The translations under genes were made by a program, and so were the position numbers. Shown one piece after another: positions 1-64,000 of a stretch of 64,000 nt of DNA (within the stretch, counting starts at the first letter, position 1; the number at the start of each line of letters is the position of its first letter). The stretch is taken from assembly GCA_964016885.1 (NCBI GenBank), contig OZ024741.1, forward strand, positions 298,654,001-298,718,000, given 5' to 3'. The notes under the pieces were generated by a model. That model was not told the origin of the DNA and did no database searches. It worked only from the letters and a program-made list of their open reading frames with translations. The DNA comes from Eledone cirrhosa. Lineage: Eukaryota.

Positions 1-325
1 AACTGTATACAACAAGTATATAGTAACAGTACACAAGATACGTCCAGTATTAAAATATTGTTTGTTCAGTAGCTTCTTAGCAGCGGTACGTGTAGTGTTG
101 AAATAATGTTTGTTCACATTACTTCATTGTTTACAAGTTTATATCGCTACAATCCACTATCGAAATAATGTTTCTTTAAAACGTTAGATTCACTTTGAAA
201 TAACATTTTTCTTATAAATTTTCTCAACAATGGTACACCCTGTGATGAAATAACATAATTATTGTTTTTAAATTAATATGAAATCCTGGCTCCGAAAGAG
301 CATATATACACATATATATATATAT

Positions 326-530
326 GAGTCCCGAGTTTAATCGTGAATAACCACAGTTAGTAAAATACTCAATACATTAGTGGAGTGTAAACATCATGTT
401 TAATACAGAGATGGCTTCTATAGGACTAGAATTGTTTAATTCAGGAGAAATCATCAGGAAGATGATTTCTTCTGAATGAAACAGTCATTTCCATATTAAA
501 CTGCCATTTTGAATAAAATTCACCTGCGTT
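326..530. mobile_element. Two PLE pseudo-LTR (pLTR) 3' ends joined in inverted orientation, with degenerate HHR halves
   Basis: Inverted repeat TTCAGGAGAAATCATC-aggaa-GATGATTTCTTCTGAA at about 440-476. The minus strand reads CTGATGA..(T)AAAC..GTC and ends at (TA)n 302-326. A related copy lies at 45113-45165. Confidence 0.45.
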
Positions 531-534
531 AGAA

Positions 535-795
535 AGCGACGAATTGGCAGAGTTGTTAGAGCGTTAGAGAGAATGCTTTGTTTCAGTCTGGCTCTCTGCG
601 TTCAAATCCCAGTGAAGTTAATTTTGATTTTTATCCTTTCGATGTCAATAAATGAAGTACCAGTCAGTGCTAGGGGTCCACTCTTCACCCACCTCTCTTT
701 CTGACTTCCTTTTTCTCATTCTCTTCGCTTCTCTAGAAGAAATCGGTTGTGTTCAGACATGGAGAGGTATAGTCTTCGCCATGTCTAAAGTGCCC
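535..795 (+). mobile_element. tRNA-derived SINE, family A (Deu/Nin-like core)
   Basis: TTGGCAGAGTTGTTAG A-box-like head, GTTCAAATCC B-box, ATCCTTTCGATGTCAATAAATGAAGTACCAGT core; many copies in the window. Confidence 0.75.
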
Positions 796-1199
796 ATTAC
801 TATGTCACCACAGTGTTCCTACAATACCATCAGGGAGTTACAAGTAGAACGGAGTGGACTCAGCATTAGAATTAGAAACACTCTGCTTCCCACTCTCAGT
901 AAATTTGGGTGACGGAATAAGTCTGCTACCGAAACTTAAATACCGTCACCTAGTCGTTAGATGCCATTAGCGTGACCACTGCCCTTTTTCTTACTGTTTA
1001 GCCAGGGAAGGAAGAGTAGTATTCATGGCCGTTTTCAGAGCCTCTGACTACTTTACGCTTGTATAGTTCTAAATCTAATTTGGGGCCAAACATTGCATGC
1101 GCTTAAAACACCTATACGACTCCCTCAGTAATTACGGCTCCATACATACAATACACGAGTCATTGCGTCTTCCTTATTTGCATCTTCCTTAGACTTAGA

Positions 1200-1520
1200 G
1201 CCTCCATTAAAGGTCATGGTTAGACGCTGCCCTTCATTATCTGACTAAACCGTAAAAAAAATTAAACAAAGTTGAATCGGCCACAAACATCGCGTCGGCC
1301 ATAAACCTAGGCACAACCCCCCGCAGGATTTCACCAACCGGTTCCTCTTCGTGTCGGTTGTCGTCGGGACCTCTGGTGTTCATCTCTGTCTCTGGAGTGA
1401 CATTTTCTGTCGCGAAATCTGGAAAAGTTCATCTCACCCGAGGAAAGATCCCTGTGCAGTGGAATGGCTGATGCTGTGGGTGTCACTAAATGTTCTTCAC
1501 AATGCCTTCGTCATTTGGTT
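1200..1520 (+). pseudogene. Degraded C-terminus of a restriction-like-endonuclease non-LTR retrotransposon (CRE/NeSL-like)
   Basis: VVVGTSGV...DPCAVEWLMLWVSLNVLHNA resembles the VAVETSG...GDPRE..WL.QR.SLAV.RGNA motif. Confidence 0.35.
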
Positions 1521-1879
1521 CAAGGGGCGCAGATGTGATGCACCACTCAATCAACGATATAGAATTCGCACCCTCCCTTCATCTTCCTCCCTTTTCATTA
1601 ATTAATTTTATGAGCGGGCAGCTTCATGTTAATTTCACGAGCAGATTGTTTCGTTGTTCGAATAACTGGAACCACACTTCGCGGGAACTGACGGAGGTCC
1701 AGCAAACACATATCGTAGAACAAGACATACACTTCCAGTGAGTCAGAATAGTAGCTCAGTTTCGATTCTAGATTATAGACAATTTTCATCATTAATATAA
1801 CTAACACGTTTGTTATAATTATGAAGCGTTGCAATAGCATAACAAATATATATTGCTTCCTGACACATAGCATGTCGAG

Positions 1880-2125
1880 GGCATTTTAAACCTGGCAGAG
1901 CCCATTCTTCTCTATGCCAGAACACAGCTGATATATTCCAAAGAAAGATAGAGGAAAATTCAATCCCAGTACCGGACTGTTTTTTTTTTTTTTATTTATC
2001 GACCTCGAAAAATGAAATAAAAAGTTTTACCTCGGCGGGATTTGAACTGAGAGCGTAGTGAGCCGATACAAATAATGAGGAGTTTTAAATTCGACACCTT
2101 AATGACACAACCGATTCGCAGCCTT
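1880..2125 (-). mobile_element. SINE family A
   Basis: Reverse complement of the head/core (CCTCGGCGGGATTTGAACT, TTTATCGACCTCG) and of the GGGCATTTTAAACC tail. Confidence 0.75.
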
Positions 2126-2848
2126 TCGATAATACATGTCACGAGTAATAAACGTCAACACTAATTACAAGTTTAATGAAAAAATATTAGAGGTTAACTA
2201 ACATATTTTTTGGTCGAGCAAGCAAGAGAGACAACTCCGTACGTTTTTAGATTACTAGTTTTGTCTGGGGAAGAGTAATGTTCGCCATTACTTGCTGGCA
2301 ATGTAGTTACTAGCTTATGATATAGAAATATTTGTAAGTAAGGAGAACATTCCGAACCTTGCTCTTATTGATTGTAGCATTTGTTTTCTCTAGCTATATA
2401 CGTCATATGAGATTTATTGAATATCAGAGGAAAGAGCATTGAACCTTAGAACATAGGATCAAAGAAGATTGGATCAGAGAGCCTTCAAATATCACTGACA
2501 ATAGATTCATAGAACAGTGGATAATATAATCTACTTAAAATCACAGTAACCATACAACAGCATAGTGATTATCCTCTGAATTGAAAGTTCCTAAAATTAG
2601 ACATTTCACTTAAGCGACTCAAAATCAGTCAAATCCGAGAAAGAAAAAAAATATATAAGATAGCAATAGAATTAATTTAAAAAAGAAGCGCCAAAAATAT
2701 TAAAATTCTCTAAAATTATTAATTATAATTCTTTTTGAGAGGTAAATTCTTCTTTGAACACATTGTTTCCAATATTCTGCTCATGTGTAGTTAGCTGTGG
2801 AGACGGAAACGAATGGCTGATAGGAGTTTATGCATTGCCAAAACTCTG

Positions 2849-3560
2849 TACACACATAGGCACACGTACACACAAACACACAGACGCACACACAAACACA
2901 AATATGCACACACAAGGACAAACACACACACGTGAACACACAAACTCAAGCACAGACACGTACACGCACAAACACACACAAACACGCACACAAAAACACC
3001 AGACACAAACACACATACACACATACACACGCATAGACACGTACATGCACAGATACACACACAAACACGCACACAAAAACACACATACACAAACACATAG
3101 ACACATACACACGCACAGACACGTACATGCACAAATACACGCACGCACAGACACGAACATGCACACATACTCCCACACACAGACACGTACACACGCAAAT
3201 ACGGACACCCACGTGCACACATACAGACATATCTCTCATACCGTCGCTTCACACAGAGACACACTTCATTCACACAGACAAACTTCATTCTCACACACAC
3301 GCACGAACGCACACACTCGCACGTGCACACATATAGGTACATCTCTCACAGAGACACCACACACAAGTATATACTTCACACACACAGACAAACCTCACAA
3401 GCACACACGTTCAGACACACACACCTCACACACAAACACAGGCATACTTTACACACATATAGACACACACACACACACACACACACATAAACACACACAT
3501 ACACACACATACACACACATACGCACATATAAATACACGCATAGATTAATGAATCGACAC
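2849..3560. repeat. Cryptic (CA)-rich low-complexity tract
   Basis: Degenerate CACA/CAGA/CATA repeats; explains the His/Thr and Cys/Val ORFs. Confidence 0.95.
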
Positions 3561-3622
3561 ATGCATAAAGACATGTTAATACAAACATAAAGAAATATTT
3601 GAAAAAAATACACAGACACTGA

Positions 3623-3636
3623 AAGAGAGAGAGAGA

Positions 3637-3709
<73 letters not shown>

Positions 3710-3752
3710 TGAGAGAGAGAGAGAGTGAGAGAGAGAGAGGGAGAGAGAGAGA
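3623..3752. repeat. (GA)n microsatellite
   Basis: Directly visible. Confidence 0.97.
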
Positions 3753-4685
3753 GAAAAAGCAATAGAAGGAGTAAGAGGTAAGGCGAGAGAAAAGAGTGAG
3801 GGAGAAAGTAAGATGTACTGATGTGCAAACAAATAGACATGCTTGCACTGGTGTGTACTGTGACATGCACTCACACATGCCAATTGATAGTGAAACCCAT
3901 TCATACACAGCTATCGTTTCCCAGCCTGCAACCACATGCTCATGCCATATTTGGAACTGTTATTCACCTTTTAACAAATTTACTGAGAAGCACCACTTCC
4001 CTCCCAACCCTAATCTTCCTTTCCAAGTGAAACTTGAAAACGTTAATGAGGGCCTGGCCACACAACCTCTTTCGCCACAGCCACCAGAGGAAAACTGTCT
4101 GCACATCCTGGTCAACACACTTGACGTCAGAACCGACGTAGGTCCAACATATACTTTTATTGATATCTCGATTCGAACTAGAAGCTAGTATCTATTATTT
4201 TATTCATGCTGTATGCTGCTAATCTGCATGACTATCAATCCCACAATACAGTCCTGAGGAGAGACTGTCATTTTGATGCTGCTGGCTCTGCCGCTCTTCA
4301 CCGCCTTCCCTTCTTTCTTTCTCATGTGGCTCTTCTGCTTTCGAAGCTATAAAAACTATTTAAAATTTTTACTCCATCGTCGCAACTCCTGTTCAGCTGT
4401 GTGCTTTTCATGGGCTATTAGGATAGGGTATACCTCATCCCATCACCCCGGCACTGATCACCCCTCCCTTTGCGATACAAAGTTAACATGCACTATTATA
4501 AATATAAATGGCTTTGTCACCCTTGACATTGTTCAAAGAATCTTTTCTAAAGTATTTTTCGTGGGGTGTTTCTCACACTTTTCTCTGTATAAAGAAGTCT
4601 GCTATCATCTCATAACGACACTCCTTCCACCATGTAAAGAAGGTTTCTATCTCCTTCGTAAACCACTTCCCTTCCTCCATGAAAG

Positions 4686-6685
4686 GAAGGTTGCTATCAC
4701 AATATTGACCTCGCCCGCCTTCACCATGTAATGAAGGTTGCTATCACAATAGTGACCCCGCCCCCGTTCCCCATGTAAGGAAGGTTGCTATCACAATAGT
4801 GACCTCACCTCCGTTCACCATGTAAGGAAGGTTGCTATCACAGTAGTGACCCCGCCCCCGTTCCCCATGTAAGGAAGGTTGCTATCACAATAGTGACACC
4901 ACCTCCGTTCACCATGTAAGGAAGGTTGCTATCACAATAGTGACCCCGCCCCCGTTCCCCATGTAATGAAGGTTGCTATCACAGTAGTGACCCCGCCTCC
5001 GTTCACCATGTAAGAAAGGTTGCTATCACAGTAGTAACCCCGCCTCCGTTCACCATGTAAGGAAGGTTGCTATCACAGTAGTGACCCCGCCTCCGTTCAT
5101 CATGTAAGGAACGTTGGTATCACAGTAGTGACCCCGCCCCGTTCACCATGTAATGAAGGTTGCTATCACAGTAGTGACCCCGCCTCCGTTCACCATGTAA
5201 GGAAGGTTGCTATCACAGTAGTGACCCCGCCTCCATTCACCATGTAAGGAAGGTTGCTATCACAGTAGTGACCCCGCCTCCGTTCACCATGTAATGAAGG
5301 TTGCTATCACAGTCGTGACCCCGCCTCCGTTCACCATGTAAGGAAGGTTGCTATCACAGTAGTGACCCCGCCCCCGCTCACCATGTAATGAAGGTTGCTA
5401 TCACAGTAGTGACCCCGCCTCCGTTCACCATGTAAGGAAGGTTGCTATCACAGTAGTGACCCCGCCCCCGTTCCCCATGTAATGAAGGTTGCTATCACAG
5501 TAGTGACCCAGCCTCCATTCACCATGTAAGGAACGTTGGTATCACAGTAGTGACCCTGCCCCCGTTCACCATGTAATGAAGGTTGCTATCACAGTAGTGA
5601 CCCCGCCCCCGTTCACCATGTAAGGAAGGTTGCTATCACAGTAGTGACCCCGCCTCCATTCACCATGTAAGGAAGGTTGCTATCACAGTAGTGACCCCGC
5701 CCCCGTTCACCATGTAATGAAGGTTGCTATCACAGTAGTGACCCCGCCTCCGTTCACCATGTAAGGAAGGTTGCTATCACAGTAGTGACCCCGCCCCCGT
5801 TCCCCATGTAATGAAGGTTGCTATCACAGTAGTGACCCAGCCTCCATTCACCATGTAAGGAACGTTGGTATCACAGTAGTGACCCTGCCCCCGTTCACCA
5901 TGTAATGAAGGTTGCTATCACAGTAGTGACCTCGCCTCCGTTCACCATGTAATGAAGGTTGCTATCACAGTAGTGACCCCGCCTCCATTCACCATGTAAG
6001 GAAGGTTGCTATCACAGTAGTGACCCCGCCTCCATTCACCATGTAAGGAAGGTTGCTATCACAGTAGTGACCCCGCCCCCGTTCACCATGTAATGAAGGT
6101 TGCTATCACAGTAGTGACCCCGCCTCCGTTCACCATGTAAGGAAGGTTGCTATCACAGTAGTGACCCCGCCCCCGTCCCCCATGTAATGAAGGTTGCTAT
6201 CACAGTAGTGACCCAGCCTCCATTCACCATGTAAGGAAGGTTGCTATCACAGTAGTGACTCCGCCTCCATTCACCATGTAAGGAAGGTTGCTATCACAAT
6301 AGTGACCACGCCCCCGTTCACCCTGTAAGGAAGGTTGCTATCACAATAGTGACCCCGCCCCCGTTCACGATGTAATGAAGGTTGCTATCACAGTAGTGAC
6401 CCCGCCTCCATTCACCATGTAAGGAAGGTTGCTATCACAGTAGTGACCCCGCCCCCGTTCACCATGTAATGAAGGTTGCTATCACAGTAGTGACCCCGCC
6501 TCCGTTCCCCATGTAATGAAGGTTGCTATCACAGTAGTGACCCCGCCTCCATTCACCATGTAAGGAAGGTTGCTATCACAGTAGTGATCCCGCCCCTTTT
6601 CTCCACATAAGGAAGGTTGCTACCAAAGTAGTAATCACGCCTGCTTCTACCATGTAATCAAGTCTGCTACCATCATAGTGACCCT
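4686..6685. repeat. 47-bp minisatellite, about 42 copies
   Basis: Unit GAAGGTTGCTATCACAGTAGTGACCCCGCCTCCGTTCACCATGTAAG; starts at 4686 and 4733 give the period; edges are degenerate. Confidence 0.97.
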
Positions 6686-7385
6686 GCCGCTTACTTTATA
6701 GTAATAACCCTTTCTAACATAACTCAGCAATTTTTTTTTGGGGCGGGGGAATACTGTATTTTATTGACCCCAGAATGATAAAAGGCAACATTGAACCAAG
6801 TATTATTTGAATTCATAACATAGAAGTATGTATGAATAAATATAACATGGTCAATTTATCCAGGAATTCAACCAATTTTGACTCTCTTACGCTCTATGAT
6901 TTATAGGAATAATATCGAATTTATTGACATAAAATTTCTATAGCGAATTCCGTATTGAACTAACAATATTTTATGCTGATAATTTAGATTATATAATCTT
7001 TTTTCTATTTCAAGCATCGCTTACGATTTATCGTTGCTGTTGATGTTAATGTCATTGCATTATATCTCTTACATCAATATGATTTGTGTTAAATTTTCCT
7101 TTTATCACATATTTTATAAAATATTTCACGATATTACATTGGACACATAAAATTATATGCCAGTAATAACTTTTGTCTAGTAAATATATTATGGCCTGTT
7201 AGTAGCCAACAAAAAGTTATTTGATGCTCAAAGTATAGATATATACATCTAGGAAAGTTGTTTCTGTGTATGTCCGGTGCATACTCAGATATTAGAGAAA
7301 GAATACCCACAAAATTCCATATATATATATATTCACTACATCACCGGACAAGTAATGGTAAAATTGTTTTGCTTTACAAAGCAAG

Positions 7386-7429
<44 letters not shown>

Positions 7430-7514
7430 TAATAAAAACAATGAAATAAAAACAAAGAACAAGTTCCTTATATTAAAAAATTCATCATTTTACAATCGTT
7501 TCTAGGATGTATAT

Positions 7515-9051
7515 GTGTGTTGGTATGTATATACCAAAAATATACAACAAAATATAAGTGCGTACAACGCATATGAATGTAAAAGAACTACAAATATACC
7601 ACCAACACATCAAACCAACCATAATACTAAAATAAACCGCAACAAACCACCATCTCCTTCACCTATAACAAGTCGAGTAAATTCCACACCAAATTTGACT
7701 AACTCCCCTGATATAATATTCACGAATGGTTGTAACTGTAGAATCAAAAGAAATTGCCCATTAAAGGGAAATTGTCTTATTAATAACAGTCTTTAAATGT
7801 AAAATTAGCACTAAGGACTCCACTTATTCATATATAGGAGCTACGTCTAACCAATTTAAAGTAAGATTTAATACCCACAAACATAATTTTAAAAAAGCCG
7901 CATTAGCTAATACAACATCCTTGGCTGAAACAATTAATAATTATAGAAAGAAGAATATCGATTACAACCTGACCTGGAGTGTGCTCAAAAGGGCCACCTC
8001 TTATCAAAATAACAGATACGATTGAACTTTTTGAAATCATGAAATCCTGAAATCATGAAATCATGAAATCTAAGGATATCCTATTAAATAAGCGATAGGA
8101 ATAAATTATATCTTGCAATCATAGAATTAGGAGAGCCTTCAAATATTATAAACCTAATTAATATACACCTTACACTTATATTTTACATATTATTATAATT
8201 ATTTTTTTAAATTTAGTTAACCTATAATTAGTACTTTACTACAGAGAACTTTATAATTTTATTTCCCTCTTACAGCTCTCTTTTCCTAAAATTAATACCT
8301 AAAAGTGTACCTATAAATTAATTTAATTTCCTGTTTTGAATCTAGATTCCTTGTAGTTTATATAAGATTGGTATTTCTCACTACTACCCTTATCCCAAAA
8401 TTTTACTTTCCTTCGTTTTTAACAACACTCTTTAATAACATCTAATTCTTATTTATCACATTAATATTAATTAATATAAATTTATCCCTATAAGTATACC
8501 TATCAATTAATTTAATTTTTTGTTATAGATCTAGATTCCTTGTGGTTTAAATAAGATTGGTATTTCTCACTAATACCCTTACGCTAAAATTTTATTTTCC
8601 ATCGTTTTTAACATTATTCTTTAATAACATCAAATTTTCGTGTATCCTTCACTGGCTTGACCTCTTTTCATCCCCAAGGTATTCTTTTCATTCAAAACAT
8701 AAGTCTGCACAATTGTGCAAAACATAAGTCTGCACAATTGTGCTTAACACTACAACTAATAAAATAATATAAACATTTCACTATCCAGACAGCTTCCAAA
8801 AATAATGGTTGCATTTAATAGGGTACGTCAAAATTATTTATAAAACTGTTTATATATTGTATTTTGTCTGATGAAGGCATACCATATTTTAATTTGGTAT
8901 CCCTGAAATATGTATAATGAAATAAATATGGTTTTATAAATATAGTTTCCATTTATTAATATCGTATATCTACTCCAAAAACTTGTCGAGTGCTTTATAT
9001 CAGTTATAAAATATTTACTTGTTGTATCCCAACAACTTTAAATAGAACTTT

Positions 9052-9055
<4 letters not shown>
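7515..9055 (+). mobile_element. 5'-truncated PLE (CxCx5C + GIY-YIG, probably Hydra clade) with 3' UTR/pLTR
   Basis: CNCRIKRNCPLKGNC, then after a frameshift KCKIS..YSYIGATSNQFKVRFNTH..W..LLNKR..CNHR; HHR in the UTR; (TA)n near both ends. Confidence 0.85.
8853..8929 (+). ncRNA. Type I hammerhead ribozyme in pLTR
   Basis: TATTTTGT-CTGATGA(8868)-AGGCATACCA/TGGTATCCCT-GAAA(8905)-TATGTA-TA-ATGAAATA. Confidence 0.75.
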
Positions 9056-9099
<44 letters not shown>

Positions 9100-9100
<1 letters not shown>

Positions 9101-9255
9101 CTTTTTTTAGTTATTGCTCGCACCAACCTGAGGTATATGATTTTTAATGCGATGAAATATCAATGATGATTGGCAAATCACTGGCGAAGGACTAATTTTA
9201 TCATATGTAACCCATGTGCAACCACGCAGTATTCTTCTTTCTTCTCATGTTTTTT
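9100..9255 (+). mobile_element. Diverged fragment of the 30.4-31.3 kb repeat family, between TA tracts
   Basis: Matches the reverse complement of 30422-30570 (GAGGTATATGATTTTTAATGC..GAAATATC..GGCAAATCAC..CCATGTGCAACC). Confidence 0.7.
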
Positions 9256-9346
9256 ATATATATGTATATATATATCTATATATATATCTATATAGATATA
9301 TATATTCAAATTAAAAAGAAAATTTCGCTCTACATGGCTCAATACA

Positions 9347-9780
9347 ATAAATGTAATCTGAGTTATTCGAATATTAATAATTGTTTCTACGTTAGGCACA
9401 AGGCCAGCAATAACCCAATGCATTACTGGTACTTTATTTTATCGACCCCGTAAGGATGAAAGGCAAAGTTAACCTCGGCGAGATTTGATCTCAGAATGGC
9501 AAGGGCCGTAACTCTATGTGTCAAAGCATGGTGTCCGACCCTCTACCGATAATGCCAATAACATTCGATTCGTTTGCAATTTTTCAAACAAGCCTCAATT
9601 TTATAGCCATGTCAGGAGAATGAACACTTCATTCTTGCTGTTATGTTGGCATGCCAACAGAACTGCAAGAATGAAGTGTTCCTTCTCCTGACAAGGCTAT
9701 AAAATTGAGGCTTGTTTGCAAAATTGCAAACGAATCGAATGTTATTATTAATATTCGAAAAACTCAGATTACATTTATTA
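9347..9780. repeat. Large imperfect palindrome centred at 9651/9652, with its left arm interrupted by a SINE
   Basis: 9557-9651 pairs with 9652-9746, and 9347-9380 pairs with 9744-9780. Confidence 0.9.
9381..9556 (-). mobile_element. SINE family A, subfamily B (tail GGCCTTGTGCCTAAAGTAGAAACAATTATT)
   Basis: Reverse complement of the core GCCTTTCATCCTTACGGGGTCGATAAAATAAAGTACCAGT. Confidence 0.85.
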
Positions 9781-9808
9781 TATATATTCAAATGTACATA
9801 TTTTGTTT

Positions 9809-9846
<38 letters not shown>

Positions 9847-9851
<5 letters not shown>

Positions 9852-9956
9852 AAAAGAGTCAGGACCCCGACGGCTGAACTCCGGCCGTTTCGACAGCTAG
9901 TTCTGAGCTGTCGAAACGGCCGGACTCAGCCGTCGAGGTCCTGACTATTTTCCTAT
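9847..9956. repeat. GC-rich inverted repeat (about 52-bp arms), probably two inverted pLTR ends
   Basis: ATAGGAAAA..CGACAGCT-agttctg-AGCTGTCG..TTTTCCTAT; each arm carries GAAA-CGGC..GCCG-TC, the 3' half of an HHR. Confidence 0.7.
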
Positions 9957-10032
9957 TACCCACTCTACTACCCATAGTATCGAGTACTCTGGTGCGTTAC
10001 GGTCCACCTGGTTCCTTACTACACTTCCTTCA

Positions 10033-10126
10033 TTAGGTTGACTTTGCCTTTCATCCTTACGGGGTCGATAAAATAAAGTACCAGTAATGCACTGGTAATT
10101 GCTGGCCTTGTGCCTAAAGTAGAAAC

Positions 10127-10132
<6 letters not shown>
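10033..10132 (+). mobile_element. 5'-truncated SINE subfamily B
   Basis: Core and tail intact. Confidence 0.8.
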
Positions 10133-10163
<31 letters not shown>

Positions 10164-11079
10164 TATATATATTCAACTGTACATATTTTGTTTCCATTTA
10201 GAAAACAGCCGAACTTTTGTGGAGAAAGATAGAAACAGGATGGGAGAGGGAAAGACAGAAGAGGGAGAAAGTGAAAAAAGAGAGAAAGTAAAAAAGAGAG
10301 ATAGGATGGGACAGAGAGAATAAAAGAAAGGACGAGAGCAAAGGAAAGAGCGAGAGAGAGAGAGAGAGGGAGAGAGGGAGAGAGAGAGAGAGGGAGAGAG
10401 AGAGAGTGAGAGATGATAACATATATGAGAGAAAGAGGGAGAAATGAAACAATGTGAAAGATAAATCTTAGAGAAGGGGAAATCGTAAGAATGTGTAATA
10501 AAAATATGTTGGCTTTTTTGAAAAAGTCGCCAGAAAGCAAATAACTATAAATAATAGTTCAATATATCGGAGATGGAAAAAGTGAACAGAAATGCCTGCG
10601 GGAGTTGATCCCCCTATTTGCTGTATTATTATTAGTAGTAAATGAAAAGCAAATTCTGTACTTATTTCCTTTTCATATTTCAGTGTGACTACGTAGAACG
10701 TGAAACACATATTCACCAGGTCCGAACACAAAGGAACCAAACTCCCACTGTGATTGCCTCAGTTTCTCGTGCTTTTCCAATCTCTCACTATTATGAGAAA
10801 AAGAGGAAATATATAGAGAAGGAATGAGACACAGGCCGATAGATAAATTTCTTTATTAGCCACAAGGGCACAAAAGAAGGGGACAAATACAAATGGGGAG
10901 TTTACATACAGGTATATGAAAATAAAACTATTAATCAATAACACATAACAATTGAAATCCCCAATAGGGGGGAGGTGTTACACAGGGGTTGTACACACCC
11001 CGGAAAAATGTACAACCCTCATCTCCAGGAGCACCAAGAGTGAGTACTCCCTTCCTCACTTCCTCTTTTTCCTCAACCT

Positions 11080-13855
11080 ACAGGCTTATATAGAGAGAAG
11101 GCCCAACCGCTCGGGCCATCTTTGCCACATTCACCCAAAATGATATTTGAAAAAACGAATCAGTTGCTCGCCGGAGAGAAAGGTGTCTGACCTCAGCCCT
11201 TTTAACCTCGTCCACCATATAACCTCTTTCACCATAGACATAACACATAGGAAAACCGCCTCTCCCTCGTTTTTGAAGGAGGGTGACGGTTTGATCATGA
11301 CAATGGACTCGGTGGTCAACTGGATTGGTCCCACTCGCGACAATAGTCGTTCTACATAGCCCCACAGGTCGGTAACGCCCGGGCAGTGTACAAATGCGTG
11401 TGCGACGGTTTCCTCGCCGCGCACGCATCTCGGACAGATCTTTTTCGAAGGGTACCTACACGGGCGCCCGTGTCTGTAGAGCTTGTCTCGAACTGGTAGA
11501 GCTCCTCGGTAGCACTGCCAGGCCAGGGACCTTTGGAAGTTGTCCATTGGTCCCGGGCGGAAGGTCCTACCAAAAGACTGGCCAATTCGTCCTCCTCTAC
11601 GCCTAGAGTTTCTCCGAGCGTGTCGTCGCACTTGCTGCGGACCAACCCTCTATATAATTTCGAAGTGGAGTCTCCACTGAAGGCCGGGTCCGTTTGCCAG
11701 AGGACTGTGAGCGCCTGAGCACATTCGATATGCCAGTCACCCATTTTACTCGTCTTTGCTTCATCCAGGTTTGCAGCTCGGTCAGCGAGACGAGTCGTGG
11801 GAAGGCTCGCCTCACGAACGGGGCCCTCACCGGATGTCTGGTGAGGAATACGTGGAGGTGGCGCAGCCTGAGCGCGTGTTTGCGCATCGTCAGCCACAGA
11901 ATCCCCATCCCCCCGTTTGAAGGGTGTTGCCAGCAGATGGATCTTCTCACCAAAGGAGCCCGTTTCTTCCAAAGGAAACATCTTGGCCGTCACTTCGTTC
12001 CAGTTCTTCTCCACCTGGAGGTCAGGACCAAACCAGACCCCAAGCAGCTTTACCGGTCCTTCCATCCAGCGTCCGACGACGTAATCGGAAGGCATCGGTT
12101 TGCCTCTCCACGTTCCGAGTTGCAAACAGTCGGATTTGTCCCGGTTCAGTTTCGCTCCTGTGAACCTTTCGTATTCCTCCAGTAAGGTGCCGATCTCCCC
12201 GATTTGCGAGGTGCTCGAGAACATTACTGTCACGTCGTCGGCGTAGGCCGACGCTGCTTTTAGCAGTCCAGGTTCCAAAGGGATGCCCTGCAATAGCTCC
12301 AACTTCCGCAGTAGTGGCTCGAGAGTCAGTACGTACAGAAGGGAGGAAAGAGAGCATCCCTGTCGGATGGATCGCGTGATATTTTAACGGCTCCGAGAGG
12401 TAACCATTCACCTTGACCCTTGAGCAGATGTTGCTGTTGTGCATTGCAGCAATCCAGCCCCTGAACACGGGTCTGAAGCCTGCCGCCTCGAGGACCGCAT
12501 CCAGGTAACGATGGTCAACCCTATCGAAATACTTCGACTGATCCAAGTTGACCAGGGACCCACCGAAGCCGGGTTTATACCCTACCCTCTCTATGATGTA
12601 TCGCATGAGGTGGAGGTTGTCTTGTATGGACCTGGTCGGGATTGCGTATGTCTGCGCTTCTCCCACCAGGTTTTCGACGACAAGCGCCAGCGTCTTTGCC
12701 AACACCTTGGCCAAAATCTTTAACTCTGTGTTGAGCAGAGTTATGGGCCGGAAGTTGCCTATGTCATCCCCCTCGTTCTCGTCCTTCCTGACTAACGTGA
12801 TTACGCCCTTGGTCACAGAACTGGGAATTCTCCCGATCTGCTGCTAGTTGCAGTAGATCGCTTCCAGGAGACCGGAGAACAAGTCCGGCATTGCTACGTA
12901 AAATTCGTAGGGTAGACCGTCGATACCTGGAGATTTGCGTTTGCCGCATTGGCTCAGCGTGTCCCCTATCTCAGCAGCCGAAATCGGCCTTTCTCAGAAC
13001 TTTGCCTCGCTGTCCGAGAGTCGCGGTAGGCCGAAATCCATAGCTCCTCCCGGCGCGCCGCCCTGCCCGAACAGTCGAGCAAAGTGCTGCTGAAAGGCCG
13101 CGCACATTTGCTTCGGCTCACGTATCACGCGTCCGTCTTGGTCCTTCAAAGACCGAATCGTGGACTTGTTGCCACTTTTCGCCTCCGTCACTCGGGCCCA
13201 GCTAACAGCTTTGGCTCCCTCGTTTCTCAGAGCACGTATTTTGCTTCTGACAACGCAGCCCTCATGCTTTGCGTCGAAGAACTAGTCCAAGGCCGTTCTC
13301 GTCGCTAGCACGCTGGCTACGTTGCCACTCCTAAGTGCCTGTTCTATTTTATCTACCAGTTCCTTTTCGGTCTTATTTCTATCTAACACTAATTCTTTAC
13401 TAAAACCTATCGAGTCTAATCTAACTGTCCTCTTGAGAGAGTACTACCATCTGATGTTGACAATGGCCCCTGTCAAGTGCTGCTTAACTAAAGTGTTAAT
13501 CCGTCTACTGTAAGCTTTGCATGTCGGTAACGACAAGTTCAGCTTCCAGTAGCCGGGTCCCTATCTATGAGTTTTGTCAAGGTTGACTAAGCAGGTCACT
13601 AATTTGTGATTTGAATAGGCAACTATGAACATTTGTGGACAGCTTAACATGTCCCTATCCTTCTTTCTAACTAGAACCCTATCTAGGTACGATCTAGATG
13701 TTCCGCTATGATTAATCCACGTCCACAGCGGCACAATCGGAAAATCTAGTCGATATCTATCGGCCAGGTCAAATCGGCCGATTAACTGTTTGAGCTGTTA
13801 CACCCCCTCTATCGGGACATGCTCCCACATTCACGTACATTCACACATCCAACTC
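11080..13855 (-). pseudogene. L1/Tx1 ORF2 (AP endonuclease, reverse transcriptase, zinc finger), frameshifted
   Basis: GCVNVR, WTW..SYLDRVLV..SNHKLV, GPGYWKLN, NFRPITLLNTELKILAKVLA, LDQSKYFDRVDH, AYADDVT, CPRC..ETVAHAFVHC. Confidence 0.9.
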
Positions 13856-15144
13856 TTATATTGACCATGTTGGTGCTGAAATGTTAACAGAAGAGGAAAT
13901 AAAATCACTCACCTCTTCGTATCCTGGGGGCCAGGCTGCACAATTTCCATGGGGGTGTTGGAGGGGTTGTTTGGTGGGGTGGTGGTCTCTGGAGGGATGG
14001 GGGACAGAGATGTTTGGTGGGGAGGGGGTGTCTGGTGGGATGGGGAAACATTTTAACAGGACTCGATTGTAGGGCTTGACGCAGGGGTTACCTACGTCGT
14101 TAGGAAATTTTTCTTTTAACTGTTTATGTGTGTCCATGGAGGTCCTAATCATTTTAAGATTAGGATTCTCCGAAGAGTGTGTAAAAGTTTTCCCTCCGGT
14201 CTCCACCGACGGGTTTTTATATGTGGTGTCTGTTAAAGTTTTATTGTTAGTATTTATGTAGGTGTAACATTTTTGTTGTGTTGGGTTGCTTTTTGTCTGT
14301 GGTTCTTGTATGTGTTTACGTTTTGTAGTAGGTGTTTAGTTTTCAGGAGGGGGTGTTTTTGTTTGTGCTGTTTGTGTCGCTTGTGTTGGTGTTTGTGTGT
14401 TTGTTGCATTTTTGTTTGTGTTATGCCTTTTCTTTTTTCTTTTTACTGGTCGGAAAGGCTCTCCTTCATCGTCACCCAGTGACGATGATGAGGCCTCATC
14501 CGTGTTGTTGGGGAGCGGTACGTTTTGGGGAGCTGTTATGTGTGTGGGTGTTTCTGGAGTTGTTTTTGGTGAGGAGGGGTTGGGTGGGACTGTGTTTGTC
14601 GTTTGTTTTGTTGTCACTATTTTTTAATGTTGTTGTTGTGGTGGTGGTGGTGATTGTTGTGCTGGTGTTGCAGGTGTTGGCAGTAATGCCTTTTTTTGGC
14701 TAGTTATCCGAGGACAGGAAGCTCTCAGGTGACCCCTGCTTGAGCAGTGGTAACATGAGGGCCGCATACCCTCGACCGAAATGTTTATGTATATAAGTCC
14801 ATCCAGCAGCACACGTTCCGGGATCCTAGCTATTCGTTCTGGTGTCATTTGGAACAGAATTTCCAGGCTAGTTCCGCTGAACAGGTCGCCGGAGGACTTA
14901 CCTACCGATATTATATAGTCTGTTTCCTGGTTTAAAAATCCACATAGTACCCACTAAATATTAATATTTGGTGTGATACTTTGGATTTTTATTTTCTGTG
15001 TCCTGTTCCCCATGTAAGTGGGGAAAAAGGTGAACAGCGGTGACACAATTGGCGACACAGAATATTTATGTGCCGTCAATTGGTCTTTCATTAGAATGGA
15101 TAAACTCCCGTAGAGTCTACCCTTCTGAATAAAAGCAATAGCAA
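13856..15144 (-). pseudogene. L1/Tx1 ORF1 (gag-like, zinc knuckle), disrupted
   Basis: VEGMRPSCYHCSSRGHLRASCP (CX2CX4HX4C) followed by a Pro/Thr-rich linker; the frame runs to the truncation point. Confidence 0.8.
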
Positions 15145-15433
15145 GCCGATAGATAGATAGATAGATAGAGAAAGAGGGGGGGGGAGGGGGACGGACGAAA
15201 GTTTATCAAAATTAAAAAAAGAAAGGGTGCGTATGTGAGTATTTAGTTCCACACACATATAATCAACAAAGCAAATGAATAATAACAATAAAAATAAATC
15301 AGAATTTTCTATGATTTAGTTTCAGTCTTTTGATAGGACTGTGGTCATATAAGTCAAAGTATATTAATGCTAATACTTATTTCAGTCTATAACTTCTTAT
15401 CGATCTATATTGCGGGACAAATGCAAGAAAACG

Positions 15434-15473
<40 letters not shown>

Positions 15474-15671
15474 ATATCTATGTTTCAAATAATACACATT
15501 TATAGTGTTGCAATTATTATTTTTCAAGATATTGACCGCCGAATGAGTAATTTTTGCCCCGAGCCACGTCGTGTACTACTACGATTGTACCTTGAGCTGA
15601 TCGATCGCACGTCATGAATGAATAAACATAAACATATTATTTTGACACATCGTTCCTACTCCTTATTATAT

Positions 15672-15855
15672 ATACTCGAAAAAAGGACAACGCAGTAGCC
15701 CGGAGGAGAGCATCTTCAAATGCAGTCGCTGTATACAGGTTTGCCACTCCCGTGTCGGCCTGTTCAGCCACAACAGACACTGCCCTGCCGTCAGCAGCTG
15801 ACAAACTTTCCCAGGCGCAGATCCATGGTCTTTCGAGACCGACAGTTGTCAATAA
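15672..15855 (+). mobile_element. RTE/BovB-like LINE 3' end
   Basis: FKCSRCIQVCHSRVGLFSHNRHC zinc finger, then a short UTR ..ATGGTCTTTCGAGACCGAC. Confidence 0.7.
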
Positions 15856-16329
15856 AAAATATATATTAAGCAATTTATCGAAGTTGCATTTGCCCATAGG
15901 CAACACCAATCGAGTTATCTGAAGTAGTCTCCTCCTCAATCAATCATACAAGAAACGGATTCCTTGTTTCAGAGTGAACTCAAAGGGTTTTGAAGAAAAT
16001 GACCGAGAACAATCTGTGTATGTCCCTTATGGTATCAACAAGAACAAATAACAAGGAGAAATATATATTTATGGGGTTTCTAATGTCTATCTGTTAGTGC
16101 ACTTGCAGTTACAAGCGCACACCAAATAGAAACAATTGGGGCTGGAATACATCTTGCTTAGCTGGCATTTGTCGGAACGCACAAACGAAACACACACACA
16201 CACGCACACAGACATACATACCACACACACACACACACATGCGCGCGCATATATATATATAATAAAGGATAAAGATCCCATAACTCCTTGTGGAGTCGTA
16301 GAGGCACTGTCATACGGCGTGTCTAGGGC

Positions 16330-16454
<125 letters not shown>

Positions 16455-17227
16455 GTTGAGACTTCACTTGCAGTTCTAAACAATTTAATGAAGAGAAAAA
16501 GAAAAGTAGGGAAAGGAAACAGGAACAAAGCAAAAAGAAAGAGAAAAATAACAAAAAACGAGAAAAGAGAAAAAAAACGAAAAAAGTAAAACGACAAAAG
16601 AAAAGAACAAAGGGGAGAGAATAGAAAGGAGAGAGAAGGAAGTTGGGAAGAGAGAAGAGGGGTGCAGGGGTGAGAAGGAGTATTATAAGTTGATGATGAT
16701 GATGATAGTGGACGAAGTGAATCAGTGGTTTTGGTTATCTGACCCTTGGAATTGCAAGTACATTCCATCTCACGGGCTTCCAAACAGTTTTCGTCAATCC
16801 AATTTCACTCTCTAGATAATGGAACGACTCAAGGCTATGGTAAATGAGCCTCACCCAAGATGTCAGGCTATGGGATCGAACCCATTTCCTAATGACTGCG
16901 ACACGAACCTCTTAACCATTCCGCCATGTTGCGTCCACTTTTCATATCTCCTTATAATATATAACCAGCAATTTCTCCCTCTGTCTGTCCGACAGTGGAA
17001 ACACGTGCGCGCGTGGTTGCTATCTCTCTCTCCAGCTATCCCTCTCTTTTAGTCTGTCTGTTTCTCTCACTCTTACTCTTTCTCTTTGTAACACACTAAC
17101 ATTCCTCCCCTCTATCGCTGTGACGAATGGGGAGATGGAGGAGGAGGAGGAGGAGAGAGTCACTTCGTCACTTCACCTCTGCCTTTCTTTCTCTCCCCTC
17201 TCACTCCCTCATTACGTACAGACATTA

Positions 17228-17420
17228 GGGCGGTGGATTGGCAGAATCTGTAGAGAGTCGGACACCATGCTTCATAGCATGGAGTTACGTCCCTTTACGG
17301 TCTGAGTTCAAATACCGCCGAGGTTAACTTTGCCTTTCATCCTCATGGGGTCGATAAAATAAAGTACCAGTAATGTACTGGCTAATTGCTGGCCTTGTGC
17401 CAAAAGTAGAAACAATTATT
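17228..17420 (+). mobile_element. SINE subfamily B
   Basis: Full head, core and tail. Confidence 0.85.
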
Positions 17421-17616
17421 AGAAACATTGCTTCATTTTTACATATCTAAGCATTAGTAAAATAACTAATAATTTCAAAAGTAATTTTTCAATTCCAATT
17501 GTTATGAACAGTAAAACATTAATAATAATTTTGTTCTAAGAAATATATATACATTTCTGTGTGTGTAATATATATATATATATACACACAGAAATATATA
17601 TACATTTCTGTGTGTG

Positions 17617-17665
<49 letters not shown>

Positions 17666-17714
17666 GAAATATATATACATTTCTGTGTGTGTAATATATA
17701 TATACACACACAGA

Positions 17715-17983
17715 AATATATGGGCATTTCTCTGTCTGTCTGTCTATCTGTCTGTCTGTCCTTCCCTAAAACTCAAATGTAGGTGCTACAGAAATATTAC
17801 CTTCCCCTTCCTTTCTCCACTTTGGTACTACCAAGAGAAACACTGTCGCTATAGAAACATTACCTTCCCCTCTCCACTGACTTTGGTCACTGAGGCCGAG
17901 GGAATCGCTGGTTTCTATAGAGACACCTTGCACAAGCCAGAAGTAACCAGTTCGAGGCGTTTCTGACTTGACACCATGCCAAG
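17715..17983 (+). mobile_element. Non-autonomous Helitron-like unit 1
   Basis: (TCTG)n near the 5' end, subterminal hairpin CAAGCCAGAA/TTCTGACTTG, ends CAAG. Confidence 0.45.
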
Positions 17984-18687
17984 TCTACTTATAATATATA
18001 ATGGGCATTTCTCTGTTTGTTTGTCTGTCTGTCCGTCTGTAAAAAATGCCAAGGAAACAAATAGACGCGGTTTCAAATCTCTATGCTTTTCAAAATTCAT
18101 TACATTAATCTTTATTTATACGTTTCGCTTTACGAGTGTTTCGACTTACGAGTGTTTCAGCTTACGAGTGTTTCGGCTTATCATTATATATAAACGTTTG
18201 TAGTATCGGTAGAGGGTCGGACGCCATGCTTTCCAGCATAGTTACGTCCCTTTACGATCTGAGTTCAAATCCCGCCGAGGTTGACTTTGCCTTTCATCCT
18301 TAAGGGGTCGAGAAAATAAAGTACCAGTAATGCACTGGGTAATTGCTGCCCTTGTGCCTAAAGTAGAAACAATTATATATAAACGTTTCTATTTCCATCG
18401 TTTTATCGTAAACGTTTATATATTTCCATCGTTATATCATAACGTTTATGTATCATCACGTTTATATTTCCGTCACTAATCTCTTTTTCTCCTTTTTCGT
18501 TTTAACATATATTTATTTCAAAGATTTCACCGCATAGATAACATATATATTTATACATGCATAAAAGACACACCGAGAGACGGTGAACATGTGGTGCCGA
18601 AAACATTTCTCATCCAAATCTCAACAATATCAGTATATACACTAGAGTTGCTAGCAGAAAACCGCCCACCGGGTGGTTTTCTGCTAG
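17984..18687 (+). mobile_element. Non-autonomous Helitron-like unit 2 (contains a SINE)
   Basis: Starts TCTACTTATAATATATAA, has (TCTG)n, ends with hairpin CTAGCAGAAAACCGCCC..GGGTGGTTTTCTG-CTAG. Confidence 0.6.
18200..18371 (+). mobile_element. SINE subfamily B with 17-bp TSD
   Basis: ATTATATATAAACGTTT at 18183-18199 and 18372-18388. Confidence 0.9.
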
Positions 18688-19581
18688 TCTGTATATATAA
18701 AACTGAGGATGTCTGTCTGTGTGTGTGTGAGTTCGAATCCCTAAAACTCGAGAAGCACCGAACTGACTGTTTTCAAAATTTACAAATGTAATACTTATGA
18801 TTCAAGGAGTGTTCTGAGCAAAAAGAATTTCAAATTTTCAATGCCATAGGGACCGTATTAGGCGATTTAGCGATCTCGCTCTATAATTCTTAGCCTTTCT
18901 CTTTTTAGATAGATACATACATATAACGTCGCGCCCTTATAATATCTGTCTGTGTGTGGTGGCTGTCTGCATTACGTCACTTCCCTGAGGATGTCTGTCT
19001 GTCTTTGTGTGTCTGTGAGTTCGAATCCCTAAATCTCGAGAAGTACCCAACCGATTTTTTTCAAACTTTACAAATTCAACTTTTTTTTTTAATCTCCTTG
19101 GGCTCGCATTAAGTGAAAAACTGCGTTTTTATAAAAACATTTTGAGGGGTTTTTTGAGGCGTTATATCAGACCGATTTCCTTGAAATTGTAACTATGTAT
19201 TAGTCCGTCTCTTTTTCATACCGTAAGCAAAAAAAATCCAACTTTCTTATGGCCTAGGGCCCGATTTAGGTGAAAAACTTCAATTTTTCAGCTTCTTAGG
19301 GCTTTTTGGAGGCGTTACGTCTAGCCGATTTTCCCGAAATTTCAAGGCATATTATGCACATAAAAAAATTCATTTTCTTGATCCCCTAGGGCCAGCATTA
19401 GGTGAAAACCTTCATTTTTCCTGCTTCATCGAGGGAAATCTTAAAGATTATCCAGCCATCAGAGTATCCGGTTTATTTTCTTTACATATTGTCCAGGCAT
19501 ACAGTTTTTCCACGATTAGGTCTGTTGGCGGCCCGCGTTCCAAAATACCTTAACTCGTGCAACGCCGGGTACCACTGCTAG
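18688..19581 (+). mobile_element. Non-autonomous Helitron unit 3
   Basis: 5'-TC start; 3' hairpin (C)TCGTGCAACGCCGGG then CTAG|T; second copy at 31572-32208. Confidence 0.8.
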
Positions 19582-20242
19582 TATAGAATATTTTGGACAT
19601 CATTATCCAGTGTGTCCTTTTTTAATACAGTGAGTTAGAATTTGAGGAAGATATGACTGGCTACTAATTCTAGCAGTCATAACGACCGTATAGAGAATCT
19701 ATTGTTGTCTCAATAGGCTTAATAATTTTAGTAAAAGAGGAAATACTAAGTTTTAATGGTTGATGTTTTTCCCGATATTATGGACGAAGTACATTAACTA
19801 AAATACTTTTCATGAGAGACCGAAACCGAGTAGCCAACTCAGTTGACTGTGAGCTGACCTATACCCTACACTGCTGCTTATAATATATCATCAATTATAT
19901 TAGCGTAAAGACCGAACATTTTCCAGTTGGCTGGGGTATCTAGAAATATATTTTACGAAATGATTGATGCTGTGCAGATGAAGAATGAAATATCTTCTGA
20001 CAGCACACACATGGACTTACATGTGACACTAAAATAGCAGTTATCTGGCATTGAATATTTATGGTGGTGCATTGGCAGAATTGTTAGAACGCCAGACAAA
20101 AATTACTTGCAGTATTTAGTTTTGACCTGAGTTCAAATCTAACTAATATCATCTATACCTTTCATTCTTATAGACTCAATAAAATAAATACCATTCAAGT
20201 ACGATGACTGTTCTCTTCACAATTCTTGGGTTTGGGCTTATA

Positions 20243-21573
20243 CAGGGTAACTAAAATATAAAAAAACTGGCCCCATTTTAATTTTTGTTTACATTATTCA
20301 CTACTTGACGTAAATGACAAAACTTAGAATGTATTTAGATCAATCCATTAAAAAAATAACATATCTAAAATTCATTATCTTCTGATGTTTTAGTCTAGAG
20401 TTACAGCACATGTTCCAAGAAATCCCCATTTGAATCCATGCATGTTTTAAGGCGCATGTTGAAATTTAACATAACTTCTTTACAAACAAACCTAAAGGTG
20501 GCTCTGATCTGATATTTTCCTTTAGTTCAGTGATGGTCCTAGGTATGTTGACATATACTCTATCTTTCAGATAGCCCTAAAGAAAGAAATCTGGGAGGGG
20601 GTCTTAAATCAGGGCCGTGTGAGGTCCACACAAAACAGTCTTCCAACTGATCACACGATTTCCAAAATTATTTTTCTGACATTCTCGCGACTTTTTGAAG
20701 GTGGTGATAGGTCTTGTTTCATCTTGCTGAAACCAGAAATTATTCATTAGAAATGGGTGCATGTTCCTATTCGAAGTATTCCAGAACCTACACGTAGCGT
20801 TCCTTTGTACCCCATTTTCTTCGATGCAGAATAGCTAATTAACCATTTCTCAACGGTACATTTAGCTGAATGGAGCGGTTTTACAGCCACACCAGTGGGT
20901 TTCTCTGAACCCCAGATTACATTGTTTTTAGCATTGAAATTCCTTCTATGTGAAAATGGGCTTCATCAGAGCTCCACTGTAGATTCAGAAAATTTGGGTT
21001 GTTTTCCATCATCTCCAGCATTTTCTTAGTCACAGCATTTCTTTTATTAGCTACAATAAGCTTTTTGTAGTCTGTATTCTGTAAGGGTACTTTTAAGATC
21101 CTCTTTGACAACCCTTCTGCAAGTGACTGTGGAGAGAGACCCAAGGAATGGCTTCTCTTGTGCAGCAATCATTTTGAGCTCTGTTCAACGGACTCTCGGG
21201 TTATGTCAATAGAATCATGTGTACGCTTCCTGGGTTGTCGAGAGTGGGTAGGACGGTCCTCATACATTATGTTGAGGTTCTCCTCTCTCCCATAGGTCTC
21301 AAACCTCTTCACTCAGTTTTGTATAATGGCTTTGAAAGGAGTTTCGTCTGTTCCAAAGAGAAATGCATGAAATTGCTCCTGGACCTGCTTGTACGAGTCA
21401 CATTTATAGTAGAGTTTCACACAGACAAATCCTGTGTTGGAGTTCCCTTGTGGTCCTGTTGGCTTTTCAGATATTGTATCATCTATGTCCTGAAATTTAA
21501 GGTTAATCGGTTAGACAATGAATATACAGTGACACGAAAAGTGCGCCAAGCCACTCAGCTTTGAGTGACGCTG
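20243..21573 (-). mobile_element. Decayed Tc1/mariner transposon, DD41D/rosa-like
   Basis: TA-flanked imperfect TIRs CAGGGTAACTAAAA / CAGCGTCACTCAAA; motifs WSSDEAHFH, WFQQD, FGNRVIS..W..HGPDL, YLKDRVY; about 41 residues between the 2nd and 3rd Asp. Confidence 0.8.
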
Positions 21574-21601
21574 TATTAGAAATCATTATTTATAACCAAA
21601 G

Positions 21602-21785
21602 GGTGGTGAATTGGCAGTATCGGTAGAGGGTCGGACGCCATGCTTTCCAGCATAGTTACGTCCCTTTACGATCTGAGTTCAAATACCGCTGAGGTTCACT
21701 TTGCCTTTCATCCTTACGGGGTCGATAAAATAAAGTACCAGTAATGTACTGGATAATTGCTGGCCTTGTGCAAAAAGTAGAAACA
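21602..21785 (+). mobile_element. SINE subfamily B with 17-bp TSD
   Basis: ATTATTTATAA(C/A)CAAAG at 21585-21601 and 21786-21802. Confidence 0.9.
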
Positions 21786-22454
21786 ATTATTTATAAACAA
21801 AGCCTGATATTGAATCATAGACTCAGCTTACGGGATGCGGGTTACTTTCCTTCTAAACTGCATAGGACACACTGACAGTGTTCACAACATATATGCAGCG
21901 CGTAAATCCCATCTACAGCGCTGAAAACACATACATACACATACACTTACAGGTATATAATATCATGAGAAATACTAAACAACTATAGAAATGTTATATC
22001 CATCGAAACCTGAGTCACCATGTAGTTCATCGATTTGCTGAAAATAGCAACCAAATCTCCTTTCTATTCCCCCCTTAAAAGAAAAAAGAAAAAAAAAGAA
22101 GTCCTAAATATGCAAAGAGACAGGATGGTAATGGTGAGAATGGCTTTGAATAATTTAAACCTAGATACACTACGGTAGAAAAAAGAAGATAGGATTAAGG
22201 AAGAAATTGATAACCTGGTTACTTACAACCGACTGGAATCAGCTAAAGGCACAAGACCCCTGTTGTTATCTTAAACTGAGTGACGGATTACGTTTATTAC
22301 TCAAGAGTAAGTACAGTTCACCCGAGGAACTTGCGCACAGTTTTTGTAAACCCAGTTTTACTCACATGCTTGGCTTGTCTCCCAGTGAGATCGAACCCAG
22401 AGCCATGTGATTGCGGAAGCATATAATAGTATTAAATGTTTTTGTACTTCTGTC

Positions 22455-23062
22455 GATTCCTATGATGAGTGCTCTTGTTTATTCAATCAACAGAACTACC
22501 TGCTCTTGAAATTAACGTGTAAGTGAATGAACATTCCATAGACACCTATAGACTTAATTCAATTCTCAGGAAGATTCAATATGACACAGGGTGTGACAAG
22601 ACTGCTGCTTCAAATTACAGATACAACTAAATAAATTATCTTCCTGAAGGACACGATGCACAACTGGGAAATTGAACTGACGACCTTTCCATCGTCAGCC
22701 GAACGCACTAACCACTAAGCCACGTCCATTTACTGGTAGCAAATATGTTGTTGCTGGACCTCCGTCGTTTCGGACAAAGAGTGCTCAAGGGGATTCAGTC
22801 AACGGAACTATCAGCTCGTGAAATTACCATGTAAGTGTATGGACATTGTACCGACACGTACCTCCTTAATACAATTCTCATGAAGATTTAGCGTGAGACG
22901 AGGTATGACAAAACTGACCCCTTTTAATTACAGGTACAACTAATTGAGTGGACTAGAGTCATGTTAAATAAAGTGTCTTGATCAAGTGTCTCGAACCGCC
23001 GGCAATCGAACCTGCAACCTTACGATTGGCATCGGAACACACTAACCACTAAGCCGCGTGTA
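22455..23062 (-). mobile_element. Two tandem copies of SINE family C (tRNA head CGTGGCTTAGTGGTTAG)
   Basis: Both copies (about 22455-22730 and 22755-23062) match the reverse complement of 62040-62360. Confidence 0.75.
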
Positions 23063-24176
23063 GTAAATATAAGAAATAAATATAAGAAAAATCATGTCTA
23101 GTTACAAAACATAAGAATATTATTAACACCTTTTATTGTTATGATCAGTGATGGTTGACCTAGGTATGAATAGTAACATAACACAGCAAACTACTTCTTG
23201 GCTTTTCCACAAAATTCCTACTGTTTATTGAAGATCTATCGATGAGATGATATAGATATAATGAAGTAAAAATAATCGGAACAGCAAAAAAACAAAAACA
23301 AAAACAAAAACAATGAATAGAAAAAAACAAAAACAAAAAAAAAAACGACAACAACACAAAAGCAAAACCAAAATACAAGCAATCGAAACAAAACAACAAT
23401 AACATACAAAAGAAACGATTTTACCAGAAATCAAATCTGTACTTAAATTTACGTATAAACTCAGAATTGTTAATAAAACCTTATTTATAGACATAAGTAT
23501 TGAAAATAATAATAATAACGATAAAATAATGAATACTATGCATACTTAAAATCTTAATGTGAATAATGAGTGTACCGAAAGATACAAAAAAAAAAACTAA
23601 CAAAAAAAAAGAAACCTGTTATAAAAACATTAGTTAAAAGACTTCAGACGACATCAACTAGAACTGACTTCTTAAAGATCGAACTAAACAAAAATCAAAC
23701 GAATTATATCAACAAAGGATAGATGGATAGATCGATCATTGGCTAGATATTTTATTTGATTCTCAAAGCTATTACGGTACAAAATTATAGGATGCAATAA
23801 TGGGTTCCTCATACAAAATGTATATATTTCGTATTGTTGTATAGAGGATGAAAAAAAGGCAAAATTCTTAAAAGCATAAAAAAGTTATACGCAGGAGACT
23901 GGGTTGTTGAAATCTGTTCGACAATAAAAAAAATAGAGTATTCTTCCTCTAAGCTGTCTTCCAGAGCATTTCTATTATCACAAAAAAAAACAAACAAAAA
24001 AAAACATGAAAAAAAGTAACAGGGAGATAAGATAAAAGTAAAGTAAACCATGCGAACAAAGACAATATTAATGTGAAAGAATACTGAGATATAAAGTCAA
24101 GGAATCGGCGATCCTTCCTTCACTTGTAATATATTTAACATTATTTACTATTTCAGACCTTGTTACCTAATTTAGA

Positions 24177-24415
24177 AGCGGCGAATTGACAGAGTCTAAG
24201 AACACCAGATAGAATATTTTGTGGCATTCGATCCGTCGCTCGGTGTTTTGAGTTCAAATACCACAGAAGTAAACTTTGCCTGTTAGCCTTTCGAAGTCGA
24301 TAAACAAAGTACCAGTTCAACACTGGAGTCAATTCTTCTTCTATCTCTCTTTCTCTGGAAGAAATCGGCTGTATTCAGATTTGGAGGGGAATGAGCTCCA
24401 TTGGGTTTAAATACC
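24177..24415 (+). mobile_element. SINE family A
   Basis: Head, core and CTGGAAGAAATCGGCTG tail. Confidence 0.75.
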
Positions 24416-25179
24416 CAAAACATATCGTAGAATACACAGTACCCTTAGGACCCTACCAAGTGTTGAGGGATGATAGGTGTATTCTGGTTCCTTCGTTCTA
24501 AGAAACATTGTATCGTTAATCACCAAGTTGCCACAGAGAGAGAGTCTCCACGTAGTTACTTTATCTGCTAGAAATAACCGTCAAATTTCTCTCAAATTAC
24601 ACCTTAGGTTACTTTGGATAATCTAGTCTGAGTAAACTTCTCCACCTCCCTGCTTCTCCTCTGTATTTGATCTTTCCTCATTGTTATTGTGCCCTACCGT
24701 AAGGTAAAAAATGTTCAGATGTTTCCAGAACAACGTAACTAATAAATATCAAAAAAACATTATTGTTAATGTTATATTTAAAGAAAATAAAATGGTCAAG
24801 GCTAGAAGACCTTTGATCTACTTAGTCAAAGTTGACCATGGGTTAAACAATGCCACCTACCGAGAATATCACTGAGTGGTCACTCGACCAACTGGATACA
24901 GCAATACAATTTCCTCGTAAGTCGTAAATTGTTGTCTAGTAAAATAAAAGATACACACACACACACATATATATATACATAATATATATAGATACATGCT
25001 ACCTTTGAATGAGTGACGTGTTGATTTTGATTGTGGAACTGCTCGATCACACTTGACCTGTGTCTGAATAATAACGACATCAGCATTTTGAGAAGTAGAC
25101 ACTTATGAAAAAATATAAAGGCCCTTAACTGCTGACGGAGTCGTAGGGACGCCGTCATGAAGTACAGCGTGTCTTGCAC

Positions 25180-25555
25180 ATTTTAAACATGGTAGAGGCC
25201 ATCTCGTTCCAAGTTGGAACACAGCCGATTTCTTCCTGAGAAAGAGAGAGAGAGAGGAGAGGGGAGGAAAGGAGAGAGAGAAGAGAGGAGAGGAAAGGAG
25301 AGAGAGAGGAGACGAGAGGAGAGGAAAGGAGGGAGTAAGACGGAGAGAGAGAGAGAGAGAGAGAGAGATAGCGTGAGAGAGAGAGAGAGAGAGAGAGAGT
25401 GAGAGAGAGAGAGAGAGGGTGGGTGGGAGATTATCCCCATTGTTGGAAGTTTATTTATTGCAATCGAAAAGATGAAATGTAAAAGTTAACCTCGTCGGGA
25501 TTTGAACGAATACTGAGGCATTTATAATCTGACGTCATAAAAGCTCTGCCAGTGT
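25180..25555 (-). mobile_element. SINE family A with an expanded internal (GA) tract
   Basis: CCTCGTCGGGATTTGAAC and ACAGCCGATTTCTTCC flank the purine tract. Confidence 0.6.
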
Positions 25556-26378
25556 GCAGATTTTGATGCCTGTAGTACGTCTGAATATGTTTGTATAGTT
25601 TTCCATTACTGAACTATATGTGATAGCAATCCTCTTAATATGTTTGTATAGTTTTCCATTACTGAACTAAATGTGATAGCAATCCTCTTAATCATTCTTT
25701 GGAAGGATTTTTGAATGCTAAATTTAAAGAAAGCAAAACAACTAATGTTTTTAAATACGAACAAATTATACTTAGGTTTCTTGTATAAGTTACAATAAAT
25801 TAATTTTGAAAGAATGTGTATCTATAAACACAAAACCAAAAGCAAAAAACAACACACAAACAAAACAAAAACATCGAGATTTAGTTAACACAAGAATTTA
25901 ATTAGAAACGCAACGATGCTAATTTAAATAAATAAAAAAACAAAAAAAAAAACAACATTTAGTTAACTTATCAATTTAAGAAAAGTTCATGATATGGAGA
26001 TGTATAGGGAAGTATGTCTGACTTTCTAAAGAGCTAAACAAGATCAAAGCAGCTACATATATATTACAAAATGTAATGATATATAGCAGTCAAGAGACAT
26101 CTTGCAATTTCCTGAATGTCGCTTCATTTCCTTTCGTCGCAATATTAGAAAATCTATGACTGAATCATTTCATTACAAATGCAAAAATATATTTTTGGTT
26201 AATTTACGAGTCATTGGAGGAATGTAAAATTTGAAAATATGTTTGCCACAATGCAAACCACTATAAGTAAAAGTTGATGACTATAAATAACATTTGAATA
26301 AATCGAGTAGAATACTTCTGGGCATCTTGAGCCACTTTTTTTAGTCTCCACAATAAATGTGTAAATGAAATATATATA

Positions 26379-26630
26379 GCCGGCGAATTAGCAGAGTCGT
26401 TAGAACGTCGGCTCTCTGCTCTCTGAGTTCAAATCCTGCCGAGGTCAACTTTGCCTTTCATCCTTTCGAGGTCGATAAATTAAAGCACCAGTCTAGTACT
26501 GAGGGTCGATTCTTCATCAATATCTCTTTCTCATTTCCCCTCTCTCTCTCACTTTCTATCCTTCACTGAAAGAAATCTGCAGTACTCAGGCTTGGGGAAG
26601 AATGGGCTCTGCCAAGTTGAAAATGCCCAA
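26379..26630 (+). mobile_element. SINE family A
   Basis: GAGTTCAAATCCTGCCGAGGTCAACTTTGCCTTTCATCC core. Confidence 0.85.
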
Positions 26631-26914
26631 GAAACACCCTATGTCAACGTGGCACCTCTACTACTTTATTAGGAGTTACGGTAGTATGCGTACATGAAAT
26701 ATATATTGCGTGTACTAATCTGCACATTTTACTCAAGAGGTGGCTGGTGGTCAGATTATTTTTAATCATGGATTGTTCTGGGATGTCCGTGACAAATAAT
26801 GATTCATTTAAAGATGTAAACGTTGTTTCAAGACAACAGACTTCCCGCGAACACACATACAAGCACACACATATTCACGCACACACACATGCATACACAC
26901 ACACAGGTGTATAA

Positions 26915-30346
<3,432 letters not shown>

Positions 30347-30390
30347 CACCTGTGTGTATGCATGTGTGTGTGCGTGAATATGTGTGTGCT

Positions 30391-30421
<31 letters not shown>

Positions 30422-30425
<4 letters not shown>

Positions 30426-31250
30426 AAATGGGGAGAAGAATACTGCTGGTTGCACATGGATAACATGTAATAAAATAATATAAGTCCCTCATCAGTGATT
30501 TGCCGACGATCATAGATATTTCATTGCATTAAAAATCATATACCTCACGTCGGTGCAATAATAACTAAATTAAGTTATTAGGACAATTAAAACGCGTAAA
30601 GCGAGTGAGACGAGATAACAACAAAGAGGATAGCTAACCGTAGAAGGAAGGGAACAAGCTTCATAGTTATTCTGTTAGCATAAGCTAGGTGAATATATGA
30701 GCGCTTAGAAAATAGACCTTTCAGCAGCGAATTCAAATGTGAGTGAGAAAGAAAATGATTTCGTTGCGAACGGGGTGAGTGAAAAGAGGAGAAACAGTGA
30801 GTGAGTGAGTGGAAGTGTGAGGAAGAGTTAACGGACATGACAGAGGAGGCGAAAGAAAGTAGGAGAAACAGAGGGAGCAGTAAGAGAGAGAGAGAGAGAG
30901 AGAGAAAAAAACAGAAGCGCTGTATAGGTAAATATACGTGAAAAAATGGGGAGAAGAATACTGCTGGTTGCACATGGATAACATGTAATAAAATAATATA
31001 AGTCCCTCATCAGTGATTTGCCGACGATCATAGATATTTCATTGCATTAAAAATCATATACCTCACGTCGGTGCAATAATAACTAAATTAAGTTATTAGG
31101 ACAATTAAAACGCGTAAAGCGAGTGAGACGAGATAACAACAAAGAGGATAGCTAACCGTAGAAGGAAGGGAACAAGCTTCATAGTTATTCTGTTAGCATA
31201 AGCTAGGTGAATATATGAGCGCTTAGAAAATAGACCTTTCAGCAGCGAAT
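30422..31250 (-). mobile_element. Non-coding 518-bp tandem unit (1.6 copies) between TA tracts; pLTR/retrozyme-like
   Basis: 30422-30732 appears identical to 30940-31250; CTGATGA on minus at 30489-30495 and 31007-31013; diverged relative at 9100-9255. Confidence 0.6.
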
Positions 31251-31571
31251 TATATATATATGTACGTACATACACACATAAACGCATATAGCTTACGACA
31301 TACATACACACGCACACACACGTAAATACATATATATCTATATGATTGCCTTCTGAAGAATTTCCATCGAGCGAATTTCACCTACAGGTCATTCATATAA
31401 GCCACGTATATACTCAAATATAAATTCAAATCTGTAAAGAATATATCTATTGATTCTTACTTGAGCAAACATGCCACGCAATATATATATATTTCATATA
31501 CACATTTATTCAGGCACATACATATGCACACACGCATTCCACACGCGCATTCCCCCCCCCCCACATATATA

Positions 31572-32102
31572 CAAGAAGTGGTACCCGGCGTTGCACGGGA
31601 TAAGGTATTTTGGAACGCGGGCCGCCAACAGACATAACCGTGTAAAAACTGCATGCTTGGACAATATGTAAAGAAAATAAACCGAATACTCTGATGGCTG
31701 GATAATCTTTAAGATTAAGCAGTCCAAGGGAAATAACTCTAAATGCGATTTCGAAGTCACGCCTCAAAAAAGCCCTAAAAAACTGAAAAATGAAGTTTTT
31801 CACCTAAGCCATAAAAAGTTAGATTTTCTTTGCTCACGGTATGACGAAGAGACTGACTAATACATAGTTACAATTTCAGGGAATCGGTCTGACGTAACGC
31901 CAAAAAACCCATAAAAAGCTGCAAAAAACCCGCAGTTTTTCACCTAATGCGATCCTAGGGGATCAAAACGTTGAATTTATGTGCATAACATTCCCTGAAA
32001 CATAAATAATACACATGTAAAGTTTTAAAAAAATCGGTTGGGTACTTCTCGAGTTTTAGGGATTGAAACTCACAGACACACACACGCACGTACACACACA
32101 CA

Positions 32103-32180
<78 letters not shown>

Positions 32181-32208
32181 TAGACATGCTCAGTTTTATA
32201 TATATAGA
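31572..32208 (-). mobile_element. Non-autonomous Helitron (same family as 18688-19581)
   Basis: Minus strand reads A|TC...CCCGTGCAACGCCGGG..CTTG|T, inserted in AT without a TSD. Confidence 0.8.
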
Positions 32209-32601
32209 TTAAGAAAATATATGAAGTTTCGTTTACATATAGTTAGTTTTTTTTTTATTGTTTATCGACTAGTTATGCGCGTTTCACAGAGTACTGGCTG
32301 CGGGTCATACTTGGAAATTATAGATTCAAATCCATTATCGAACTGCTCTTCAGATTGGCGAATGAATAAAATACAGTATGATATGATGACGTAAGCAAGT
32401 GATGGAAATACGTATTGTGATTTTTGCAACATTAAAGGAATATTTACAATCGGCCTTCTGATTTCATTGAAGTATTTAACTCCGTTCCTGCTCCAGCAAC
32501 AAGATACCACATCTACGATGGATGATACGCACATGTTGAGTGCTTTTGCATAATGCATCACGGTCTGCTAATGGGAATGAACAGATCTATCCAACATAAA
32601 T

Positions 32602-32636
<35 letters not shown>

Positions 32637-33349
32637 GCAAATATATACACACATAAATGCACCATAAACATACACATAATATACTCAAACATAAACACAC
32701 CACCACCCACCTTACACCTCTCACCTCCAATCTTACTCAAATACACGCAAAGTATTCACGCACTTACATTCGGTATACACCCATATCTATGTGCCTGGTA
32801 CTACACTCATACACATATACATACACATACACACGTACATATACATCCACATCCACACGTACATATGCATATAAACAGACGTTCATAGACATATATACTC
32901 ATGGAAATATTAGTTTTCCTAGTAGCCGCTGAAAACAGCATTATCGTTAAATATTGATTCAGCGAAAAGATTAAGCTACAGACACTGTAGGAGAAACACA
33001 GTTTTTCATTGGCAATCATCTGAAGTCTTAAGAAATATACAATCTAATTCATGTCTATTTGTTTCTATTACAATCGAACTTTGTTGAGATATCAAAAGAC
33101 AGTTCAATATCATTAGATTGGCGCCAATAGGCTTGAGTCACAAATTTCTTCTAAGTTCAAATCTGTTTTTACTGGAAGCTATTAAACTGTAAACTGCTTT
33201 ATCAATTTTATAGAAGACAGTGTTTAAACCAGTGGAATCTGGCCGATGAAGGCCATAAAGTTGATATGAATTTAAAATTTTTCTACTTTTTCTTTTTCTT
33301 TTTATCTCTAATTCTTTATCTCTCTATTTTCCGAACATACCTTTTAAAG

Positions 33350-33505
33350 AAGGAAGAATATCAATCATAATCTTTGCAGGACCCTGGTGACTGGTGAGGG
33401 TGGAAGGGATAAGAAGAGCATCAACCATGATCTTTGCAAGACCCTTGTGACAAATGGAAGTCGTGGGGAAGGAGGAGCATCAACCACGATCTTTGCAGGA
33501 CTCTC
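33350..33505. repeat. Three degenerate copies of an about 60-bp unit
   Basis: ATCAA(T/C)CA..ATCTTTGCA.GAC occurs three times. Confidence 0.7.
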
Positions 33506-34894
33506 GAAACCGGGTAGGGGGAAAGAAAATAAAACAAGACTTATGAATTGCTACAGTGGGAAGCAACATAAAGATATCAAATTGATCCATGGCTGGAGAC
33601 ATTATACGAGCTCTTACAACAGACTGATTGGTTTTTCACACAATTTCCGCCAACACAGTATTCTTGACAAATCTGTGAAGTCCGATCGAACCTAGAACCC
33701 CATAATTGTGAAGAAAATCTCTTAACGATACGATTAAGCTTGCGCCTATATTTCTATTTCTACTCCTCTATATATTAACTGAGTCGAAGTGTGATTCTAT
33801 TTTCCTCTTTATTCTGAAATGGTCGAATAGTTAAGAGGATCATTTCGGAACCATAAGGTCCGGTTTCGGCCCCGTTGCCTAGCATCTTGAACAAGTGTTT
33901 TTATTTTAATCTCGGCTCTATCTATCCAAGTTTTGGGAGTGGAACGTTGAATGGATTGTACCTGTAATTCAGGTCAGCCTTTTATTCTGACACAATGAAC
34001 CTAGGACTAAAATATATAATACGAGGTTCCTTTTTTTAAGATGGTAGGGTGTAAGCTGAAGAAGATTCGCATGCAATATTTAGAAAGCCGAGTGGTTTTT
34101 GCATTGGCTTTCAGTTGTTCATATGTATGGAGGATGTATTCGTGTTAGTGAGTTAACTCGATATGTGTTATTCTCTCAGGTCTAAACTGGATGCAAGAAG
34201 ATTGCCAGAATTTGGTTGTGGTAAAATCTTTAGTGAACACATTATTTATTTTCTTTTTCATACCTTGTGAGGCAATGCGTTTTCTTCATTTTGATTATTG
34301 TTATTTGTAGTTGATCAAACGGAGCCATTAAGACAGAGTTTATCTTTTTTTGTTTATTTAAAGGTTCCACCGAAAACACGTCAAAGAGTAGCATGATAGT
34401 GTTTGTTAGAAGAGAAAAATCATTAAAACACATGGAAAGAGTTTGACAATTTTCCTGTTATCTTTATTGATAAATGAAAACACTGTTTATTCATCAATAA
34501 AAATAACAACAGAGAAATCTTAATTTTTACATTGCAATTTTTTAAACAGGATAATTGCTATCTAAGATAATATGTTATTTTGTAAGGAGAGCAGAAAATG
34601 CAAATTACTTTAAGATCACAAGACATTTAATTTACTCGAATTGTTTCATTTAAAAGCCATACTAGATTTTATAAAGAACTTTGCTAAATTTTAATTTCGT
34701 TTTCAGTGTAAAAAGATTGTACAAAAATTGCTTTATAATTGTCTTTGAAGAGTATAGTCTTTGAGGGCAGCACAATCTGGTACTGGCATTACGAAATCGC
34801 CACGCTCGTTTATTACTTAATTCGAAACGATCTAATGAAGTAGCACCCAAATATTCCTAAAAGTTTACCTTGTTTATTTTTGAAAGTATCCATT

Positions 34895-35547
34895 GATTCG
34901 ACTTTCACTTGATAGGTTTGATGCCAAATGCTGCAAGGCTGCAAGGCTGCAAGGCTGCAAGGCTGCAATGAAAATCAGTGCTGCCAGAACTGAGACACTC
35001 GTCCTCTCAAGGAAGCCTGTGCAGTGCACTTTATAGCTGAATGGAGTTCCACTGGAGCAGGAAGGAGAAATTCGGGGCTGTGTTCACGAGTGATGGAAGG
35101 CAGCACACTTGTACTTAAGAATTGCAAAAACTGGTGCAGTAATGCACCAGATTCAGCATTCAGAAGAAGGGAGGTCAGCGTAAAAGCCAAACTCGCTATC
35201 TTCAATTCGGTTTTGGGCAATGACCGAAAGGATACGATTGCGAATACAAGCGGCCGAAATGGGGTTCCTCTTTAGAGTAACGTTAGTCGATAGTGTGCGT
35301 AACTCAGAGATGTGAGAGTCACTCCAGGTAGAGCCACTATTTCTCCGAATTGAGAGATCACAGGTCCGATGTTGTGGGCATGTAGTTTGAATGTCTCAAG
35401 AAAGAATCGCTGGACAGATTTTACGGGCAAAACCAACCGGCAAGAGACCTAGAGGTAGATCCCAAGGAAGATGGTTGGATAACATCCATGAGCTTGGCTG
35501 GTCACGCTTAGGGATCTAGCCTGATCAGTTGGAGATGGGTGCTTCTG
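34895..35547 (+). mobile_element. RTE-clade LINE 3' fragment, decayed
   Basis: VFTSDG, KAKLAIFNS, IQAAEM, GKRPRGR motifs; same family as 52240-53045; contains (GCAAGGCT)x4. Confidence 0.8.
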
Positions 35548-35626
35548 AGAAGAAGAAGAAGAAGAAGAAGAAGAAGAAGAAGAAGAAGAAGAAGAAGAAG
35601 AAGAAGAAGAAGAAGAAGAAGAAGAA
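35548..35626. repeat. (AGA)n microsatellite
   Basis: Directly visible. Confidence 0.97.
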
Positions 35627-36033
35627 GGTGATGATCTATTGATTCCGTTTGTGTCTCCACTGTTTTATATTTAAAGTTATTGGCATCTTTAACATTCATA
35701 TAATATTCCACAAAAACTGACAAATGGTCATCGATGTCATTCAATAATAGCCTAGCTCATTGTATTATGTTCTGTAATATATTATCTATTAGAGTATTTC
35801 ATTGCAGTGTAATTCTACTAGATCTGCAGATTTTGGGATGCCAACTCATGCTATACATAGCATTGCTAAATACTTCAGTTATTCAGTGCTGATTGGGATT
35901 TAACCGATCTATATAGAAAAGTCCATAAATGTGTATGGTCATTCGGCTTGATTTTTCAAACATTTCAATGTTAAATCTAGATGCACGCTCTCTCTATATA
36001 TAGATCCTAGTTCTCTCTATCTATATATCAATC

Positions 36034-36074
<41 letters not shown>

Positions 36075-36084
36075 CCACCCCCCC

Positions 36085-36122
<38 letters not shown>

Positions 36123-36128
<6 letters not shown>

Positions 36129-36624
36129 AAGTAATTAAGTCAAATATTTAAGATTTGGCTTCGTTTATTAAAGATGTACTGCTATATATATTTCGGTGAC
36201 AGCCATCATTGGCTGTGACCTCTTCAGGGAGTTCGAATTGGTGTGGTAGAGACAGGTACACATGTTGTTAAAGTGTTTTACTCTGTCAATACTCCGATAT
36301 GTCCAGCTCCTGGTTGGGTTGTTATTTCTCTGAGGAACTGGAATCATATGAATTCGAACAAACGAATTTCGGCATCATAGGACACTCTCTTCTCCCATGG
36401 GTCAGTTGTGAGAACATTCCTCAGTCAAAAGTCTATAGAAATCTTTTTCTGAGGCAAGACAGTCTGTTGTGGTTGTTTTTGTTAAGTACAGCTGACCTCT
36501 TCCCTTGTGTTTGTTGGTGGTAGGGGGTCAGCTGGCAGGTCAGCCTTAGTTCTACTGCTGCTGTCTTTAGAAGAATGAGTGTGTGCGTGGGTTGGCATCA
36601 ATCCTACCACCCTTTCACGTGGTG
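36123..36624 (-). mobile_element. PLE pLTR remnant
   Basis: HHR followed by a (TA)n end; perfect palindrome at the inferred 5' junction. Confidence 0.55.
36176..36234 (-). ncRNA. Type I hammerhead ribozyme
   Basis: GAACTCC-CTGAAGA-GGTCACAGCCA/TGGCTGTCACC-GAAA-TATATA-TA-GCAGTAC. Confidence 0.75.
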
Positions 36625-36666
36625 GCGGGGTGCCAAACAGATAATATTATCTGTTTGGCACCCCGC
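36625..36666. repeat. Perfect 42-bp palindrome with no spacer
   Basis: GCGGGGTGCCAAACAGATAAT|ATTATCTGTTTGGCACCCCGC. Confidence 0.97.
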
Positions 36667-36779
36667 ATATGGCAGTTTCAAAAAAAGCCTGCATGGCTAA
36701 GTCTTTAGAATAAACAGGACAAAGACAATGGAAAAACAACGGAAAGACGGACATAATTCACAATTATATTTTCTTTTAT

Positions 36780-37260
36780 CTATAGAGATTTCTATTGCAA
36801 TACATTCAAGTACACCAACAGCTGATGTCTGCTATCACCTTATAATTGAAACTCTTAACCACATACTAAACAGCAGACCATAATTATTGTTTTTCCTGTT
36901 CTTATAAGTCAATTCATATCCATTCAACGCAACATCCACACTATTCTTGGGGTCAATCAAAATAATCTCTGATATAGTTATTATATCGAATAGTTTCTTG
37001 AACTGACTTAACATTTCTTTGATGTTTTCGAAGTTGACATTTAGAATGCTGCTGTTAAACGGAATAATTGATATTTTATAGTCTGTCTCTACTTTCATGT
37101 TAAACTGATCATATGTGAAATAGTCGTTGCTGATATTATTGAAGAAATTATTTTCCAGATCAATATAATTTTCCATACCCTTTGCTTTATAATTTTTATA
37201 TTTGAAAGTTTTCAACCTCATATTCTGTAATTCTGTAATTCTTGTTATTTATTCCAGACA
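36780..37260 (-). pseudogene. CR1/L2-group LINE ORF2 N-terminus (AP endonuclease)
   Basis: DLENNFF..SIIPFNSSILNVNFENIK..FDIITISE..LNGYEL..NRKN..G. Confidence 0.7.
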
Positions 37261-37814
37261 AAGATGAATAACTATTGACAGGATAAATCATGCTTGTATG
37301 TAGTGTCTTTATTTATGGCCTCCACCGCCATCTAGATAACTCCTTACATTGAAATGTGTTTTGGCCTTGAGGGTGTTTGTCTAACTTATCTATATCTATA
37401 ATGGATACAGCATAGCCGAGTAATTTATTGAAAGTAAAATATATACGTATTTATCAGTATTTGTAGACTGGCTTTCACATAATTTGCGCCTACATAGTTT
37501 CACCCATTAGGCATGCGTGGATACGGTAATGTCACAGGCCGAAGATAATGTGCAGTAGAATCGGACCGGGGCCTAATGATTACGAAGCGAACTCCTTAAC
37601 TATTTGGCCGTGCTGCGTCTACATATGTATGAACGTATGCATATAAGCATAAATCTGCGTGAATATATATATTTATTAATAGAAAATTCCACGAAGAGAG
37701 TTACTGGATTTTAAAGTTTCTTATAGACGAGTTAGACTCGAAAATGGAATGAAATCAAATGGTGAGTTTTATTAGCACGCTACATCAATGCAAATGGGAC
37801 ATTAAATGTTAGAA

Positions 37815-38030
37815 ATAATGGTTTTAGGCACAAGGCCAATAATTTTTAGGGGAGGGGAAAGTCGATTAAATCGACCCCAGTGCGTGACTGGTACTTTATT
37901 TTATCAGCCCCATAAGGATGAAATGCAAAGCTAATCTCGATGGGATTTGAACTCAGAACGTAAAGGGCTGTAACTTTATTCTGCGAAGTATGTTGTCCGA
38001 CGCTCTATCAATACTGTCAATTCACTACCC
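37815..38030 (-). mobile_element. SINE family A/B
   Basis: Reverse complement of the core and head. Confidence 0.8.
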
Positions 38031-38341
38031 TCTGTTAGAAATATTAATAACAAAGATGTTGAATGTTTACTTTGTATAATAATCATCAATGTTTCGGGAT
38101 CAAATCCCTTTATCAAAAGAATAATTGAAGAAACTAATAGTTAATGGTTCACAGGGTAATATAACATTTTTACAGGTGTTCCCTAGTTCCACCTAACAGA
38201 TCATACAAACTAATAATGTATACATAGAACGGTGTGACATTGTTCTAGATGTCCCGTAGGTCCACCTAAGAGATGATACAAACTAGTGCAGTTAATGTAC
38301 AAAGGATAATCCTGGTAGATTTTCATTATCATTACTGTTCA

Positions 38342-38527
38342 GTGGCGGTGGATTGGCAGTATCAGTAGAGGGTCGGATGCCATGCTTTGCAGCACAGTTA
38401 CGTCCCTTTACGGACTGAGTTCAAATCCCGCCGAGGTTAACTTTGCCTTTCATCCTGACGAGGTCGATAAAATAAAGTACCAGTAATACATTGTGATAAT
38501 TGCTGGCCTTGTGCCAAAGTAGAAACA
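38342..38527 (+). mobile_element. SINE subfamily B with 17-bp TSD
   Basis: ATTATCATTACTGTTCA at 38325-38341 and 38528-38544. Confidence 0.9.
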
Positions 38528-38789
38528 ATTATCATTACTGTTCATTCTACTTTTCCAAAAGGCAGTAAATCGGAAGAGTCGTAAGGGTGTAGAATTAAAA
38601 GTATCTCGGTAATTTTTCACTCAGTTTAAATCTCATCAAGGTCAACTTCGCTTTTTACTCTTTTGAGGTCAATAAATAAAGTACCAATCCAACGCGGGTC
38701 GATTTTCACTCTATATCCTTCTCCCCCCCCCCCCCCCCTCTGAAAGAAATCAGGGAACAAGTGGCTCTTTTTTATCGGCTACTCAAAGT

Positions 38790-39110
38790 ATGTTCTGGTG
38801 GCGGATTCTGTCAGATTATGGAAGTTGCTGTTTCTCTGCACTTATCGATAGTGGTGTATAGCCGGCTTTGACCTTCCCAGAAAGCAATGGGTGTCCCTTA
38901 ATCGAATCCGCACAACACATGCAACGACAGCTCATCATCTCTATCGATGGAAAATGAAAGTCAGCCCAGTATGTAACTGTGGGATTACAAGACGTTTTCC
39001 CGGCGGCCTGGAGGCAGCCATAATACTGTAAATGGTGCCTTGGTCTGGCTCACCGGTCTCGACCTGCCTCTCTAGCTACTGCGCATATGTCATACAGCAA
39101 CAACAAGAAG
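38790..39110 (+). mobile_element. Ingi/I-group LINE 3' end
   Basis: GFDLPRKQWVSLNRIRT..LYRWKMKVSPVCNCG..RFPGGL..WLTGLDLPL*, then a short (CAA) tail. Confidence 0.65.
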
Positions 39111-39714
39111 CTCGGTAAAATATTTGAAAAAAATGTGTTTATTGAAATTGCTTGTTAATATGTGTTTCTTATAATTGTCTAAACTGAATGGGAAGTGTAG
39201 CGTTTTTATGATGTGTCTGGCTGTTTAGTAGTATGTTTGTGTATGCTGGAAGGTATGGGCCTCTGTCGGTTTCGAGGATGAGTGTTCCAGTTGTTTAATC
39301 AACGGAACCGCCTGTTCTTGAAATTAACGTGCAAGTTTCCTGAGCATTCAACAAACATGTGTACTCATAACATAATATTGAGGGAGACTCAAAATGACAC
39401 ATGTATTTCTGTGAAAGTTTTTGGGGTTATTGAGTGTAATGCTCTGAATCCGTGTTGTGAGTTGAAGAGAGGAATGTGTGTGTTGGTGCTATTAAGTAAA
39501 GCTGTTTCTAGGAAATGTATATGTGTGAAGTTGCTTTGGTTAAGTTGTAAAACCATAATAATTTTGTTCAGTTTCCAGGTCCTTGAGGTTTAACAGTGTT
39601 GATATATGTATTTTTGGACATTTCTATTGTATTTCTGGTATCAGATTTGATCTAGATGGAAAGTCTGTGTTTTGCATATTTTTTGTAACCGATTTTGCAA
39701 AATCTTTTGATAAA

Positions 39715-40095
39715 TGAGTTTTACTGCAGTTGAGATGTGGCTAAGTTAGTTAAAGTTGTGACGTATAAAGTAACCATGAGCTATATTAAAGTGGAGGTGT
39801 GACGTAGTACACGTTGTGACGTATGGGGTATGCATGAGTTTATTGATGTAGAGGTGTAGCTTAGTTCAAGTTGTGACGTAGGGAGTAACCAAGAGTTCGT
39901 TTGATTGGTGCAGTGTGGCTTAGTTCAAGTTGTAGTATATGGAGTATGCATGAGTTTTATTGATAGACAGGGATGGATTATTTGAAGTTGTGAGGTATGG
40001 CGCATGATGTGAGGAATTGAGTATGCTGTGAGATATGGGAGGGTAACCATAAGGTTTATTAATGTTGTAGTTTGCCTACATTAGTTGAAGTTGTT
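39715..40095. repeat. Degenerate 58-bp tandem repeat, about 6 units
   Basis: AAGTTGTGACGTA..GTA(AC/TG)CATGAG recurs at about 58-bp spacing. Confidence 0.75.
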
Positions 40096-40588
40096 ACTGT
40101 GATCTATGAAATAGCCATTGCTAAAATGTATGGTGCAACAAATTACTTCGTATGATTTTCTACTGTTTGCTTTCTACTTTATGTTGGATACAAACTCTTG
40201 TTTGTTTTCCGCGTGTTTTGTTTGATTCATCTACTTGACTACTTTCTTGTTTAGTTGTCTTATTTAGCTTTATTTTTATCGTATGTGGTGCTGTTATGTT
40301 GTGTTTGAAATTAAATCTTGGTTTTATAAAGTTGGGTCTTTCATTTCTGTAATTATGGTTATTTTATGTTGCCTGGAAGGATATCTTTTTTGTACTGTAG
40401 TACTTTTTGCGTTCTTCAAACCAACATTAATCTTGTCCCTGAGTGGAAGTGGTTCTACTGGGAATTCTTCGAATTTGTGAAAGCATTTTTATTTTGTTTA
40501 TTGATGCGTGCGTGATGATAAAGAGAAAGTGGCCGGAAGAGAGTTGAGGAGATGTAATTATGATAGTTAGGTGTGTGGAATTGAAACG

Positions 40589-41025
40589 GATATCTAGAGA
40601 CATCTGTTAGTTTGTTTGGTGAGATATGTAGATTGTTCTGGACATATGAGTGTTTTATTATGCAATCATTGTCTCACATATTGTCTTATCAGCATTGATT
40701 TTGTACCAGAGTCTATTGATTGTGTTGAAGTTTATCCTACTGATGGTGTTTGGGAGAATATTAAGATGTTTTAGTTAGGAGTGTGTAACCTGGTGGGATA
40801 AATTGTGACAATTTATCCCACCAGGTTACACACTCCTAACTAAAACATCTTAATATTCTCCCAAACACCATCAGTAGGATAAACTTCAACACAATCAATA
40901 GACTCTGGTACAAAATCAATGCTGATAAGACAATATGTGAGACAATGATTGCATAATAAAACACTCATATGTCCAGAACAATCTACATATCTCACCAAAC
41001 AAACTAACAGATGTCTCTAGATATC
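40589..41025. repeat. Perfect palindrome: 218-bp arms, 1-nt spacer (40807)
   Basis: ..GGGATAAATTGT-g-ACAATTTATCCC..; both arms end in GATATC. Confidence 0.97.
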
Positions 41026-41047
41026 GAAATTATCAACACTTATCACG

Positions 41048-42313
41048 ATGATGGACACACAATCCTCTATTTTAAAGGAAATAGAAAAACAATCTACAGA
41101 CGGAAAACTTATAACTGAACATATAAACTCTGAAATTAAGAATTTAGCTGAAATTATACCAACAGTTATCAAAGATACAAGAGAAAGCCTACCACAACCC
41201 CCTTGGATGTCAGAAATAAACGAAAGAAATTTGGAAAACAAAACACATCGAATAAGAAAAGAAATGTGGAAGACATGGAAAAAATTCCGTAACATAAGAA
41301 AACAACATTTCTGGAAAGCATACAGATGCGAAAAATATGTCGAAACACATTCGAAATGGCTCTCTCTATCGGCACCCATACTCCCTCGTAAATACCTAAT
41401 TACAGAAATTGCAGGAGAACCAAAAGAAGAAACAAAACTCCGATGGGAACTTACATTGACAAAATTCAGGACTGACATCTCCATTTCTGAATGTAAACAA
41501 TCCCGCTACAAAGCCAAATATGAAGCTATTGATGACCAAATTGAAGTTGAAATTTCAAAGCTAACGACTGGTATTATAGCTGAAAAACTACGAGAACTAT
41601 GGATCGGAGATATCTCAAAAGAAGAAAACAAATCAAGAAAGGTATGGCAGCAGAAACAATTATTTCTCGATGAATATGCTGCAAATTACGGTAAAGACTC
41701 TGGAACCCTGAGAAAAAGCATTAAAAGTGGACAATCTCATCAACACAACATACGCCAGAACACGTGCCAACACAAACACTCACCTTACCTTGAATCAAAG
41801 AAGAACTACGGTAATAACTCTTCGCTTTTTCTACAAAAACAGCCTATCGCACACAACATGAACAAAAAGCACAAACACGATAGGTATTCCTTTGACCAGA
41901 CCATGAGAAGTAGTAAAACCAGGAGATCATTCTCAAGATCTCAACAGAGACTACCAACAAGGAATGTGGAAACAAAACGTAGAATAACCAGATCACTCTC
42001 AAGATCTCAACAGAGATTGCCCACAAGAAACTGGACGAAAAAACGATCTAAACCTGAAAGCAAACCTAGGTCATTTTCCCAGATTGTTAAAAATAATGCT
42101 AACAGGAAGAAAAATAATATACAGAATACCAAAAATAGGACAAAATACATAACGAAACCAAATATAATATCACGACCAAAAGTTCATCAAGCGAACACCA
42201 ACAGGAATATAAATCCTGAACAGAGAAAAATTCATATTTTAACGTCAGGACAACAAAAACCGGAAAAAGAAAAACTCCAGGAGGAAACATACCCAAAACA
42301 GCTGTACACGTAG
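41048..42313 (+). CDS. PLE upstream ORF / long N-terminal extension (helical domain plus basic Arg/Ser/Lys region)
   Basis: 421 aa without stops; 22-aa duplication RS(F/L)SRSQQRLPTRN; overlaps the RT frame in -1. Confidence 0.65.
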   Translation: MMDTQSSILKEIEKQSTDGKLITEHINSEIKNLAEIIPTVIKDTRESLPQPPWMSEINERNLENKTHRIRKEMWKTWKKFRNIRKQHFWKAYRCEKYVETHSKWLSLSAPILPRKYLITEIAGEPKEETKLRWELTLTKFRTDISISECKQSRYKAKYEAIDDQIEVEISKLTTGIIAEKLRELWIGDISKEENKSRKVWQQKQLFLDEYAANYGKDSGTLRKSIKSGQSHQHNIRQNTCQHKHSPYLESKKNYGNNSSLFLQKQPIAHNMNKKHKHDRYSFDQTMRSSKTRRSFSRSQQRLPTRNVETKRRITRSLSRSQQRLPTRNWTKKRSKPESKPRSFSQIVKNNANRKKNNIQNTKNRTKYITKPNIISRPKVHQANTNRNINPEQRKIHILTSGQQKPEKEKLQEETYPKQLYT

Positions 42314-44547
42314 ATCCGAAAATAATTAATTTATCTAAAAGAGATCTTGACAATGATGAAATGCAAATTCTGTCAAAAGGACTGAAATTCACACCGACTC
42401 CAAGAGTCAACCACCAAGAACTGAAGGAGGATACCCAAGAATTCTGTCGAAAATTACGTCTTGTAGAATTCTTCGCTGATAAAAATAATGAGAGTGATGA
42501 ATCACTAGTAAAGAATAAATCAAATTTCACTCCGCCAAAAGGAAGAAATATCTATCTCGACCAATACATTGACATCCTGTCTAAATTTCCTCTTAGACAT
42601 AATACTAATGTTAGGCCAAACATTAACAAATCAGAAATGTCTGCACTTAAACGTATACAAAATGATAAAACAATAATAATTAAACAAGCAGATAAAGGGG
42701 GTGTAGTTGTTATAATGGATACTGAATACTACAAGGATTTGGTTGAGGAACAACTGAAAGACACAACATTCTATCATGAAATACCGTCAAATATAGACCA
42801 CAACATCATGAAGAAGATCAACAACCTGGCTTCAAAATACCACAACTCATTTACTGATAAGGAAAGAGACTACATCACCAAATTTGAGCCGAAACCCAGC
42901 AACCTGTATGGCTTACCGAAAGTTCACAAGTCAAAAGAAATACAACTGGCAGTAAGAGAACAAAACAGTGAGTACATTAAATTATTACACCCAAAAGACT
43001 TAAAACTTAGACCTATTATAGCTGGTCCAACATGCCCCACTCACCGTCTAAGCAATTTTGTTGACATTATTTTGAAACCACTATGTATTCACATACCCAG
43101 TTTCATCCGGGATGATATCGACTTCCTGTCCCATCTTCCCAAAACCACGGAAACGAATTCACTTCTACTCAGTTTTGATGTGGTAAGCCTTTACACCAAC
43201 ATTACACATGATTTAGGAATAAAGGCGGTTAAATACTGGGTGGAAAAACATAGAGAAGTGATTCCCATTAGATTCACAGCGCCATTTATATTAGACGCAG
43301 TTAAACTTATTCTGGAAAACAACACTTTCTTCTTCAATGGAAAGAATTACATCCAAATTAGAGGCACAGCGATGGGAACGAAGTTTGCTCCCGTTTACGC
43401 GAACTCTGTAATGGGATACTTAGAACAACAACTCTACCAAGAAATAGAGGAAAAATATAGTACTGACTTTAGAAAGTACATAGAAAAATCTTGGAAGAGA
43501 TACCTTGAAGACTGTTTCATCATCTGGACAGAATCTCTAGATACTCTGGATGAGTTCAATATCCTCCTGAATAACCTACACCCATCTCTCCAATTCACAA
43601 AAGAGATGAGTAGGACCAAATTACCATTCCTAGATATAATGATAATCAAAAACGACACCACCATTACCACGGATATATATTATAAACACACAGACACCCA
43701 TCAATATCTGAATTTTAAGTCGTGCCATCCACCTCATACAACACGCAACATCCCATACTGCCTAGCCAGAAGAATTTGTACCATTGTAGAAGATACGAAT
43801 ACCAGGTACAAACGCCTAACAGAACTAAGAGAATTTTTGCTCAAACAAAAATACCCATCTCTACTTATAGAAAATGGCATACAGCGGGCTATAAAAATAC
43901 CTATACAACAACTTAGAACAACCCAAGGAAGAAGAAACCAAGAACTGGTCATACCATTTATAATGACACACAACCCATGTCACCATAATATCTTCAACAC
44001 TGCCAAAGCAAACCTACCGATCATTGTTCAAAGTAATGAATTAAAAGGCTTAATCACAGATCGATCTTTGACACTTAGTAAAAGACAGCCAAAAAATTTG
44101 AAGTAATTGCTAACAAAAGCAAAGTTTGACCTTAACAACAAAGACCAATCATTCACCGTATCTAAATGCAATGATAATCGATGCGGCACATGTCAATCCA
44201 TACACGCCGGTCAATATATGAAAACAAAAACTGGAAAAATATTCCCAAATGCAAATATGAACTGCAAAAGCAGAAATCTAATTTACTGCATTAAATGCCC
44301 GAATTGTGAAGAACTATATGTCGGTCAAACTGGAAATGCACTATCGGAACGTGCACGGGTACACCGTCAACAAATCAGAGACCCAAATGTCCGTCAGATA
44401 CCCCTAAGCGGCCACCTGGCAACATGTGTTCAGGGAATATTTATAATATTCCCATTCTACAAATTACACAGCCCAAGTGAAATCAAGAGAAAAATCAAAG
44501 AAAAGAATTTTATTGATAAATTCAAACCCAAGCTAAATGAACAATAA
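42220..44547 (+). pseudogene. PLE RT + GIY-YIG endonuclease
   Basis: IINLS..ILSKGLKFTPTP, KQADKGG, YGLPKVHK, RPII, SFDVVSLYTNI, GTAMGT, RYLEDC (catalytic D to E), LPFLD; in-frame TAA at 44104; CNDNRCGTC..NLIYCIKCPNC..YVGQT..R..H..PKLN. Confidence 0.93.
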
Positions 44548-44711
44548 TAACGCCTCGGGGTATTACTTCTACTACCACTATGACCACGACCACTAACAAC
44601 AACAACAACAACAATAATAATAATAATAATAAAAGTGATGTTGATGGTGATGATTAATAGAAAATGCTATTTTCATCAAAAAGCAAAACAATTGATATGT
44701 TGGATATGACT

Positions 44712-44856
44712 ATTGGTCGTTAGCATGCTCAACCAGCCGTGACGCTTAAACCAATCAGCTGTATTAATTCAGTGAAACTACACACTGATTGGTCGAAATG
44801 CAGTTTACAGGGCTTTGCATTCTGGAGCCACTTTTCTCTGTATAAAATGTATAAAA
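44712..44856 (+). promoter_or_regulatory. Putative pLTR Pol II promoter
   Basis: CCAAT boxes at 44712 (rev), 44751 and 44788 (rev); TATAAAA at 44841 and 44850; about 65 nt upstream of the HHR. Confidence 0.5.
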
Positions 44857-44919
44857 GGTAGGAAATTTACCCATCTCATTACAGTTGAAAATTGCAAACT
44901 CGACTGTCACCACATATCA

Positions 44920-44958
44920 TGAACCTGAAGATTGCGAAAGCATGAAAGTACTTGTTCA
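44920..44958 (+). ncRNA. Minimal type I hammerhead ribozyme
   Basis: TGAAC-CTGAAGA-T-TGC-GAAA-GCA-T-GAAA-GTAC-TT-GTTCA; palindromic stem III. Confidence 0.8.
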
Positions 44959-45066
44959 ATTAACACTTAGAATTTAATATTCTATCATACTATTTCATTA
45001 TAATACCATTATATATATTTTAAAGGATTGTAAATAAAACGAGTAAATCAGACAAAGTTGGAATTC

Positions 45067-45110
<44 letters not shown>

Positions 45111-45374
45111 CACCAACTTCATGACGATTTCTCACGAATGAATCACTTCTAGTCCTGTAGAAGCTCTTATATATATATATATATATTGTCAAAGATTTCC
45201 TGAGTCGGTGTTTTTCGTTGTTCTGGTCCTAGCGGCTCGCATTTCGGTCGGTGTCTTCAATTTGCATAGCTGTCTAAACGTAAGGTAAAATTCTTTATTT
45301 TGTGCTTTTGGCTGCACTTCCCGACTACATTCGTTAACTTGCCCGCAACCAGAGCTTCGATTATGCTACCTTCT

Positions 45375-45456
<82 letters not shown>

Positions 45457-45490
45457 TTACAATAATCAAAGTTCAGTTTAAATCATTTAT

Positions 45491-45539
45491 TTGCTTACAA
45501 TTGTTTCCTCCAAACCGAGGTTTGGATTCTTCGGAGCAA
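45491..45539 (-). ncRNA. Hammerhead-like motif, CCGAAGA core
   Basis: TTGCT-CCGAAGA-A-TCCAAAC/GTTTGGA-G-GAAA-CAATTG-TA-AGCAA. Confidence 0.7.
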
Positions 45540-45663
45540 TTATTTAGTGATCTATAACATACTTGACCTCCTTTTCAACACAAGAGACATATACAAACAT
45601 ATGCATATATTGACCCACAGTGGGATGACATCCATGAAAATGATATAGCAGGGCAATTTACAT

Positions 45664-45860
45664 ATAAAAATAAAAATAAAAATAAAAATAAAAATAAAAA
45701 TAAAAATAAAAATAAAAATAAAAATAAAAATAAAAATAAAAATAAAAATAAAAATAAAAATAAAAATAAAAATAAAAATAAAAATAAAAATAAAAATAAA
45801 AATAAAAATAAAAATTAAAATAAAAATAAAAATAAAAATAAAAATAAAAATAAAAATAAA

Positions 45861-45891
<31 letters not shown>

Positions 45892-45981
45892 TAAAAATAA
45901 AAATAAAAATAAAAATAAAAGTAAAAGTAAAAGTAAAAATAAAAATAAAAATAAAAATAAAAATAAAAATAAAAATAAAAA
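45664..45981. repeat. (TAAAAA)n microsatellite, about 53 units
   Basis: Directly visible. Confidence 0.97.
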
Positions 45982-46505
45982 TGAAACATTGGCAGTTTAT
46001 GAAGATAAAGCAAGAGGAAAGTTTAGAGTATTCAGTGTATGAAACAATCTCACGTGTAGCATGCACGCGTGTCTTATTTATACAGGATTAGAGTGCGGCA
46101 GATTGTTACTTGTAGGATCAGGCAGTTAAAGCATGCAATCAATAGTATTATGTGGGCTGTTTGGAGGAAACAATTGTAAGCAAATAAATGATTTAAACTG
46201 AACTTTGATTATTGTAATCTCTATATAACTGCTCTGTAAAACAACCGATGTTATTACATTGAGCTATTTATCTTACTGGTAATGAATGACTATCTTTCAC
46301 TATTTGGGGTTTATATATAAAAAATATATAACCATAAAAGGTTTTATTATATACATAACCATAAATAGTATCCTTAATACTATATATATATATATATATA
46401 AATGTATATATAGTGTATTTTGCAATACACTGTATGCTTAATTAAAAGCATTTCGAAGACCTTATGCTATTGTTTTAGAGTAGTGACAGTCTCACTTACT
46501 TTAAA

Positions 46506-46600
46506 TTTTCAGCAAACAGGGGAAGATAAAGTCTGACAGAGCTCTGTTTCGTACTTTTTGGTACTTATCAAAGCTAAGTACTCCACCTGTTCGCTGAAAA
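46506..46600 (-). ncRNA. Type I hammerhead with U3:A8 core and extended stem I
   Basis: TTTTCAGCGAACAGG..AGCT-TTGATAA-GTAC/GTAC-GAAA-CAGAGCTCTG-TC-AG..CCTGTTTGCTGAAAA. Confidence 0.75.
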
Positions 46601-46822
46601 TCATGAATGTTTGATTCTTATAGAATTTCTAGTAATAATCAGGAACTGATTTTACAGAGCGGTTGCCGGTCAAGCAGAAATTGAAAATTAGAATTGGCGC
46701 TCTGAAATAGCGATATATATATGAATGTATATATAATGTATTTTGCAATACACTGTATGCTTAATTAAAAGCATTTCGAAGACCTTATGCTATTGTTTTA
46801 GAGTAGTGACAGTCCCACTTAC

Positions 46823-46914
46823 TTTAGCGAGCAGGTGGAGTACTTGGCTTTGATAGGTACCAATCAGTACGAAACATAGCTCTGTCAGCTTTATCTCCCC
46901 CTGTTTGCTGAAAA
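46823..46914 (+). ncRNA. Second copy of the U3:A8 hammerhead (A9 changed to G)
   Basis: GGCT-TTGATAG(46850)-GTAC/GTAC-GAAA(46871)-CATAGCTCTG-TC-AGCT. Confidence 0.6.
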
Positions 46915-46930
46915 TTTAAAGTAAGAAGCT

Positions 46931-46996
46931 TGTGTGCAGAGAAATATTAAAAATGAGAAGCAAATGCTTCTCATTTTTAATATTTCTCTGCACACA
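46931..46996. repeat. Perfect inverted repeat: 32-bp arms, 2-nt loop
   Basis: TGTGTGCAGAGAAATATTAAAAATGAGAAGCA-aa-TGCTTCTCATTTTTAATATTTCTCTGCACACA. Confidence 0.97.
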
Positions 46997-47461
<465 letters not shown>

Positions 47462-47524
47462 GTATATGCATACACGCACACATATATATATATAGATAAA
47501 ATTAGAAAACATAATACGTATATG

Positions 47525-47588
<64 letters not shown>

Positions 47589-47594
47589 TATTAC

Positions 47595-47857
47595 GATACT
47601 AGGCTAATCCTTGTAAGGCCGCGAGTTCGACTCGCGGATGGGGCCGAGCGTTACTTCCTTGAGCAAGACACTAGATTTCATGTTGCTTCAGTCCACTGAG
47701 CTGGCAAAAATGAGTTACTTGTAATTGGGTCAAGCTTGACATGAAGCGTGTACGTGATTGTGGAATGTTTAGGCACTTACACATTAATTTAACGAGCAGA
47801 GAGTTCGGTTGATTGAATTAATTGGTGTACTCGCCATTAGAAAATGACGGAGTTACA
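47595..47857 (+). mobile_element. SINE family C
   Basis: GAGTTCGACTC B-box, TCCTTGAGCAAGACAC, CTGGCAAAAATGAGTT. Confidence 0.7.
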
Positions 47858-48010
47858 ATAACACATACACACATACACATATATATCAGTACGATATATA
47901 TATATATATATCACATAAGAAACGGAGAATCAGTGGTGCAATCTGCTATATAAAAGTATCGAATGCTCAAACGGCCTACCGCATACAGACGCTTTAAGCA
48001 TCCCACACCG

Positions 48011-48075
<65 letters not shown>

Positions 48076-48105
48076 AATATATATGTATTATATAAATATA
48101 TATAC

Positions 48106-48142
<37 letters not shown>

Positions 48143-48147
<5 letters not shown>

Positions 48148-50647
48148 TCAGGTTATCAATAATGTAGTGATAATATATCGTTACGTTAGAGATGAACAGC
48201 GTACGTGCAGGTTTGCTCAACGAGTATAAATTATATTCCGGAGAAAATGTAGAAAGGATGAATATAAAATGAATGTGCTTTTTTTAAAAAGGAATTTATT
48301 AGGTATTGACATATGTTTCTGTAACAGACGGAATACCTATGTATCGCTGCTTGCGTAATCATATAATGTTAGCAATTATTCGATTGCAAATGTATAATCA
48401 GTTGTCACTTCTTCAGAGATTTTGGATAAATTGGATAAAATCAGAAAAATTGAAGTATTTATATTAGTAATAGAGGAAGAAAACGGGGGGATAGTATATG
48501 ACAGATGGTAAATTAATTTACTGCTAAACAAGTATATAATGGGTTTCTAATGAGAATACCATGAGTAAATCTAAATAAGAATTTTGGGAGTGCCAATTTT
48601 AATCTCTACTTGACCAATTGGACAGTGGACAGGGCTGGTCATTTGGTGCAGTAGTATTAATTATAAAGTGTCAATTGGGGAAGGGGGAGATTTCGATTAC
48701 TACTAAATAACATCAATGCTAGTAGCCAGCTGGTATATGCATTAGGGAATTGAATCAAGAAATCAGAAATCTCATTTTATCTATAGCAGTTTGTATTAAA
48801 AGGTAAATAATAGAAGAGTTGATAGAATTAAGACTAATAAAGAATGTTAATATCTATTTTGACAATCAAACGGAGATAGACAGGCGTTCAATCCTGGTAG
48901 TATTTATAATATGAAAATGTAGATTTTAAGCGATGGTTACAGTATAATGATCGCTCTATTCTGTTATTTAATAAAATGTTTTTGGATTTCATAATACAAA
49001 ATAATTCTACATTACATAATTTACAAAATTCCTGTCCATGGGTATATGGGGGGGGGGGGGGGGGGGGGGGGGGCAGCCGCTATTATATCCCATTTTAGGT
49101 GAAATTGTTGGTTATTTTCACGCAGCTGCCAAGCCTTGTCTGCGAGTGTTGTTACATAACGCTGGTTTTCATGTTTTATCGAGTAACGATGTCTATAAAG
49201 GCGTGATTTGAAGGAGGTGGCTGTAGATCCCACATAGTACCACTTCTGTCTATCCGATTCGATAGTGCATTTGTATATGATGTTGCGTTCAAGACACTGG
49301 TTGTTCAACGGACACATTCCTGGTTGGACACAGTTGCAATTATAATTTTGCGTTGTTGTATTGCCATGGATGGGTTGATGAGGTTGCTTATGTAGGACAG
49401 GATGTTGTTTGTTGTTTTGTGATGTTATAGCTAATGTTTTACGTGCATTGTTATGTGTTGGAAGGTGTTTATACAACCGTTTTGCGTTAAGCTTTTTTAT
49501 ATGTTGTTCAATATTAGGGGCGGTTGAATATGAAAGTCGAATAGTGTTAGGGTTTAAGATTTTATTATATTTATGTGATGTTGGAAAGTGTTTTTTAACA
49601 AATCGAAAGAATTTTGAGGGTAGATTGGTTTTAATAGAGTTGTTATAGACCAGGTTGTACCAAATCTACAGCCGGGTTGTACCAGATCTACAGCCACCTC
49701 CTTCAAATCACGCCTTTATAGACATCGTTACTCGATAAAACATGAAAACCAGCATTATGTAACAACACTCGCAGACAAGGCTTGGCAGCTGCGTGAAAAT
49801 AACCAACAATTTAACCTAAAATGGGATATAATAGCGGCTGCCCCCCCCCCCCATATACCCATGGACAGGAATTTTGTAAATTATGTAATGTAGAATTATT
49901 TTGTATTATGAAATCCAAAAATATTTTATTAAATAACAGAATAGAGCGATCGTTATACTGTAACCATCGCTTAAAATCTACATTTTCATATTATAAATAC
50001 TACCAGGATTGAACGCCTGTCTCTATCTCCGTTTGATTGTCAAAATAGATATTAACATTCTTTATTAGTCTTAATTCTATCAACTCTTCTATTATTTACC
50101 TTTTAATACAAACTGCTATAGATAAAATGAGATTTCTGATTTCTTGATTCAATTCCCTAATGCATATACCAGCTGGCTACTAGCATTGATGTTATTTAGT
50201 AGCAATCGAAATCTCCCCCTTCCCCAATTGACACTTTATAATTAATACTACTGCACCAAATGACCAGCCCTGTCCACTGTCCAATTGGTCAAGTAGAGAT
50301 TAAAATTGGCACTCCCAAAATTCTTATTTAGATTTACTCATGGTATTCTCATTAGAAACCCATTATATACTTGTTTAGCAGTAAATTAATTTACCATCTG
50401 TCATATACTATCCCCCCGTTTTCTTCCTCTATTACTAATATAAATACTTCAATTTTTCTGATTTTATCCAATTTATCCAAAATCTCTGAAGAAGTGACAA
50501 CTGATTATACATTTGCTATCGAATACTTGCTAACATTATATGATTACGCAAGCAGCGATACATAGGTATTCCGTCTGTTACAGAAACATATGTCAATACC
50601 TAATAAATTCCTTTTTAAAAAAAGCACTTTCATTTTATATTCATCCT

Positions 50648-50650
<3 letters not shown>
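48143..50650 (-). mobile_element. Second insertion of the 27-30 kb PLE family: 1.5-kb minus arm plus 1.0-kb inverted arm
   Basis: 48143-49662 carries GIY-YIG and UTR on minus; 49685-50650 is plus; (TA)n on both sides. Confidence 0.92.
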
Positions 50651-50690
<40 letters not shown>

Positions 50691-50829
50691 GGTTTGAAGG
50701 TTCACCACTGTATAGATCTGGTCAATTCCGTATGGTCAATCTTGATGTAATAATATGGAGAGTACTCAACGTAAAGCAGTTCAACCGTCTTCGTTTGTGT
50801 AGTTGGTGGTGCGAATACGGAGTTAAATA

Positions 50830-50960
50830 TTATAATAAAATAACAGGGGGCTGGACTTGTGTACATACTTGAATGGTTTATTATACTATGATCATTTCAA
50901 CGACCGGGTTCCGTATGAATCCGGTGATATCATCACCAGCTTCCTGTTATTTTATTATAA
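50830..50960 (-). ncRNA. Degenerate type I hammerhead with an about 24-bp stem I
   Basis: TTATAATAAAATAACAGGAAGCTG-GTGATGA-..ACCGG/CCGGT..-GAAA-..GTC-CAGCCCCCTGTTATTTTATTATAA. Confidence 0.55.
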
Positions 50961-50961
50961 T

Positions 50962-50992
<31 letters not shown>

Positions 50993-50994
50993 AA

Positions 50995-52235
50995 TATAAA
51001 TTCAGCGAGAGTCGTATTTCGGCGGGTAGAAAAAGCGAAACGAAACGCAAAATCGTAGATATGCTGGCAAGCGCTCCAATAGTTAAAAAAACTAGAGCTA
51101 AACAATATGTTAAAACGCCATACAAACTGAAAAAGTGGTCAAGAAGGCATTAACCACCTAAGCCAAAAAACAAATCAAGCTTAAACAGGTCAAACAAAAT
51201 AAATGATAAAAACAGACCTGGACCCTAATGGAATTGTTGGTAAAATCCAAATGCAGGGTTTCTATGACACCTAAATCAATAATACTGTCTGCTTAAAACT
51301 ATAAGCTTTTGGTATAATGATCGAACAAGGAATATCACGTTATCAACAGGTATTTTGCTCTGCAACCAACTTTATGAATGACGTAGAACTTTGTAAAAGC
51401 ACATGTGTAATTCACAAGGGGAAAACCCCCAGATTTTGGCAAATGAATTCAGTATGTGTATATTATGCAAAGAATTGCATAGATAGCGCAAATCGAATAA
51501 GCACTCAACCGGGTAGTTTTTAAAATAAACTTATGCAATTAATCTGTCAATAGAATTATTAACAGGTTAATTGTAAGACTCGGGAGATTAATAAAATATA
51601 AATTCAGCGATACGTATATGTATTATATTATCATGTTTTGTGTTGGTTTGAATGCTTACATCTCTAGTATGTTACGCCTTATTTGTATTCCTGTAAAATA
51701 TGTGGAATGTATAATTTTCTCTATATCATGAGGCCTCAAATATGGTTTCTGTTGAACTGCCTCCTTTGAGAATAATTTATTATTTAAGGTGTTTTGTGTT
51801 GAGATTGTAGCTTTGTTTATTCTATCATTGAAACATAGATGTAGCGTGTGTTGATGAAGCTTTGTGTTGTTTTGGAGTCTGTTTAAATATTTTCTTCTGT
51901 GTATTTGCAACGTGTAAAATGTATTAATGTTTGTAGATGGTGATTTGAAAAGGAAATAATGGCGAAATTTCGAGTTTTGCTTGTTGTTTTGTGATTTACG
52001 ATTCGTTTGTCATCCTACGTTTTAGTGTTTTATGTTGTATGTTTTGTGTTTTTATGTGTGAGCAATAATCTGGGGTGTAATTTCCTCCTCAAATTTTGTC
52101 GATATGATTCGTGTAGAATAATCGCTTATAGGTTTCTTCAAATCATGATTTTAAAACGTTTGTTTGTCTATTTGTTTCTGTGTGTACAACATTTATCGTT
52201 TGATCGACGTTTCATACGAGACCATCTCACCCTCC
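50995..52235 (-). mobile_element. Old, heavily decayed PLE 3' fragment
   Basis: Scattered GIY-YIG-like peptide traces across frames, A/C-rich sense strand, ends at (TA)n. Confidence 0.35.
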
Positions 52236-52239
52236 TTTT

Positions 52240-53045
52240 GTACATGTGTTTCAGATTCAGCAATTCAGTATATATTTAACTCGACAGAAAGTGGTCTCCG
52301 ACTTGCACTCAATAGGTTTGATGCTGAGTACTGCATAGCTGAAATAAAAATCAGTGCTGAGAAACTGAAACACACGTCCCCTCAAGGAAGTCTGCGCAGT
52401 GCACTCTATATCTGAATGGAGTTCTGAAGCAGGTGGAGAAGTTTCAATATCACGGAGTCGTGTTCACGAGTGATGGAAGGCAGGAGGCTGAATTAAGTGC
52501 AATAATTGCAGGAGCTGGTGCAGCAATGCATCAACTTCAACATTCGGTAATCAGAAGAAGGGATGTAGATGTAAAAACCAAACTCTTTATCTTCAATTTG
52601 GTTTTCGTTCCAACCCTTACCTATCGTCATGAATCTTGGGTAATGACCGAAAGAAAACGATCGCGAACACAAGCGGCTGAAATGGGTTCTTCCGAAAGGT
52701 CTTTGGAGTCACGTAACGTTACAGAGTGTGTAGCTCGGAGGTCAGAGAGTCACTCCAGGTAGAGCCAATACGTATCCGAATTGAGAGATCATAATTCCGA
52801 TACAGCGGGTATGTGGTTAGAATGTCTCAAGAATGAATCTTGGGAAGATTTTACGGGCAAAAGCGACAGGAGACCCAGAGGTAGACCCCAAGCAAGATGG
52901 TTGGAGAGCATCCATGAGATTGGCTGGTCACGCTTGAGGATCTAGCTGGATCAGTTAGAGACGGTTGCTTCTGACAGGATCCGCTGGAAGGAGTGTTTGA
53001 AGCCTCTGCTCCCACGACCCCCTCAGGAATAAGTGCGTAAAGGAG
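52240..53045 (+). mobile_element. RTE-clade LINE 3' fragment
   Basis: VEKFQYHGVVFTSDG..KTKLFIFNLVFVPTLTY.HESWVMTER..QAAEM..RPRGRP..RW. Confidence 0.85.
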
Positions 53046-53619
53046 TTTAAGATGATAAGGTGATACATGAAGGAAATTGGATGGTATATGTTACAGAGCG
53101 AGTGAATACGTAGCAGTTACCCTGTAGGTTCGTCTTAACTCGTCGGGTGTCGAGGAAACGTTCTGAAAAATATTCAATAGTATTGCTTATATTAGTGTTG
53201 CATTCTTTCGTAAGAAAACTATATTTAACTTGCATTTTTTCACTTCATATAGCATTAAATAGAAGTTATGTGAGTTGTAGCGTACGGCGGTGTAAAGTGT
53301 AGGGTGCTTTAGAATTAAAGTGTTTATCAAGATTACACTTTGAATATTACCACTCTCAAAATTTGCGATAGACCCATTCCTACTTTGGATGGGAGACTGA
53401 AACTATTAAATATTCATTGTCCTAACATATTCCAGATATTATTTGCCTCGCAAATTCTCGATTCAGATCTCGTCGAGGTCGATAAAATAAAGTACTAATC
53501 AAGTGGTGGGGCCGATTAACGATTCTTTTAGGAATATGTTAAGAGTAAAAAATGTGAATGATACATAACAGGTTAAACTGATGTTATTCGCGGTTGTGTT
53601 TCACGTGCCATATATAGAA

Positions 53620-53900
53620 TGGTAGGCAAAGTATTGGCAGAGTTGTTAGAATGTTGGATCGAATGCTTTGTGGTATTCGTTCGGCTCTCTACTCTTTGAG
53701 TTCAAATCCCGTCGAAGTCAACTTTGCCTTTCATCCAATTGAGGTCGATAAAAATGTGCCAGTCTAGTACTGGGGTTGATTCTTCCTCTATATCTCTTTG
53801 TCACTTCCATTCTCTCACTCTGTCTATTCTTCTCTGGAAAAAAATCTACTGTATTCAGACCTGGAAAGGCTTGGGCTTCACCAGGTTTTAAAAAGCTCTA
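53620..53900 (+). mobile_element. SINE family A
   Basis: Head, core and tail. Confidence 0.8.
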
Positions 53901-56847
53901 GAATCTACCTGATGCAGAGGGAATGATTGCAGAAATGTAAATCGATTATGTATCGAATGAACACCATTATTGATTATGAGTGTCAATACAGTGCCCCTAC
54001 GACTCCCTCAGGAGTTACGGGACCATCCATCCATCCACATAGAATGGTATGTAGTTTTACGTAAATGTATATCTACTGTCAGGTATGGTGCAGCAATTTA
54101 TTTATACACAACCTTTAATTCTTTGCAAAACTTTTACAATGCTGCGAATATTCTCTAATGTAAATAAATACTCTTCTTAATTATAATAAAAACACTTATC
54201 CCCCAGTAATGATGAAAAATCAGCTGATGAATATGAAATTACAGTTGATGGTGATGAAATTGAAATTGACGATGATGAAATTGAAATTGACGATAACAAG
54301 ATTGAGACTGATGACTGGATTGCGCTTGAGGTTGATAATGACAAATTTGAGGGGCAAAAAGCTGTAAATAAATAATCAAATCTATCACCCAATCAACCAG
54401 AGAATATTTTTTACACGAAATTCGAACTCATATTAAAGTTAAATAGAACACACACATTACACGGTGGTACTATTATTTCTGGAATGAAATTTACCTGATG
54501 CAGAGGGAATGGTTGTAGATTTGTAAATCGATTATCTATCGCACGAACAGTTTATTGATTATGAGCATCAGCTTACCATTTGTTCCCAATCAATGTTGAA
54601 ATTGCATCAATTAATGAACGGGAAGATTTTGGACGATGTTAATAATTAGATGGTGAATAGATGTAACTCAATACATCCCTTGTTTTGGACACTGTACACT
54701 TTACTTGGTTTAATATTTGCTACCCGTCAATAATTACACAATGGAGGAATCCACCAAGTCATAACTTCAAATTAGAAATGTAGATCTATAAAAAAACAAC
54801 ATATTGTGGTACCTTATAGACATAGGATCCTCGTGTTAATTTTTGTAATGGTGTAAACGTGAACTTTATGAGGAATCCTCGGGAGAATAATGTTAGATCG
54901 TAATGAAAAGATTTATAGTCAATTAAAGGCGTAATATAGAAGGAAAAATGCTGATTGACGAGGCTATTAAGCTACTGAATAATGAACAATTTATTTCAGG
55001 CGTTTCGTCTTCCCTTTGTGCAGCAGATTTAACAAATCTTAACTGCATCAATTCAGAATAAGTGCCAGGTTTTCTTGGGATATCTCATGGACTGTGATAT
55101 GCTGCTATTCTATCTATGGAAAAATTTATGAGACCATGAAACACGATCTAAGTAAAGATACTTGCCCACAGAGAAAGCCTCTATGTGGTCGCTCAAGTTG
55201 CTGAAATAGCAACCAAACCACATCAACCGTCTTAAAATATGACTCATTGAATAATGTATCTCGAGGGGATTAACGTATTCTATATAAGAAAATATTGATT
55301 CATTACATGATTATATAATAAACTGTCCCATGATATCTATTAAATACTAATTAATAATTATATAATAAACTGTCCCATGATATCTATTAAATACTAATTA
55401 ATAAATTGCCACATATAATTTATTACTGTTAAGTAGATATCTTGAGACGATAGCGTATAATCATTGTAGCAGCAAGCGTAATAGACTTTTGAGGAGTGTT
55501 TTGTTAGCTTGTAATGCTATCGCATCATTTTTACATACATAGTATGGTGTATCATACATAAAAAGGAACTATTAAAGCACAGCATTGCAAGCAAAAATAT
55601 ATTGCTCCTGTTGCTTGAAGTATTACACCCAACCGTTTCATGATATCTACTTTGCAGTAGTAGATATCATGGAGCAATATATTACATATCACATATTTAT
55701 GTGATGAATTAGTATTCTCGGATAAAGAATAACTTAAACGGAAATTCACAAGACCAGCTATAGTTACAAGTTTGATATTCCGGATTGGTTTATATCGTCC
55801 AGGATTTTCCTGGTACATATTATTTGGGTCCAAGGAAGATAAAAGATAAACTTGATGTCGTCAGAATTTGAACTTACTCTCGGGTCTCGAATGATCCTCC
55901 CCCTTCCACGCTTATTAATTTTTCAGATCATCCTTCTCTCGCTCTCATTCCAACCCCCCTGCATATTAAATTTTACTAATCTATCTCCGGTGAAATATTA
56001 TTTTAAGTGGTAGCATTCCTGCGGCAATTAATTTTCTTTATACATTAAAAAACATCATACATGACAAAAACGTGTATTACTAGAAATCTGATAAGTTATA
56101 AAATAAATAGGATGAGATGTGGTCTCAATATGCAAATTAAACGATTAATTCTGGTTTTTAAAAAAAATCAACGGAGATAAGATTACCGATTTCCTACCAC
56201 CCCAACTTATTCCTCACCCCTCACTTATTCAAAAGCTCACCCAATTTTATTTGAGACCCGAATGTATATATCAAAACAAAATGACATATTAATACGGTAA
56301 TGGTCTTGATGTTCTATGGATTTTGCCAATCCGTTCACTCTGATAATTTATATATTAGACAGGTAATATATATTGGAAAATAAAATCTATCTTTCTTCTC
56401 TTTTCCACAAAAAACACTTGAAATAGAATTTCTCTTATTGCCATCGTAAAATAGCAGGGACGAAAATCTCTCACTTTTTCCTTCACAATTTAGAAACTTT
56501 TTCTTTACATATTTGTCGCTGACAGATTTTGCATAACAGCATGTACAAATTTGTTAGTCCAGAAAAATGAACTTCAATTTTGAATTTCACCAGTAAAACA
56601 GGTATTAGTAATGTAAAAAGAAAACACTACCACAACAACCACAAAGTACTAAAAATTACACAATAAATAAATAGATAAATAAATAAAATGTTGCAAGAAA
56701 GCCAATAATTTGCAAAGATTGTTAGGTTTTTCGATATTTTAAAAGTATAATTCTATCTCCAAATAAATAAATAAATAAATATATATAAAATATATATATA
56801 TATATAATTATATTACATTCAAATAAATATTTATATTTATACCTATA

Positions 56848-56933
<86 letters not shown>

Positions 56934-57947
56934 TATAAATATAAATTCATACACACATACCTGCACGCACACACACACACATATACAAGCACACGTACAC
57001 ACGCACGCACACACACACAGGCACACACACACATACAGGCACACACATATTCAGGCACATACTCACACATGCTAGTACACAAATATACACATAAGCACGT
57101 TCACAGAGTAAATATAGAAATAAGTACACACATACTATATAAGCAAATATTAACTATAGCGAATGTGAATATTTATTTATTCATATATTTGTCCTTCATG
57201 CACTGGAAGGGAGACAACTGATGAAGGAAAGGGTGGTAACAAACTATAGAAAACAGCGATCAGCGTTCTAAGATGCGTTAAACTTGTGTGAGTGTATGTA
57301 TATGAGTATATGTGTGTTTATATATATACATACATACAAACACACACACGCACACACACGCACAGAGAGCTCTCTTTCTTGACCGCTGTATCACGTGATA
57401 AGTTCCGCCTCCGCCTTTCGGGATTCTATCTCGCGTCCTACGGTTGTGTTTCGAAACTCTAAATGTGGTATCCTCTTGATAAGTCAGCAAACCTCACAAA
57501 AATACTGCATCTCTATGATGTAATGTTTTTGTATAATAGCCACAAAACTACGTAGTCGAGGATAATGAACGAATTTAGGTATAGTATATCTTTTTATTTA
57601 TATCTAATGTTTCTTCTTTCTTTATAATGTATTATATAGCTCTGATATTGAATCAATCTAATCTATTCAGATTATTTTGTCCCTATTTATCATAGAGCAA
57701 CAACGGTTAAGGTTGGCACCACACAAATTCAGGGATATATGTGGGTATATGCATGTATATGTATGCATTCGCATGTGTCTGTGTATTTCTTTGTATTGTA
57801 TGTATATATATATATATACATATATGTATGTATGTATATATGAATTATCTACCCACACCTTACTTCTGTTTTTTATTGATCTATGCACAAACACACGCAC
57901 ACGAGTGCACAAAAACATTTATATATATATATATATACATATCTCTA

Positions 57948-58034
<87 letters not shown>

Positions 58035-58790
58035 GTATATATACTCATACATATAAATGTAAACATATGCACACCAAGATAATATATTGGTTATCTGTGT
58101 TAGTTGCGGATAGTTTTCCACAAAAACATTTGTAATAAAGGAATTATTACTCTAAAAAATTGGTTTTGTATCCATTTTTATATATATAATACTACAATTA
58201 ACCGCCATTCTTTGACGGCACGGGGCCAGCTACTATGAACAGAATAACTATAGATATAAAGAAACGAATCAATAAATGGAGTACAGAATTTGCATTGCAC
58301 TTCTTTAGTTTCTGGACTTGAAAATAAACAATAAATATATCTACGATTATATTAAAGACGTTGTATCTGTGATATAAAATGTCTGTCACACTGTGGGAAG
58401 GCGTTGATGTGAGTGTGAATGTACGAGAGAGATATAGAGAGAAATGGAGAGAGAAAGAGAGAGACAGAGAGGGATAGAGGGATAGAGAAATAGAGGGAGA
58501 GATGGAGAGAGGACGAGAGAGAAATAGAGGGAGAGAGAGAGAGAGAAAGGGCGGTGGTGGCAGCACCAACGCCGACATTTTCGACTTTTTACCTTACGTT
58601 TTCATGGGAAGGGGTTGATAAGAGTGTGTGTGTTTGAGAGTGAGGGGGATAGAGAGAGAGAGGAGAGAGAAAGAAAGTAAGAGAGTGAGAGGGAGGGAGA
58701 GTGAGAGAGGGGGGGGGTACTGGCAGCTGCAACGCCGAAATTTTTGCTTTTTTGTTTCACGTTTTCATGGGAAGGAAGTTGATGATAAGA

Positions 58791-58837
<47 letters not shown>

Positions 58838-59145
58838 TGTGTATGTGTGTGCGTGAGAGAGAGAAAGAGAGAGTGTGTGTGCGAGCGAGAGAGAGAGAGT
58901 GAACTATATGTTGGATTGTGTAGATACAGAAAACGAGCGGTGGTGGCGGTGGTGTTGACCAAATTACTTTTTAAACCACTGCTGTACAAAAAAATATTCC
59001 ACTTCCTGAAATTGCAAATGAGTGAAATATTCAATTTTGGGAGTTCCAGTTATTTGATAAATTCATTCAATTTAATTTGTTGTGTTGCATATATATATAT
59101 ATGCGTGTGTGTATGTGTGTGTGTGTATGTGTGTGTGTATATATG

Positions 59146-59185
<40 letters not shown>

Positions 59186-59189
59186 TGTA

Positions 59190-59976
<787 letters not shown>

Positions 59977-60058
59977 TATATATACATATCTATATATAAA
60001 TGTATATATATATGTATATATACATACATGCATATATATACATATATATACATATATA

Positions 60059-60136
<78 letters not shown>

Positions 60137-60684
60137 TACTTTATATATATAAAACTTATAAATAAACCATTTAAAATGTCATATCCGTGGTTGTTTCTAA
60201 TTAAACCATGGAATTTCCCTGGGGTTAGCTAGCAAAAAATAGATACATTAATTAACGAGGCGGCCATGTTAATCTTTCATGTCACGTCATCTTTCTAAAT
60301 GTATTATTTAAGGTAAAATATATAATAAATAAATGAATAAAAATATACAAATAAATAAGTAATGGTAAATAAAGGAATGAATACGTAATCATTAAATGCA
60401 AGAATTGCTGGAGTTGGTGTAAATACACAGCAACTCTCCGATATCCGAATGGCTAAATGTCAGCAGAAGGGCACCCAGGAGTCATGACCTGGATGTGGTC
60501 CGGGCCACTTAAAGTGCCGCGATGGGGCCGCATGGGAGGGACTTTGGCTGACAGAATTGATAAACAACATATTTAAGCCATCTTGTAGGCCAGCACGAGC
60601 TCACCCCACTACCCAGCTCAGGCATACCGATCCTCATGCTGGAAATAACATTTGCTTCGGTCGTTTTCGTTCTGATTTCGAATT

Positions 60685-61382
60685 CCAACGAGCTCAATTC
60701 AGCATTTCATACTTCCAGGTCGAATAAATAAAATACCAGTCAAGTACTGGCGTCTATTGAATCGACTGTTCCCTCGCTTGAATTTCTGACCTTGCTCTAA
60801 TGTAGGAAACGATTCGAGGTTAGCTTTGCCTTTTATCCTTACGGGGTCGATAAAATAAATCACCAATTTAGCATTGGGGTCGATTTAATCGACTTTCACC
60901 TCCTCCTAAATTATTAGCCTTGTGCCTAAATCTGAAACCCTTATTACCATTAATTCCATCTGTTTAAGAGCAATGAGTTTGCAATATTACTACAAAGTCG
61001 AGAACGGTCGATTGGCAGTATCGGTAGAGCGTCGAACAACATGTTTTATGACATAGAATCCCGCCGAGGTTAGATTTACTTTTCATCCTTACGGGGTAGA
61101 TGAAATAAAGTACCAGTAATGCACAGGTGCCGCTTTAATTGACTTCCTCTCCCCCAAAATTGCTGACCTTGTGCCTAAATCAGAAACCACTGTTGGTAGA
61201 ATGTCGAACTAAAAAGGCTTTGCGGTTTTTAGTCACGCCTGTTTACGTTCTGAGTTCAAATCCAACCGAGGTTAACTTTGCTGTCGATAAAATAAAATAT
61301 TAGTATAGTAATGGGTCGATATAATCGACTTTCCTCTTACCCTAAAATTGTTAACGTTGTTCAGAAATTAGAAACCATTATT
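60685..61382 (+). mobile_element. Cluster of four head-to-tail partial SINE A/B copies
   Basis: Core GGTCGATAAAATAAA.TACCA and a GAAAC tail recur four times. Confidence 0.75.
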
Positions 61383-61589
61383 TCCATCCTGTTTTTTTCT
61401 ACTTTATTTTTTATTTCATTTTAACTTCTTTGTCTGTCAGTCTTTCTTTCTTTCATATATTCATTCTTTCATTCATTCATTCTTTCTTTCTTGCATTAAT
61501 TCATTCTTTGTTTTTTGATCTTTTTCTTTTCTTTTCTTTATTTCCAAGCTTTTTTGTTTCTTATATTTTTGTTCTTTTCTTTACGTTCT

Positions 61590-61591
61590 AT

Positions 61592-61639
<48 letters not shown>

Positions 61640-61651
61640 TCCTTCTTTCCT

Positions 61652-61683
<32 letters not shown>

Positions 61684-61695
61684 ACTTTCTTTCTA
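61590..61695. repeat. (TTTC)n microsatellite
   Basis: Directly visible. Confidence 0.95.
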
Positions 61696-62039
61696 TCCAT
61701 TCTTTATACATTCTCCCTATCTCTACAAATTATGTTTATACTTTTTTATTTGAAACTCCACTCCCTTTATTTGGAAGTAATTCCCATCAATGGGTACCAC
61801 TGATAATTTCCCATGCTTCCCCATCCATCATCCTCCACCATTAACATTTATTCATAAATTCCAATACTCTCACATCCACACACGTCATTAGTCATGGCAG
61901 GTGCTGAATGGCAACGTTCCTACCTAAATATCTAAATACCATATCTCCCTCTCACCGTAAAATTGTTAGGGTTGCATAGCTTCGTCACATTTCTTTGTAT
62001 TGCTTTGACATTTTCATATATCCTACTGTTCCACGCGGA

Positions 62040-62360
62040 AAACACGTAGCTTAGTGGTTAGGGTGCTCGTGTCACGTTCGTAAGAGAGTGAGTTCGATTC
62101 CCGGCGGGGCGTTGTGTCTTTAAGCATAATACTTTATTTCACATTGCTCCAGTTCACTCAGCTGTCAAAAATGAGTTGTACCTGTATTTCAAAGAATCAG
62201 CCTTGTCATACACCGGGATATGCAAAATCTCACTGAAAACTACTTAAAAGTTAAACGCGCCTCCGAAATACTCAGCCACTTGCACTTTAATTTCATAAGC
62301 AGGCTATCCCATTGATCAAACAACTGTAACACTAGTCGTCGATACCGACGAAGATCCAAT
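62040..62360 (+). mobile_element. SINE family C, full length
   Basis: TAGCTTAGTGGTTAG A-box, GAGTTCGATTCCC B-box, CORE-like body. Confidence 0.85.
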
Positions 62361-63317
62361 GCAACTGTTGCATGTACATACATACGCCCCTCTCACGAAT
62401 GCAGGTACAAACACCAGACCTATCAACCCTCGACGGGGAGATCTCCCACCCACTTTGGGGTGGATGAGAGATGTCTTTCTCTTATGAAAATGGGAATAGC
62501 TTTCATTATGTAAAATCTCCACATTTTGCCTCATTCCTCCCCGTTTTGGGGTCCTTTTTTTCACCGCACTCCTCGTTTGGGTTTTTAGAGGTTGGCAGGT
62601 CTGCAAACACAAATATACATACGTACTTAAACACATACATACTAATACATACATATTAAAAGTATAGCACAAGGCATAACCACACATATCTCGAAGCAGT
62701 TCTCAATATGTGCAATGGTAAAGTGCATATCTGTCAACGACACCACCAGGGTGCCTATGAATAATGTTGGTGTGGTTAAAAGGCTTCAAAGTAATGGCGC
62801 CACCAAGTCATCAATATCCCGTTATTGGCGTATTCATCTTGTATCACTGATTTATCTCCACCGTCATGTTCTTATTTACTTAGTTCCAGACATGTGAAGA
62901 ATTAGATGTGTTTACGTCTTGAAACCACTGGTAATGCAGAGTTAAGTAAATCTGTTAATACGAATGCATGTATGTATACACTTATATGTGCGTGCGTGTG
63001 TATGTGTTTGAGTGCGTGTATCTCTATGAGCTACTCTGTTGCTCACATCACACCACTTTTAATTTGTGTAACATGGTGTAAATGTCTTTTTATAAATATT
63101 TCAATTAATTCCGGGTGCAAGAGAGTCAATTTATCGATTTATCTCTCTATCTGTCTGTCTGTCTATCTGTATGTTTGCACGCCCTTCTTTCTTTGTATTT
63201 CAGTACATCACCAGCGGGTGGTTCTAGTAAAATTAAAAGTATACCGTCAGACCTCAGGTTTACGTATCCATAAACACACATGGAACCGTACGGACACATC
63301 TTTGTGCGTGCGCGCGC

Positions 63318-63319
63318 GT

Positions 63320-63357
<38 letters not shown>

Positions 63358-63366
63358 ATGCGTATG

Positions 63367-63454
<88 letters not shown>
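63318..63454. repeat. (TG)n microsatellite
   Basis: Directly visible. Confidence 0.97.
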
Positions 63455-63457
<3 letters not shown>

Positions 63458-64000
63458 AACACTCCAGGATGTTAATTCAATGCAAAAAGCAAACCCGAAG
63501 CAATTCAGAATAAATTTGCTTTGTGTATTCCCGGAATGAATTTATTCTGATTGAAACCTTCAGGGAAATAATTTAACCGAAACTCGCAAATTTAACCAGA
63601 GCTTGTTCATAAAAAAAAATTCCGTTTTTAGTTACACATTAAAGGCAAACAAAAGAACAACAACAAAAATCACATATACATTCTTCACGACCCGAGCAGG
63701 TTAAAAATAAGTGCTCGAAAAGTTATCTAATACAGAAATAGTATTTCTGTTATTTGTTTACTGTATAAAAGTTTACAATTTACAATTGATAATGTTAGTG
63801 GGTTTTTATTTATATCGGTTATCCTTTATTAACTTGGTTCATCGATCATGCGACAAGTGGTGATAACATTTTTGAATCGTCTGAATTGTAATCATTCGAA
63901 AGGATGAAGAAACATTAGTGAAACGGTTTGTGAGATAGTTTATTGATGAGAGAATAGCGACGTAGCAAAACGTTGAATTTGAATCTAAAATTGGAAGAAA

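What the first reader, a model, noticed from the sequence alone, without database searches (positions are those of the whole stretch)
36625..46996. Recurrent near-spacerless palindromes at 5' junctions of unrelated PLE insertions: a candidate integration signature
Seen: three different HHR-bearing insertions each have a perfect palindrome with a 0-2 nt loop at the inferred 5' boundary. They are 36625-36666 (minus pLTR), 40589-41025 (Neptune) and 46931-46996 (plus pLTR). I saw none at the LINE or SINE 5' ends, which show ordinary TSDs where ends can be resolved. Inference: PLE 5' joining may go through a hairpin intermediate, making PLEs a systematic source of genomic palindromes. This is my best candidate for an undescribed mechanism in the window.
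Basis: partly seen in the sequence, partly recalled or inferred. Interest (0 to 1): 0.75.

Follow-up and report, generated by a model that had tools for sequence, protein, structure and literature searches.

The report
Head-to-head Penelope 5' junction palindromes
The three palindromes are real; two are short inverted copies of a Penelope-like jumping gene's own cut-off front end, a known by-product likely made during insertion and common in this genome, and the third is a mirror copy of the neighbouring host DNA that may instead be a later repair scar.

Summary
All three palindromes are exactly as described. Their origins differ. P1 (36625-36666) and P3 (46931-46996) are short inverted copies of the 5' end of a truncated Penelope-like element (PLE). 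P2 (40589-41025) is a 218-bp inverted duplication of single-copy flank DNA, joined to a Neptune-like element at a short microhomology.

Element-derived palindromes sit at 9 of 125 other PLE 5' junctions against 0 of 109 LINE/SINE junctions (p=0.003). In 800 kb sampled blind they sit at 11 of 38 against 1 of 155. About 37 of 42 non-repetitive hairpins there look PLE-made.

The mechanism is not undescribed: Arkhipova 2013 (PMC3846280) reported palindromes at inverted PLE junctions and proposed self-priming. This scan also found it before in other genomes. It marks a minority of junctions and is not exclusive (one SINE case).

Flank-derived arms are not a PLE signature: 0 of 125 other PLE junctions, and one short case at a LINE. 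Most centres lack a priming stem, so hairpin priming versus joining of two cDNAs stays open. Verdict: known phenomenon, newly quantified here; one odd flank fold-back.

The parts
36123..36645 (-). 5'-truncated 3' end (3' UTR/pLTR) of PLE family A; its 3' end abuts (TA)n
   Evidence: 2735 first-look candidates, 40 scored, 93-96% identity; other copies continue >500 nt upstream of 36645; PLE GIY-YIG-region tblastn hits upstream in L003, L008, L012, L018, L024, L028
36191..36227 (-). Hammerhead core motif of family A (CUGAAGA, stem II, GAAA)
   Evidence: sequence; stem II folds, z -2.84
36625..36666 (.). P1: perfect palindrome, arm 21, loop 0; centre = truncation point of A; 36646-36666 is an inverted copy of the first 21 nt of this A copy, including a G that only 1 of 29 other copies carries
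   Evidence: 0 of 29 other copies have it at this site
39120..40588. Low-copy flank, continuous with the left arm of P2; origin not identified (resemblance to a decayed LINE is from recall; two searches gave no supporting hit); left boundary approximate
   Evidence: a search with 40150-40806 finds only the two arms and one 71-nt 82% match; one unbroken 1503-nt contig 39304-40806 at single-copy depth
40589..41025 (.). P2: perfect palindrome, arm 218, loop 1; both arms are flank DNA, not element B; right arm 40808-41025 is the added inverted duplicate
   Evidence: all 40 other family-B matches start at query 212-216 = window 41019-41023
41019..41025 (+). Arm-to-element junction: ATC shared in register with family B; AGATATC also matches the B sequence just upstream, one ATC repeat shorter
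41023..45070 (+). Family B: young Neptune-like PLE, 5'-truncated about 60 nt into its ORF; RT 42220-44106, CX4CxxC linker and GIY-YIG 44107-44547; reading frame interrupted near 42220-42313 and at 44104; 3' end in (AT)n
   Evidence: Pfam GIY-YIG E 1.3e-6 (above cut-off), RVT_1 E 2e-4 (below cut-off); 23 private substitutions in 3855 covered positions
44925..44947 (+). Minimal hammerhead core motif in the B pLTR
   Evidence: sequence; fold not better than shuffles, z 0.05
46390..46925 (.). Another repeat family (E) in two partly inverted copies with a hammerhead-like variant; the inverted arm of P3 is joined to it
46924..46996 (.). P3: perfect palindrome 46931-46996, arm 32, loop 2; the inverted arm (46924-46962, 39 nt) and the direct arm are both family C sequence from about 170 nt upstream of 46995; about 140 nt of C are deleted right after the direct arm
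   Evidence: an independent copy (L053) folds back within a few bases of the same site
46995..47335 (+). 3' end/pLTR of PLE family C with variant hammerhead core (47251-47281), ending in microsatellite
   Evidence: 2559 first-look candidates, 40 scored; PLE RT and GIY-YIG frames upstream on the same strand in L306-L308

Best explanation
P1 and P3 are head-to-head inverted copies of a Penelope-like element's own truncated 5' end, the zero-offset form of the inverted 5' copy known for this class, likely made while the insertion's 5' side was being joined; P2 is an inverted duplicate of the flanking host DNA, likely made by a similar turn-around of a free host end at or after insertion. Shown: arm origins, truncation points, junction sequences, enrichment at PLE ends. 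Inferred: target-primed reverse transcription starts in (TA)n and stops early. The free cDNA 3' end turns round with almost no base pairing and copies itself. Copying either runs on to the element's 3' end (long arms) or stops after about 20-40 nt, and the new tip is end-joined to whatever lies opposite: flank (P1), another repeat (P3) or a second partial copy (L217, L239). In P2 the end that turned round was the host's: it copied 218 nt and was joined to the element at ATC/AGATATC, with loss of the DNA in between.
For: Arm origins. Family samples (non-window copies, duplicates merged, junctions beyond the fetched flank dropped): 9 of 125 PLE junctions (A 0/14, B 6/51, C 1/26, D 1/19, F 1/15) against 0 of 53 young RTE-like LINE, 0 of 26 old RTE-like LINE and 0 of 30 SINE junctions; p=0.038 against the young LINE alone, p=0.003 against all. 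Blind sample of 800 kb: 11 of 38 PLE junctions against 1 of 155 LINE/SINE junctions. In family B, 6 of 28 head-to-head inversions have an offset of 12 nt or less, where unrelated truncation points give 2% (p=2e-5), so the two arms' ends are coupled. Short inverted arms (18-41 nt) followed by a jump recur (P1, P3, L071, L213, L217, L239, L265, L312), the size class of fold-back inversions at yeast breaks (PMC11724301 abstract). The P1 arm copies a near-private base of its own element. Prior description: PMC3846280, PMC8557442.
Against: Only 7% (family samples) to 29% (blind sample) of PLE junctions are palindromic; most inversions have large offsets. 17 of 21 centres have a priming stem of 0-1 bp, at chance level (stem of 2 or more: 4 of 21 against 14% expected, p=0.34; 3 or more: 3 of 21, p=0.05), so ordinary microhomology-primed snap-back is not supported. 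One SINE (L272) shows the same head-to-head hairpin and one LINE junction (L399) a 16-bp flank fold-back, so neither form needs PLE enzymes. P2 arms are identical although the B copy has 0.6% private changes (2.6 arm differences expected, P(0)=0.07), which leans slightly towards a later event. Family F entered the blind comparison because it was seen in hairpins; without it the count is 3 of 18 against 1 of 155. No empty allele was found.
Confidence: 0.7

Rival explanations
1. No hairpin intermediate: both nicked target strands prime reverse transcription, the two cDNAs run off the same RNA 5' end or stall at the same point, and their 3' ends are joined almost bluntly, which gives a palindrome without fold-back.
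For: An anole PLE protein cleaves and extends both target strands in vitro (PMC11167929 passages). Most hairpins have both arms running to the element's 3' end, with a tail on one side only and (TA)n on both. Priming stems are mostly absent. It also explains the large-offset inversions.
Against: Short arms that stop after 18-41 nt and join flank or unrelated DNA (P1, P3, L071, L265) have no second primed 3' end. It cannot give P2. It needs both cDNAs to end within 12 nt of each other at many different positions along the element.
Confidence: 0.3
3. The palindromes are intrinsic to the element consensuses (palindromic MITE-like units) and move as such.
For: Two hairpins in the blind sample share the same centre (L254:6963 and L288:6346), and C folds back at nearly the same site twice (P3, L053).
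Against: 0 of 29 other A copies and 0 of 40 other B matches carry the window's palindromes; family sequences run straight through the centres; centres vary along families B and F.
Confidence: 0.03
4. Assembly artefact from chimeric fold-back long reads.
For: Perfect spacerless palindromes are a known long-read artefact (recalled). The P2 arm-to-element junction was not seen in short-read contigs.
Against: The P2 centre is in short-read contigs of 3 of 3 runs at single-copy depth. Many sampled hairpins have diverged arms. The hairpins track PLE ends, not random DNA. P1 and P3 were not checked against reads.
Confidence: 0.03

Closest known systems
Inverted-pLTR insertions of endonuclease-containing PLEs with palindromes at the inverted junction (Adineta vaga Pen2/Pen2a/Pen3a; PMC3846280, passages and whole Discussion read)
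   Same: Head-to-head inverted copy at the 5' side, optional tail on one arm, 18-38 bp palindromes at pLTR 5' ends, self-priming proposed
   Different: That paper places self-priming on an antisense template and has few copies, no rates and no LINE/SINE control. Here the arms in P1 and P3 are short and captured by unrelated DNA, most centres have no priming stem, and P2 is flank-derived.
General PLE insertion anatomy (Penelope/Poseidon, Neptune, Nematis, Naiad; PMC8557442, passages read)
   Same: 5' truncation, partial tandems, adjacent inverted 5'-truncated copy, tail, (TA)n targets, CX2-5CxxC linker in B
   Different: The word 'palindrom' does not occur in that paper's main text; the zero-offset subclass is not separated there.
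Fold-back templated inverted duplications at double-strand breaks (yeast; PMC11724301, abstract and outline read)
   Same: Short inverted duplication next to a free end, the other end captured by end-joining; fits P1, P3, L399 and in outline P2
   Different: Those events use adjacent microhomologies and are mostly 5-34 bp; here stems are mostly 0-1 bp and P2 is 218 bp.
Twin-priming 5' inversions of LINEs (mechanism recalled; the pattern itself seen here in 10 of 53 young RTE-like copies)
   Same: Inverted element sequence at the 5' junction
   Different: The inverted part is the upstream, non-duplicated part of the element, so no palindrome results; PLE inversions duplicate the same sequence.

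Membership tests
Endonuclease-positive Penelope-like element (family B) | RT followed by C-terminal GIY-YIG endonuclease | tested here: met
   Pfam GIY-YIG E 1.3e-6; RVT_1 E 2e-4, below cut-off
Endonuclease-positive Penelope-like element (family B) | Partial tandems forming pLTRs, inverted 5' copy, optional tail | tested here: met
Neptune clade (family B) | CX2-5CxxC linker before the GIY-YIG motif | tested here: met
   C-x4-C-x2-C in frame 44107-44547; shared with Nematis per PMC8557442
Neptune clade (family B) | RT phylogeny groups with Neptune | not tested
   no tree built; no reference sequences fetched
Endonuclease-positive PLE (families A and C) | Terminal sequence lies downstream of a PLE RT/GIY-YIG frame on the same strand in longer copies | tested here: met
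   A: tblastn hits in L003, L008, L012, L018, L024, L028. C: L306-L308; Pfam GIY-YIG E 0.002, below cut-off
Endonuclease-positive PLE (A, B, C) | Hammerhead ribozyme in the pLTR | tested here: inconclusive
   core motifs present, C with a variant core; full three-way fold not predicted, cleavage untested; no Rfam match at gathering threshold
PLE inverted-junction palindrome (PMC3846280) | Both arms are element sequence, head to head, centre at the 5' truncation point: P1 and P3 | tested here: met
PLE inverted-junction palindrome (PMC3846280) | Both arms are element sequence: P2 | tested here: not met
   arms are single-copy flank
Microhomology-primed fold-back at DNA breaks | Pre-existing short complementarity at the fold point | tested here: inconclusive
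   0 bp in P1 and P3; 17 of 21 centres 0-1 bp, chance level; P2 cannot be judged without the empty allele
Palindromic MITE | Same palindrome in many copies | tested here: not met

The most novel reading that the evidence does not exclude
The PLE integration complex itself turns any free 3' end round with almost no base pairing, the cDNA end usually and the host target end occasionally (P2), so PLEs also mirror-duplicate host DNA; they are the dominant maker of perfect hairpins in this genome (about one per 22 kb, roughly 1.4e5 if the 800 kb sample is representative) and so a main supplier of tight double-stranded RNA for editing and silencing.
Probability: 0.15. Interest if true: 0.55.

Novelty: new member of a known kind. 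Interest (0 to 1): 0.27.

Why it matters
How PLEs form their tandem and inverted 5' structures is still called undefined (PMC8557442, PMC11167929). This genome holds young families in large numbers, so junction statistics can test models. The zero-offset spike (6 of 28 inversions in family B), the lack of priming stems and the short captured arms are constraints that an in vitro system can check. The hairpin density may bear on dsRNA load: PMC5625713 (passages) reports exceptionally many near-perfect dsRNA-forming loci and hyper-editing in octopus. That this genome is of that kind is my recalled impression from its repeats, and no expression was tested. The phenomenon itself is in print since 2013.

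Tried and rejected
Rfam scan found no family at gathering threshold. A DNA search with the young LINE's 3' end returned nothing; a protein search found it. Empty allele of B: no joint or loose end at 40806 in short-read contigs of one sample; two reduced-representation runs did not cover the centre. The flank does not resume after B: 45168-45385 is a separate ~218-nt repeat, and the 10 kb on either side of the window gave no match. The idea that the P1 and P2 flanks are old LINE pieces got no hit and rests on recall. A strict hammerhead pattern found only 7 of 44 hairpins (background 106 of 1864 positions), so it was not used for assignment. Automatic flank-hairpin calls made of (TA)n runs were rejected by eye (L045, L069/L076, L084, L343, L349, L350, L351, L381, L384, L391). 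L336 and L208 are hairpins of other PLE insertions next to a junction. L097 was missed by the script because of microsatellite masking and added by eye (confirmed). L105 and L370 were dropped as internal deletions. L311/L323 were dropped as the source of the family-F query. The shuffle control gave 9 hairpins in 400 kb against 60 in 800 kb before the dinucleotide filter; the 9 were not inspected. Seven paper searches showed no genome-wide count of PLE junction palindromes and no flank-derived case; the library lacks most subscription papers, and the 2005-2006 PLE reviews were not read.
Full report
Observation. A scan of the window for perfect palindromes returns the three structures at the stated places: P1 36625-36666 (arm 21, loop 0), P2 40589-41025 (arm 218, loop 1) and P3 46931-46996 (arm 32, loop 2). 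None is expected by chance. The window lies in a 3.0-Gb genome rich in microsatellites. The centre of P2 is present as a 61-nt contig in 3 of 3 short-read runs of one sample at single-copy depth, so it is not a long-read chimera. The junction between its right arm and the element was not covered by a listed contig, no empty allele appeared, and P1 and P3 were not checked against reads.

The elements. Family B (41023-45070, +) has an RT, a C-x4-C-x2-C linker and a GIY-YIG domain, partial tandems, a tail and (TA)n targets. It is Neptune-like by the linker; no tree was built. Families A (36123-36645, -) and C (46995-47335, +) are 3' ends whose longer copies lie downstream of PLE RT/GIY-YIG frames. 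All three carry hammerhead core motifs.

Where the arms come from. P1: other A copies run on for more than 500 nt upstream of 36645, so the centre is this copy's truncation point. The extra arm is the reverse complement of its first 21 nt and repeats a G that only 1 of 29 other copies carries. 0 of 29 other copies have the palindrome. P3: both arms are family C sequence from about 170 nt upstream of 46995. The inverted arm is 39 nt and joins another repeat (E); about 140 nt of C are deleted after the direct arm. P2 differs: all 40 other B matches begin at 41019-41023, and the arm region is single-copy and continuous with the flank. It is an inverted duplication of the last 218 nt of flank, joined to B at ATC in register, with AGATATC also matching the B sequence just upstream.

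Enrichment, family samples. I fetched best-scoring copies of five PLE families and three control families, located 5' junctions by alignment among copies, merged duplicates, dropped window PLE copies and junctions beyond the fetched flank, and looked for hairpins with a loop of 12 nt or less. Element-derived palindromes: A 0 of 14, B 6 of 51, C 1 of 26, D 1 of 19, F 1 of 15, together 9 of 125. Controls: young RTE-like LINE 0 of 53, old RTE-like LINE 0 of 26, SINE 0 of 30. One-sided p is 0.038 against the young LINE and 0.003 against all 109. The family labels RTE and SINE are recalled. The young LINE does invert its 5' part in 10 of 53 copies, but without duplication, so no palindrome forms. 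These samples favour long matches and under-represent short stubs.

Enrichment, blind sample. In 80 stretches of 10 kb, most at fixed 20-Mb steps on the four largest contigs, 60 hairpins passed the score filter and 44 a dinucleotide filter; I dropped 2 more as TA-rich by eye. 37 of the 44 have (TA)n within 400 nt on both sides, against 352 of 1864 random positions. By eye, 37 of 42 have PLE anatomy (arms running out to a common 3' end, (TA)n outside, usually a tail on one arm), 1 is a SINE and 4 are unassigned. Only 11 are tied by alignment to families anchored to PLE frames; the other 26 rest on anatomy. Counting junctions automatically, 11 of 38 PLE junctions and 1 of 155 LINE/SINE junctions carry a hairpin. 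Family F (8 of 20) was chosen after being seen in hairpins; without it the count is 3 of 18. The density would be about 46 per Mb, some 1.4e5 genome-wide if the sample is representative.

Mechanism. In family B, 6 of 28 head-to-head inversions have arms that end within 12 nt of each other, where unrelated truncation points give 2% (p=2e-5). Something couples the two ends. Short inverted arms of 18-41 nt followed by a jump recur (P1, P3, L071, L213, L217, L239, L265, L312), which fits a turn-around of the cDNA end followed by end-joining, as described for fold-back at yeast breaks (PMC11724301, abstract). Against plain snap-back, 17 of 21 centres show a natural stem of only 0-1 bp, at chance level. 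The rival for long arms is priming from both target strands with near-blunt joining of two cDNAs; an anole PLE protein does cut and extend both strands in vitro (PMC11167929, passages and second half of the main text). Sequence alone does not decide this.

P2 on its own. Flank-derived arms were found at 0 of 125 other PLE junctions and, 16 bp long, at 1 of 53 young LINE junctions (L399). B's 5' side lacks (TA)n, the flank does not resume after B, and the arms are identical although B has 0.6% private changes (P=0.07). Formation at insertion and later host repair are about equally likely.

What is known. PMC3846280 (passages; Discussion) reports 18-bp and 38-bp palindromes at pLTR 5' ends, notes an abundance of inverted-repeat structures with palindromes at the inverted junction, and infers self-priming. 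PMC8557442 (passages) treats the adjacent inverted 5'-truncated copy, tail and microsatellite targeting as standard and calls the mechanism undefined. A 2026 preprint on retrozymes (10.64898/2026.07.22.740005, two passages) added nothing on junctions; its supplements could not be seen. Earlier notes of this scan describe the same layout in at least 4 other genomes; they are unchecked and not counted as evidence. Seven searches showed no genome-wide rate and no flank-derived case, within a library that lacks most subscription papers.

Verdict. Observation confirmed; interpretation partly supported. Palindromes are a real, enriched, minority outcome of PLE 5' joining and PLEs appear to be the main hairpin source here, but the phenomenon and the self-priming idea are published. 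The residual novelty is the quantification, the absence of priming stems, and one long flank fold-back of uncertain timing.

Noticed in passing
   Followed up: partly
window 27253-29949 and 48247-50655: Two family-D PLE insertions with inverted pLTRs and large offsets, no palindrome; the 49650-49690 junction has a short templated duplication.
   Followed up: partly
window 45452-46390: Older minus-strand family-C copy with an inverted 3' stub plus tail (46159-46390) and an (AAAAAT)n expansion inside it.
   Followed up: no
window 46390-46925: Repeat family E in one intact and one internally inverted copy, with a variant hammerhead-like core.
   Followed up: partly
L272:5698-5964: A 5'-truncated SINE laid head to head with itself (arms 128 nt, loop 10): the same layout without a PLE sequence.
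   Followed up: partly
L399 (5' junction of a young RTE-like LINE): 16-bp flank-derived hairpin, loop 8, ending at the junction; a small analogue of P2.
   Followed up: partly
L335, L347, L353, L359, L363, L365, L366, L378, L390, L398: 10 of 53 young RTE-like LINE copies have non-duplicating 5' inversions; this family also inserts mostly in (TA)n.
   Followed up: partly
L002, L003, L008, L019, L028: A group of family-A copies with a SINE at the exact position of the P1 centre, several sharing sequence further upstream; the SINE's 3' end is partly complementary to the A sequence that follows.
   Followed up: no
L214, L233, L255, L261, L276 (family F hairpins): Fold-back centres of family F cluster within about 20 nt near the element's 3' end, suggesting a preferred stop or RNA start there.
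   Followed up: no
L218:3811-4590, L281:4077, L288:4563, L219:3688: Hairpins in the blind sample with no PLE anatomy; L218 has arms of at least 386 nt in apparently unique DNA.
   Followed up: no
window 4522 to about 6500: Tandem array of a 47-bp unit, about 43 copies.
   Followed up: no
window 45168-45385: A ~218-nt repeat flanked by (TA)n, 1814 first-look candidates, 81-88% identity; class not determined.
   Followed up: partly

What the first reader, a model, noticed from the sequence alone, without database searches (positions are those of the whole stretch)
40589..41025. Perfect 437-bp fold-back of flanking DNA fused to the 5' end of a Neptune PLE
Seen: 218-bp arms with a 1-nt spacer. The PLE upstream reading frame stops (TAG at 41018) just inside the right arm, and the arm does not match this element's own 3' pLTR. 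Known: PLEs often carry an inverted copy of their own pLTR at the 5' end. Inference: here the inverted DNA is target DNA instead. A snap-back of a free DNA end may have been extended along the flank and then joined to the cDNA at GATATC.
Basis: partly seen in the sequence, partly recalled or inferred. Interest (0 to 1): 0.7.

Follow-up and report, generated by a model that had tools for sequence, protein, structure and literature searches.

The report
Penelope insertion with mirrored target DNA
A dead copy of a Penelope-like jumping gene is joined at its front end to a perfect 218-base mirror copy of the neighbouring single-copy DNA, likely made when the broken chromosome end folded back and was extended during insertion, a rare repair scar already described for human L1 elements.

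Summary
The palindrome is exact (218-bp arms, 1-nt centre). Contigs from three runs of one sample show its centre at about flank depth, so it is not a read chimera; the arm-to-element joint itself was not listed. The arm is old single-copy host DNA, not part of the element. The element is a 5'-truncated, inactive copy of a young (TA)n-targeting Penelope-like family (4,202-bp unit, Neptune/Nematis-type nuclease), joined to the arm through a likely 7-nt microhomology (AGATATC). Among 109 surveyed 5' junctions, 4 carry an abutting fold-back (0.14 expected), but only 2, this one included, fold host DNA; fold-backs inside the element are common (8 of 65 inversion joints). Best reading: the free left target end lost its TA tract, folded back, was extended 218 nt and was joined to the cDNA. 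The same outcome is published for L1 (4 of about 1,200 insertions, 52-220 bp). I found no Penelope report in six searches. This scan noted mirrored flanks beside Penelope copies elsewhere in this genome. No empty site was available, so timing (at insertion or later) is open.

The parts
39304..40588 (.). Left host flank: old, strand-skewed, near single-copy DNA with a decayed 58-bp tandem repeat (39746-40000); no (TA)n tract
   Evidence: a weak paralog L035 at 64% over 40050-40383; reads of another sample X10 at 39960-40319
40589..40806 (+). Left arm: original host DNA (inferred template)
   Evidence: continuous with the flank in one contig; only self-hits in genome
40807..40807 (.). 1-nt centre (TTGT-G-ACAA); folds with a 3-nt TGA loop
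   Evidence: 61-nt centre contig
40808..41025 (-). Right arm: inverted copy of the left arm (inferred new synthesis)
41019..41025 (+). Junction microhomology AGATATC; 7 nt if the template lacked one ATC as in L147 or slipped by 3 nt, 3 nt at minimum
41023..42313 (+). ORF1 of the element, missing its first ~20 codons (copy starts at unit position 92)
   Evidence: no Pfam family at curated cut-off
42220..44547 (+). ORF2: reverse transcriptase, CX4CxxC linker (44167-44193), C-terminal GIY-YIG nuclease; broken here by a stop at 44104-44106 and YLDD changed to YLED
44548..45070 (+). 3' UTR / pseudo-LTR with TATA-like box (44850) and hammerhead-like core (44925-44957); ends at or just before the proximal of the family's two 3' ends (unit 4143-4152)
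   Evidence: hammerhead recognised from recalled core motifs, no Rfam hammerhead hit
45072..45108 (.). (AT)n target tract
45117..45186 (.). Short repeated stub followed by (TA)n, part of the right flank

Best explanation
This is a 5'-truncated Penelope-like insertion joined to a perfect inverted copy of 218 bp of its left host flank, likely formed when the free left target end folded back on itself, was extended along its own strand and was then annealed to the cDNA end through a short microhomology. Shown: the palindrome, host origin of the arm, the (TA)n at the 3' end, the missing TA on the left, the shared junction bases, and recurrence at other copies. Inferred steps: (1) the nuclease cut the (TA)n tract and the cDNA was primed from the right end; (2) the left end was trimmed and resected past its TA; (3) the 3' overhang paired at a small natural quasi-palindrome around GTGAC and primed 218 nt of synthesis by a host polymerase or the element's RT; (4) the new strand annealed to the cDNA end at AGATATC and the gaps were filled. 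It is a one-off repair scar with no function claimed.
For: Exact arms and read support. Arm absent from element and from the rest of the genome search; flank old, no young source copy found. Fold-backs abut 4 of 109 5' junctions against 0.14 expected from 31 other palindromes in 404 kb of flank; L237 is a clean host-DNA case, 194-bp arms centred on the (TA)n target. Non-TA left flanks are common: 21 of 52 direct junctions. Overlaps of 1-7 nt occur at 34 of 57 non-fold-back inversion joints. 8 of 65 inversion joints are element fold-backs with spacers 1-11 nt, two of them 1 nt. Same product reported for L1 and at yeast breaks.
Against: No empty allele was found, so the deletion and the pre-existing quasi-palindrome are unseen. 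The copy has 22 private substitutions in 3,975 sites (0.55%), predicting about 2.4 arm mismatches if arms and copy are equally old, yet there are 0 (P = 0.09; about 0.19 by hand if the ~30% of private variants shared by both arms of other copies are source-inherited). Two of the three other abutting fold-backs are not host DNA (L159 another Penelope family; L196 a repeated stub); with host DNA only and this locus left out, 1 of 108 is not a significant excess (P = 0.13). The predicted priming hairpin is weak (-0.5 kcal/mol with 4 bp, z -0.65). The arm-to-element joint was not listed among contigs.
Confidence: 0.6

Rival explanations
1. Template jump by the cDNA: the cDNA 3' end annealed to the flank's bottom strand at GATATCT, copied 218 nt up to the break, and the two identical quasi-palindromic ends were then joined. 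The product is the same; the order and perhaps the polymerase differ.
For: A 7-nt microhomology suits a primer; a true 1-nt loop cannot form, whereas end-to-end annealing of two like ends gives a 1-nt centre; the family fuses pieces of different templates often.
Against: Needs an extra closing step; a 3-nt loop is enough for snap-back; L237 turns in self-complementary (TA)n, where snap-back is simplest.
Confidence: 0.17
2. Later rearrangement: an ordinary insertion came first; a later break removed the left TA, some flank and the element's 5' part and was repaired by fold-back synthesis and microhomology joining, unrelated to transposition.
For: 0 arm mismatches against 1.7-2.4 expected; L237 and L196 are also older copies (0.54%, 0.76%) with perfect arms, though the screen favours near-perfect arms; yeast breaks give such products without any retroelement.
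Against: All 4 abutting fold-backs sit at 5' junctions, the side left free during insertion; the age signal is weak; L1 cases arise at insertion.
Confidence: 0.18
3. The left region is a second cDNA, from another RNA, primed at the left end and folded back at its own 5' end, as at L159 and L196.
For: This happens at two other loci; the left region is strand-skewed like a retroelement.
Against: No young source copy, no open frame or Pfam hit, no (TA)n or 3'-end signature on the left, only 64-84% paralogs.
Confidence: 0.03
4. Assembly or library artefact (fold-back chimera).
For: The joint to the element was not listed in contigs; X1-X3 are one sample and may be the assembly's source.
Against: The same end point in three runs, a centre contig at flank depth, and a depth ratio that matches 218-bp arms.
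Confidence: 0.02

Closest known systems
L1 insertions with a fold-back inverted duplication of 5' target DNA (Nam et al. 2023, PMC10191854; bioRxiv 10.1101/2024.12.14.628481 Fig. 4D-E)
   Same: Short inverted duplication of host DNA at the end opposite the primed end, small hairpin centre, joined to the cDNA; 218 bp lies within the reported 52-220 bp.
   Different: Element is a Penelope-like element with a GIY-YIG nuclease and (TA)n target; germline-inherited; no target-site duplication seen and the left TA is gone.
Inverted 5'-truncated copies and junction palindromes of EN+ Penelope-like elements (Craig et al. 2021, PMC8557442; Arkhipova lab 2013, PMC3846280)
   Same: Inverted repeat at the 5' end with a palindromic turn; 57 of 110 surveyed insertions begin with an inverted element piece.
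   Different: Here the inverted DNA is host flank, not element.
Local fold-back inversions at yeast double-strand breaks (PMC11724301)
   Same: Resection, hairpin priming, short synthesis, capture of the other end by end joining.
   Different: Most yeast products are 5-34 bp, with a 41-nt loop at the tested locus; no retroelement involved.

Membership tests
EN+ Penelope-like element, Neptune group | RT followed by C-terminal GIY-YIG nuclease | tested here: met
   Pfam GIY-YIG above cut-off (E 1.3e-6), RVT_1 below cut-off (E 2.2e-4); one 775-aa frame in the L144 unit
EN+ Penelope-like element, Neptune group | CX2-5CxxC linker before the nuclease (Neptune and Nematis, PMC8557442) | tested here: met
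   CNDNRCGTC at 44167-44193
EN+ Penelope-like element, Neptune group | CCHH motif in the nuclease (absent in Hydra) | tested here: met
   read by eye in the translation: two Cys in IYCIKCPNC, His in RVHR and SGHL; not aligned to references
EN+ Penelope-like element, Neptune group | pLTR, partial tandems, inverted copies, optional tail, (TA)n target | tested here: met
   3' ends at unit 4202 in 56 and 4152 in 40 of 117 rows
EN+ Penelope-like element, Neptune group | RT phylogeny places it in Neptune and not Nematis | not tested
   no reference sequences were fetched
L1-type insertion with inverted duplication of target DNA | Inverted copy is host DNA adjacent to the insertion, on the 5' side | tested here: met
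L1-type insertion with inverted duplication of target DNA | Small hairpin or microhomology at the turn, pre-existing in the target | tested here: inconclusive
   1-nt centre fits, but no empty allele
L1-type insertion with inverted duplication of target DNA | Target-site duplication retained | tested here: not met
   no match between left and right flanks; TA absent on the left
L1-type insertion with inverted duplication of target DNA | Arose in the same event as the insertion | not testable with these tools
   needs an empty allele or fresh insertions; age test equivocal

The most novel reading that the evidence does not exclude
The element's own reverse transcriptase makes these fold-backs: it snaps back and copies any free 3' end at the insertion site (its cDNA, another family's cDNA, or host target DNA), so this family routinely mirrors host DNA at 1-2% of insertions, more often than L1, and seeds perfect palindromes across the genome.
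Probability: 0.2. Interest if true: 0.55.

Novelty: new member of a known kind. Interest (0 to 1): 0.27.

Why it matters
It extends a rare L1 integration outcome to Penelope-like elements, whose 5' joining step is unresolved (PMC11167929 says later steps remain to be validated). It suggests that the left target end is free and processed like a double-strand break. If transcribed, such perfect palindromes would be double-stranded RNA substrates (general link in PMC5625713; transcription untested here). The single locus has no evident function.

Tried and rejected
Empty allele: genome searches with arm and flank returned only this locus at high identity; RAD-seq reads of three other samples (X10-X12) did not cover the centre, and X4 (another organism) had no cover over the flank. 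No RNA holder listed. Coding role of the flank: 0 Pfam hits in 6 frames. Rfam: 9 matches, all microRNA-precursor models below gathering score, explained by the hairpin shape or TA runs. Arm homogenisation: only 4 fold-back loci were measurable, 4 one-arm and 4 shared variants in 1,963 bp, no conclusion. A first loose fold-back screen (7 of 109 junctions, 11 of 463 control points) counted microsatellite and within-arm matches and was replaced by the stricter; a still looser one (16 of 110 junctions, 40 of 500 control points) showed little excess. L170, L212, L234, L126, L160, L139, L179 palindromes or inverted repeats do not abut the junction or belong to other repeats and were not counted. Sequence look-up in earlier scan notes: nothing.

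Full report
Observation. The inverted repeat is exactly as described: 40589-40806 and 40808-41025, 218 nt, no mismatch, G at the centre. The upstream frame is closed by TAG 41018-41020 inside the right arm.

Is it real? Contigs of runs X1-X3 (one sample, perhaps the assembly's source) each hold a 1,503-nt contig 39304-40806 that stops at the centre, where a palindrome makes the assembly graph branch. X2 holds a 61-nt contig across the centre at depth 7.9. From bin means I infer centre depths 4.7, 7.8 and 7.0; the flank/centre ratio is 1.14, against 1.13 for 218-bp arms on every chromosome carrying this flank and about 2.1 for a half-empty site. A random chimera would not do this. The joint from arm to element was not listed; pruning of a low-depth link next to a 760-fold repeat would explain that, but this is inference.

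The element. 41023 to about 45070 is 99% identical to a 4,202-bp unit taken from a tandem copy. The family is young and abundant: 352-1,187 search candidates by segment, median private divergence 0.12% in 96 long copies. It has an ORF1, an overlapping RT plus GIY-YIG frame with a CX4CxxC linker, a pLTR, two alternative 3' ends 50 nt apart and (TA)n targets. These match EN+ Penelope-like elements of the Neptune/Nematis type (PMC8557442, passages) and the two RT start sites of PMC11167929 (parts 1-2 of 4 read). This copy is dead (stop at 44104, YLED) and among the older ones: 22 private substitutions in 3,975 sites, 8th of 96.

The arm is host DNA. The 29 other loci continue upstream with the element's own sequence. 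Arm and flank return only themselves at high identity, with a 64% paralog of part of the flank and an ~80% repeat at 39252-39400; no coding remnant was found. Reads of another sample lie on 39960-40319. There is no (TA)n on the left, so the left part of the target tract and an unknown amount of flank are likely lost.

The junction. The arm ends in AGATATC; the element reads AGATATC-ATC-GAAATT. One of 43 copies covering the site (L147) lacks an ATC and alone shares variant T358G with this copy, though it lacks this copy's shared 3' variants. Whether by a variant template or a 3-nt slip, annealing over 7 nt is likely; 3 nt is the minimum.

Survey. I fetched 116 stretches (best-scoring hits, so biased to long young copies; at least two pairs look duplicated) and added this locus. 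Seven were open on the left and one bordered N, leaving 109 junctions. Of 110 closed insertions 57 start with an inverted element piece and 53 are direct. A strict screen (arms of 15 nt or more, at most 4% mismatch, spacer up to 12, ending within 8 nt of the junction) found 4 of 109 against 0.14 expected: this locus; L237 (194 bp, centred on (TA)12, host DNA, mostly microsatellite with a 22-bp core seen in no other fetched locus); L196 (37 bp of a repeated stub); L159 (15 bp of another Penelope family). L205 has a 32-bp inverted host copy from 291 bp upstream at its junction. Host-DNA cases other than this one are thus 1 strict and 1 wide-loop in 108; the strict one alone is not significant (P = 0.13). 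Inside the element 8 of 65 inversion joints are fold-backs, with spacers 1, 3, 11, 5, 1, 7, 3 and 8 nt. Twelve further short loci added one element fold-back (L267) and no host case by eye; 5 of them were open.

Mechanism. Most likely the left target end was resected, folded back at a small quasi-palindrome, extended 218 nt and annealed to the cDNA end (0.6). A cDNA template jump gives the same product (0.17). A later break is possible (0.18): the arms have 0 mismatches where 1.7-2.4 are expected, P about 0.09-0.19. Co-inserted cDNA (0.03) and artefact (0.02) are unlikely. The polymerase is unknown.

Known parallels. Nam et al. report fold-back inverted duplications upstream of L1 target sites in 3 plus 1 of about 1,200 insertions (total derived from 354 = 29.5%), 52-220 bp (PMC10191854, passages). 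bioRxiv 2024.12.14.628481 models the same outcome by self-annealing of the resected reciprocal end (passages). Yeast breaks give it too (PMC11724301, abstract and one section). For Penelope elements, junction palindromes of element sequence and microhomology joints are described (PMC3846280, passages). Six searches listed no paper on host-DNA fold-backs at Penelope insertions; the library lacks most subscription papers and I read no supplements. Earlier unreviewed notes of this scan describe mirrored flanks beside other Penelope copies in this genome; I did not check those loci.

Verdict. Real and correctly read, a likely insertion-repair scar of a kind known for L1, here in a Penelope-like family. 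Interest 0.27.

Noticed in passing
window 42233-42244; unit 1303-1309: The family has two overlapping frames. A T-TTT-TTA heptamer at the overlap, in the right register for a -1 frameshift, is intact in all 72 other copies covering it and mutated in this copy. No strong downstream hairpin was predicted. The slippery-site pattern is recalled; PMC8557442 Fig. 1 legend mentions frameshifted ORF1 for some PLE types without my seeing which.
   Followed up: partly
unit 3953 and 4024-4027 (window about 44882 and 44953): 5' ends and fold-back turns cluster 31 nt after a TATA-like box (4 starts at 3953) and at the predicted hammerhead cut (4 starts at 4024-4026), as if cDNAs run off the RNA 5' end and turn back.
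   Followed up: partly
L159 and L196 5' junctions: Chimeric insertions: this family joined to a folded-back piece of a different Penelope family (L159) or of a short repeated stub (L196).
   Followed up: partly
L160 flanks: 79 bp of flank is mirrored (97%) on the two sides of a tail-out insertion.
   Followed up: no
L234 and L170 upstream flanks: A 311-bp tandem repeat folds back into a perfect palindrome (1,632-bp arms at L234, 78 bp at L170) and ends in (TA)n.
   Followed up: no
window 27047-30344 and 48089-50655: Two more large inverted-repeat insertions related to each other, with RT-like and nuclease-like frames (27769-29271, 49021-49665), probably another Penelope-like family.
   Followed up: no
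window 45432-45703 and 47070-47353: An 83% inverted repeat of about 280 bp brackets the (ATAAAA)n array right of the insertion.
   Followed up: no
flanks of the 116 fetched loci: 31 other near-perfect short-spacer palindromes in 404 kb, many of a few recurring families.
   Followed up: partly
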